From: Octopus sinensis
Taxonomy: Eukaryota
Length of the DNA stretch: 64,000 nucleotides
Assembly (NCBI RefSeq): GCF_006345805.1
Contig: NW_021832383.1
Coordinates: 125,530-189,529, forward strand
Direction of reading: 5' to 3'
The notes below the pieces were generated by a model that saw nothing but the letters and a program-made list of their open reading frames with translations, was not told where the DNA came from and searched no databases. Of this stretch, positions 1 through 64,000 are shown in pieces (position 1 is the stretch's first letter; every line of letters starts with the position of its first letter). The position numbers and the translations under genes are program-made.

Positions 1-351
1 TAATTGGTAATTGCAAAAACAAGGCTATGGAAGCACATAGGAAGAAGTGATCAACTGAGCAGATGAACAAATGAGTAAATGAGCATATTGTCTATAAAAC
101 CGAATGGGTGTGTAGGTGCTAGTTCCTATATCAATTGAGTAAATATGCTCATCTGCTTATATGCTTCCATAGCCTTGTTTTTGCAATTACCAATTACTCT
201 TTCCACTTGATAATCTGTACCACTAATGCATGTGTGTGTATCAATCCGATACATTGGAATAAATAGATATACTGGAATGTTTTACCAGCTGGTGTCTGTC
301 GATTTCATATCCTCTCCACTCTATTATTTGCCCTATATATATATATATATA

Positions 352-566
352 TCAAGATATAACAGATCGCCATGTTGATTCGCTAGCTTCTGCACGCATT
401 TTTTTCTCTCCTTGTTTCTTTTCTGTGTATCTTTCTGTCGTAGAGCGTAGGCTCGAAACGTAAAAGACTTGTTTTATTTATATTCCTGAGCGCCATACTA
501 ATACAATTGTTTGTTTGTACTCCACCTGCCTTCGTCTTTTGTTTATTGTCATAAAGCTTCCCGTTA
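352..566 (+). mobile_element. (TA)n-embedded repeat with hammerhead-like motif (other copies ~15410-15600 and ~19238-19417); probable truncated Penelope-like end
   Basis: Shared CTTT-CTGT(AGA/CGT)A-GAGC-gtag-GCT(C/T)-GAAA(C/T)GTA-AAAG motif and shared flanks; (TA)n on both sides of each copy. Confidence 0.65.
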
Positions 567-724
567 TATATATATCAACCAAAAAGAAAGATATACATAT
601 TTAAAATCAACTACTATGATAACTGTGTGTGTGTGTGTTTGTGTTGCTTGCATGCATGCATGCATGAATGTCTGTACAAACACACTTGCATAATCCCTGG
701 TACTGCCCAGGCTAAATAGTAGTT

Positions 725-951
725 TTAACCCTTTAGTATTTAAACCGGCCATATCCGGCCAAAATAGCTAATCTGTTTTATGTTCAAACTGACCAGATCC
801 AGGCTCTCACACCTACCCTACAATGTTATTCTACATTAAGTAATTACACCATCAAGATCTTGAAGATATGAGATAATGCATGATTAATTCAAATCAATGG
901 GAATCAATAGGCATTATGTTTGATAGAATAATCTGAACACTAAAGGGTTAA
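725..951. mobile_element. piggyBac-type MITE family B (~225 bp)
   Basis: TTAA|CCCTTTAG...CTAAAGGG|TTAA. Other copies at ~20907-21139, 29847-30072, 41437-41654, 42242-42660 (SINE-interrupted), 43908-44134; partial copies at ~16270-16620, 24336-24600, 33910-34152, 45704-45915. Confidence 0.8.
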
Positions 952-1482
952 ATGGTCCAGAATTGTTCTTAATGAAGACTAAGAAGTTCAATTAATAATC
1001 AAGAGATTTGGGTTCAGTGCCACTGTGTGAGACTTTTAGACAAGTGTCTTCAAGGGAATGCTATTCTTCTGGGCCAACACTCAACAGTTTCCAAGCAACA
1101 AATGACATTGCTTTAAAATGATCTTTTGTGAATTAAAGCTTTTCTTCAATATTTCATGTTTTCCCAAATATCAACTTAATGACAATAGTTTTAACTAGCT
1201 TTTTCATTATTTAAAAAAAACAAATCTTAGTGGTCTGTTTGACAGAGAATATAGGCAAGTAGATACAGGTACCGTTTTACCCTCCTACCCATTTACCTGG
1301 CGGGACATTAAAGATGTGAGAACTGGAGAAGAGAGAGAGAGGGGGGACAGTGACATTCATTTACAGCTATCAACCAATGTCAAGACATGTAGATACTAAC
1401 ACAGACACATGCAAAGTATACAACAGGCTTCTTTCAGTTTCCATCTACCAAATTCTCTTACAGGGCTTTGGCCAGCTGTTTT

Positions 1483-1784
1483 GTTTGTTCCTTCTCGAGC
1501 CATGCCTGGCTCATAAGGGCCGGTTTCCTGGTTTCTTGGCGTATAGGTTCCCCACCTGGACGGGACGCCGGTCCATCGCAGGTGAGCTGCAAGATGCAGG
1601 AGGAAAGAGTGAGAGAAAGTTGTGGCGAAAGAGTCAGCAGAAGTTTCGCCATTACCTTCTGCCGGAGTCACGTGGAGCTTAGGTGTTTCGCTCATAAACA
1701 CACACATCGTCCGGTCTGAGATTCGAACCCGCGATCTCTTGACCACGAATCCGCTGCTCTAACCACTAGGCCATGTGCCGCCAC
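1483..1784 (-). mobile_element. tRNA-derived SINE with V-domain-like segment, nested in another SINE (second copy ~13333-13607)
   Basis: Head GGCACATGGCCTAGTGGTTAG...GGTTCGAATC on the - strand; TSD ctttggccagct; segment CCTGGACGGGACGCCGGTCCATCGCAGG. Confidence 0.75.
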
Positions 1785-1905
1785 CTTTGGCCAGCTTAGG
1801 AGACACTCGCCCCAAAAGCCATGCAGGTGGGACTGAACCCCAAACCCAAGCATTTTAACCACACAACCAGGTCTCACGTATATATAATTTGAAACGATTA
1901 CTTAC

Positions 1906-2108
1906 GAGTGTGCTTTGCCATCGTAGTACTGTGTGTCCATCACGATGACCAGATGAGACGTCATGGTCATCCCCCAGGCAAGATTGCGGGAAGCTACCAC
2001 CAGTTGTATTGCTCCACTCATGAAAAGCTGCTCAATCACTTTGCGTTCGGTATCATTGAGTCCTTCATGTAGATACGCTACACCATTGCTCAGAGTCTCC
2101 CTTAAAGT
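1906..2108 (-). CDS. SNRNP200: SNRNP200 exon 34 ([17 protein letters not shown]...[13 protein letters not shown]), 203 nt; last exon found in window
   Basis: tgacag / TC|gtaagt. Confidence 0.95.
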
Positions 2109-2140
2109 CTGTCACATATATAAAATATACATACATTAAA

Positions 2141-2175
<35 letters not shown>

Positions 2176-2229
2176 TATACGTTTAAATATTTGTTGTGCA
2201 AATATATATCTATATATATATATATATAT

Positions 2230-2730
2230 AAAAATACAAAATGGGACAAGAACGCAAAACATTCAAATAGACGATACAAAAAACACGGACGGGTCATTCG
2301 AAGCCTCTAATCTTCAATCAAGAACCGGATCATACTCGCAATTTCGGCTGGTTAATCTTGAGATTGCTCCGATCTGGCCAGCCCCAAGGAAAAACTAAGC
2401 TATGAGCATTAGATTTTTTGGAAAAAGGATCGAATGTATACGAAACAAGGACAGAAAACGGATGATGTTACACGAATATAAATACAAAAAACAATAATAA
2501 TAATAATGATAACAGGACATAACAACAGGCGTCTTTCGACTTAGACGAATTGAACTCAGCTGGCGTATTTGAAAAATAATGCCTTACGGCAGATGAAGAA
2601 AGCGATGTTATCGTGGCACTGGTCCAAAGTGAAAAGGCTATAGTTGGCCAGCGGTCATGCGAGAAGAGAAGAGAGAGAAAAAGAGGAACAAACATATTAG
2701 GGAGGGCGAGAAGACAGAGAAAAAGAGGAA
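2230..2730 (-). mobile_element. (TA)n-embedded interspersed repeat; its end recurs in + orientation at ~61160-61305
   Basis: Reverse complement of ~2230-2365 matches gatctcaagattaatcagccgaaattgc...gttttgcgttcttgtcc at 61160-61290; both copies flanked by (TA)n. Confidence 0.6.
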
Positions 2731-2819
2731 TATATATATATATATATGTATATATACACAGATGAAAAATAATATCCAAATTTTACACATATAATGTGTA
2801 TAATAGATAATTCATTATA

Positions 2820-3056
2820 CAGCCTGTCCCAAAAAGATGTACTCACTCTTTGACTTCCCAGTACTCATGCATTTTGTGTTCAAGTAGATGTTTATTGATA
2901 TACATACAATCCCAAAAAGTTAAATTAAATTCAGGAAAATAAATTGTTGTAGAAACGATTATTTATTGTCATTTAGAATAATTTAATGTTCTTTCTCATT
3001 CCTGCGAATTAGTAATTGTTTGTCAAAGAGTGAGTAGATCTTTTTGGGGCACCCTG
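2820..3056. mobile_element. Tc1/mariner-type MITE
   Basis: TA|CAGCCTGTCCCAAAAAGATGTACTCACTCTTTGAC ... GTCAAAGAGTGAGTAGATCTTTTTGGGGCACCCTG|TA (~35-bp TIRs, TA target duplication). Confidence 0.85.
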
Positions 3057-3742
3057 TAGATACAATGACTCCAAAGTTAAGGTGCTGGACTTTCCAGTTA
3101 TAAGTTCATGAAAAAAAAAAAAAAACTCTGAAAGTTTTCTTTATTCAGGGATGAAGTAATTTGGGTTAGGAAGGGCAAGTGACTGCAAAAACAGGTGCTT
3201 TTAAAATATGTAAAAAAAAAAACCCATTTCACCCAAACAAACATAGAGAAGGAACGAATATAAATGGACATTGTTGGACAGTTTGGCAAGGGCTGGTACG
3301 CTTGATGGGTGCACCAGACTCCAGTCTGATTTCACATGGTTTTTCTACGGCTGGCTGCCCTTCCTAATACCAACCACTCTGAGAGTGTAATGGGTGCTTT
3401 TATGTGACACCAGTATCTGCCATGACTGCAGTTTTGCTTGGTCTGAAGGGTCTTCTTATCAAACATGACATAATGCCAAAGATCTCGGTCATTCCCTCCG
3501 TGAGGCCCAACACTCAAAAGATGCACTTTGCGTGACACCAGCATCAACCACGACTACAATTTTACTTGGCTTGGCGGGTCTTCTCAAGCACAGCTAATCA
3601 CCAAAGACCTCAGTCACTAGTCATTGCCTCTGTGAGGCTCAAAGTTCAAAGACCATGCTTCACCACTTCGTCCCATGTCTTCCTGGGTCTACCTCTACCA
3701 CAGGTTCCACAGTTAGAGAGCGGCACTTCTTTACATATCCAC

Positions 3743-4139
3743 AGGAGTGGCTGTGTGGTAAGTAGCTTGTTTACCAACCACATGGCTCCGGGTTCAGTCC
3801 CACTGCATGGCACCTTGGGCAAGTGTCTTCTACTATAGCCTCGGGCCGACCAAAGCCTTGTGAGTGGATTTGGTAGACGGAAACTGAAAGAAGCCCGTCG
3901 TATATATGTATATATATGTATGTGCGTGTATGTTTGTGTGACTGTGTTTGTCCCCCTAGCATTGCTTGACAACCGATGCTGGTGTGCTTATGTCCCCGTC
4001 ACTTAGCGGTTCGGCAAAAGAGACAGATAGAATAAGTACTGGGCTTACAAAGAATAAGTACCGGGGTCTAGTTGCTCGATTAAAGGCGGTGCTCCAGCAT
4101 GGCCACAGTCAAATGACTGAAACAAGTAAAAGAGAGAGA
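3743..4139 (+). mobile_element. tRNA-derived SINE family (head GGAGTGGCTGTGTGGTAAG...GGTTCAGTCCC, internal microsatellite, AAAGAGT-like tail)
   Basis: Other copies at ~45243-45520(+), 47738-48117(+), 60945-61575(+), 36306-36712(-), 58496-58815(-), 59700-60040(-), 8430-8810(-), 29448-29800(-), 27720-28015(-). Confidence 0.85.
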
Positions 4140-4221
4140 ATGTCTTCCTGGGTCTACCTCTACCACAAGTCCCACAGTTGGAGAGCGGCACTTCTTTACA
4201 TATCCACAAACCTATACATAC

Positions 4222-4458
4222 CTTATCATTGATCTTGCTAACAAAGGGATCCAGATCGGTTTGTGGCACGTGCAAGAAATGATTGGGCTGTAGGTCAGCG
4301 GCACAAAAGGTCAGAATGTCGATGGCAGTGAGACGAGTTTGTTTGCGAGATGGAACAAACACCAGGACAGGTTTCTTGGTGGAATGACGCAGGATGGCTT
4401 GGTAGGTAGGCTTGGACATGGCAACGATGCGGGATGCGTTGTGGCTGATATTAAAACC
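4222..4458 (-). CDS. SNRNP200: SNRNP200 exon 33 ([22 protein letters not shown]...FVSKINDK), 237 nt
   Basis: ccgtag / AAG|gtatgt. Confidence 0.95.
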
Positions 4459-4764
4459 CTACGGTGATAAAAATAAAAACAAAGAAAATTATTAAGTAAA
4501 AATAAAAATAAATTACAAAAACAATTAGGAAAAAAAACCTCTAAAATTTAAGAATAAAATGAAAAAATTTAGGAAACAAAAAGGTGAGAAAAAGCAAAAG
4601 GAAAATGAAAGATGAGAGTAGGGAAACGATGTCAAAGAAAAAGAGGTGAGATGGAAAAAGACGAAAGTTGAAGGCAACAGAGGAAGAAAAAAATAAAGGA
4701 AAGATGATAAAGATATAAAGAATTCATCAGAAGGATTGTTTGATTGTTTAGATTCAAAGATTAC

Positions 4765-4956
4765 CTGTATATGCAATTCCAGAGGAACTGGCCGAACATT
4801 TGGATGGAAGTTGAAAAAGCCTCCCGTACTGCAGCCGAGCCATTGTGCGATGTCCTTAGCGTTGGACAACGATGAGCTCAAAGCCACAATTCGAATATTC
4901 CGGTTTAGTTGAGAGGAAATGTATCTCATTCGAGAGCAGATCACTTCTAAAACTGG
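4765..4956 (-). CDS. SNRNP200: SNRNP200 exon 32 ([16 protein letters not shown]...[10 protein letters not shown]), 192 nt
   Basis: ttacag / CAG|gtaatc. Confidence 0.96.
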
Positions 4957-6398
4957 CTGTAAATAGAAAGAGAGAGAAAATGAGAGACGGTGTATAAGGG
5001 GGGGGAGGCAGTGGAGTAGAAGACAAGAGAAAACAGTCTCAAGTTTCACCCTTTACCATTTCATTTTCAAATTCTTCAGAGGGTAACTTTGGTATTTCTT
5101 TATATTAAGGTTGGTCAAGGTTGTCAGCTGGCAGAACCATTAGAGCATCAGACAAAATGTCTAGCAATGTTTGTTCAGGGTCTTTAGGTCCTGAGTTCAA
5201 ATTCCACGGAAGTTAGGAGCTGATAATTCAACTTACTCCTTCCCCTAAAAGTTTCTGCCCTTGTGCCAAAATTATAAAGAATTATTAAGAATTTTTACTA
5301 TCATTACCATTACCATTATTATTATTATTATTATTAATAAAGTGGTGAGTTGGCAGAATGGTTAGCACACCAGGCGAAATGCTTAGTGGTGTTTCATCCA
5401 TTTTCATGTTCCAAGTTCAAATTCTGCTGAGGTCAACTTTACCTTTCATCCTTTCGGGGTCGATAAATAAAGTACCAGCAAAACCCTGGGGTCTATGTAA
5501 TTGACTTATCCCTCCCGCCACCTTTCCAAATTTCAGGCCTTCTGCCTATAGTAGAAAGGATTATCATTATTATCATTAATGGTGAGGGCACATGGCTTAG
5601 TGGTTAGGGTGTTGCACTCATGATCTGGTGATTGTGATTTCAATTCCTAGTCTGGGTGGTGTCTTGTGTTCTCCAGCGAAACACTTCATCACATACACAG
5701 TGCACCTGTTCAGACAACATTGATTGGATCACTCTAAACAATTAATTTGTGTAGGTCGTTCGTTAAAAGCTGAACACTCATACATCATATTCGACAGGAG
5801 AGTCCATCGTTATTATTAACGAAGCAACCTAACAGAATCATTACTGCAATGGACAAAGTGCTTGGTGGCATTTCTTTTGGTTCTTGGTGTTCCAAGTTCA
5901 AATGCTGTCCACATTCATTATGATTTTCAGGTTTTGAGAGTCGATAAAATAAGCATGTGTGAAATACTTGGTGTTGATATAATCAACTTGTCCCTTCCCT
6001 CAATGGTTGGCAGGGGCCATGTGCTCCAACAACTCGTCCCTGCATCTACCATTTATTGGTGATTCCTTCCTCCTGGCAGATGATGTCTCTGCACCACTCA
6101 GGCGACGATCCTACAACCCATGAGGCTGTCTGGTAGTCATGGCCTTTGAGGGTTTTACAAAGTCAGAGTGTGATGTGAAATGAAGTGCTTTGCTCAAGAA
6201 CACAACACACTGCCCAGCCAGGGAATCGAACCCACAATCTGACAATCGTAAGTGCAACATGCTAGCCACAAGGCCATGGGCCTTCCACACACATTTTTTA
6301 TCAATGTTTTGTGTCAACTCAGGTGTTCAAAGAGACACAAGACATTGATAAAGGTGAGTCAGAAAGAGAGTGTTAAAAGATCAATAGGATGTACTCAC

Positions 6399-6527
6399 GC
6401 CAACATCACCTCCGATCAAATGAAGCTCATCAATAATAAATAGATTGACACTCTGTACATTCTTCCTCTGTTTCCAACGCCGTGAAAGCACATCCCACTT
6501 CTCAGGTGTGCTGATTATTATGTTACC
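6399..6527 (-). CDS. SNRNP200: SNRNP200 exon 31 ([43 protein letters not shown]), 129 nt
   Basis: ttttag / GGC|gtgagt. Confidence 0.96.
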
Positions 6528-7161
6528 CTAAAATTCAAAGAACAAAAACAAAAAACTTTTGTTATAAAAAAACCCCAAAAGTATTTAATTTCATATAAAT
6601 AAATTTTTTTAAAAATCTACATCATCATCATCGTTTAGCGTCCGTTTTCCATGCTAGCATGGGTTGGACGGTTCAACTGGGGTCTGGGAAGCCAGAAGGC
6701 TGAACCAGGCCCAGTCTGATCTGGCAATGTTTCTAGGGCTGGATGCCCTTCCTAACGCCAACCACTCCGTGAGTGTAGTGGGTGCTTTTTACGTGCCACC
6801 GGCACATTTGAATGAATAACTGTTTTATAGATAATTCATAATTTCTTTGGACCAGGGCAAACCAAATGTCAACATACACATTGGTACCATCTTAGCATAT
6901 GTTGGATGAATGTCATTAATGCCAGTAGCTGCAGTGGCGGCAATCATCATCATCATCAGTCACTTTACATCCACTTTCCATGCTGGCATGGATCGGAAGG
7001 GTCATCATAGTCATTTCTTTATTGGGAGTCCTTGTTTTTATAGAGTGGTGGTAGTATGTAACATTTAGCTTGGTTTCTACTCCTGGATGCCTGTCCTCTC
7101 ACCAGCTGCTCCACAGAGTGCAGTCAGTGCTATTTGATGATGGTACCAATACTAGAGAGGT

Positions 7162-7394
7162 AAGGCGGCGAACTGGCAGAATCGTTAGCACGCCGGGCGA
7201 AATGTGTAGCCGTATTTCGTCTGCCGTTACGTTCTGAGTTCAAATTCTGCCGAGGTCGACTTTGCCTTTCATCCTTTCGGGGTCGATAAATTAAGTACCA
7301 GTTACGCACTGGGGTCGATGTAATCGACTTAATACCTATGTCTGTCCTTGTTTGTCCCCTCTATGTTTAGCCCCTTGTGGGTAATAAAGAAATA
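7162..7394 (+). mobile_element. SINE with Meta-domain-like core (GCCTTTCATCCTTTCGGGGTCGATAAA..AGTACC) and 20-bp target duplication
   Basis: TSD ggtaccaatactagagaggt at 7142-7161 and 7395-7414. Other copies at ~9085-9305(-), 18378-18572(-), 28042-28260(+), 5340-5560(+), 23120-23335(+), 38430-38630(-), 60110-60275(-), 62186-62785(+, tandem). Domain name is from recall. Confidence 0.8.
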
Positions 7395-7486
7395 GGTACC
7401 AATACTAGAGAGGTTGATAAGATGGACTAATTTGCAAGTGACTTCACAAATGACTAATTGTATAAATTAATAAGCAAGATACTAAC

Positions 7487-7585
7487 TTTAGCAAGTAGTT
7501 TGAGATCTGTGGCAGTTTCACCTGTCAGCAACACGACTCTTTTGCCCATCTGGAGACAGAACTTGTTGTACCAATCGGTGTAGGT
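7487..7585 (-). CDS. SNRNP200: SNRNP200 exon 30 ([33 protein letters not shown]), 99 nt
   Basis: ttgcag / AAA|gttagt. Confidence 0.94.
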
Positions 7586-9918
7586 CTGCAAAAGAGAATA
7601 GTTCAATAAATAAATAAATATGAAAATAATGAGATTGTCTGTCAGGCAGATGAAAATAAAGAATTTGGTATCTATTGCAACATCATCATCATCGTTTAAT
7701 GTCCGTTCTCCATGGGTTGGACGGTTCGACCGGGGATCTGGGAAGCAAGAAGGCTGCACCAGGCTCCAGTCTGATCTGGCAATGTTTCTACAGCTGAATG
7801 CCCTTCCTAACGCCAACCACTCCGTGAGTGTAGTGGGTGCATTTTACGTGCCACCTGCACAGGTGCCAGGCGAGGCTGGCAACGGCCAGTCGGATTGGTG
7901 CATTTTACGTGCCACCGGCACGGAAGCCAATCGAGGCGGCGCTGGCATCGGCCACGATTCGGAGAGTGCTTTTTACGTACCACCAGTCCAGGTGTCCTGG
8001 CATCTACCGGGTGCCAGTCATAGGATTGGTTCAATTTCGATTTCACTTGCCCCAACAGGTCTTCGCAAGCAAAGGGGGGGTTGGCATGGGTGCCTGTCGT
8101 CGGATGAGGTTCGATATCGACTTCGCTTGCCTCAACAGGTCTTTGTGTGTCCAAGGGAGGAAGGGCATGCATAAGTGGGCTGGACTCACTTGTCCTGCCT
8201 GGTCTTCTCATGCAATAATAACGCAACAATAACAAAATCTTCTCATCATGTGTGAGTGTGTGTGAATATTCTTCTACCTTGTCTCTAGTGCTAATGTGGT
8301 GGACATTATGACTAACTGCTCTGAAAAAACAGGCAAGGGTTGGTGACAGAGAGAGTATCCAGCAGTAAATTCCTGCCTCAAAATTACTCTTCATCCACAT
8401 CCAGGCTAGCAAGGGATATCTTTATCTTTTATCTTTTACTTGTTTCAGTCATTAGACTGTGGCCATGCTGGGGCACCACCTCGAACAATTTTTAGTCAAA
8501 TGTATTGATCCCCAGCACTTACTTTTGAAAGCCTGGTACTCACTCTATTGGGATCTTTTGTTGAACTGCTAAGTTATGGGGGACATAAACACATCAGCAG
8601 TGGTGGGGGACAAACATAGACACAAACACACACACACACACACATGTACAACAGGCTTCTTTCAGTTTCCCTCTACCAGATCCACTCACAAGGCTTTGGT
8701 CAGCCTGAGGCTAGATTAGGAGACACTTGTCCAAGGCGACATGCAGTAAAACTGAACCCTGAACCATGAGGTTCAGAAGCTAAGTTCTTACCACACAACC
8801 ACATCGGCGCCTATTGATGTTAACGAACAAACAACATTGAGACTGATCTTAATAGCATCTGACATTGAAATGCATTACATTAAGACTGATCTTAACTGTT
8901 TTGTTACCATATTTTTTTTATTTAAAGACACTGCTTTCATTTCAATTAATTTAGAAAATGAAGAATTTAGGAAAATATCACTCATTTTAAAGCTGGTGTT
9001 TGGAACAGGAAAGTTTTAAATTTATATGATTTTAGAATGAGGGATGGATTGGTATCAAAAGGGTTAAAAGTAGAGCTAATATTTATTTCTTTACTACCCA
9101 GAAGGGGCTAAACACAGAGAGGACAAACAAACGAATTAAGTCGATTATATCGACCCCAGTGCGTAACTGGTACTTATTTAATCGACCCCGAAAGGATGAA
9201 AGGCAAAGTCGACCTCGGCGGAATTTGAACTCAGAGCGTAGCGGCAGACGAAATACCACTAAGCATTTCGCCCCGCGTGCTAACGTTTCTGCCAGCTCGC
9301 CGCCTTTTTATTAGTAGAGCTAATATTAATTAGTCCCCTCACCCAAAAGACATATTCAGGACAAACTTTGCAGTGGATATTAATAACGACAGCCACTGCC
9401 ACCACTATTCAAACATCCATTTTACATGCTGGTATGGGTTAGAACAGTGTTTCCCCACCCTCTGGCGCCACTTTAACTTTCAAGGGAAAGTGTATGCCCC
9501 AATGGAAGTTGGGGAGAAACAACTTCCTTTTTAATATTCTATCACATTTATTTAACAGAAAAGAATCTACCTGTAACTCTTGTATTAAGAACTGAATAAA
9601 AAAAAAAAAAAAAGCATTATTGATGAAGAAAATAAAAGTGAAACCATTCTAACGAGAACCTAGTGCCTGGTGACAATGGCATCATGGCCCTCAATTTTTT
9701 CAGGCTCCATCGGTGAGGCATATGCCCCATGTTTTGAATCACAAGGCTAGACAATTTGACAAGCCAGGGAGCTGCACTAGGATTCATTTGTCTGCTTTGC
9801 CATGGTTTCTATGGCTGGATGCCCTTCCTAAATGCCAACCACTTTACAGAGTGGACCAGGTGCTCTTTTTCATGGCACCAGCATTGGAACAAATATGAAA
9901 TCTTAAAGTATAACAAAC

Positions 9919-10079
9919 CTGTTGGGCAAGAGTTTCCAAACATGTCACATAAACACATCTGCCATCGGGGTTCTGGGACAACATTCGTAGAACTGCAAAT
10001 TCTCCACAAATAGTTTTTCCACTTCCTGATGGTGCTCCGACAAAAACATTGTCGTCACTGTTGTAGATGGCATTAAAAA
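9919..10079 (-). CDS. SNRNP200: SNRNP200 exon 29 ([28 protein letters not shown]...LAQQ), 161 nt
   Basis: aattag / CAG|gtttgt; motif I of second cassette. Confidence 0.95.
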
Positions 10080-11751
10080 CTAATTGTTTCGGTGAAAGAC
10101 AAAGAAAAAAAATAAGAAAAATACTTAGAGAATTACAACAGAACATTTAAAAATTTTCAATTTTTTCAATCTTCCACCTCTGTTTTTCATGCAAATGCGC
10201 TTTAGAATCTTAGTTATAGGACCCTCCTGCTTCCATTAGGGCATCAGGCAAAAAAAAAATTCTCTTCCCAGTATGGGAGTCATCTCCCAAAGTTGAGATC
10301 CTTGCAGGTCCCCGCCTAAATAATCCACATCAGGTTAGACTGAGATTCCCTACTTCTGGTGGATGATACCAGTTGCACCACTTAGGCAACAACCCTCCAA
10401 CCCTACCTGCCCAAGGTTTTCCCCGTTCAGTGGATGGAGGTCCTGACTGCTTTGCCCTAGTCACTTCATGTGAATGTAGTGCCTTACAGGCAGCTGCAGG
10501 GATTCCCTGCAGGAGAAAACTTGATGGGTCTGATTGGGTAGTCATTGCTGGTGAGGGTTCTATGTGGTCGGAGTGCAAATCTTACCTCAACCTCTTTTAG
10601 TCAACTTTTTATGACACAGAAAGAACGATGGGTCTATTCCTTGGCATGTGGGTCCCCATGCAGCTGTTTGGTCATGTTGTTTGATTTTCTGAGTTGGATC
10701 CTGCATATCGTGTTCCAAGGACCCAGCTAAGGCAACAGCTTGTGCTGGGTTATGACAGATGAAGAATCTTGCAAAGAAGGGAATTGACTGGGACACTGCT
10801 TGGAGGGTTACCCAAGATGACTTGACTAAATAGCAACAAACAGTGCTTGCAGCAACATGCAATAATGGCACATGTCTCCATACCAGACCTGACCTGACCT
10901 AGTATGGTCACAAGACATATCACAAACCACAAAAGATAAGAGATAGGACGAAGATGAGGGTGAAAAATATATATGAATGGAGATTCATAACTATACAAGT
11001 AATATTTCTCCGGATATGAAATCAGAATATTCTGTAATTTGGTGGAATCAGTTAAAAAAAAACAATTGTGAATCAGTTTCGAAAATATGAGTTCGTTAAT
11101 GATAAAATAACAGACAAGACAACTGGGGACATAAAAAAGGGCTGTTGAGGGAAATACAGATTATAGGATTCAAATCACTTTATGGTGAAGTTTGCACATC
11201 TAATAAACATAATCAGTGGATCATCCATTTGATTGAGGCAGACCAATTCAGTGACGTTGGAGAAAATTTATCTAAAAACTATTTCACTCAGTTGAAGAGG
11301 GTTCAAGACTATATCTATCACTATAGAACATTTGGGCCTTTTAATGACAACAACAGAACTCAAAATCTCTTTTGGCCATAATACCATGAACCAGTGAAAC
11401 AATAACTGTAGTGTTGTGACTGCTTTTATTGTGGTAAACCTCTACTATTTCATCATCATCATCATCATCATCGTTTAACGTCCGTTTTCCGTGCTAGCAC
11501 GGGTTGGATGTTCCGACCGGGGTCTGGGAAGCCAGAAGGCTGCACCAGGCTCCAGTCTGATCTGGCAGTGTTACTACAGCTGGATGCCCTTCCTAACACC
11601 AACCACTCCGTGAGTGTAGTGGGTGCTTTTTACATGCACCGGCACAGGTGCCAGGGGAGTTTGGCAGCGGTCACGATTGGTTGGTGCTTTTTACGTGCCA
11701 CCAGCACAGAAGCCAGTCAAGGTGGTGCTGGCATCGGCTCAAGGCAGCGCT

Positions 11752-12373
11752 GGAACATATCTACAGCTAGGTACACTAGGCCACATCTCTTGCCTAAAGG
11801 AACATATCTACAGCTAGGTACACTAGGCCACATCTCTTGCCTAAAGGAACATATCTACAGCTAGGTACACTAGGCCACATCTCTTGCCTAAAGGAACATA
11901 TCTACAGCTAGGTACACTAGGCCACATCTCTTGCCTAAAGGAACAATCTACAGCTAGGTACACTAGGCCACATCTCTTGCCTAAAGGAACATATCTACAG
12001 CTAGGTACACTAGGCACATCTCTTGCCTAAAGGAACATATCTACAGCTAGGTACACTAGGCCACATCTCTTGCCTAAAGGAACATATCTACAGCTAGGTA
12101 CACTAGGCCACATCTCTTGCCTAAAGGAACATATCTACAGCTAGGTACACTAGGCCACATCTCTTGCCTAAAGGAACATCTACAGCTAGGTACACTAGGC
12201 CACATCTCTTGCCTAAAGGAACATATCTACAGCTAGGTACACTAGGCCACATCTCTTGCCTAAAGGAACATATCTACAGCTAGGTACACTAGGCCACATC
12301 TCTTGCCTAAAGGAACATATCTACAGCTAGGTACACTAGGCCACATCTCTTGCCTAAAGGAACATATTTACAG
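11752..12373 (+). repeat. 47-bp minisatellite, ~13 near-identical units
   Basis: Unit GGAACATATCTACAGCTAGGTACACTAGGCCACATCTCTTGCCTAAA; only a few 1-2 nt deletions. Confidence 0.95.
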
Positions 12374-12465
12374 AGATGGACCCTTCAGCTGATTATTTAT
12401 TGGACAATTTCAGCTCAACGACAAACAAAAAAAGGGGGAAAGAAAAAAAATTAAAAAATAAAAAC

Positions 12466-12639
12466 CTTGTGTCTGAATTGGATTGAAGAATGGGAACTTT
12501 TCACTGTAAAGAGCCTCAAAAATTGAATTTCGTAAAGCAGAAACAGGCAATGGTTGAAGATCGAGAAGTTCTGTGGCAGGAGGGTACCGTTCTGGCAGGA
12601 TCAGGTGGCGAAATGATACTGGCAATTGAGTTTCAGCAC
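12466..12639 (-). CDS. SNRNP200: SNRNP200 exon 28 ([21 protein letters not shown]...FNPIQTQ), 174 nt
   Basis: tcccag / G|gttttt (weak donor, phase fits exon 29). Confidence 0.93.
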
Positions 12640-12918
12640 CTGGGAATTAAAGAAAAACACAACTGGAGCAAAGGTATTTGTGGAATGTTCAATAACGGAC
12701 ATATAATGCGCAGAGTTGATAGTCACTCAGAAGGTTGCAAAAAAGAAACGAAAGAACTTTGACAGAAAAATTGGATATTTTATAAATGAGTAGAATTGAA
12801 CCAGTGTGTTAATTATATTGGCATGATGACCCTCCCTAGACACAAAAAAGTTTGTTTCAACACACCAATTCACACAAAGAATCTTGCAAACTAGATAGAA
12901 AAACAGAGAAGGACTTAC

Positions 12919-13019
12919 CAATCCATCTATCTGATATGACTTTGATGAAATACTGTGGCGGAAGAGGTTCAAATACAGGAACAAAGAACTTCACCACATG
13001 TTCATCTTGGTTGAATTTG
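12919..13019 (-). CDS. SNRNP200: SNRNP200 exon 27 ([34 protein letters not shown]), 101 nt
   Basis: atttag / G|gtaagt. Confidence 0.95.
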
Positions 13020-14629
13020 CTAAATGGAATGGAAAAATCCCTTGATTATTTTTACAGAATTGGAAATAACTTGAATATTCTTTACAGATTAGAAAATACC
13101 TTGATGACACCTGCTATCCATGTGTTTCCAGATTGAAGAAAAACATTATTGAAATATAACAGATTCGTTTCTTTTTACTTTTTCTTTTCCATGGCATCAT
13201 GGGTTAGACACAAATATATTATTGATGCATTGTTTTACAGATGGATGCCTTTCCTGTCATTAATCTACAAAAGTTTTTCAAAACGTCATTGAATTTTTCA
13301 AGTTCTAATGGGAAAGAAAGGTGAGGGTAGATGTTCCTTCTTGAGCCATCCCTGGCTCATAAGGGCCAGTTTCCCGGTTTCCTTGACGTATAGGTTCCCC
13401 ACCTGGATGGGACGCCGGTCCGTCACAGGTGAGCTGCAAGATGCAGGAGGAGAGAGTGAGAGAAGGTTGTGGCGAAAGAGTCAGCAGAAGTTCGCCATTA
13501 CCTTCTGCCGGAGTCGCGTGGAGCTTAGGTGTTTCGCTCATAAACAGTCACATCGCCCGGTCTGAGACTCGAACCCGCTGCTCTAACCACTAGGCCATGT
13601 GCCTCTACTGAGGGTAGATGTAGAGCTGCAGTAACACAGCAATGAAAATAGCAAGAATGAATGGATCTATTCTCAGCATGCATCTGTAGGTCAAAGTGAT
13701 CCTGGGCCCGTAGGGTTTCTTGAGTGGCCCTAGATGGAGGTCAATGTTTTGTGGCATTTCGTTTGTCGTTATGTTTTGAGTTCAAGTTCCGCCAAGGTTG
13801 ACTTTTTCATCCTTTTGGGGTTGATAAAATAAGTCGTTGTCATGGCCAATGACAGTACCGCCTGATTGGCAAATAAAAAGCACCACTCGAGCGTGGTTAA
13901 TGCCAGTGCCGCTTGACTGGCTCCCGTGCTCATGGCATGTAAAAAGTACCATTTGAGTGTGGTCGATGCCAGTGGCACATAAAAAGCACCACTTGAGCAT
14001 GGTTGTTGCCAGTGCTGCTAGACTGGCTCCTGCGCTGGTTGCACGTAAAAAGCACCACTTGAGCATGGTTGATGCCAGTGCTGCTTGACTGGCTCCTGTG
14101 CTGGTTGCACGTAAAAAGCACCATTTGAGCGTGGTTGTTGCCAGTACTGCCTGACTGGCCCTTGTACCGGTGGCCTGTAAAAAGCACCCACTACACTCTT
14201 GGAGTGGTTGGCGCCAAGAAGGGCATCCAGCTGTAGAAACATTGCCAGATCAGATTTGAGCCTGGTGCAGCCTCCCGGCTCGCCAGCCCATACAACCCAT
14301 ACCAGTATGGAAATCCGATGTTAAACGACGATGATGATAAAAATAAATACCAGTTCAGTACTGGGGTTGATATAATTGACTTACCTCCTACCCCGAAATT
14401 GCTAACTTTCTGCCAAAATTTGAAATCAATATTATAATTATTTGGTTCAATCTGGCAAAATCTTTAGCAGGCCAGACAAAATGCTTAGCAGCATTTCATT
14501 TGTATTACAAAGGATGTAAGGGAAAACCATAATCACTGATATGATGAATCTAGCTACAATTACAGCTCCAGAGCCTGGATTCTACATGGTCAGCTGGTGC
14601 CAATGTTAACTTGACTTGACCTGAGACAG

Positions 14630-15000
14630 CATTCACCTGGGGTGGGTTGAGCTGGCTTCATTCATCCTCAATGCTGCATCTCTCACAAACGCCGACCAGG
14701 CCTGGCGATTTGAGGCTAACGACCGAGTGATCTCCAACCACTCCTTATTCCAGCGGCGAACGCTGTAGATATGGGGGCCTAGGTTGGGTTCCAGATCAGC
14801 CTTGACTGTCATCAGCCAGGTTTTTTGTTGTCCACCACATCGCTTTGGCCAACCTTGAAGGGGAGCTGGGGGCAATTGCTTCGTAGATGAATTCTCCTGG
14901 TTGACGACGGAGGGCATGACCTAGCCAACGCAGACGTCTCGTTAGAATGACTTGTCGGAGGCAGGTGATTTTGCAATGGTGTCGCACCAAATTGTTGGAG
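14630..15000 (-). mobile_element. Decayed LINE (RTE-like) ORF 3' end
   Basis: RRLRWLGHALRR / GWPKRCGGQQKTWLMTVKADL / ASNRQAW across two frames. Confidence 0.7.
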
Positions 15001-15118
15001 ACAAAGTGATGTTAACTTTAACGACAGCAATTATTGTCCTACCCATGCCAGCATGGAAGACGGATATTAAACAATGATGATGATGATGATGAGGAATTTT
15101 TGAGTTGATTTCCATTTA

Positions 15119-15262
<144 letters not shown>

Positions 15263-15599
15263 CTAAAAAATTACTTTACACACACATTTGCAAACATTCT
15301 GTTATTATCCTTTCTTCTATAGGCACAAGGGCTGAAACTTGGGGGAGGGGCACAAAAACACACACAGATATATAGTGTGTGCGTATATATATATATATAT
15401 ATATATATACACTATCGCCATGATAGATCGGTAGCCACTACACATTTTTTTCTCTCCTTATTTCTTTCTGTGCTCCTTTCTGTAGAAGAGCGTAGGCTCG
15501 AAATGTAAAAGACTTTTTCAATTCCTGAGCGTTATACTAATACATCTGTTTGTTTTCTACACCATCTGTCTGTGTCATGTTTTTTTCGTGAATTCTCCC

Positions 15600-15637
<38 letters not shown>

Positions 15638-15940
15638 ATATTATATATATATATATGTCATCATCATCATCAACATATGACGATGACACGCTTCTCCTCA
15701 GTTTCTGTCAACTAAATCTACTGACAAGGCTTTGGCTGGCCTGAGGCTGTAGTTGAAAACACCTGCCCAAGCTGCCACGCAGTGGGATTGAACCTGGAGC
15801 CATGTGGTTGACGAGCAAGCTTCTTGGTGCTGGGTAGTAGGACTGAACCCATGACCACATGGTTGGAAAGCAAACTTCTTAACTACACAGCCATGCCTGC
15901 ACTTACATATGCTGTTGAATATAATAAGTGAAAGACTCAC

Positions 15941-16232
15941 CTCAGAGTGGCCATGAACCTTCTCTTCCCATTGGAAATCAGGAGTGATGGTCAGTTCGAC
16001 TTTGAGGGTGGACCGCGTGATTGGTTGGATATGAACCGAAAGTTCCAGTTTGGGAAACTGGTGCACATATTTGTGGATGGTCTTGCCCATTTTTGGCATT
16101 CGTATGAACTCACCAATTTCGTTAGGGTTCAAATCATACAGACGGTCAAAGGGGAAATTTTTCTTCTCTATTTTTTTAATTACTTCCTCAGGAATTTTCC
16201 GGAACTGACGCAGAGGGCTCATGGATTGCCAC
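15941..16232 (-). CDS. SNRNP200: SNRNP200 exon 25 ([18 protein letters not shown]...EKVHGHSE), 292 nt
   Basis: ttccag / GAG|gtgagt. Confidence 0.96.
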
Positions 16233-17158
16233 CTGGAATGAAAAACAAAACATCAGTTAGTCTAGCCCTTTTACCATTCAAGGTACTTTGTCAAATCTAA
16301 CGCTTATCTATTCACATTGTTTTGAATTAATCAACTGTTATCTCATAGGTTTGGAATTTCAATGATGTGATGGTTTATTTTTAGAATGACATTGTAGGAT
16401 AGGTGTGAGAGGCCAGGCTGGTTTAACCCTTTAACATTCAGATTACTCTGTCAAACGTGATGCTTATTTATCCACATTGTTTTCAATGAATCATGTATTA
16501 TCTATTTCATTGCTTCAAGATTTTTATGTGACTGTTTATATTTAGAATGACATTGTAGGGTAGGTGGAAAAGGTTGGATCTGGCTAGTCTGAACATAAAA
16601 CAGGTAGAATATTTGAACTGACTGGCCTCCGTGCCGGTGGCACGTAAAAAGCACCATCTGATCGTGGTCGTTTCCCAGCCTCGTCTGGCCCCCGTGCCGG
16701 TGGCACATAAAAGGCACCATCCAATCGTGGCTGTTTCCCAGCCTCGTCTGGCACCTGTGCAGGTGGCACGTAAAAAGCACCCACTACACTCACGGAGTGG
16801 TTGGCGTTAGGAAGGGCATCCAGCTGTAGAAATACTGCCAGATCAGACTGGGCCTGGTGCAGACTTCTGGCTTCCCAGACCCCAATCAAACCGTCCAACC
16901 CATGGAAAGCGGACGTTAAACGATGATGATGATATGGCCAGATTAATTAGTAAAGGCTTAATAAGACAAAATAAGCAAAGGTTTTCTATATTTTCTAGGA
17001 GCAGGAGGTTCATTTTTGCCAGCTGAGTGGACTGCAGCAATGTGAAATAAAGTGTCTTGCTCAAGGACACAACAAACTTTGTGATTGGAAACTGAACAGC
17101 CGAACCACTAAGCCATGCACCTTCGCTTAATAAAACAAATTAATGAATCTCAACTTAC

Positions 17159-17349
17159 ATTCTTTTGTCAACCATCTTGCAGAGTGTGAGGGCTTTGTCG
17201 ACCAACTGGGCCCAGCCGTGATGTAAGACTATCTCAAAAATGGCTCTCATGAGCCGGCCGGCCGACTGAGTGATAAATACCATGTCAGCCATCAACGCAA
17301 AGCCTTCCAGTTTCAATTGTGAGATGTAGGCTTGTAGCAGGACATTCAC
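17159..17349 (-). CDS. SNRNP200: SNRNP200 exon 24 ([24 protein letters not shown]...KMVDKR), 191 nt
   Basis: tttcag / AT|gtaagt. Confidence 0.96.
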
Positions 17350-17416
17350 CTGAAAGAGACGAAAGAAAACCAAGGGCGATCAAATGAAGGTGGAAATACT
17401 GAATTAATTATGAGAC

Positions 17417-17872
17417 ACATTATTTACATTTGATGGATATTTGTCCTCATCTTGTTTGTTAACACAATGTTTCGGCTGATATACCCTCCAGCCTTCATCA
17501 GGTGTCTTGAGAAAATTTCAAACCTGGGTTCTCATTCCTAAGGTATTTTTTTATATCATTATTATTCAGGTCACTGTCTGGAATCAAACTCGGAATCTTG
17601 GGGTTAATAGCCTGCGCTCTTAACCACTACACCATATAGTTTGGTTAAGAGTATAGTGGTTAAGAGCGTGGGCTACTAACCCCAAGATTTCGAGTTCGAT
17701 TCCAGGCAGTAACCTGAATAATAATAATAACATCAAAAAATACCTTAGGAATGAGAACCCAGGTTTGAAATTTCCCCAAGACACCTGATGAAGGCTGGAG
17801 GGTATATCAGCTGAAACATTATGTTAACAACAAACAAGATGAGGACAAATATCTGTCAAATGTAAATAATGT
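17417..17872. mobile_element. Head-to-head inverted dimer of a tRNA-headed element with a hammerhead-like tail
   Basis: Arms ~17417-17629 and ~17654-17872 are diverged reverse complements. A/B-box-like TGGTGTAGTGG (left arm) and GAGTTCGATTCC (right arm) lie near the centre, and CTGATGA-A-GGCTG...CAGC(C/T)-GAAAC occurs in each arm. Confidence 0.7.
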
Positions 17873-18604
17873 ACATAATTCCACATCTCTTAAATATAGA
17901 ACTGTAAATATGAGGCAGTTTAAAAAATGGGAAAGTGGATGTTACACAAATATTAGATCAGAAAAATACCAATAGTGATCAATCAGACCAGCTCAGATAT
18001 TTTTCAGCTCAAAATTTCAGTATTAGTCACAATTGTAAAATCAAGTTCCATCATAACAACCCAAAACCTAGCACCTGATGCATCATCACTGTGTTTTTTT
18101 ATGTCTATTTTTCTATGCTTGCATGGGTTAGATGTAATTCCACCGAGACTGATTTTCTACAACTGGATGCTCTTCCTGTCACCAACATTCCCCTTCTGCT
18201 GAACAAAGTAATATTTTCTCTTAGTCTGGACATGGTTTCACAGGACATTACAGACAAATAGCATCAGTTGCCTGCCGATGATGTTTGTTTACAATCAGTA
18301 TGTAATATTTCAAAATAAGGAGATGGAAATAGACAAATACACACATATTTATATATATATATATATATATATATTAATTTCTTTACTACCCACAAGGGGC
18401 TAAACAAGGACAGACAAAGGGATTAAGTCGATTCCATCGACCCCAGTGCGTAACTGGTACTTAATTTATCGACCCCGAAAGGATGAAAGGCAAAGTCAAC
18501 CTCAGCGGAATTTGAACTCAGAACGTAACGGCAGACGAAATACGGCTACCGTTTCTGCCAGCTCGCCACCTTCATATATATATATAATGTTTCTCTCTGT
18601 GTAT

Positions 18605-18663
18605 ATTCCACTGATGAGGCAAAGCATTCCTAAATGCAAAGCCAGAAATCCGGGATCTGGAAT
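18605..18663 (+). ncRNA. Minimal type-I hammerhead ribozyme motif in a (TA)n-flanked insert (~18587-18800)
   Basis: ATTCCA-CTGATGA-GGC...GCC-A-GAAA-TCCGGGA-TC/-TGGAAT: 6-bp stem I, canonical core, near-palindromic stem III, one extra A before GAAA. Confidence 0.65.
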
Positions 18664-19207
18664 TATCCAGTAATTTTTTACTAGTTTTATTTTGTCTTCT
18701 CTCCGTGTGCTATATGAACACTTAAAGTGGTTTTAGAGTCAGATCATGGCTACTATTTTCAGCATGGCAGTATCTCGTAGATACCCTAAGTTATAATTTT
18801 ATATATATATATATATATAGTAATAAGATCCAAGGATCTAAGAGTAGGAAGTTTGTACTCTTCTCTGTGAAAGCATAGTCATAACCGATGCCAGTAGCAC
18901 ATAAAAGCACCCATTACACTCTTGGAGTGGTAGGCATTAAGAATGGCATTCAGCCATAGAATGCCGTGCCGAACCAGACTGGATCTTGGTGCAGCTGTCT
19001 GGCTTACCAGTTCCAGTCAAACTGTCCCACCCATGCCAGCATGGAAAGCAGACACAAAATGATGAAGATGACGAGCAGTCTGTTTCGTGCTTTTAAGATA
19101 TTTTAAAGGTTTTTAAGGTATTCAAAGTATTTTAAGGTTTTACTTTGAGCAGTTTGAAAGCTTGGAGTAGGAAACATATGCAGCCTGAATTTTACCTGCC
19201 ACAATTT

Positions 19208-19240
<33 letters not shown>

Positions 19241-19898
19241 TCGTTAGCCACTACACACATTTTTTTTCTCTCCTTGTTTTTTTCTGTGTCCCTTTCTGTA
19301 GAAGAGCGTAGGCTTGAAACGTAAAAGACTTTTTCTATTCCTGAGCGTTATACTAATACATCTGTTTGTTTTGTACACCACCTGTCTTCATCTTTCCTTT
19401 TTTTCGTAAACTCTCCCTATATATATATATATTAAATTAGAGATAAAACCACTATTAGGCAAATCAAACAATGAAAAACGTAAGCCAATACATAAAATTA
19501 ATTAATTTATATTATTTTTTGATATATATTTAAAATAATATAAATTAATTAATTTTATGTATTGGCTTACGATTTCATTGTTTGATTTGCCTAATAGTGG
19601 TTTTATCTCTAATTTAATATATAATATAATATTTTACTATAAAATTGGATTCAATCCTAAATCTGATTTTTCCCTGTAAGTTTGGATTTATTCCCTAATA
19701 TTTTATATATATATATATATATATATACATACACACATACATATATTAGTTCAAATTTACAAAAAACAAAAGACGAAGACAGGTGTAGGAACAAGTATGT
19801 GCATTAGAAATAGATAGACAGGAAAACAGAGGGGGTGGGTGGAGAGAGAGAGTATGCAAGATAGACACAGCTTCAACAAATGAAAAGATGACACTTAC

Positions 19899-19979
19899 CT
19901 TGGCACTGGGTTCTTCAATACTTTCCTTGATTGGAATCGGCACACGTTCAAGAAGCTTTAGCAATTCCAGTTTTTCTTC
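19899..19979 (-). CDS. SNRNP200: SNRNP200 exon 23 ([27 protein letters not shown]), 81 nt
   Basis: ttgcag / AAG|gtaagt; Sec63 domain. Confidence 0.96.
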
Positions 19980-20671
19980 CTGCAAAAATAATAATGAGGA
20001 TGATGATGATAAAATACTTTAAATAAACCAAACTATATTAAAAAAAAAACAACTTTTGTTCAAGCTTGCATGAAAGAAATGGCTTACATGTTGGAGCAAT
20101 TACTGTTACAGTTCGGTGTCCTTCCTACAAGCTATTCAACCATAGAGAATAAATGCCTTTTATCCTGTTTAGTCAGGCAAATCAAGGCAAGCAGAGTTAT
20201 GTACCTTACAATATTTGTTCCAAATTTTGGCAACAATTTTCAGGGGAACAGATAAATCAATTCCATTGACCCTCAGTGCACACCTGGTACTTATTTTACT
20301 GACCCTGGCAGCATTTGAACTCAAAACAAAGTCTGAAGAAATGCGGCTAAGCATATTCTCTCATCATCATCATTGTTCGACCGTGGTCGAGACAATGGAA
20401 TTTACCATGCTACGCCAGACTTCACGGTCCATCATGGCATTACGGAGGTCCTGTTGCTGGATGCCTGTATCCCTGGAGATTACATCAGGGTAGGAGAGTG
20501 TGCGCCCTTTGTGGTAACAATTCTTCCAGATCGCTGCCTTCAATCTTACTCATGATATTAACAGTGTCTCACGACAGACTTTTTGTTCTGATGTTTCAAT
20601 GTGGAAGGGAAGAGAAACCCAAAGAACAACAAAAACTAATAATGGAAATAAAAGACAAGACCAATAATCAC

Positions 20672-20824
20672 CTCACGGACTGTGATGTTTCTGAATTCCG
20701 AAGACAACGAGAAAACCCTGAAGAGTTCGATTTCGCTAAGAGTTTGTTTCAAAAGTTGGTTGTATGTTGCCATAGTTTCATGACTACAATAGAAATGGCT
20801 AGCAATACGACCAAGCTCCGTTAC
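20672..20824 (-). CDS. SNRNP200: SNRNP200 exon 22 ([18 protein letters not shown]...EFRNITVRE), 153 nt
   Basis: tttcag / GAG|gtgatt. Confidence 0.95.
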
Positions 20825-22160
20825 CTGAAAGAAGAAAAGAAAAAAAAAAAATTTAAAACAAAATCAAAGAATTCAAGGCATCGTTTCCAAAGGAGTTATT
20901 TAAATTTTAACCCTCAAGCATTTAAAACTGGCCATATCCACGCTCCTAACATTCTACCTATTTTATGATGGAACTTACCAGATCTGGTTTCTTACATCTA
21001 CCCTGCAATGTCATTCTAAAAGCATATACAACCACATCATCAAATTTTCGAAGCTATGAGACAATGTATGATTAATACAAAACAATATTAAGAAATACGT
21101 ATTACATTTGACAGAGTAATTTGAATGCTAAAGGGTTAATCCAATACAATTCAGACCTATGAAATCCTCTTGTGCAAAGCAAAGACCTTCAACTTACTGT
21201 AAACATTTATTGGTAAGAACATGCGGAAATTTTCATCACTTGAAACTGCAACCTGTTCTCTTGACCTAAAAAGTTTGCTAAAACCTCGTTCGAAAATAAA
21301 TCCGGAATCACAATAAATTGGTCTGATAACTGAATGAGAGTAATTTTGACCAAAGTGAGTTTCATTTGGCTTTTGTTAATATCAATGGGCAAGACCATTG
21401 CCAGTACCACCAAACTGGTCCTCGTGCCGGTGGCATGTAAAAGCACCCACTACACTCTCAGAGTGGTTGGCGTTAGGAAGGGCATCCAGCTGTAGAAACT
21501 CTGCCAGATCAGATTGGAGTCTGGTTCGCCAGGCCTCAGTCAAATCGTCCAACCCATGCTAGCATGGAAAGCGGACGTTAAACGATGATGATGATGATAC
21601 ACTGGAGTAAATTTGGTACCTGAGTATCGTTTATCTGTATACTCCTAGCATTAATCTACAAACTCAACTGAGTATCGTTTATCTCAGTACTTCTGATGTT
21701 AATTCATAAACTCCAACATCATCATCATCATCGTTTAACGTCCGCTTTCCATGCTAGCATGGGTTGGACGGTTCAACTGGGGTCTGGGAAGCCAGGAGGC
21801 TGCACCAAGCCCAGTCTGATCTGGCTGTGTTTCTACAGCTGGATGCCCTTCCTTACGCCAACCACTCCGTGAGTGTAGTGGGTGCTTTTTACGTGCCAGA
21901 CAAGGCTGGCAATGGCCCCCAAGTGAATAATTAGTTTTAGACAACTGATACATAAACGATCTAAGACTGTATGTATGGTTTTGACAGCACTGAAGCTGAA
22001 TAAGGCCCAACTTGTTGGAAATCAGAATTTTTTGGTCATTGGACCTGTTTAAGCTCAGAAATATTTCAGTGCAAGATAAAGCATTGATACATTGCTATTT
22101 GTTCATTAGATAAGAAATTGGTGTCCATTCCTGCAAAGGAATAAGACTCGAAAGACTCAC

Positions 22161-22442
22161 CTGAAAATTTCCAGTTTTACGGTCATATTTCATCAAATTG
22201 TGTTTGTCGAGTAAAGACGCAGCTGAGTGGACGAGGTCTTTCCGTCTTTGTTCTAAGACAGGATCGTCTTTCTGGTGGTCAATACTAACACCATAAAGAG
22301 GGCCAGAACGCAGCATGCGGATATAGAGGTATGTGTAGCCGAGCCAATTAATGGCTTCTTTCATGTTCTGGACGGTGCCAAGGACCACTTCAGCATTGAG
22401 ATTATCGGCAAGCTTTGTAATGAACTGGCTTTCAATTGGCAA
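22161..22442 (-). CDS. SNRNP200: SNRNP200 exon 21 ([22 protein letters not shown]...KTGNFQ), 282 nt
   Basis: ttctag / CAG|gtgagt; winged-helix region. Confidence 0.96.
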
Positions 22443-22779
22443 CTAGAAAAAAAACAAAAAAACAAATAAAATAAACATATAATTATTTGGAAGGATTTTT
22501 ACTACAATGAAATAAACGAATTATAGCTGTCATCATCATCGTTTAACATCCGCTTTCCATGCTAGCATGGGTTTGACGGTTCAACTGGGGTCTGAGAAGC
22601 CAGGAGGCTGCACAAGGCCCAGGCTGATCTGGCAATGTTACTACGGCTGGATGCCCTTCCTAACGCCAACCACTCCGTGAGTGTAGTGGGTGCTTTTTAC
22701 GTGCCAGACGAAGCTGGCAATGGCCACGATCGGATGGTGCTTTTTACGTGCCACTGTGACTATTATTATTATTATTCCA

Positions 22780-23100
22780 CAAAATGGCACTTTCTGTAGG
22801 TTGACAATGCCAGTTTCAATTCCAACATCTTTCAGCATCTTAGGTAGCATTTTGGGCATGATGCCAAGTTCACCATTACCACAAGGACAATTGTCATGTT
22901 AGTCTTCCACAAACACTTCATCTCTCTGGACTAGTTCCAGTAATTTCTCAATTTCTTTGGCACTTACTCAATTATTGCAAGGCATTGTAAAGTCTATGAT
23001 CTTACACACTATTTATTTCTTTGGTCTTCTGTAATTATATATGATCTTTTTGCTTCAATAGTGTGGACAAACTTTGTAGAGAAATCCTATAAAATCTTGT
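22780..23100 (-). mobile_element. Possible remnant of a restriction-endonuclease-type non-LTR element C-terminus
   Basis: Degenerate, frameshifted IIDFTMP...KEIEK...LGIMPK...LQK pattern. Confidence 0.35.
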
Positions 23101-23650
23101 AATCATTATTATCATTATTAAGGTGGCGTGCTGATAGAACCGTTAGCACACAAAATGAAATGCTTAGTGGTATTTCGCCTGCCTCCAAGTTCAGGGTTCC
23201 AATTCCTCCAAGGTTGACTTTGCCATTCATCCTTTCGGGGTCAATAAAATAAGTACCAGTGAAACACTGGGGTCAATGTAATCGACTATCCCCCACCCCT
23301 CCCCACAAAATTTCAGGCCTTGCACCTATAGTAGAGAGTATAATAATAATTATTCATTGTAAACCTAGCTGAAGTCAACATTGTCTTTTATCCATTTCAT
23401 ACAATTTCTTGCCAGTACCGCCTGACTGGCCCTGTGCCGGTGACACACTCTCGGAGTGGTTGGCATTAGGAAGGGCATCCAACTGTAGAAACTCTGCCAG
23501 ATCAAGATTGGTGCAGCCATCTGGTTCGCCAGTCCTCAGTCATTTGTCCAACCCATGCTAGCATGGAAAGCGGACGTTAAACGATGATGATGATGATGAT
23601 GATGGCATTAAGACAAATATAATGTTTTCTAACCTAACTAATTAACTATA

Positions 23651-24125
23651 TTAACCCTTTCGTTACCAACCCGGCCAAAACCGGCTCTGGCTCTGTAGTA
23701 TAAATGTCTTGTTTTCATTAGTTTTTCATTAAAATATACCAGCAAACCTTAGTTGCAATTTATGTTCCTAACACTAGCTTAATGATAACTAAGTTATTTT
23801 ACTAAATTCTTTGTTATATTTAAAATAATTGAAAGAAACACAGAGCATCTCAAAATAAATATGGTAACAAAAGGGTTAAAATACATAATAGAGAAACAAT
23901 TCTTAACCCTTTTGATACCAACCTGGCTGAAACCACCTCTGGCTCTGTAGTACAAGTGTCTTGTTTTTATAAGTTTTGAATCTTCCACCAAACCTTAGTC
24001 ACAATTTATGTTCCTAACACTAGCTGAATGATAAGTAAGTTATTTTACTAAATTCATTGTTATATTTAAAATAACTGAAAGAAACACAGAGCATCTCAAA
24101 ATAAATACATTAACAAAAGGGTTAA
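23651..24125. mobile_element. piggyBac-type MITE family A, tandem dimer
   Basis: TTAA|CCCTTTCGTTAC...GTAACAAAAGGG|TTAA units of ~225 bp separated by a ~23-bp spacer. Confidence 0.85.
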
Positions 24126-24161
24126 GAGATGTGAGGAAAAGAAACCCCACCAAATCCTTAC

Positions 24162-24266
24162 CTGTTGGTTCATGAGTGAAAGGTAATATTGAAGTTCGCT
24201 ATGGTTTGTTATCATGATACCTTCTCCTCTTGTGTCATATTGGGGCCGACCTGCTCGACCAAGCAT
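24162..24266 (-). CDS. SNRNP200: SNRNP200 exon 20 ([16 protein letters not shown]...LSLMNQQ), 105 nt
   Basis: atccag / CAG|gtaagg; motif VI. Confidence 0.96.
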
Positions 24267-25713
24267 CTGGATAAAAAAAAGAAAAACATGGGAAGTTAAA
24301 CAAGACAAACAAACAAACTTGAAACTAGAGAGGATTAACCCTTTAGCCGTCACATTATTCAGTCAAAAGTAATATCTATTCACATTGTTTTGAATTAATC
24401 ATGGATTATCTCACAGCTTTGGAGATTTTGATGAGGTAACTTAATCTTTAGAATGATATTGTAGGGTTGGTTGTGAGAAGCCAGATCTGGTTGGTTTCAA
24501 ATGAAATGGATAGAATATTTTGGTTGGTTTAAATGCTAACTAGATCCAGCCAGCTTAAACACACAATAGATAGAATATTTGGGCTGGATAAGGCTGGTTT
24601 AAAAGTTTTATTCTTTATAACAAGCACTTAGGTTCTAACACAGAGGGGACAATACAAGGACAGACACAACACCACAGTGGGGACAAAAACAAAACAGATG
24701 CCATGAAATGTATAAAATTAATGATAATGAAATGGCTGCCTTGAGTCCCACTCTGAAGCAGTTCCATTTTAAATGTCTTTACATACAGTTTTTAATCGTT
24801 TTCTTTTCCCACCTTTTCTTTCTATTAGCATCATATTTATATTCTATTGTTTTAACAATTACTTACTTTTTTTTTTTTGAAGTCATTAAAGGTTTAACTG
24901 TTAAAGAGTTAAGTCATACTTGACTGAACTACTCCAGAAGTCAGATCTTATGTCGTACTGTCAGCATAGAGACGAAGTAAGATTCAGACGTGTGAAGATC
25001 TGATGTGCTGTACTGCAATCTGATGCTAACAGGGAAGAATCTAGGCCAAAACAATTATGTCGCCTTACTGGTACTTATGCCTGTGCTAGTAGGGTGCCAA
25101 GAGCACCATCCGAGCGTGATCGTTGCCAGAGCAGTCAACTGGCTTCCGTACCCGTGGCACGTAAAAGGGCACCATTCGAGCGTGATCGTTACCAACGTCG
25201 CTTCACTGGCACGTGTAAAAAGATTCGAGTGAGGTTGTTGCCAGTACTACCTGACTGGCCCCCGTGCCAGTGGCACGTAAAAAGCACCCACTACACTCTC
25301 GGAGTGGTTGGTGTTAGGAAGGGCATCCAGCTGTAGAAACTCTGCCAGATCAAGATTGGAGCCTGGTGCAGCCATCTGGTTCGCCAGTCCTCAGTCAAAA
25401 TCGTCCAACCCATGCTAGCATGGAAAGCGGACGTTAAACGATGATGATGATGATGATGATGAAATAACTATTTTCAAAACTGTAATATGATACCTAAATT
25501 TTAAGAATTCTTAGCTCTTAAAAACTTCATGATGTTCATCAAATGAAGCAAATCTTTCATCAGACACCATTCCCAAATGATCTGGAACCAACTGCTGACA
25601 GTTGATAACCTATGAACAAGGAATCAAGTAGCATATCCACCAAACCGTTTTAATTCTATTCTCTGCCAAACTGAATAGATGGAAGATTCTAAATATTGGT
25701 CCATGAGACTTAC

Positions 25714-25894
25714 CTGCATAACATCCAAAGCACTCAATTCAACCCATCTTCCTTTTTCCGGGCTGTACACCTGTGTTCCTTTGATGATTACGGTATGTGC
25801 AGGTAAATTAACACCCCAAGCAAGGGTTGAGGTGGACACCAACACCTGGATGTGACGATCTGCAAAGAGATCTTCCACAAGAGCTCGATCTACT
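25714..25894 (-). CDS. SNRNP200: SNRNP200 exon 19 ([34 protein letters not shown]...DVMQ), 181 nt
   Basis: tttcag / CAG|gtaagt; motif V. Confidence 0.96.
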
Positions 25895-26183
25895 CTGAAA
25901 GAGAAAAGAGAATAAACGGGTTTTTAAAGGTAATTATAATAATGAAGTAAGAAACGACACAGAAGCAAATACAGAAACTGAATAGCAGAGGTGTTGGGGT
26001 TACAAAGAGAACAAATTATTTTCTTATCTGTTTCTTACAATACATCTCAACGCTTCTAAAAGCAAACTTTGTATGTTTACAGTTATCGTAATTTGAATTG
26101 ATATATATATATATATATATGTGTATATATATATATATAGATCAATAAATGGTGGGGTTGTGTTGACCGCACGTGGAGAAATG

Positions 26184-26969
26184 ATAAGTAAGGAAAAATT
26201 TTTTTTAAAATGCAGAATGCTCAAATGAAAGAAAATTTTAATAAAATGAGAAAATGATAAAATATATAAATATATATTTATTCAACCGGTTTTCGTCATT
26301 GTATGACTTGTCAAGAATATTTATGTTTTAAGAAGTTATTTTAAAAATTAGAAAGAGGAAAAAAAGAAAATTGCATTGTTTTTTGTAAAAGAATAATGAT
26401 AAAAATGTACAAAAATTAAAAAATAAGTTCTCCGATACATTGTGAGTTCGTTGTGTATCTTGAGTTTTATGGTTGTTTACCAAAAAATTACCTTGAGGTG
26501 TTAAGATCCAAAGGGATTAAGAGCATGTGATGTGTTGTGTTGTTAAATTCAGCATGTTGTTAAATTCAGCATGTTAAATTCAGCATGTTAAATTCAGAAC
26601 ATGCTGAATTTAACAACACAACACATCACATGCTCTTAATCCCTTTGGATCTTAACACCTCAAGGTAATTTTTTGGTAAACAACCATAAAACTCAAGATA
26701 CACAACGAACTCACAATGTATCGGAGAACTTATTTTTTAATTTTTGTACATTTTTATCATTATTCTTTTACAAAAAACAATGCAATTTTCTTTTTTTCCC
26801 CTTTCTAATTTTTAAAATAACTTCTTAAAACATAAATATTCTTGACAAGTCATACAATGACGAAAACCGGTTGAATAAATATATATTTATATATTTTATC
26901 ATTTTCTCATTTTATTAAAATTTTCTTTCATTTGAGCATTCTGCATTTTTAAAAAAATTTTTCCTTACT

Positions 26970-26972
<3 letters not shown>
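26184..26972. repeat. Long near-perfect inverted repeat (2 x ~375 bp) with a 39-nt loop of 14-bp repeats, between (TA)n tracts; probable Penelope-like element end
   Basis: Arms 26184-26558 and 26598-26972 differ at about 2 positions by eye; each carries a hammerhead-like motif. Confidence 0.9.
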
Positions 26973-27000
<28 letters not shown>

Positions 27001-27274
27001 GGAAGAAAGTGACCAAGAAATAAAACAATTTACCAGGTTGACAGTGAATGTGGAGAAGACGGAGAGAGAAAAATGATGATAAAAGCAGACAAGCATTAGT
27101 AATGTGTGTAAGATGAAAGTGGGAGAGTTGTAGGAAGAGACAAAAACAGTTTGCTGAGTTACAGTTGAAAATAACTGCACATAGATGAAGACAGACACAC
27201 AGACAGAGAGAGACAATGGACAGAAGGACAGGCAGAGAAAGAAAGAGAGAGAGAAGAATAGAAAAAGAATTTAC

Positions 27275-27336
27275 TTAGTCATTCCGGCGTGGTGAATGGC
27301 AAAACCGTATGGAAGCAGATCCCTTAACTCGAGATT
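27275..27336 (-). CDS. SNRNP200: SNRNP200 exon 18 (NLELRDLLPYGFAIHHAGMT), 62 nt
   Basis: tcttag / AA|gtaaat; HHAG motif. Confidence 0.95.
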
Positions 27337-28326
27337 CTAAGAAAACAAAAAAGAAAAGTTTTGAAGTGAAATCACAGGCAACATATAATAAACGTGGAAA
27401 AGAACAAATCTGATCTCAATATATTTGGCAATAATATCGACATCAACAATAATCATCATCATTGCTTTAAACGTCCACTTTTCCATGCTTACAGAGGGTG
27501 GACGGAGTTTATTGAGATGGATTTATTTCTCTATGGCTCGATGCCCTTGGGTTGCCAACCCTCAACTGTTTTCAAGCAAGGTAATATTTCTCTATGGCCA
27601 GACACCTTTTTGCAGAATATTGGAAGTAAATGACACAGCTTGTATGATGGCGACATCTCATTTACAACTATCATGGAAGGCGGACGTTAAACGATGATGA
27701 TGATGCTATGCCAAGACAAGGACAGACAGACAGACACACACACATGATGGGCTTCTTTCAGTCTTTGTCTACCAAATCTTCTCACAAAGCTTTGGTCAGC
27801 CTAGGGTTATAGTAAAAGACACATATACACATATAGCAGGCTTCTACAGTTTCTGTCTACCAAATCAACTTGCAAAGCACAAAAAAAAATTTTTTTAAAT
27901 GGTTGGCTCGGATCTACAGTAGAAGAAACTTGCCCAGGATACTGGTTGTACAGAGGGATTGAACCCATAAGCACATGGTTGCAAAGCAAACTTCTTCACA
28001 ACACAGCCATGCCAGCACCTATATATTATGTATATTATGTAAAGGCGGCGAGCTGGCAGAAACGCTAGCGCGCCAGGCGAAATGCTTAGCGGTATTTCGT
28101 CTGTTGTTACGTTCTGAGTTCAAATTCCGCCGAGGTCGACTTTGCCCTTCATCCTTTCGGGGTCGATAAATAAAGTACCAGTTTTGCACTGGGGTCGATG
28201 TAATCGACTTAATCCATTTGTCCCCTCTATGTTTAGCTTCTTGTGGGCAATAAAGAAATATATATATATTATGTATTTTATCACAACAGGATGTAGTAAA
28301 AAAAAAATTTTTAAAAACTCCTTTCA

Positions 28327-28515
<189 letters not shown>

Positions 28516-29124
28516 TCAGGATTTTACTTAGGAAGGATTTCATACACGAAAATTGAATTGAAGGTTTGTAAATATATCTGAAAATTTGCACAAATGGGAA
28601 TGCCACCGGAAATCAGTTAATAAGCATCAGTGACAGCATCTGGTATACACAACCGAGACAGTATTAGATTAAAATAGCCACCTATGTATCATAATTAATG
28701 TATATACATCATCTGATAGGCCAGTTACTATGGTATTTGTTCTGAGATAACGTCTCTCATGGAGTTGCTATGTTAAAAACGCAATAAATAATATTAGATG
28801 GAAACGAAAATCTGAGCCAACAACATCAGATGTGTACTGGCCTTTCTGAGCTATTTCATTGGTGCGTACTCTCAACCAGGTAAAATGTACCAGGTGTTTT
28901 CACTGGGACAAATTTTCACCTCCCTCCAATATTGTTTTCAACACAGCAAGTCCATAACAGTTGTCATCTCGGGACAAACACTGCAATAACTGGCCTACCG
29001 ACTGTGTACATACATTAAGTACAATACATCATTGTTATTTAGTATCCCTTTTTTTCCCCGCCACTGTTAGCATGGGTTTGACACATAGATGGCTATTAAT
29101 GAAAGAGTTATTACTTGTAGGTAC

Positions 29125-29383
29125 CTGGTTTTTACCGGCATGCTCCATCACTTTTTCGTACACAATTTCATTCATAATTTGAAATCGTTTCACAGCTTTC
29201 TTCTCGGTGATTCCAATAAACTGCTGTTCCAGTGGCACCGGCCGGTAGCTGTTGTCGAAGAAGAAGAGGCCCTGTGAGGCATCAACTCTAAGGAATGTTG
29301 CTATGTCTTCATAATTGGGGAGTGTGGCACTGAGACCCACTAAACGGACTTCCTCCCGAGTTGTTTCTATGTTCCGGATTGTT
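29125..29383 (-). CDS. SNRNP200: SNRNP200 exon 16 ([27 protein letters not shown]...HAGKNQ), 259 nt
   Basis: catag / CAG|gtacct; motif III SAT. Confidence 0.96.
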
Positions 29384-30204
29384 CTATGGTGAAAGAAAGA
29401 AAAAAGAAATAAAATAAAATAAAAAAAGATGAACAATTTCCTCTCTTTTTATCTTTTACTTGTTTCAGTCAGAGTGTGGCCATGCTGGGGCACTACCTTG
29501 AAGAATCTTTAGTTGAAGGAATTGACCCCAGAACTTATTTTTTTTAAAACAAGATACTTATATTATCTATCTCTCGTTTACCAAACTACTGTTATAGGGA
29601 TGTAAACACACCAACACTGGTTGTCAAGCAGTGGTGGGGGGACAGACACAAAGTCACATACACACATGCAATGACAGGCTTCTTTCTGTCTACCAAATCC
29701 ACTCTCAGAGCTTTGGTTAGCCTGGGGTTACAGTGGAAGATACTTTCCAAAGGTGTCACGCAGTGGGATTTGAACCCCAAACCATCTGGTTGGGAAGAAA
29801 AACCTCCTATAAAGTAATCTCATGGCCTAAGTGATCACCAGACTATTTAACCCTTTAGCATTCAGATTACTTTATCAAACGTAAGGCTTTTTTTATTCAC
29901 ATTGCATTGAATTATACATTATCCTGTAGCTTTCAGATTTTGATGACATGATTGTCTATGTTTTAGAATAACATTGTTGGGTAGGTGTGAGAGGCTGGAT
30001 CTGGCCAGTTTGAACCTAAAGCATATAGAATATTTGGGCTGGATATGGCTGGTGTAAGTGCTAAAGGGTTAAGGAGACAAAATCTACCAGAGGAGACATA
30101 AGAAATAACAGTTCAATTTATTGATGGGCAATCACGAGGAAAAGATAACAAGACAAAAAAAAAAAGAAACAGTTGGCATGAAGGTAAGAAAAGGAAACGC
30201 TTAC

Positions 30205-30263
30205 CTGGATACAAGAGATTCTAAGACAGGGCCTCGGTCATCATGCAGCAAGTGGATCTCATC
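30205..30263 (-). CDS. SNRNP200: SNRNP200 exon 15 (DEIHLLHDDRGPVLESLVS), 59 nt
   Basis: ctttag / AG|gtaagc; DEIH motif II. Confidence 0.96.
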
Positions 30264-31197
30264 CTAAAGAAAGAAAACGAAAGAATATGTACAGAAGGAA
30301 TGGTGATTATAGTGATTGCTGTTTATATTTTAAGGCTACCCCTGCCCCATCCCAACTTTGGTGGAACCGCAGCAAAGTTAGAAAAACCAAGTGTCTTGTA
30401 TTACAGGCATCTTCTGTAATGGAAAATGTTGCAGTCCAGAAAATTTTGAAGTAACACAAGAGTCTGTTATGTGAGATCACTATCTGTGATGGTGGTCATG
30501 GTAAGGGTGTCTATATTTCTTTAAATTCCTTTATGATCTGATTTCAAATCACAGTGGAACCAACTTTACTGTTCATCCGGTTTTGACTGATAAAGTAAAT
30601 ACCTGTAATAAACTGGGGGTAAATCCAATTGACTGGGTAGCCCCCCATCCACCACACACCTAGAAATCTGTGGCCTTATGTCAATATGATCAATCATTAA
30701 GGAGCAGACCCAGGTCAGTTTAGATGGAATTGACCAATACAATAAGTGTCGGTGGCACGTAAAAAGCACCATCCGAATCATGGCCGAAGCCAGTGCCGCC
30801 TCGACTGGCTTCCGTGCAGGTGGCACGTAAAATGCACCAATTCGACCGTGGCCGATGCCAGCCTCGCCTGGCACCAGTGCAGGTGGCACGTAAAAAGCAC
30901 CCACTACACTCTCGGAGTGGTTGGCGTTAGGAAGGGCATCCAGCTGTAGAAACTTTGCCAGATAAGACCGGAGCCTGGTGCAGCCTTCTGGCTTCCCAGA
31001 TCGCCGGTCGAACCGTCCAACCCATGCTAGCATGGAGAACGGACGTTAAACGATGATGATGATGATGAAGAGATTTGGGACTGCATTCTAGTTGAGGTCC
31101 TCTAGTCTTCGACCGTTTTTATTCCATATTCTTCAGCTTTCCGTTTCTTTTAAAAACATTCGACAAACACTGCAAACATGAGTAAAAGGAAACTTAC

Positions 31198-31368
31198 AAA
31201 AATCATGAGTCGCACAGCTTGAGTGTAGGTTCTCTCGCCACCTTTACGAGTGATGATGTCCCATTTCTCTGGAGTGCAGACAATTACTTGAGTTGCGGTG
31301 ATCTGTTCCTTTGTCAACTGGTGATCTCCTGTCAGTTCAGCAACTTTCAAACCATATGATTTCAATCT
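31198..31368 (-). CDS. SNRNP200: SNRNP200 exon 14 ([15 protein letters not shown]...[11 protein letters not shown]...LMIF), 171 nt
   Basis: ttccag / TTT|gtaagt. Confidence 0.96.
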
Positions 31369-31496
31369 CTGGAAGAATGTGAGAACATAAAATGCGTAAA
31401 TAAAATTACAGACATCCCTCGTATTATGGCAAGTCTACATAATTTGGCATCGATGGAAATTGGAAACTATGACCACTAATTTCTGGATGGGGGTCT

Positions 31497-32430
31497 TTAA
31501 CCCTTTCATTACTGTATTTTGAGATGCTCTGTGTGTCGTTTAATTACTTTAAAGATAACAAAGAATTTAGTAAAATAACTTAGTTATGATTCAGCTAATG
31601 TTAGGAACATAAATTGTGACTAAGGTTTTTGTGGAAGGTTTTAATTCAAAACTTATAAAAACAAGACATTTGTACTCAGAGCCAGAGGTGGTTTTGGCTG
31701 GGTTGGTATCAAAAGAATTAAGACTTGTTTCTCTATTATATATTTTAACCCTTTTGTTACCATATTGCTGTTGAGATGCTCTGTGTTTCTTTCAATTAAT
31801 TTTAAATATATCAAAGAATTTAGTAAAATAACTTGGTTATCATTAAGCTAGTGTTAGGAACATAAAAATTGTGACTAAGGTTTGGTGGAAGACTTTAATT
31901 CAAAACTTATGTAAACAAGACATTTGTACTCAGAGCCAGAGGTGGTTTTGGCTGGGTTGGTATCAAAAGAATTAAGACTTGTTTCTCTATTATATATTTT
32001 AACCCTTTTGTTACCATATTGCTGTTGAGATGCTCTGTGTTTCTTTCAATTAATTTTAAATATATCAAAGAATTTAGTAAAATAACTTAGTTATCATTAA
32101 GCTAGTGTTAGGAACATAAAAATTGTGACTAAGGTTTGGTGGAAGACTTTAATTCAAAACTTATGTAAACAAGACATTTGTACTACAGATCCAGAACGAA
32201 TTTCAGCCAGGTTGGTATCAAAAGGGTTAAGAATTGTTTCTCTATTAATTATTTTAACCCTTTTGTTACCATATTGCTGTTGAGATGCTCTGTGTTTCTT
32301 TCAATTAATTTTAAATATAACAAAGAATCTAGTAAAATGACTTCGTTATAATTAAGCTAGTGTTGGGAACATAAATTGTGACTAAGATTTGGTGGAATAT
32401 TTTAATTCAAAACTTATGAAAACAAGACTT
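31497..32430. mobile_element. piggyBac-type MITE family A, tandem array of ~3.7 units; a separate monomer follows at 32603-32831
   Basis: Repeated ~250-bp unit (MITE plus spacer gacttgtttctctattatatatt). Confidence 0.85.
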
Positions 32431-32879
32431 GCTGTGTCGTAAATACCTGAACACTCCAGTTGGAAAACAAAAGAAAGTGAGTTAAAGAGTAAGATAAGGG
32501 GGGTGATAGTGAGAGAGATGATGGCAGGGATGTGTTGGGGGTATGCCCACAAGGAAAACAGATGGCAAGAAAAGAATTGAGGGTAAAATATATAAATCTA
32601 TATTAACCCTTTCGTTACTGTATTTATTTTGAGATGCTCTGTGTTTCTTTCAATTACTTTAAATATAACAAAGAATTTAGTAAAATAACTTCATTATCAT
32701 TAAGCTAGTGTTAGGAACATCAATTGTGACTAAGGTTTGGTGGAAGATTTCAATTCAAAACTTATGAAAACAAGACACATGTACTACAGAACCAGAGCCG
32801 GTTTCAATCAGGTTGATAATGAAAGGGTTAAAGTATAAAAATAATTGAAGCAAAAAAATATATTGAAAACGAACATTAC

Positions 32880-33035
32880 CTCGGTAAAATTTCCAACCAT
32901 TTCTTGTACAAGAGATTTCATGGGTGCAATATAAACAACTTTAAACTCATCCGTATTAATGGTACCATTATTGTTTACATGTTTACCGATTTCTCGTAGC
33001 ATGCAGAGTAATGCTACATTGGTTTTACCGGCACC
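32880..33035 (-). CDS. SNRNP200: SNRNP200 exon 13 ([19 protein letters not shown]...[16 protein letters not shown]), 156 nt
   Basis: cctag / GAG|gtaatg; Walker A and motif Ia. Confidence 0.96.
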
Positions 33036-34200
33036 CTAGGAATAAAAAAAAAAAAAATGTTATAAAGAGATCATAGATAAATTCTTCAATTGAATTTTAT
33101 ATATATATAAAAAAACAAAAAACATGACTAGAAATATTGGGTGAAATATTTTTTCTGACCCCCAACAATCCTTAAATCAAATATGTCACTGTTTTGGTTC
33201 CCACTTCAGGGATTGGCTGATAAAGAACCAAGTTATGAACTAGTGTCTTTACAAATTGAAAGTCTTATGGTAATGGAAAAAACTGTTGAAAGAAATGTGT
33301 CCTATAACAGACCTGCTTGGCTGAGATCATACTTCCATAAGTGGTACTTATACAAGGGCTTGAACTCCCCATAACCAAAAGAACACTTGCCAATAATACA
33401 GTATTCTTGCCACTTGGAACATAGACTGTTTAACCCCTTTATTACCATATTCTTCTTGAAATATACTGTTTACCTAAGAGTTAATTATGAAAATAATGAC
33501 AAATATAGTCAAAAAACTTGGTCATTATTAACCTGTTATTTAGAACATTAAATTAGCAAGAAATTTTAATTGGAAATTCTGTGCCAGTGGCACGTAAAAA
33601 CCACCATCCGATCGTGGCTGTTGCCAGCCTCGCCTGGCCCCCGTGCAGGTGGCACGTAAAAAGCACCATCCGTCCGTGGCCGTTTGCCAGCTCCGTCTGG
33701 CACCTGTGCGGGTGGCACATAAAAAGCACCCACTACACTCACGGAGTGGTTGGCGTTAGGAAGGGCATCCAGCCGTAGAAACACTGCCAGATCAGACTGG
33801 GCCTGATGCAGCCTTCTGGCTTCACAGACCCCAGTTGAACCGTCCAACCGATGCTAGCATGGAAAGCGGGCGCTAAATGATGATGATGAAATTTATATTT
33901 AGATCACCTTAACTCGTTAGCATTTAAACCGGCCCTTTCCGGTCAAAATAGTAAACCTGTTTTATGTTCAAATTGACCAGATCTGGCCCCCTCACACCAA
34001 CCCTACAATATCATTCTAAAAATGAACGGTTACCTCTTCAAAATCTCAAAGCTACAAGATAATGCATGATTAATTCCATACAGGGTTAAAACAAGACGTG
34101 TGTACCACAGACTCAAAGACAATCTTAGGCAGGTTGGTATCAAAAGGGTTAATGGACATACAATATGTTTAGATAAAGGGTCTTGCGTGATGGTACTTAC

Positions 34201-34338
34201 TGTTGGGGCACACAGCAAAATGTTTTCAGATGTTTCCAAAGCAGTCTTGCAAAGTCTGCTTTGTATTCGGTTCAGACTCTTGAAACCTTCAAAAGCTGGT
34301 TGAGCATATTTTGGTAAGCGTTCAATTGGAATCAGGGT
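34201..34338 (-). CDS. SNRNP200: SNRNP200 exon 12 ([27 protein letters not shown]...LLCAPT), 138 nt
   Basis: caaag / ACA|gtaagt; Q-motif and start of motif I. Confidence 0.95.
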
Positions 34339-36165
34339 CTTTGAGGAAAATGAAAAGAAAAACATAAATGCATAAAAAAACTGTTAGCACTTCAAAATAG
34401 AAAATAAGAAAATAAATACAAGTATTCATTAAACTTTGAAAGGGTTATTAAATTAATGCATGTGCCGGTGGCATGTAAAAAGCACCCACTACACTAATGG
34501 AGTGGTTGGCGTTGGGAAGGGCATCCAGCTGTAGAAACATTGCCAGATCAGACTGGGCCTGGTGCATCCTTCTGGCTTCCCAGACCACAGTTGCACCGTC
34601 CAGCACGGAAAGCGGACGCTAAACGATGATAATTTAGAGAAAATCACAAGGGTATGCACCTTTGATCACCTGATTGTGATCAAAAACGCATCATGTGATC
34701 AACCAGACTATTGTATGTTGTTACACATCACTGGTCACAGTGCGCTTTGTGTTGTTTTAGCTTTTGAATAATGACACCTCACTGGTTAAGGCAAGCAGGG
34801 CAACATTTCCCCTGATCGGAAGGCTGATCCGTTGCAGGGTGACCTGTTTACTGATAAGTGGACTGGGGCAACATGAAATGAAATGTCTTGCTCAAGAACA
34901 CAAGGCACAGCTAGTTTGGGAATTGAAACCACAATCTCATGATGATGATGATGAAGCAAGGTAACAACAATGTAACAATCCAACAAACTACCAAAACGAC
35001 ACCTCACGACCTCCTGTGATTAATGCCTACTCTGTCTGTCACTAAGACCACTACTATTCATAGTCATTCGGTCAAGTCTATTCTCGCAGGGGGTGTTGTG
35101 ACTCTTGGCTACAACACAGTGTAGTTGTGGTGCTGATCATTCTGTATATCAACCATACAGATTACACATACACACACATACATTGATATAAAAACCTTAC
35201 TCATGATCATGAGAGCAACACACTTAACCACTAGGCCAGGCACCTTCACAAGTGTCTTTGAAGGGTAAATAAAAATTTTTGACACCTCTGAGCATATTCC
35301 TTCATTCACCTTCTGTACTCCAAGGACTTCTTTCAGTTTGCACTCAGCCAGTGAATAGGGTTAGCACTAAAGAAGCCGATGTTACCATATTCTTTCACTT
35401 GCACTGGAATAGGTCTTCAATAGCTAAATGAGAATTTGGACATGTCGTGTGCCTCTATCATTCATACATCTGTGTTTCAACGGACATCTTCCAAACTGTA
35501 GGTAGTGCATCGACAAGGCTATCACCAAAAAAGAAAAAGCTGCTGGTACAGTATTCTCTGTCTCCAAGACAATTAACACTCAATGGTAGAATGGTCCGCT
35601 TCTTGAGGAAGCGCCAACACTGATGAGTACTGTACAGAGAAGCGATTAACAAATGCCAGAGAAAATGGTATTTTTTACAAGTTTACTGTCATGGTACTTA
35701 AATGATATGGTACTTACTTTGGCCATAGAGTACCTGTTAGGCTTTATTTTTTTTCTTGTTTAAATCATTGGATTGTGGCCATGCTGGGGCATCACCTTGA
35801 AAGTTTTGGTTGGTGCTTATTTTAAAGACTGCTACATATCTTACTGGTATCTTTTTGCAAAACTACTATGTTACACGGGATACAGACAATCACTTACACA
35901 GACATACATACACACACACAGACGGTCAGGCTTCCACAAAGTTTCCATTGAGTACGTCTACTCACAAGATATTTGTTAGTCTGAAGCTATAACAGAAGAC
36001 ACTTGCAGAAGGTTCCACATAGAGGGACTGATCCTAAAACCACACAGCTTCAAAGCACACTTCATAACCACCCGGTCACATCAAGTTGATTACAGTAATT
36101 ATTATAACGAACAGAAGAAAAAAAGAAACAGACACAACAAATAAAAAAGTTGTCTCATCACGTAC

Positions 36166-36221
36166 CTCATTCTGGTCAAATGATTTGGGTTTCAAGGCAG
36201 GAACATGGACTTCTTCATATC
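36166..36221 (-). CDS. SNRNP200: SNRNP200 exon 11 (GYEEVHVPALKPKSFDQNE), 56 nt
   Basis: catcag / GAG|gtacgt. Confidence 0.93.
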
Positions 36222-36506
36222 CTGATGAGATAAAAAAAAAGGGGCTTGTTAGCTTTGCAGAAAGGGTTCCAAAACACTGTGTTACACAATTTTTGTCTTT
36301 GGGTACTCTTTTACTCTTTTATTTGTTTCAGTCATTTGACTGCGGCCATGCTGGAGCACCGCCTTTAGTCGAGCAAATCGACCCCTCGACTTATTCTTTG
36401 TAAGCCCAGTACTTATTCTATCGGTCTCTTTTGCCGAACCGCTAAGTGACGGGGACGTAAACACACCAGCATCGGTTGTCAAGCAATGCTAGGGAGACAG
36501 ACACAG

Positions 36507-36556
<50 letters not shown>

Positions 36557-37316
36557 GACAGGCTTCTTTCAGTTTCCATCTACCAAATCCACTCACAAGG
36601 CATTGGCCGGCCCGGGGCTATAGCAGAAGACACTTGCCCAAGATGCCACGCAGTGGGACTGAACCCGGAACCATGTGGTTGGTAGACAAGCTACTTACCA
36701 CACAGACACTCCTAGCAACTGTTATTTCCTATTTGTTGACCCCCTTTTCCTTCAAATTTGGCTTTTGTTACATTTATTCAAACCCCCAAAAGAACCCCTC
36801 TCAACACATGGCTATGATGCTCCCCTACTACTCCCGTTCATAATCAAAGATGCACATATCATCATCATCATCATCATCGTCGTTTAACGTCCGCTTTCCA
36901 TGCTAGCATGGGTTGGACGGTTCAACTGGGGTCTGGGGAGCCCGAAGGCTGCACCAGGCCAGTCAGATCTGGCAGTGTTTCTACAGCTGGATGCCCTTCC
37001 TAACGCCAACCACTCCGAGAGTGTAGTGGGTGATTTTATGTGCCACCGACACAGGTGCCAGACGAGGCTGGCGAACGGCCACGCTCGGATGGTGTTTTTA
37101 TGTGCCACCGACACATATGGTAATAGATATCAGGAAACTACTTAAGATTACCAATGAGTGCTTTGAGGACTCTCTGTTGCTTGAATGTCTGTATGAGGGT
37201 TCAATTCTGACAGGAGTGCAGAAAAGGAAAGAAAAACAGACAAGGTCACATAAAACTTGTGCATACCATGTGACTGGCAGCTTTTAATCATTTAAACAAA
37301 TGTACAGCATTTGTTC

Positions 37317-38021
37317 AGCCTCGCCTGGCCTCCGTGCCGGTGGCACGTAAAAAGCACCATCCGATCGTGGCCGTTTGCCAGCCTCGTCTGACACCCGTGC
37401 CGGTGGCACGTAAAAAGCACCATCCGATCGTGGCCGTTTGCCAGCCTGGCCTGGCCTCCGTGCCGGTGGCACATAAAAAGCACCATCCGATCGTGGCCGT
37501 TTGCCAGCCTGGCCTGGCCTCCGTGCCGGTGGCACGTAAAAAGCACCATCTGATCGTGGCCATTTGCCAGCCTCGTCTGACACCTGTGCCGGTGGCACGT
37601 AAAAAGCACCATCCGATCGTGGCCGTTTGCCAGCCTCGTATGACACCCGTGCCGGTGGCACGTAATAAGCACCGTCCGATCGTGGCCGTTTGCCAGCCTC
37701 GTCTGACACCCGTGCCAGTGGCACGTAAAAAGCACCATCCGATCGTGGCCGTTTGCCAGCCTCGTCTGACACCCGTGCCGGTGGCACGTAAAAAGCACCG
37801 TCCGATCGTGGCCGTTTGCCAGCCTCGTCTGCGCACCTGTGTCAGTGGCACATAAAAAGCACCCACTACACTCATGGAGTGGTTGGCGTTAGGAAGGGCA
37901 TCCATCTGTAGAAACACTGCCAGATCAGACTGGAGCCTGGTGTAGCCTCGTGGCTTCCCAGACCCCAGTTGCACCGTCCAGCTGATGCCAGCATGGAAAG
38001 CAGACGCTAAACGATGATGAT
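37317..38021 (+). mobile_element. (ATG)n-tailed SINE-like repeat, the most abundant family here (>20 copies); this copy has an expanded 63-bp internal tandem repeat
   Basis: Core GGAGTGGTTGGCGTTAGGAAGGGCATCCAGCTGTAGAAAC...GGACGTTAAACGATGATG. Examples: 6620-6806(-), 7681-8215(-), 11451-11740(-), 13855-14338(+), 16620-16931(+), 21390-21598(+), 25060-25461(+), 30748-31067(+), 33580-33888(+), 38895-39304(+), 45940-46312(+), 53480-53808(+). Confidence 0.85.
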
Positions 38022-38258
38022 TAGGAGTTCAATACAAGACAACTCTTAGGTTTCCAGCATTTGTGTTTGTATTTTAACATACAAGACTAACAGTATGGTG
38101 GGGGCGGGGGAGTTATGGCCCTCCGTTTAAAAGAAAACCTTTCCTGGACATTGTACAAAGAACATTTATGATCTGTTATAAGCCAAAATGTATTAAAAAA
38201 AAACAAAAACTGTCAAGGGACAAAAAGGTATGAAGGCAATAGAAATAGCAGAAATTAC

Positions 38259-38376
38259 CTTTGCGCTGCTTCCGGAAAGAACCGTCAGGCAGTTGGCATC
38301 TTTTATTCGCCATCAAATGACTTCCTTGGGAGAAGACTAAGTCCTCTAGGTCCAACAACTGCACTTGGGTCATAAC
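38259..38376 (-). CDS. SNRNP200: SNRNP200 exon 10 ([39 protein letters not shown]), 118 nt
   Basis: tgtcag / G|gtaatt. Confidence 0.94.
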
Positions 38377-40121
38377 CTGACAAATAAAAACCCAACAATG
38401 TTAATAATGATGATGATGATGATAATTTTGCCACAAGGACAGCAGTTTTGGGGGAGGAGATGCATTGATTACGTTGACCAATGTTCAACTGGTACTTATT
38501 TTATCGAGCCCGAAAGGATGAAAGGCAAAGCTGACCTTGGCAGATTTTGAACTGAGAACACAAAAGCATATGAAATATTGCTAAGCATTTTGCTCAACGT
38601 GCCAACGATTCTGCCAGTTTGCTGTCTTAAATAATAATAATACAGATCATGTCGTATAGCCAGCTGGAGACGATGTTTCCTGAGGCTAAATTACAGCAAC
38701 ATTCGTCCTAAACCAGGACTGCCACGTTATGTTGGCAAACAATCTTTTACTACAAAGTACTGTTACTGAATATCTCACGTTGTGAGATTTAAAAATAGTA
38801 ATTTTCTAGTTCCAATATATTTTGCTTCTCCTCCGGTCATGCTATTTGCATAGATTCCTGCAATTCTCTGTTGCCAACCAATTCTATTATTCATATTTCG
38901 CCTTACTGGCACTTATGCCTGTGCTAGTAGGGTGCCAAGAGCACCATCTGAGCGTGATCGTTGCCAGAGCAGCCAACTGGCTTCTGTACCTGTAGCACGT
39001 AAAAGGGCACTATTCGAGTGTGACCGTTACCAACGTCGCTTCACTGGTACCTGTGCCAGTGGCACGTGTAAAAAGATTCAAGCGAGGTCATTGCCAGTAC
39101 TGCCTGACTGGCCCTCATGCCGGTGGCATGTAAAAAGCACCCTCTACACTCTCGGAGTGGTTGGCGTTAGGAAGGGCATCCAGCTGTAGAAACTCTGCCA
39201 GATCAAGATCGGAGCCTGGTGCAGCCATCTGGTTCGCCAGCCCTCGGTCAAAATCGTCCAACCTATGCTAGCATGGAAAGCGGATTTTAAACGATGATGA
39301 TGATAATATTTCAATTGGGAGTCTGAGTCACAGTGACTCATTAATTGATTACACAACCATGGACGCTATGAATGCGTTGCAGTTACTCTCTTGACAGAGA
39401 CTGGTGATCCTGACTATTGATCCTTTTAGGATTCCTCGGCTCAGCATCAATGTAAGCTCAATTGAGCTCCTCTGCTGCCTCTTCACAATCTACCATGCCG
39501 CAGTCCCATGGCTTCACCATATCCCAGGCAGGGAGGCCTGTAAGTATGCAGGGCATGGTTGTCACTCAAGGAGGTATGTTCAAGAATACCCGCAAACCCA
39601 TTATTATATTTTGATAGATAAAATTACTTGGCATTGCACCTATGCCGGTCTCACATAAAAGGCATCCAATACACTCTGTGGAGTGGCTGGCATTAGGAAG
39701 GGCATCCAACCATAGAAACCAAGCCAAATTCAGACTGAAACCTGGTGCTGCTCTCTGGTTACCAGTTCCAGTTAAACTGTCCAGCATGGAAAATGGATAT
39801 TAAACGATGATGATGATGATGATTCAATAATGGCACAGATTCTCTTTTGCACAACAATATGACATTTACATATTGAAGGAAATATCTTTTAAGCCTACGT
39901 CTTCTTTCCTACAGCTGATCACTCAAATATAAAGTCGGAAGTGGAACCTGTTTGTCAGCCAAGTAGACTGAGGAAATAATAATTCATTCAGAAATATTGC
40001 CCCAGACAAGGCAAATGCAACAGCAGAATTAATATATACTATATTTAGAAATTCTATCACACTGTATTTTAAAGGAGGGGTGGTGGTGGTACAAATACCT
40101 GACAAAATTCCTGGGGCTTAC

Positions 40122-40342
40122 CTGGTCTACACCATTTGCAAGCATGGGCTCCATGTTAGCAGCCATTCGAGACTGGCGTGCTTGGTGCCTGCGAGCCCTT
40201 TGCTCACTGACAATGTCCTCTTTCTCGGTGGCTTGCAAGGCCATCAAGATATTTGACAGGTCTGGGTCATTTTCCATCTTCTCTTCAACTTCTTTCCTCT
40301 CAGCAGCACTCTGGGCCTGAGCGAGCAACGTGCAATATAATA
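40122..40342 (-). CDS. SNRNP200: SNRNP200 exon 9 (VLYCTLLAQAQSAAERKEVEEKM...GVDQ), 221 nt
   Basis: gtacag / CAG|gtaagc; lies in ORF 40029..40397. Confidence 0.92.
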
Positions 40343-40889
40343 CTGTACAAAAAAGAAAAACAACAGATTTCTTAGATTTATCCCATTTTAAGGTCACAAG
40401 TATATAAAAAAAAAATGATAGTGAATGTGATTTAAATTATCCCATGGCATGTCTGGTATTCTATTTAATCTACTCTGAAGCGTAAAAAGCACCCATTACA
40501 CTCTTGGAGTGGTTGGTGTTAGGAAGGGCATCCAGCTGTAGAAATATTGCCAGATCAGATTGGAGCCTGGTGTGGTCTACTGGCTTGCCAGACCCCAGTC
40601 AAACCGTCCAACCCATGCTAGCATGGAAAACGGATGTTAAACGATGATGATGATGATGATGATGATGAAGAGAGAGAAACCTAAAACTGATTGGTGTTAT
40701 TTAAACAACAGCTGATGTTCGAGAGATGAAAGAACTGGGTCTTAAGGTTAGCGTGGGATTAGGAGCAGGCATGGTGAACATAAGGGGAGTGGGAGGAGGA
40801 GAGACGAGTGGGTCATGAATGCCTGAGTGGTGGTGGTGGTGGCATGAGACCAGCCAGATTTGAAGAACAGAGGCCATTGTAGTATCAAT

Positions 40890-41259
40890 GGAGGCGCAAT
40901 GGCCCAGTGGTTAGGGCAGCGGACTCGCGGTTTCGATTCCCAGACCGAGTGTTGTGAGTGTTTATTGAGCGAAAACACCTAAAAGCTCCACGAGGCTCCG
41001 ACAGGGGATGGTGGTGATCCTTGCTGTACTCTTTCACCACAACTTTCTCTCACTCTTACTTCCTGTTTCTGTTGTATCTGTATTTCAAGGGGCCGGCCTT
41101 GTCACTCTCTGTGTCACGCTGAATATTCCTGAGAACTACGTTAAGGGTACACGTGTCGGTGGAGTGCTCAGCCACTTACACGTTAATTTCACGAGCAGAC
41201 TGTTCCGTTGATTCGGATCAACCGGAACCCTCATCGTCGTAACCGACGGAGTGCTTCCA
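40890..41259 (+). mobile_element. tRNA-derived SINE (GGAGGCGCAATGGCCCAGTGGTTAG...TTCGATTCCC), resembling octopus OR-type SINEs
   Basis: TSD tagtatcaat; copies at 41688-42072(+), 59078-59459(+), 60433-60816(-). Family name is from recall, not a search. Confidence 0.8.
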
Positions 41260-42696
41260 TAGTATCAATAGAAAAGAGAGAGAGAGAGAGAGAGGACACT
41301 TGTGGGCCGGAGGCTGGAGTGTATCTGTGATTTTATGTCAGGCAACCAAGTGATCTTCCTCAATGTTTGGTCCAGGATGGGTGTGTGAGGGGTCATAAGA
41401 AATATGTCATACCAAACCCCACTAACAAAAGCATCCTTAACCCTTTAGTGTTTAAACCGGCCAAAATATTCTACCTATTTTATGTTCAAACTAGTCAGAT
41501 ATGGTCATTCATAGCTACCTCATTGTGTCATTTTAAAAATAAACAATCACATCATTGAAATCTCAAAGCCATGAAATGATGCAAGATTAATTTTACATGG
41601 TGTGAATACATAAGCTTTTACATTTGACAGAATAATCTGAATGCTAAAGGGTTAACAGCAGCAATGACAACATTACAAAATTCATGGTGGAGGTGCAATG
41701 GCCCAGTGGTTAGGGCAGCGGACTCGCGGTCGTAGGATCGTGGTTTCGATTCCCAGACCGGGCGTTGTGAGTGTTTATTGAGCGAAAACACCTAAAAAGC
41801 TCTACGAGGCTCCGACAGGGATGGTGGTGATCCCTGCTGTACTCTTTCACCACAACTTTCTCTCACTCTTACTTCCTGTTTCTGTTGTGCCAGTATTTCA
41901 AAGGGCCGGCCTTGTCACTCTCTGTGTCACGCTGAATATCCCCGAGAACTACGTTAAGGGTACACGCGTCTGTGGAGTGCTCAGCCACTTACACGTTAAT
42001 TTCACGAGCAGGCTGTTCCGTTGATTCGGATCAACCGGAACTCTCGTCGTCGTAACCAACGGAGTGCTTCCACAGTATCAATAGAAAAGACAGAGAGAGG
42101 ACACTTGTGGGCCGGAGGCTGGAGTATATCTGTGATTTTATGTCAGGCAACCAAGTGATCTTCCTCAATGTTTGGTCCAGGATGGGTGTGTGTGTGGTCA
42201 TAAGAAATATGTCATACCAAACCCCACTAGCAAGAGCATCCTTAACCCTTGTGTTTAAACTGGCCATATCCAGCCAAAATATTCTACCTATTTTATGTTC
42301 AAACTGGCCAGATGTGGTCATTCATAGCTACCTCATTGTGTCATTTTAAAAATAAACAATCACATCATTGAAATCTCAAAGCCATGAAACGATGCAAGAT
42401 TAATTTTACATGGTGTGAATAAATAAGCTTTTACTGTGCGGGTGGCACGTAAAAAGCACCCACTACACTCACGGAGTGGTTGGCGTTAGGAAGGGCACCC
42501 AGCTGTAGAAATATTGCCAGATGAGACTGGAGCCTGGTGCAGCCTTCTGGCTTCCCAGATCCCCGGTCGAACCGTCCAACCCATGCTAGCATGGAGAACG
42601 GACGTTAAACGATGATGATGATGATGATTTGACAGAATAATCTGAATGCTAAAGGGTTAACAGCAGCAATGACAACATTACAAAATCCATGTTTAC

Positions 42697-42796
42697 CCAT
42701 TTGTCTGTGTTGTCTCAGAATTTTGATAAACTCAAACTGACTGACTCCCAGCAGCATCACTAATTGGTTCTCAGCTTCTCGGTCGTCGACAGCATT
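42697..42796 (-). CDS. SNRNP200: SNRNP200 exon 8 ([33 protein letters not shown]), 100 nt
   Basis: tttag / G|gtaaac. Confidence 0.93.
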
Positions 42797-42838
42797 CTAA
42801 AAATGAAACCACAAAAAACACCATGAGAAGGACAGAAA

Positions 42839-43209
42839 TCTCTCTATATATATAAACGGCAAAATGTCTGTCTGTGTGTGTGTCCTTTATACAAATCCAC
42901 AATTTTTCAGTTAGAGGGCTCGCACTTTCTATGGTCATTCAAAAACCGTCCAAAGGTGGCCGTGCACATCTTTACATTTCCCCAGTCACCCCGCAAAGTC
43001 ATTAAAAAAAATCAATAAAAGTGACTTTTTTGTGAATTTTCTATCCAAAACCCAATCAAAATGCCCGGAACTTGATACGCCAATTGAATGCCAGCTAGCT
43101 GTGTGATTGGTTGAAGATTTGGATGGTACTTGCGTGTATGTGCACACGCACGCAGCTGTATATGCATGCACTAGCACTATGACCCGGCAACGCCAGGTCA
43201 TAGTGCTAG
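42839..43209 (+). mobile_element. Non-autonomous Helitron
   Basis: A|TC 5' end, CTAG|T 3' end, terminal GC-rich hairpin CTAGCACTATGACCCGGC-AAC-GCCAGGTCATAGTGCTAG. Confidence 0.8.
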
Positions 43210-43442
43210 TATATATATAAAAGGAAAATACAATGCTTGGCAGATGCACAATGTAAGAGCACACCTTTGATGGAGGTTCGAAGAAGAACCACCCTGATAT
43301 TTAAAACTGCAATTATCCAGCTTTTTGCAAGGGACTTTTACATGAATTGGTGTCGAAAATAGAATTGGTACAGAAACAATTGTAAGTGATCATTAAAGAT
43401 TTGATAAACTCTTTCTTTGTCTTCTTATTTGGATTATACAGA

Positions 43443-43481
<39 letters not shown>

Positions 43482-43723
43482 ACACATGTTTATATAGTCA
43501 TTGCTTGAGCAAATCTGAATTATGACATTGCGATTGGTCACTCGGTACTTTCAAAGACCTGTGGAATAGAGACATCAGTTCCCTGAAAAACTGGTAAGGG
43601 TCAGTGACAGGAAGAGCATCCGGCTGTGAAACCCTGTCTCAAATAACTCTCCATCCACATCCAGGCTAGTCTGGATGAGAAACTGATGTCAAATGAAGAC
43701 CAAATGAGCTGCATCACACGTAC

Positions 43724-43879
43724 CTTGAGAATTTCTAAGATTTCTTTGGACCTGGTCTGTGCCACTGTTGGGTCGTCAGGATAATACTTATTGAGCTTCC
43801 TCTGCAGCCAGAAAGCATCAATGTCTCGTGGATGAAGTCCCCCTTCTAGTTTCTTCTTGTTTTCTTCTCTTTCTGCCAA
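43724..43879 (-). CDS. SNRNP200: SNRNP200 exon 7 (LAEREEN...[15 protein letters not shown]...EILK), 156 nt
   Basis: gtgcag / AAG|gtacgt; PWI-like domain motif [12 protein letters not shown]. Confidence 0.94.
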
Positions 43880-44213
43880 CTGCACAAAACAAGAAACAAA
43901 AATTAAGTTAACCCTTTAGTGTTCTGATTATTCTATCAAACATAATGCCTATTGATTCACATTGATTTGAATTAATCATGCATTATCTCATATCTTCAAG
44001 ATCTTGATGGTGTAATTACTTAAAGTAGAATAACATTGTAGGGTAGGTGTGAGGGCCTGGATCTGGTCAGTTTGAACATAAAACAGACTAAATATTTTGG
44101 CCGGATATGGTCGGTTTAAATACTAAAGGGTTAAACACTTGTACAATTCTATTTTTGGGGAGATGCTTAACATCATTACTGGATGCTATAAACCCAAACT
44201 GGAATGTCTAAGT

Positions 44214-44696
44214 TTAACCCTTTTGTTACCGACTCAGTTGAAACCAGATCTGGCTCTGAGTACAAATGTCTTGTTTTTAAAAGTTTTGAATTAAAATCTT
44301 CCACCAAACCTTAGTCACAATTTATGTTCCTAACACTAGCTCAATGATAACTAAGTTATTTTACTAAAATTCTTTGTTATATTTAAAATAATTGAAAGAA
44401 ACACAGAGCATCTCAAAATAAATACTGTAATGAAAGGGTTCAAATATATAATAGAGAAACAATTCTTAACCCTTTCATTACCAACCTGGCTGAAACCGGT
44501 TCTGGCTCTGTAGTACAAATGTCTTGTTTTCATAAGTTTTGAATTAAAATCTTCCACCAAACCTTAGTCACAATTTATGTTCCTAACACTAGCTGAATGA
44601 TAACTAAGTTATTTTACTAAATTCTTTGTTATATTTTTAAAAATTAAATGAAAGAAACAGAGCATCTCAACAGCAATATGGTAACAAAAGGGTTAT
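44214..44696. mobile_element. piggyBac-type MITE family A dimer (further dimer 49003-49477, monomer 52747-52974)
   Basis: Same terminal inverted repeats, TTAA or near-TTAA flanks and internal sequence. Confidence 0.85.
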
Positions 44697-45065
44697 AAGG
44701 TTTTAATCAACTAAAAATACAGTAATCTACAATACAAAGATAGTTAAATTCTAAGCAAAACTAAGCTTCAACGCAATAACAGTTCTATGCAGCGAGTTGC
44801 TACAGTCTCGACTAACAAAAAACTAACACAGAACACGCTGTGCAGTAAACGGAACAGAACTCTGCGCAGTTGCACTGCAGGCAAATAGCAGCAACCGAGA
44901 CAATCAGAGTCCCGTGATCAAAACTAAAATCACAACGATGGAATAATCAGGAAATTTAATTTTGCAGTGAAAGGGTCAAAGTTATTTGAAATCGCAGCAG
45001 AGTCAGTTTGAACATATATAAATAAAAATCGTTAAACAATTGAGAGGGGGAAAGAACTTAGGTAC

Positions 45066-45158
45066 ATTTGCTCTGAGAGTTGCATCCATCTCGGCTTCTT
45101 CTCCTTCGTCTTCTTCTTCCTCTTCTTCACGGACCTCACCAAAAACATCAGCATCATC
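45066..45158 (-). CDS. SNRNP200: SNRNP200 exon 6 (DDADVFGEVREEEEEEDEGEEAEMDATLRAN), 93 nt
   Basis: tcatag acceptor, AAT|gtacct donor (weak); acidic linker. Confidence 0.85.
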
Positions 45159-46349
45159 CTATGAAAAATACAAAGAATCATATAAATACAAAAAAAAAAA
45201 AGCAAAAATAATTAAAAAAAAACCTTTAGTTAATGGAGGCACAGGAGTGGCTGTGTGGTAAGTAGCTTGTCTACCAACTACATGGTTCTGGGTTCAGTCC
45301 CACTGCATGGCACCTTGGGCAAGTGTCTTCTACTATGGCCTCGGACCAACCAAAGCCTTGTGAGTGGATTTGGTAGATGGAAACTGAAAGAAGCCCGTCG
45401 TATATATATGCGTGTGTGTGTGTCTGTGTTTGTCCCCCCAAACATCACTTGAGAACCGATGGTGGTGTGTTTACGTCCCCATAACATAGCAGTTCGGCAA
45501 AAGAGACCAATAGAATAGATGGCCAGGCAGAAGATTGCACCAAACGTCTGTGTCTGTTTTGGAATGGCTTTTATGGCTGGATGCCCTTCCTAATGTCAAC
45601 CAACCATGTAAATTTCCTGGCCTTTCTTCACTCACCTGTCATCATCCATATACATGTCTAGAACAGTCTACAGATCTCTCCTGCACACTACAACCGACAG
45701 CTCTTAACCATTTAGAATTCAAATTACTCTGTCAAACGCAACGATCATTTATTCACATTGCTTTGAATTACTCATGCATTATCAAGTAGCTTTTAGATTT
45801 TGGTGATGTGACTGCTTATATTCAGACCATCATAGTTGGGTAGGTGTGAGAGGCCGGATCTAGAGGGTTTGAACATAAACCAAGATGGGTATTTGAGTCA
45901 GATATGGCTGGTTTAAGTCCAGTTTTTATTTTCTCAGCTCATCGAAATCGAACCAATCCTATGACTGGCACCCGGCAGATGCCAGGACCCCTGGACTGGT
46001 GGTACGTAAAATGCACTATCCAAATCGTGGCCGATGCAAGCGCCACCTCGACTGGCTTCCGTGCCAGTGGCACGTAAATTGCATCAATCCAACCGTGGCC
46101 GTTGCCAGCCTCGCCTGGCACCTGTACGGGTGGCATGTAAAAAGCACCCACTACACTCACGGAGTGGTTGGCGTTAGGAAGGGCATCCAGCTGTTGAAAC
46201 ATTGCCAGATAAGACTGGAGCCTGGTGCAGCCTTCTGGCTTCCCAGATCCCCGGTCGAACCGTCCAACCCATGCTAGCATGGAGAACGGACGTTAAACAA
46301 TGATGATGATGATCTCTGCCTTGTCATTCATGTCATCATCATCATGGCT

Positions 46350-46760
46350 CGGCTTCACAAACGAAGATCAGGAAGGCTGTCCACGTTGTGTGCATGCACA
46401 CTCATGACTGACAAGTCCGATATGGGAAAGGCAGGTCCGTGAGCAGTGTCCACAGACGAAGGTGACATCTGGTGTGGTGTCAGAGGCGGCTCGCGTCTTC
46501 CTCCTGCGTCTCCTCTTTGTTCCTCAAACTTGTTGACTGCGTTGAAGATCGTGTGGCGCCAGACATCACGGTCCGCAGCCAGGTCTGACCTGCATTGGTG
46601 GTTAATTTGACATGCTGTTAGAGACTTCTTGAGGCAGTCTTTGTAGCGCTTCCTCGGAGCTCCTCTCACTCGGTGGCCGGTGTCATTCATGTACATTATT
46701 AGCCTTACACATTCAACAGATGGTGCTCTTCTCATTTCTTTCCAAACTTCACCCATCCTT
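46350..46760 (-). mobile_element. Decayed RTE/BovB-like LINE 3' end
   Basis: GHRVRGAPRKRYKDCLKKSL...AADRDVWRHTI; (ATG)-type tail. Confidence 0.75.
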
Positions 46761-47433
46761 TGGATTCAGTGTTCATATCTCACTGTCATGCAGCATCACA
46801 CTTCATACACAAGCCTCTTACAATCCACCTTTTGCTTGGAGAGAAAAGAATTCTCTTGTTGACAGCAGATGTGACAACTCCCTCAATTTCTTCCCATCCT
46901 GCTTTAATACTTGCTGTGGCATGTAAAAAGCACCATCCGATCGTGGCCATTTGCCAGCCTCGACTGGCACCTGTGCCGGTGGCACATAAAAAGCACCCAC
47001 TACACTCACGGAGTGGTTGGCGTTAGGAAGGGCATCCAGCCGTAGAAACACTGCCAGATTAGACTGCGCCTGGTGCAGCCTTCTGGCTTCCCAGACCCCA
47101 GTTGAACTGTCCAACCCATGCTAGCATGGAAAACGGACGCTAAATGATGATGATGATGAATACTTTCAATACACTCTTCCCTAATGTGGATTATGTCAAC
47201 TACTTCTGTAAAGCCCTCTGAACATTGGTTGGTGACAGGAAAGGCATTGCCAAATTAAGTAAAACTCAAATTCTTCGGTTCTATTGTAGACGAAACGGTA
47301 AAGTATGGAAGGAAAACATACTTGAAATACACGCGAAGTAAGAATATAACAGAAGCATAGCAGACATAAAACATAATTCCACAGCACTGACAGACTTCCA
47401 TAATCTCAGACCACAATGATGATATATTCTTAC

Positions 47434-47492
47434 CTCATCTTCAGACTCCTCAAACTGAACATTAACTCCATATGTCTCATCAATATTCTCAT
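47434..47492 (-). CDS. SNRNP200: SNRNP200 exon 5 (DENIDETYGVNVQFEESEDE), 59 nt
   Basis: tttccag / GAG|gtaaga; phase-consistent. Confidence 0.93.
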
Positions 47493-48311
47493 CTGGAAAA
47501 AAAAACAACAAAAGAACAGGTGAGAAGCAAAACAGAGAGAGAGAGAGAGAGAGCTATTTGCTCCCTTCCAGTCAATAAGATAAACTTTCCAAAGTTTAAT
47601 ATATAAGTTAGACAAAACACTAAAAGCCGCACAAAGATGTGGCGAACACTACACAATACACACTTAAGTCATGGTTTTAATTCCTTCATTTCAAGAATTG
47701 TTTAATTATTAATTAATCAACATCACACATAGGTGCAAGAGTGGCAGTGTGGTAAGTAGCTTGTTTACCAACCACATGGTTCTGGGTTCAGTCCCACTGC
47801 GTGGCACCTTGCGCAAGGTGTCTCCTACTATAGCCTTGGGCCGACCAAAGCCTTGTGAATGGATTTGGTAGATGGAAACTGAAAAGAAGCCCGTCGTATA
47901 TATATATATATGCATGTGTGTTTGTTCCCCTAGCATTGCTTGACAACCGATGCTGGTGTGTTTATGTCCCCGTTACTTAGCGGTTCGGCAAAAGAGACCG
48001 ATAGAATAAGTACTGGGCTTACAAAAGAATAAGCCCCGGGGTCGAGTTGCTCGATTAAAGGCGGTGCTCCAGCATGGCTGCAGTCAAATGACTGAAACAA
48101 GTAAAAGAGTAAAGAGTACACAATTTACAAGCACTTCATTACAGTCAGTTTTTGATATTTAGATGAGAAAAACAGGAAAAAAGCCTTTGTTAGAAATAAA
48201 CTCAATTATCTCCAGGACTTCAACCATTCCCTTCCATAGTCTAAGAGCTCTGCTTGGGATAAATTAAATTCCCACACTAATTAGACCATCTGAATAGAAG
48301 TTATTAATTAC

Positions 48312-48501
48312 CTGTCTGCATTTTCTCTTCGGAACCCCAGTCGGAGATCTTTTTGCCGAGATTCACAAGCAATGCAAATCTCTCGTCTGCAAGGGAACCA
48401 ATCAAACTCTCGACTTCTCTTTTGCGTTCTTTGTCCTTCATTCGGTCGTTCTTCAACACGGAAAGGACTTCATCAGCAGCACCACACAAAACATCACGTG
48501 G
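48312..48501 (-). CDS. SNRNP200: SNRNP200 exon 4 (PRDVLCGAADEVL...EEKMQT), 190 nt
   Basis: poly-T ccag acceptor, G|gtaatt donor; lies in ORF 48304..48534. Confidence 0.95.
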
Positions 48502-48689
48502 CTGGAAAAAAAAAAAAAAAACCCCAAAAAACATTATAATAATAATATAATGAAATTATTGTATACAGTGCTCAGGTGCACCACAACTTGTCAGAAAGTG
48601 CATATAAAGTACATGCAGCAATGTAGAAATGTCTGGAAAGTGAACAATGTATGAGTCAGATACATGCTTGTGTGTGTATGGAGGGGAGA

Positions 48690-48980
48690 AAATCAAGTGT
48701 AGTGTTGGGGAATCTCAGGAAGCATGGAAGTTTTGAAGGATGCAGTGCTCCGACAACTAACAACTGATGCTGGCAGTTTGTTCCATGCTTCAGCAACACT
48801 CAGCGTGAAAAAATGTTTCCTGAAGTCATGGGAGCTGTGCTGTATTCTTACTTTGTAAATATATCCACGGGTGTTAGATGGGTGGAGTTTGAAAAGGTGC
48901 TCAGAGTTATTGTTTGTATGATGGTTGATAATTTTATGGGTGTCTGCCAAGTCAGCTGCCAGACGTCGGAGTTTCAATGT
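48690..48980 (-). mobile_element. CR1/L2-like LINE 3' fragment
   Basis: NTRGYIYKVR...RKHFFTLSVAEAWNKLPASVV...SFK motif typical of CR1-group C-termini. Confidence 0.7.
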
Positions 48981-49741
48981 GTTATTATAGTAATAATAAC
49001 CTTTAACCCTTTCATTACCAACCCGGCTGAAACCGGCTCTGGCTATGTAGTACAAATATCTAGTTTTCATAAGTTTTGAATTAAAATCTTCCACCAAACC
49101 TTAGTCACAATTTATGTTCCTAACACTAGCTGAATGATAACTAAGTTATTTTACTAAATTCTTTGTTATATTTAAAATTAATTGAAAGAAACACAGAACA
49201 TCTCAACAGAAATAGGATAATAAAAGGGTTAAAGTCACCATGCTATTTTTAACCCTTTGATGCCAACATGGCTGAAACCACCTCTGGCTCTGTATTACAA
49301 ATGTCTTATTTTCAAAAGTTCTTAATTAAAATCTTCCACCAAACTTTAGTCACAATTTATGTTCCTAACACTAGCTTAATGATAACTAAGTTATTTTACT
49401 AAATTCTTTGTTATATTTAAAATTAATTGAAAGAAACACAGAGCATCTCAAAATAAATACAGAAACGAAAGGGTTAATATTCCCTTCTTGACAATAGTCA
49501 TCCTCTTTCTTCTCCTCCAAATCCTCCTCATTGCTCCCAACATCACCAGTTCGATGTCATAATTTACATCTCTCTCACTCTGGTTGGACGACTTGCCCAG
49601 ACCAAAGCAACTCTTTCCTTAAAGTCTTCCATATCCTCAATCTGATATCCAATGCCTTCCACAAATCAATCATTATATTCTCTTCTTAGTCTGCCGATAC
49701 AAAATTCCCTCAATTTTACTTAAGATGGAATTGCTTGGAAA

Positions 49742-50089
49742 ATTACTATTTTTAAATCTCACAACGAGAGATATTCAGCAACAGTATTTTGTAGTAAGGA
49801 TGTTTGCCAACATAACATGGCAGTCCTGGTTTAGGACGAATGTTGCTGTAATTTAGCCTCAGGAGACATCGTCTCCAGCTGGCTATACAACACAATCTGT
49901 GTCCCTTGTTTGAAAATATAAGGACACAGATCGTGTCTCCAGCTGGCTATATAACATGATCTGTGTCCCTTGTTCGAAAATATAAGGACACAAATTGTGT
50001 CGTGTAGCCAACTGGGGACGATGTCTCCTGGGGCTAAATTACAGCAACCTTCGTCCTAAACCAGGACTGCCATGTTATGTTGGCAAACA
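49742..50089. repeat. Hairpin-rich interspersed repeat arranged as a foldback; single copy at ~38642-38805
   Basis: 49801-49904 is the approximate reverse complement of 49985-50089; central ~63-bp direct duplication. Confidence 0.75.
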
Positions 50090-50296
50090 ATCTTTATGGA
50101 ATTGTTTCATCTACAGGCCCTGCTATGACAAAACATTACTGAGTGATATATAATACCAGAAATTTTCAAAATAATGTTCTAACATTAAAATTTGGGCCCA
50201 AAGAGATGTTTTGGCCAAAAACTCATGTTGACCTCACTCCCTGGACTTCCAGTGGGACCCAATCTTTCGCTATCATATAATTGTGGTACAACTTAC

Positions 50297-50467
50297 CTGA
50301 TCTCCAAGAGCAGCTTGTATGAAGCTCAGCAGAACCTCATAGGTCTGGCGAGTCTCCTGGGTCTTCGGCCGATAGACAATTCCGACCATATCATTGATGC
50401 CTTCGACAACAATGTTGTTCCTTTCATCTTCATTACTTCTCTTTGTGCTTCATCACGTTTCTTCCGC
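50297..50467 (-). CDS. SNRNP200: SNRNP200 exon 3 ([57 protein letters not shown]), 171 nt with apparent 1-nt deletion near 50404
   Basis: tgcag acceptor, CAG|gtaagt donor; homologous peptide switches frame at TTG TTG TC- GAA GGC. Confidence 0.9.
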
Positions 50468-51790
50468 CTGCACATTGCAAAACAAAGGTGAGCATTGATT
50501 TAAAGAAAGAATCCATGGCTTCCTACAACATCCAGAAAGGTCATTAGTGCTGAACCAAATACAGAAGACCAGAATTAGTAGATACAAAAAAACGAACAAA
50601 AGAGGACCAAAAGTAGAAAGCTTCCTTGGATAAACAACTGCCCTGCAAGAATATCTTCCAAGGGCAGTGATTCATGGGTCAACACCATTAACTGCCAAAA
50701 CTGCCCTACTTCACATTAGAAGCAAAATGCAGTGTGCAAGAGAGAAGACTGTGTTGGTTTGGTCGTGTTATGCAGATAGGTGCCAATACCTCCATAAAAA
50801 AGTGCTGATCTCTCAAAGAGAATGGAGCACACGTGGAAGAGGGAAGATATGTAATGAAGTGCTGAAGGGTGACCTTGGACACTGAACCTTTCAGATGAGA
50901 TGACAAAGGACCAAGATACCTGGCGCCTTGCTGTGCTTTCAAGAAGACCCAACCTCCACAGCAGAAGTGTTAAGACCATTCTTCCTGCTTCACAGAATTG
51001 GCCTGCAAGAATCTTGTGCTGGTACCATGTAATTGCTTCTGCAATGCCACATTAAAAGCACCCAGAACCTACTGCTTAGAACTCCAACTATGTCTAATTT
51101 TACATCAAGTACAAAACATAATTTGTTTACCTATCTTAATTAGCTATTAAAACACTTTTGAATAGATTACAGAGTGTATATTCAAGAGAATAAATCTGGA
51201 GATTAAGTCACAAAATTTTTTTTATGATATCATACTGAAAATCTAATTTAGTAACCAAATCTACAGTTTTATTCTGATCTTGGATATATATATATACACA
51301 CATATACACACATACGTAAAAAGCATCCATTACACTCTGTAAAGTGGTTGGTGCTAGGAAGGACATCCAGCTGTAGAAACAATGTCAAAACAGACTATGA
51401 AATGCTGTGTGGCCCCTGGCCATGCCAGTCCCTCTCAAGTCATCCAACCCATGCCAGCATGGAAAATGGATGTTAAATGTTGATGATGATGTTGATGGCT
51501 AGCCACTGGATTTGGTTAAAGAGAGACAATGAGCGATGGCTAGAAGAATATATAGTTTTATTTGATAACCATTGATCTAGTAAGCAGGACCTCATCAATG
51601 AGAAGGGCCGGTGCACAATGAAGCCACTGAGAGGTAGGCCCTGAAACAGTGTGCATTCTCTCCTGATGACCCCATACAGTTGCTGGCTTCTGGTATGCAG
51701 AGCTTTTGACTGGTAGCACTTGCATATGCAAGTTGTTTGCAAAACATATGTGGGTGTGTGAAGAAACAAGTTGAAAATGCACTGAGAATG

Positions 51791-52066
51791 TATTTATATA
51801 TAAACGGCAAAATGTCTGTGTGTGTGTGCGTGTCCTTTATACAAATCCATAATTTTTAGAGGGATCACACTTTCTATGGTCATTCAAAACCATCCAAGGG
51901 TGGTTGTGCACATCTTTACATTTCCCCAGTCACCCCGCAAAGCCATTAAAAAAAAATCAATAGAAGTGCCTTTTTTTGTGAATTTTCTATCCAAAACCCA
52001 ATCAAAATGCCTGAAACTTGATATGCCAATTGAATGCCAGCTAGCGTTGCCGGGTCATAGTGCTAG
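51791..52066 (+). mobile_element. Second, internally deleted copy of the Helitron
   Basis: Matches ~42845-43098, then jumps to GTTGCCGGGTCATAGTGCTAG|T. Confidence 0.78.
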
Positions 52067-52239
52067 TTTATATCAATATACTTAACCGGTTTCATATTTG
52101 TATGATTTTCAAAACTGTAAGACTAGAAGGATGTGCTGTAAATTGTATTGTTTATATATGCATGCACCAAAAACACAAATTCTTAAAGAAGCATATAATA
52201 TAAAATATACACATACATCCATAAACATGTAATACTTAC

Positions 52240-52403
52240 TTGACTTTGCGTTCTTCCATTTGAGGTGGTTTTGTTCTTTTCGATTTGTCCCCCATCCGGC
52301 TGCCTTCCAGTTTACCAACCAAGGATATGACTTCACCAGTGGCTTCATCACGAGCTCTTCGATCAATAAGAGATCGATCGGCTTGAAGTACAAGGTTGGA
52401 ATT
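52240..52403 (-). CDS. SNRNP200: SNRNP200 exon 2 ([25 protein letters not shown]...QMEERKV), 164 nt
   Basis: ctttcag acceptor, AA|gtaagt donor; conserved N-terminal sequence. Confidence 0.95.
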
Positions 52404-53809
52404 CTGAAAGTTGAATCAGACAAAAAGAAAGACATGTAAGTAGGAAAATGGATCAAGCAAAAGACTGAACGGGTTCTATCCTTACCAAACTAAGGTCCGG
52501 CGTTGGTTGTAAAGATAGTGAATCGTGTGTTCTTTGTTTGTAAAGAGTATTTATTTCAAAGAAAAGTGGACTTCTGGTTTAAGCACCCCTTATTACCCCC
52601 CATAACATTTTTATTTTTAGGAAATTTCAGAAAATTTTCGTGAAGTTGTGTTCTACACATGGGAATTCATGACTACAAAAAAAAAAAATATTAAGAAAAA
52701 ATATTTTTAAACCCAAGTCTTTACAAGCGGCAGATGCGTAGGTACATTAACCCTTTCAATACTGTATTTATTTTGAGAAGCTTTGGTCTTTTCATTTAAT
52801 TTTAAATATAACAAAGACTTTAGTAAAATAACTTAGTTATCATTCAGCTAGTGATAGGAACATAAATTGTGACTAAGGTTTGGCGGAAGATTTTAATTCA
52901 AAACTTAAGAAAACAAGACATCTGTACTATAGAGCCAGAGGTGGTTACAGCCGGGTTGGTAACGAAAGGGTTAAACACCAAGAATGTATAAAAAAATAGA
53001 ACATGTAGTCACTCGTCCTGCTTGAAAGAGCTGTCAAATGCCCCTCAAATAATATGCTACCTACACTTTGGATAAAGAGTACAACGAGTGGAAAAGGGTA
53101 TTATTAAAAATTGGGGAAAGTAGCAAAAATTTGACTTGGCTTTTTTTTGAATTACAGAAACAAATGAGGGAGAAAGTAAAGAATACGCACACCCTGTATT
53201 TAGGGTTAGGGTTTTTGTTACATTGAAAACGGGTGGTGTATGTATTCTTTACTTCCGCCACAAATGAGTAAATAGTTCGAAAGGTCACTGGCATAGAGCT
53301 CCTCCACGCTGGTGACCTTGTTTTTATTGGTGAATCTCTACCAGAACTAGAGAAGAAATTCCAAGTATAGAAGCACAGACTGGAATCAAATTTAGAATTA
53401 ATTTAGCAAAGACGAAAGTCTTGATAGGTAAGAAAACAGACAAGTCACAGATTGCCTTCAGGGAGATGGCCCTGCTCATACTTGTGAAGAACTGTTGAGG
53501 CAAGTGGAAATCGAAATCAAAATCGAGCAACATCAATGGAAATTGCAGCTGTGATACCAGTACCGGCGGCACGTAAAAAGCACCATCTGACCGTGGCCGT
53601 CGGCCAGCCCCATCTGGCACCTGTGCCAGTGGCACGTAAAAAGCATCCACTACACTCACAGAGTGGTTGGCATTAGGAATGGGCATCCAACCGTAGAAAC
53701 ACTGCCAGATCAGACTGGGCCTGGTGCAGCCTTCTGGCTTCCCAGACCCCAGTTGAACTGTCCAACCCATGCTAGCTTGGAGAATGGACGTTAAACGATG
53801 ATGATGATG

Positions 53810-54560
53810 TGTCAGGAGAAACTCCATACAGTGTACTTCAGTGCAAGTTATGGACATGTAAGAGGTGCAGCAGTATTACTGGAGGACTAACAGAGAAAGA
53901 AGTCCTTACAAGTGGCAGATGCGCAGACACATTAAACACCAGGAATGTGCAAAAAACAGACTCCCTCAAATGTCGAGGTGGGGTCGTTAGAAGTAGTAGA
54001 CAGTTTCTGTTACTGAGATGGGTAAGTTAGTAGTGATGGAGGTTGTTCTGAAAGCTTAGTTGTTTTAATTAAGAATAGGCTGGGCAAAGCTCAGAGAGCT
54101 CCTGCCTCTGTTGGTAATGAAGGGCCTCTCCCAAAGAGTGAAAGACAGATTATATGACGTCTGTGTATGAACAGCTATGCTACAGGGCAGTGAGACATGG
54201 GCTGTGACTGCCGAGGACATGTGAAGGCTTGAAAGAAATGAAGCCAGTATACTCAGCTAGATGAGTAATGTCAGTGCACAGATATAATGGAGAAATAATT
54301 TGTGAGAAAAACTGGGTATATGAGGCATCAGATGTTGTGTGCAAGAGAGAAGACTGCCCTGGTGTGGTCATGTAAGGCATAAGAATGAAGACAGCTGCAT
54401 CAAGAGGTACCAATACCTAAATGTAGAGGAAAGGGTAGATCCAGGAAGACATGGGATGAAGTGGTGAAAAAGGATCTTCAGGTGTTGGGACTCACATAGG
54501 GGATGACAGTGGAACGAGACTCCTGGAAGTTTGCTGTGCTTGAGAAGACACAACAAGCTA
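53810..54560 (+). mobile_element. Decayed RTE-like LINE fragment
   Basis: Frameshifted VDSFCYL...RIGWAKLRELLPLL...GSETWAVTAEDM.RLERNEAS; GRSRKTWDEVV segment also recurs at ~3650-3700(-). Confidence 0.6.
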
Positions 54561-56279
54561 ATTAAAATCATGGTTGCCCTTGCATACAGGCATGTCCCCT
54601 GCATCCTTCTCCAGATGAGCATTCCTAATGTTGTGGGCTTGTACATTGTAAAAAGTAACTGTATTGGTGCCATGTAAATACACCCATGCTGTGTAAAAAC
54701 ACTCAGCACACACTGTAAAGTGGTTGGCATTAGGAAGGGCATCCAGCCGTAGAAGCCACGGGGACTGGGAAGCTCTTTGGCAGGCCAGCTTCTGTCAAAC
54801 AATCTATGCCAGCATGGGAAATGGACGTTAAATGATAATGATATATATATATTTGGCAGAAGTTACAAAGTGATCCAAAGGCCGAAAGTTTCGTGCACTG
54901 GCATTTATCAAACTGGTTTCAAATAAGGAGGATTATATTTATATAGGCCGACTGAATGATACGTGTGCACACACATTCACACATTTTATATTATATATAT
55001 ATCCCTCTATACACAATCATACAAACCCCTTTATATAAAGTTCTCACTATACACTACTTTTATAAGTATTTGGAAGCACGAAATATTTGGCGGAACTGGG
55101 TACGTATGTATAGGGGTGAATTAAAATTTAAAAAACCAGACTGTGAAAATTGTGTGTGTAAAATCGTTATCTTGTAGTTTTAAAACAGATACTTTCGAAA
55201 GATAGTTAAAGAAAAAACTTTCTCAAATTTATATATTTTAAGAATATGTTTTCGTAGCTTCTCTCTCGCCTTTCCGTCTCGTAATACCCAAACAACTGAA
55301 TTTACCAATTTCGAAGTATTTACTTATTTGTGGCAGAAGTAAAGAATACGCACACCACCCCGTTTTCAGAGGGAACAAAAACCCTAACCACCCGGTGTTC
55401 GTATTCTTTACTTTCGCCCTCATTTCTTTCTGTAATTCAAAAAAAAAAAAAGCCAAGTCAAATGTTTACCACTTTCCCCAACTTTTAATAACACCGTTTT
55501 CCACCCGTTCTACCCCTCACCCAAAGTATTCTTACATTTTTTAAAATAAGGTAGCGTGTTATTTGAGGGGCATTTGACAGCTCTTTCGAGCAGGACGAGT
55601 GACTACATAGGCGCACTCTTATGAACAATGACCTACATTCTGCCCTCCACACCTCAGAAGATTCTGACATTTGGCGCAAATCAAATGTTAACAATATTAG
55701 CCCCCATCGTTTATAAAAATTGTGCCGATTTTTCAACACAAAGAAAACAATATTAGCTTAGAAGGCAGTAATACTTTTCTTATAATTGTTAAACTCACAA
55801 ATTTCCGTTGAAAATATCTTCATAAATTAACGGGAAGCTACTTTCGCTTTTCACCTAAAAATTCCGCTTCCACACTAAATCTTACACATAAACTTAGATA
55901 TGTTTCGACCAAAGATTGGTCCAGGCCATGTCTAACTTAATAGCACCATTACATAAAACTTCTGGGATAACAAAGAATAAAAACATCAAGGTATCTTATT
56001 GTATTAGCCTGTCTCTCAATTAAACAAATTAAGAGAAATAAATATATTAGTAATTGCTAATTGAACTCGTAGCAAGTTTACATCAGTGACGTATTTACCC
56101 TTTTACCATTCCCTTTAAAGAAAAAAATTAACCCTTTAATCTTTGATTTATCTATTACTTGTTTATTTCAAGCCTGGTACTTAATCTATCGGTTTTTTTT
56201 GCTGAACTGCTACGTTACAGATATATATATATAAACAAACAAGCACAAGTTGTTAAGCGTTGATGAGATACAAACACAC

Positions 56280-56313
<34 letters not shown>

Positions 56314-56570
56314 ATATATATATAATAATAATAAGGGTAAAATTAATTAATTAAATAATAATTCCACCAAGTAGTGGTTAGGTTTGTAAAAGACCAATAT
56401 CGGTAAATTTAAACAATATTTATTTATAATAAGGGTTAGGCAAAAGAATTTGCTTCACCACACACCGAAACTTTTGCTATTTCTAAAGTTGGGTGTGTGG
56501 TGAAGCAAATTGTTTTGCATAACACTTATTATTATATATATATATATATATACATATATATATACACACA

Positions 56571-56613
56571 CATTTCTGATGAAACTACAGGAGTAGTTGA
56601 AAGCACTAATATG
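56571..56613 (+). ncRNA. Minimal hammerhead-like motif isolated within (TA)n
   Basis: CATTT-CTGATGA-AACTAC-agga-GTAGTT-GAAA-GCAC-TA/-ATATG; perfect 6-bp stem II, one mismatch in stem I. Confidence 0.5.
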
Positions 56614-56619
56614 AAGTAA

Positions 56620-56628
56620 TAATATATG

Positions 56629-56663
<35 letters not shown>

Positions 56664-56711
56664 ATAATACATATTTTTACAACCATCCAGCATTCTGAAC
56701 ATCTTTCTTCT

Positions 56712-56742
<31 letters not shown>

Positions 56743-56897
56743 CGTTTATTCGTGGTGTCCTGTACTCATATATATATATATATATATATGTACATATACA
56801 TATAGATGTAGGTATGTACATATATGTATGTATGTTTTATTTGTTAAATTGTTATGTATATATATATATACATAAATATATATATATATAACATAAT

Positions 56898-56935
<38 letters not shown>

Positions 56936-57013
56936 CATAATTATATATATATATATACATAAATATATATATATATATATACATACACAAATATATATAT
57001 ACATACATAAATA

Positions 57014-57046
<33 letters not shown>

Positions 57047-57225
57047 CATACATATATACATACATAAATATATATATATATACATACATAAATATATATA
57101 TATATACATACATAAATATATATATATGTATATACATAAATATATATATATATGTATATACATATATACATAAATATATATATATATGTATATACATATA
57201 TACATAAATATATATATATGTATAT
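56620..57225. repeat. (TA)n/(TACA)n low-complexity tract
   Basis: Direct inspection; gives rise to the Y/I-rich spurious ORFs. Confidence 0.95.
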
Positions 57226-57499
57226 TTATGACGGGTTGCTTTCAGTTTCGGTCAACAAAATGTTTTAAGGTTTGCAAAGCAAATAAAAAAATAAAAAAAC
57301 AATATTTACTCCTCAAATCTAAGTCACTTCGGTATTCAGGTACATAAATACCGGACATCCAGTCTTAACAGAAAGCTAATTAACACCGTACGAGTCTAAT
57401 TAACGAAACACTTAATGAACAACAGCAAAACAAAACGAGAAAAGACACGTGTGGAGAGATTTGAAATATCAACAGAAAAACCGACGAAAGGATACTCAC

Positions 57500-57544
57500 T
57501 GCTTTGTACTCATATTGTAGTGATCGGGCCGCAGCATCCGCCAT
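57500..57544 (-). CDS. SNRNP200: SNRNP200 coding exon 1 (MADAAARSLQYEYKA), 45 nt
   Basis: gccATGG start context; donor GCA|gtgagt. Confidence 0.95.
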
Positions 57545-57700
57545 GGCGATCAATTAAGAAAAAATAAGAAATAGCAGTTATTAATTGGTTAATTAATTAA
57601 GAATCGAGGATAAAATTTCGCCGACTCCGTCACAACATAAATATGGCGGTAGTGAAGGTCGCTTAGAAACACTACCACGTTGTCTGTGTGTTTGCGTTTG
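57545..57700. promoter_or_regulatory. Probable 5'UTR/promoter region of SNRNP200, possibly bidirectional
   Basis: Unique, relatively CpG-containing sequence just upstream of the ATG; AAATATGGCGG (YY1-like) at ~57639-57649 on the + strand. The transcription start is not determinable from sequence. Confidence 0.4.
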
Positions 57701-58192
57701 TGTCTGTGTGTGCGTTATAGTAACTGAATAAGGTGTTTTTAAAAAAATGCTATTAAAAATTAATGTTAAAATTAAATAGATATCCTCTCTTTTTGCTTTA
57801 TGATATTTATTTGGTATTTAATTAAAGCTGCATAAAGCCATTTTAAAGTTCTACGTGTATTAGTTTATTTCGTCCGTAAGCGACCAGACATAATATCCTG
57901 TATTGTGTAAAGTCGGTGCCCGTCGTTCGCTTTTTATTTGCAGGAAGGATTTCGACGGAACTCTTAAAAGTTAATGGAATCATGTTTACATCTAAATTAA
58001 CCGGTTGTCGAGGAGTTTTATCGGGTCACACTGCAGCGTCAGTCGTAAGCTACGAACCTAGAATTTTTCGACAGAGGGGAAATCGCTTGGCGCTTTTTCG
58101 GTTGACGGTGCAAGGGAGGTCACTCTTCACGGGACTGTTCGTGCGTGTGTGATTTACTGCTATTTCAAGCATGATGGGACGTAAGACTTTAC

Positions 58193-58255
<63 letters not shown>

Positions 58256-58414
58256 AAGATAGATAGTGAGAGAGAGAGAGAGAGGGGGAGAGAAAGAGAG
58301 AGATAAAGAGTGAGTGTGTGTGTGTGCGCGTTTCTTTGAGTGTACCATGGTTATAACTCTTACTGCTATTTCTAACATGTTGGGGATTGTGAACCAGCCA
58401 TTGGTACTATGCGT

Positions 58415-58447
<33 letters not shown>

Positions 58448-58688
58448 CATACATATACACGCGCGAGCGCGCGTATATGTATATATATATATATACTCTT
58501 TTACTCTCTTTTACTTGTTTCAGTCATTTGACTGTGGCCATGCTGGAGCACCTCCTTTAGTCGAGGAAATCAACCCCAGGACTTTGTAAGCCTAGTACTT
58601 ATTCTATCGGTGCCTTTTGCCGAACCGCTAAGTTACGGAGACGTAAACACACCAGCATCGGTTGTCAAGCGATGTTGGGGGGGGGGAT

Positions 58689-58729
<41 letters not shown>

Positions 58730-58824
58730 ACACATATACGACGGGCTTCTTTCAGTTTCCGTCTACCAAATCCATTCAAAGGCTATAGTAGTAGACATTT
58801 GCCCAAGGTGCCACGCGAATTTTC

Positions 58825-58860
<36 letters not shown>

Positions 58861-59849
58861 ATCGGATTCAACATATCAAACCTCACAATTCTAGAATATT
58901 TTCTTCGCTTGGTAGATGCTTTCGTACGATGTGTTTGAAATGAAAGGCATTATTGCGGCTCAAAATCAGAACCCAAGACCGAAATCAATGACCAGCAGAC
59001 AAAAACCGATTTCCCTTTATTCCCTTTCATTTATGTGATCTCGCTGTTTTGTGAGAGAAACGATACACTACATGCATGGAGGCGCAATGGCCCAGTGGTT
59101 AGGGCAGCGGACTCGCGGTCGTAGGATCGCGGCTTCGATTCCCAGACTGAGCGTTGTGAGTGTTTATTGAGCGAAAACACCTAAAGCTCCACGAGGCTCC
59201 GGCAGGGGATGGTGGTGATCCCTGCTGTACTCTTTCACCACAACTTTCTCTCACTCTTACTTCATGTTTCTGTTGTACCTGTATTTCAAAGGGCCGGCCT
59301 TGTCACTCTCTGTGTCACGCTGAATATCCCCCGAGAACTACGTTAAGGGTACACGTGTCTGTGGAGTGCTCAGCCACTTACACGTTAATTTCACGAGCAG
59401 GCTGTTCCGTTGATTCGGATCAACCGGAACCCTCGTCGTCGTAACCGACGGAGTGCTTCTCCCCCCACACTACATGTGATCGGGTACTAACTAATACCCG
59501 TCTCCATAAGGTCCTTTCAGAAGCATTACGTTTTCTGGCTGGATTCCCAAGCATGGCCAATTAAGTCAGTGGATATTATCCAACCGTCTCGTTCTTGGTC
59601 AGTTCCTGGGTCTCTTGCCACTTGGCCCGGCTTGAAGAATCTGTTTTGAGATTCCCTCCGGCGACATTTTAATCACATGTCTGTATTATCGGAGCTGTGA
59701 CCTTTCGCCAGCAAATCGACCCCAGGACTTGTCGAACCGCTGAGTTTAGGGGACGTAAATGCACCAGCATCGGTTTTCAAGCGATGGTAGGGGCTGGGGG
59801 ACAAACACAGACACACAAACACATACACACGTATATATATGTGTACACA

Positions 59850-59889
<40 letters not shown>

Positions 59890-61101
59890 CGACGAGCTTC
59901 TTTCAGTTTCCGTCTACTAAATCCACTTTGGTCGGCCTGAGGCTATAGTAGAAGACACTTGCCCAAGGTGCCACGCAGCGGGATTGAACCCGGAACCATG
60001 TGGTTGGTAAGCAAGCTACTTACCACACAGCCACTCCTGCGATGATTTCGTCTCATAAGACTATAACATCTCAAGATTAAGAATAATGGCTTAAAATTTT
60101 AGCACACAAGGCCAGCAATTTCGGGAGAGGGAGTAAGTTATTTACATCGACCCCAGTGTTCAACTGGTACTTATTTTATCGAGCCTGAAAGGATGAAAAG
60201 CAGAGTCGACCTCGGTGGAATTTGAAGCCAGAATAATTTTGCCCGGTGTGCTAACGATTCTGCCAGTTTGCCATCAGATTTAACAAAACACTTTGGTTTA
60301 TCGTGAAAACGAAAATGAGCCTTAATATTTTCTGAAAGAAAGATTATGCGTGTTTACAGATTTAGACGTGAAATAACGAAGCCGTCGTTAACCCCCACCC
60401 CCCAAAACAGGAATGTGTTAAAGTTATTAATCTGGAAGCACTCCGTCGGTTACGACGATGAGGGTTCCGGTTGATCCGAATCAACGGAACAGCCTGCTCG
60501 TGAAATTAACGTGTAAGTGGCTGAGCACTCCACAGACACGTGCACCCTTAACGTAGTCCTCGGGGATATTCAGCGTGACACAGAGAGTGACAAGGCCGGC
60601 CCCTTGAAATACAGGTAGAACAGAAACAGGAAGTAAGAGTGAGAGAAAGTTGTGGTGAAAGAGTACAGCAGGGATCACCACCATCCCCTGCCGGAGACTC
60701 GTGGAACTTTTTGGTGTTTTCGCTCAATAAACACTCACAACGCCCGGTCTGGGAATCCAAACCGCGATCCTATGACCGCGAGTCTGCTGCCCTAACCACT
60801 GGGCCATTGCGCCTCCACTTATTAATCTACAGTACTATCAAAGCGACTGCTGCCTCCTCTCAGGTACATCAGGTATACGTAATATATTTATATGTATTAA
60901 GCTTTGGGTTGTTTAACGTAATTTTAAAAATTTTCTCGAGTCTCAGGAGTCGCTGTGTGGTAAGTAGCTTGCTTACCAACCACATGGTTCCGGGTTCAGT
61001 CCCACTGCGTGGCATCTTGGGCAAGTGTCTTCTGCTATAGCCTCGGGCCGACCAATGCCTTGTGAGTGGATTTGGTAGACGGAAACCGAAAGAAGCCTGT
61101 C

Positions 61102-61165
<64 letters not shown>

Positions 61166-61324
61166 CTCAAGATTAATCAGCCGAAATTGCTACGATGATC
61201 CGGTTCTTGACTGAAGATTGAGGGCTTCGAATGTCCCGTTCGTGTTTTTTGTATCGTTTTCTAAGTGTTTTGCGTTCTTGTCCAGTTTGTATTTTTCTAC
61301 ATATAATAATATATATATATATAT

Positions 61325-61355
<31 letters not shown>

Positions 61356-62789
61356 GTGTGCATATGTTTGTGTGTCTGTGTTTGTCCCCTAGCATTGCTT
61401 GACAACCAATGCTGGTGTGTTTACGTCCCCGTCACTTAGCGGTTCGGCAAAAGGGACCGATAGAATAAGTACTGGGCTTACCAAGAATAAGTCCCGGGGT
61501 CGATTTGTTCGACTAAAGGCGGTGCTCCAGCATGGCCGCAGTCAAATGACTGAAATAAGTAAAAGAGTAAAGAGAGTCGTCCGAAGTGTGAGGCAAACTT
61601 TATCAAGAAATAGAAATAAGCACGGTTAAAATATGAATTATCTCCACTTAGACTTGTTGCTTACAAAAGTTATCTCCCATATCAGACGTTGCTCGATAAA
61701 GTTATGACGTAGAGACGTCTTATCGTTATGACTTTAAAGCAAAGCTAAAAGCTATTTAGGCGAAGATAAAGGAAGATAAAGGAAATTGAAGCGAATAGCT
61801 AAGACTAATTTATATCTGCACATATGGGAGACAACTTCTGTAAATGACTGGAAAGTTGCAAGAGTTTACAGTATGGTTGACATCGTCGGACAGGTAGACA
61901 GAAAGGTATCAGGTTGACTGTGGGGACGGCAGAAGTTGTCTCAAAATGGCTGCGGATCAGGAAGTGTGAGCCACGGAAGGATTAATATTACTGGAGTTAG
62001 TGGTAATTGAAAACAAGCTTCGATTTGATCAAACTTTTCTGGGTCACCAAAGTAAGAGCATCTGAAGTTGAAAAAAATGAATAACCCCAATGACCCCAAG
62101 ACATATCACTGATGATGTGGCCAGATGCAACCCAGGATGATGTACAGAACAAAATCTGTAGAATACAGCTTCCTGCGACGATATTAAGGCGGCGAGCTGG
62201 CAGAAACGTTAGCACGCCGCGCGAAATGCTTAGCGGTATTTCGTCTGTCGTTACGTTCTGAGTTCAAATTCCGCCGAGGTCAACTTTGCCTTTCATCCTT
62301 TCGGGGTCGGTATAATCGACTTAATCCGTTTGTCTGTCCTTGTTTGTCCCCTTTGTGTTCATCCCCTTGTGGGTAGTAAAGAAATAGGTATTTCGTCTGT
62401 CGTTACGTTCAGAGTTCAAATTCTGCCGAGGTCGACTTTGCCTTTCATCCTTTCGGGGTCGATTAAATAAGTACCAGTTACGCACTGGGGTCGATATAAT
62501 CGACTTATTCCATTTGTCTGTCCTTGTTTGTCCCCTTTGTGTTTATCCCCTTGTGGGTAGTAAAGAAATAGGTATTTCGTCTGTCGTTACGTTCAGAGTT
62601 CAAATTCTGCCGAGGTCGACTTTGCCTTTCATCCTTTCGGGGTCGATTAAATAAGTACCAGTTACGCACTGGGGTCGATATAATCGACTTATTCCATTTG
62701 TCTGTCCTTGTTTGTCCCCTTTGTGTTTAGCCCCTTGTGGGTAGTAAAGAAAAAGGTATTTCGTCTGTCGTTACGTTCAGAGTCCAATC

Positions 62790-63180
62790 TCTTAGACACC
62801 ATTCTGAATTTGCATGGTTCCACCTCTTGCTTGTGTCGGTACTTTGTATTCACACTGTTCATACCATTCCGTTCTCGAATGTTCTAATTTCCAATGTGCT
62901 ATCGTAATGATATTCCTAGCATGGATCTGTCCCATGGCCTTTTGCATTGTAGCCAATCGCTGTTCTATCCCGTTTGACTTGCGTATAAGAGCGCAGGTAG
63001 GACGATGCTCTTGAAGTGTTTGGCACGTATGGACTTGTCCAGCTTTGTTTTGAGTAATTCCTCTCTTGAAGTAAACGCCTTCCATCCTCCCCTTATTTTC
63101 TCTGAGATTTCAGCATCCATGTCTCGGTAGTCATTCACTGTGTGCCCTAAATAGACATAACCCTTTACTTTCACGATTTA
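62790..63180 (-). mobile_element. Decayed RTE-like LINE fragment
   Basis: YVYLGHTV...EISEKIRGGWKAF...IVLPALLYASQT (ORF 62965..63174). Confidence 0.7.
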
Positions 63181-63329
63181 ATCGCTTTTTGCTTCTATAT
63201 GGCTGTGAGTTACATTTTGAACCTCATCATCTCTGTGATACTGGTTCTCAGCTAAGTGTTTTCGATATTGGGGAATAGCTGTCAGATGGGAACAAACCAG
63301 GAGAACAATGAGGATGATCAACCAGTTCA

Positions 63330-64000
63330 AAGCCATAGCCACGCACAGCAGCCACTGAAATCAACAACTTGTTTGCTGGAGCATTGTCTTGATGAAACAT
63401 GACCCCTTTCGTCAGTTTTCATGGGCGTTTCGTATTGATAACCTTTCGTAACTGCATCAGCAAGTTGGCATATTATTCTCCATTGATGCTGTGGCCTTTT
63501 TGAAGATAGTCAATTAGCACAATGCCTTTTGCATCCGCCAGAAAACGGATGCTGTATCCTTCCTTCCAAATGAAACGAACTTGGCCTTCTTTGGAGCAGG
63601 TGAAGAGGGGTGTTTCCACTGCATGGATTGTCTCTTTGTCTCTGACTCAAAGTGGTGAACCAAACACTCATCCTAGCTGAGGAAATGTTCAAGGAATCCA
63701 GCTGGATCTGCCTCAAACAATAGCAGATTTTTCCGTGATGTTATCAGTCTGGTTGTGCCTTTGATCAGATGTCAGATGTGACACCCACCGAGCAGAACCT
63801 TTCATTCTGCAAAAGTCCCTATTGCTGAATATTTTCAACTGTCAGAGGATATGCTAATGGTATTGGCTATTTGATTTATAGTCAATCACGTATTATGGGG
63901 AACACCATCAATGTTTTCCTCGGCAGTGGCAGTTGCAGGACACCCAGACGTTGGGTCATTTTCAAGATCTTCTCTTCCCTTCTTTCTAAATTCTACTGCC
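63330..64000 (-). pseudogene. Mariner transposase relic (stops and frameshifts), truncated by window end
   Basis: GREDLENDPTSGCPATAT.ENI; DECLVHHFESETKRQSMQWKHPSSPAPKKAK; GIVLIDYLQKGHSING; FHQDNAP (DD34D-type). Confidence 0.85.

What the first reader, a model, noticed from the sequence alone, without database searches (positions are those of the whole stretch)
26184..26972. Near-perfect 375-bp foldback filling over half of intron 18, with a U3-A8 covariant hammerhead in each arm
Seen: the arms differ at only ~2 positions, and the 39-nt loop consists of GTTAAATTCAGCAT repeats copied from the arm end, consistent with template switching. The structure sits between (TA)n tracts. At 26837-26877(+) and 26279-26319(-) the motif reads TATTC-TTGACAA-GTCAT-aca-ATGAC-GAAA-ACCGG-TT-GAATA. 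Stems I and II are perfect 5-bp helices, AACCGGTT is palindromic (dimer-type stem III), and core CTGANGA is replaced by TTGACAA. Established: positions 3 and 8 form a tertiary pair in the hammerhead core, so C3U+G8A is compensatory. Inference: a recent PLE-end insertion that forms a long dsRNA in SNRNP200 pre-mRNA about 300 nt from each flanking exon, a likely ADAR substrate if the host is a coleoid.
Basis: partly seen in the sequence, partly recalled or inferred. Interest (0 to 1): 0.72.

Follow-up and report, generated by a model that had tools for sequence, protein, structure and literature searches.

The report
Head-to-head Penelope retroelement ends in intron
This hairpin is an ordinary recent jumping-gene insertion: two cut-short tail ends of a Penelope-type retroelement lie head to head in a TA repeat inside a splicing-factor gene, each carrying a known variant of a predicted self-cutting RNA motif that would be locked up in the hairpin rather than active.

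Summary
The foldback is as described: 375-bp arms, 2 mismatches, a 39-nt spacer of arm-end repeats, in SNRNP200 intron 18. Each arm is the 3' end of a young Penelope-like element (RT plus C-terminal GIY-YIG; about 490 exact motif copies genome-wide). Head-to-head pairs are routine in this family (28 of 29 inverted pairs); all 22 typable pairs join one tailed and one tail-less end, either arm may be longer, and both usually share a haplotype. This fits two cDNAs primed from both target strands (inferred). The hammerhead motif is real: stems I and II covary across diverged subfamilies and the core is kept. Only one motif is sense in the pre-mRNA, and it would be buried in duplex. U3-A8 cores, inverted ends, tails and (TA)n targets are all published, and this scan noted similar foldbacks in other genomes. 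Short-read contigs did not bridge the spacer, so reads do not confirm the locus; editing and cleavage are untested. New member of a known kind.

The parts
26101..26139 (.). Left (TA)n target tract
   Evidence: flank print
26140..26183 (-).
   Evidence: identical to the tail of the parent copy L032 and of other copies
26184..26558 (-). Left arm: 5'-truncated 3' end (pLTR) of the Penelope-like element, sense in the SNRNP200 pre-mRNA
26279..26319 (-). U3-A8 minimal hammerhead motif, the only one sense in the pre-mRNA; predicted cut after 26284; predicted to be buried in duplex
26486..26494 (-). Splice-donor-like AAG|GTAATT of the element's predicted 5' UTR intron, sense in the host pre-mRNA
   Evidence: function inferred
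26559..26597 (.). 39-nt spacer: 2.8 tandem copies of the arm-end 14-mer (templated insertion at the junction)
   Evidence: not bridged by short-read contigs at 90%
26598..26972 (+). Right arm: same 3' end, tail-less (short end), antisense in the pre-mRNA
26837..26877 (+). Mirror copy of the hammerhead motif: stem I 26837-41/26873-77, core 26842-48, stem II 26849-53/26857-61, GAAA 26862-65; antisense in the pre-mRNA
26970..27000 (.). Right (TA)n target tract
25895..27274 (-). Host intron (1380 nt) of SNRNP200/Brr2, between exons 27336-27275 and 25894-25714

Best explanation
The foldback is one recent insertion of a Penelope-like retroelement, made of two 5'-truncated copies of the element's 3' end joined head to head in a (TA)n tract, and it likely arose when the element's enzyme copied its RNA from both nicked target strands at once. 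Shown: each arm is 99-100% identical to the 3' UTR of an element with RT and C-terminal GIY-YIG endonuclease; one arm ends at the long (tailed) end and the other 44 nt earlier; this pairing is the rule in the family. Inferred: GIY-YIG nicks both strands of (TA)n; two RTs start at the two start sites that bound the tail; both run about 375 nt to a preferred stop (likely the RNA's 5' end); repair joins the two cDNA 3' ends, slipping on a short GTT repeat to write the 14-mer copies. The hammerhead is a passenger of the element's pLTR: conserved as a dimer-type minimal hammerhead in older subfamilies, one U short in this one. In the host pre-mRNA the antisense arm is made first, so the single sense motif would be trapped in a 375-bp duplex, which would likely be an ADAR substrate with no selected role.
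For: Parent: L032 partial tandem, 782-aa frame with RVT_1 (E 1e-7, over cut-off) and a weak C-terminal GIY-YIG (E 0.003, under cut-off), Cx4CxxC linker; 1377 relatives at E<=1e-30, many with PF00078+PF01541. Family size: 493 exact core-pattern hits, control 0. The first 100 listed hits form 78 clusters: 18 hold a head-to-head pair, 0 tail-to-tail (p 8e-6). Among loci held: 29 unique inverted pairs, 28 head-to-head; 22 of 29 could be typed at both ends and all 22 are long+short (p<=2e-7); the tail-less arm reaches further 5' in 10, the tailed arm in 8, same point in 4. Arms of 18 pairs differ at 10 of 198 polymorphic-site comparisons against 30% between copies. 5' ends pile up 372-402 nt from the short end: 8 of 19 ends in the range 372-1000 among loci L001-L030. 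Two internal RT start sites bounding the tail, and cleavage and extension of both target strands, are shown in vitro for another PLE (PMC11167929). Hammerhead stems: 30 cells with double change, 0 of 500 shuffles as high, slid controls 26-44% paired against 91%. Intron fold -667 kcal/mol with both motifs inside the duplex.
Against: Twin priming is inferred from genomic patterns; PMC11167929 (parts read) does not propose it, and PMC3846280 favours self-priming on an antisense template. At this locus both arms stop at the same point and the spacer end can be read as a snap-back, so a one-cDNA route is not excluded here. Shared haplotypes could also come from later gene conversion between arms. 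The loci were chosen by similarity to this arm, its protein or its motif, not at random; the 372-402 peak is weak in the pattern-chosen set (2 ends). No short-read contig bridges the spacer at 90% in 4 runs; one contig at depth 15 covers most of it with two small gaps at 85%. The shuffle control ignores relatedness, and the double changes reflect a few events.
Confidence: 0.9

Rival explanations
1. Same element, but made from one cDNA: the first strand ran to the RNA 5' end, slipped, snapped back on itself and was copied into the second arm (self-priming), stopping 44 nt short.
For: Both arms stop at the same point here and in 3 other pairs; the last 11 nt of the spacer can pair with the arm end across a 6-nt loop; palindromic junctions were read as self-priming in PMC3846280; arms share haplotypes.
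Against: In 10 of 22 typed pairs the tail-less arm is the longer one, which copying of a tailed first strand cannot give, and a tail-less first strand cannot give a tail; it needs a separate rule for stopping exactly at the short end.
Confidence: 0.25
2. Assembly artefact: a fold-back (missed-adapter) long read duplicated one arm.
For: The locus sits on a contig numbered among the small ones (C8854) and is single copy in the assembly; short-read contigs do not bridge the spacer.
Against: A read chimera mirrors the flank too and gives symmetric ends; here the outer ends differ by the 44-nt tail exactly as in 21 other pairs, both ends abut their own (TA)n, the flanks are unique and the exons stay colinear; one mismatch (26356) is private to the left arm among copies held. 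The exact spacer letters could still be imperfect.
Confidence: 0.05
3. A MITE or Foldback-type DNA transposon whose arms are terminal inverted repeats.
For: Long near-perfect inverted arms in a TA target.
Against: The arms continue upstream into an RT/GIY-YIG frame; copies are variably 5'-truncated, often single or in direct tandem, and the two outer ends differ.
Confidence: 0.01
4. A host-selected regulatory hairpin or active ribozyme that tunes SNRNP200 splicing or editing.
For: It fills 60% of a short intron of a core spliceosomal helicase gene and brings a sense donor-like site; the genome encodes adenosine-deaminase domains; young repeats are main A-to-I targets in animals (PMC9989829).
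Against: Arms differ by 0.5% (95% range 0.06-1.9%), so it is very young; hundreds of like copies exist; the motif and donor are predicted to be inside the duplex; no sign of conservation was found.
Confidence: 0.04

Closest known systems
C-terminal-endonuclease Penelope-like elements, Neptune/Nematis type (Craig et al. 2021, PMC8557442, passages read; figures not seen)
   Same: RT then CX2-5CxxC linker then GIY-YIG; partial tandems forming pLTRs; an inverted 5'-truncated copy at the 5' end; a 30-40-bp tail at one end only; (TA)n targets; hammerhead in the pLTR.
   Different: Tail is 44 nt; the parent has a 497-aa ORF1 overlapping the RT frame at a -1 slippery heptamer (the paper's Fig. 1 legend allows a frameshifted ORF1 but I could not see for which clade); Neptune versus Nematis not resolved (no tree with named references).
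Minimal hammerheads of metazoan PLEs, including the U3-A8 variant of Schistosoma Cercyon elements (Cervera and de la Pena 2014, PMC4209133, parts 1-2 of 4 read)
   Same: Type I topology, 5-bp helix I, palindromic 15.2-16.2 region for dimer pairing, U3-A8 core, and 'dual min-HHRs 100-700 bp apart on opposite strands'.
   Different: No unpaired base between A9 and G10.1; helix II 5 bp; the young subfamily is one U short between the palindrome and helix I, so it needs an extra A in the GAAA strand or a mismatched helix III.
Poseidon PAc of Anolis (Frangieh et al. 2024, PMC11167929, parts 1-2 of 4 read)
   Same: Two RT start sites bounding the tail, AT-rich target, both strands cut and extended, hammerhead dispensable for insertion in vitro and no RNA ends at its cut site.
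   Different: Different clade by linker; its hammerhead overlaps the ORF start, here it lies about 200 nt upstream of the ORF1 start inside a predicted intron.
Penelope elements of Adineta vaga (PMC3846280, passages read)
   Same: Head-to-head inverted pLTRs, optional 31-bp tail on one, palindromic junctions.
   Different: Target-site duplications were visible there; here (TA)n hides any. Authors favoured self-priming.

Membership tests
EN+ Penelope-like element (parent) | Reverse transcriptase domain | tested here: met
   RVT_1 32.2 bits over cut-off 29.6
EN+ Penelope-like element (parent) | C-terminal GIY-YIG endonuclease | tested here: met
   PF01541 at residues 687-774, E 0.003, under cut-off; many close relatives carry PF01541
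EN+ Penelope-like element (parent) | pLTRs from partial tandems; direct and inverted arrangements; 5' truncation | tested here: met
   L032, L147, L151, L152, L153
EN+ Penelope-like element (parent) | Optional tail at one end | tested here: met
   44-nt tail; 42 long and 27 short ends among 69 copies
Neptune/Nematis clades | CX2-5CxxC linker between RT and EN | tested here: met
   Cx4CxxC in the L032 translation; definition from PMC8557442
Neptune/Nematis clades | Placement in an RT tree with named references | not tested
   no named reference sequences were on hand
Naiad/Chlamys | N-terminal GIY-YIG | tested here: not met
   endonuclease is C-terminal
Minimal type I hammerhead | Core (C/U)3 U4 G5 A6 N7 (G/A)8 A9 and G12 A13 A14 A15.1 conserved | tested here: met
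   U4, A6, A8, A9, A14 invariant and U3, G5, G12, A13, A15.1 in at least 90% of 21 rows; N7 varies
Minimal type I hammerhead | Helices I and II paired with covariation | tested here: met
   95% and 84% cells paired; 2 and 3 pairs with double changes; one older subfamily has U10.1-U11.1, a known natural variant (PMC3088659 section 8)
Minimal type I hammerhead | A15.1-U16.1 pair, palindromic helix III and H17 in canonical register | tested here: inconclusive
   met in older subfamilies (8-nt palindrome plus U/A17); in the window copy only with an extra A in the GAAA strand; a natural insertion there is tolerated in another hammerhead
Minimal type I hammerhead | Self-cleavage | not testable with these tools
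   indirect only: 1 copy genome-wide begins at the predicted cut site with a non-T junction
Rfam Hammerhead_1 (RF00163) | Covariance-model score over gathering | tested here: not met
   no hammerhead hit in 24000-29500; the 7 genome hits are other, C3-G8 families
MITE/Foldback DNA transposon | Arms are terminal inverted repeats with fixed, symmetric outer ends | tested here: not met
   outer ends differ by 44 nt; arms are a retroelement 3' UTR
microRNA precursor | Rfam gathering score | tested here: not met
   all miRNA hits far below gathering; any long hairpin scores

The most novel reading that the evidence does not exclude
The family is a genomic record that Penelope-type enzymes insert as dimers priming both target strands, with one subunit obliged to start at the tailed site and the other at the tail-less site on RNA from one source; and its latest, largest burst came from a lineage that had lost a base at the hammerhead cleavage junction, a natural test that the ribozyme is dispensable for amplification.
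Probability: 0.4. Interest if true: 0.5.

Novelty: new member of a known kind. Interest (0 to 1): 0.27.

Why it matters
As a locus it matters little: it is one of hundreds of young copies, and every feature is a published PLE trait. It is a clean example of how PLE insertions make perfect long dsRNA in introns in one step, a likely source of editing substrates in animals with active PLEs. The family-level numbers (strict long+short pairing, either arm longer, shared haplotype, loss of one U in the youngest subfamily) bear on two open questions named in the papers read: how PLE inverted structures form and whether their hammerheads are needed. Both are now testable with the published in vitro PLE assay.

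Tried and rejected
Rfam scan of 24000-29500: no hammerhead; miRNA hits below gathering. Monomer folding not better than shuffles. First pattern search used too long a gap and missed the family (1 hit); repeated with the right gap. Contigs of 6 run-layings on the left part and the spacer (X1 and X2 used twice) break inside the repeat and at (TA)n; no bridge of the spacer at 90%, one gapped contig at 85%; a hole proves nothing. No second copy or empty haplotig of the locus in the assembly. The T/A-run difference at 26206/26950 is not tied to long or short ends (Fisher p=1). No pile-up of copies starting at the predicted hammerhead cut: 3 pattern hits, 1 true junction, against 2 hits and 0 junctions at a control site; junctions with T before the cut are invisible to this test. 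RF00163 hits elsewhere have no PLE RT within 1.5 kb. Lunse et al. on dimer-cleaving PLE hammerheads is not held, so I could not check whether the short-junction form was assayed. A search for Penelope with twin priming, inverted and target-primed reverse transcription gave 1 unrelated review; searches for a Neptune ORF1 frameshift gave nothing direct; these cover open-licence papers only. No supplements were read; those of PMC8557442 and PMC4209133 may hold this family or this motif.

Full report
Observation. The arms 26184-26558 and 26598-26972 are 375 bp and differ at two positions. The 39-nt spacer is 14+14+11 nt of the 14-mer found at the inner end of the left arm. (TA)n tracts flank the structure. 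The host gene is SNRNP200 on the minus strand: the exon at 25893-25714 matches human Brr2 792-851, the intron is 1380 nt (27274-25895) and the inverted repeat fills 57% of it. Eighteen coding exons upstream were counted by eye (partly from recalled protein sequence).

What the arms are. A genome search with one arm gave 1057 first-look candidates; the 44 matches reported were 99-100% identical. Larger stretches around paired hits showed the parent: a partial tandem (L032) with an ORF1, a 782-aa RT plus C-terminal GIY-YIG frame and a 777-nt 3' UTR whose last 375 nt are the arm. A Cx4CxxC linker puts it with Neptune/Nematis as defined in PMC8557442 (passages); no tree was built. The core motif pattern has 493 exact hits and 0 for the reversed control.

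The architecture is routine. Of the first 100 listed hits (of 493), forming 78 clusters, 18 hold a head-to-head pair and none a tail-to-tail pair. Among all loci held there were 29 unique adjacent inverted pairs including this one: 28 head-to-head, 1 tail-to-tail (old copy L117). In 22 both outer ends could be typed and all 22 join a tailed and a tail-less end; 7 had one untyped end. The tail-less arm reaches further 5' in 10, the tailed arm in 8, the same point in 4. In 18 pairs compared, arms differ at 47 of 8465 positions (0.56%) against 1.47% between copies, and at 10 of 198 polymorphic-site comparisons against 30%; most of those 10 are at one T/A homopolymer boundary. These loci were chosen by similarity, not at random. 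Inverted 5'-truncated copies, a tail at one end and (TA)n targets are described in PMC8557442 and PMC3846280 (passages).

Mechanism. PMC11167929 (parts 1-2 of 4) shows for an Anolis PLE that both target strands are cut and extended and that RT starts at two internal sites that bound the tail. Taken with the counts above, the simplest account (inferred) is two cDNAs, one from each site and strand, joined at their 3' ends. Here both stop about 375 nt from the short end, inside a zone where 8 of 19 ends in the range 372-1000 fall among loci L001-L030 (p 2e-6 against uniform; weak in the pattern-chosen set). The zone lies 60-90 nt upstream of a predicted splice donor, so it likely marks the RNA start. 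The spacer is what repeated slippage on a short GTT repeat would write during joining (inferred). A single-cDNA snap-back fits this locus but not the 10 pairs whose tail-less arm is longer. I put the identity of the structure at 0.9 and, given that, two-strand priming at about 0.65 against 0.25 for snap-back.

The hammerhead. Twenty-five loci were scanned for the motif; 2 had none, 3 were dropped (one with its 3' side deleted, two further young-type copies) and 20 plus the window were aligned. Across copies that are 67-92% identical to the young 3' UTR, U4, A6, A8, A9 and A14 are invariant, U3, G5, G12, A13 and A15.1 are kept in at least 90%, and only N7 varies freely. Helices I and II show double changes at 2 and 3 pairs (30 cells; 0 of 500 shuffles; slid controls 26-44% paired against 91%; the shuffle ignores relatedness). 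So the motif is a selected minimal hammerhead at family level. U3-A8 is known in nature and active in vitro (PMC3088659 section 8) and known in Schistosoma PLEs, together with pairs on opposite strands 100-700 bp apart (PMC4209133). No C3-G8 row occurs in this family, so it is not covariation seen here. All 19 older rows have three bases (TTT or TTA) before helix I, giving an 8-nt palindrome plus a proper H17; the window copy and its subfamily have two. Exact counts are 489 two-T against 127 three-T copies, and two-T copies are the more alike (median 98.0% against 94.8% and 92.2%), so the loss is derived. The young form can still be drawn with a 6-nt palindrome and an extra A in the GAAA strand, and an insertion in that strand is tolerated in another hammerhead, so activity is open. 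Only 1 copy genome-wide begins at the predicted cut with a non-T junction, in line with the lack of such RNA ends in the Anolis study.

In the host RNA. Transcription meets the right arm first (antisense), then the left. The intron folds at -667 kcal/mol with both motifs inside the duplex, so self-cleavage here is unlikely, and a dimer partner is absent since the two motifs are on opposite strands. The duplex has 284 adenosines, the genome encodes adenosine-deaminase domains (ADAR versus ADAT not separated) and young repeats are the main editing targets in animals (PMC9989829, passages). Editing is therefore likely but untested: the public runs offered were contigs and none was on record as RNA.

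Is it real DNA? Contigs did not settle it: none bridges the spacer at 90%, one contig at depth 15 in run X2 covers most of it with two small gaps at 85%, and runs X1, X3, X5 and X9 show no cover there, which proves nothing. The assembly has no second copy of the locus. The case against a chimera is internal: asymmetric ends identical in kind to 21 other pairs, unique flanks, colinear exons and a private mismatch.

Earlier scan notes (AI notes, unchecked) describe like foldbacks with U3-A8 motifs in three other genomes; none matched by sequence. One reports halves from different parents, which this family mostly does not show; another reports fold-back points at the RNA start and the ribozyme cut, which prompted: I see the first pile-up, not the second.

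Verdict. A real-looking, young, ordinary PLE head-to-head insertion; new member of a known kind; interest 0.27. The family-level pairing rule, the lost U and the frameshifted ORF1 are the only points of further interest.

Noticed in passing
L147:3876-5366(-); L031, L032, L146, L149, L151, L152: The parent has a 497-aa ORF1 (intact in L147, no Pfam match) that overlaps the RT-EN frame in -1 at a T TTT TTA heptamer, kept in 6 of 7 long copies; no strong hairpin follows it. Possible programmed frameshift in an endonuclease-bearing PLE.
   Followed up: partly
L032:8535-8155(-); window 26494-26486(-): A predicted intron in the element's 5' UTR (donor 312 nt from the short end, acceptor right before the ORF1 ATG) would contain the hammerhead; Penelope of Drosophila virilis has a 5' UTR intron per PMC8557442.
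   Followed up: partly
family copies, 372-402 nt from the short end: 5' ends pile up here, several with small palindromes or templated repeats (L004, L019, L023); likely the RNA start or an RT pause.
   Followed up: partly
window about 17452-17501(-): A canonical C3-G8 minimal hammerhead-like motif in another repeat; a near-identical one lies in L032.
   Followed up: no
L119-L125: Seven RF00163 matches elsewhere in the genome, canonical core, at least two in a 431-nt tandem; no PLE RT nearby; may be retrozyme-like.
   Followed up: partly
window 26007-26088: An older high-copy repeat fragment beside the left (TA)n (depth about 36000 against 36-45 in the unique flank).
   Followed up: no
L069/L070, L075, L089: Some copies are split just after the hammerhead, at its AT-rich 3' side, by a second insertion.
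   Followed up: no
L157: One copy joins the end of the RT-EN frame directly to the predicted hammerhead cut site.
   Followed up: partly
L037:1611-2382: An unrelated 772-bp near-perfect palindrome beside one family copy.
   Followed up: no
window 11752-12373, 37316-37863, 31519-32428, 62303-62787: Tandem arrays with periods 47, 63, 254 and 184 nt; the 63-nt and about 250-nt units recur through the window.
   Followed up: no
P0027, P0061, P0067, P0089, P0106: Relatives of the PLE protein are filed under bivalve gill-symbiont bacterial assemblies, likely host contamination.
   Followed up: no
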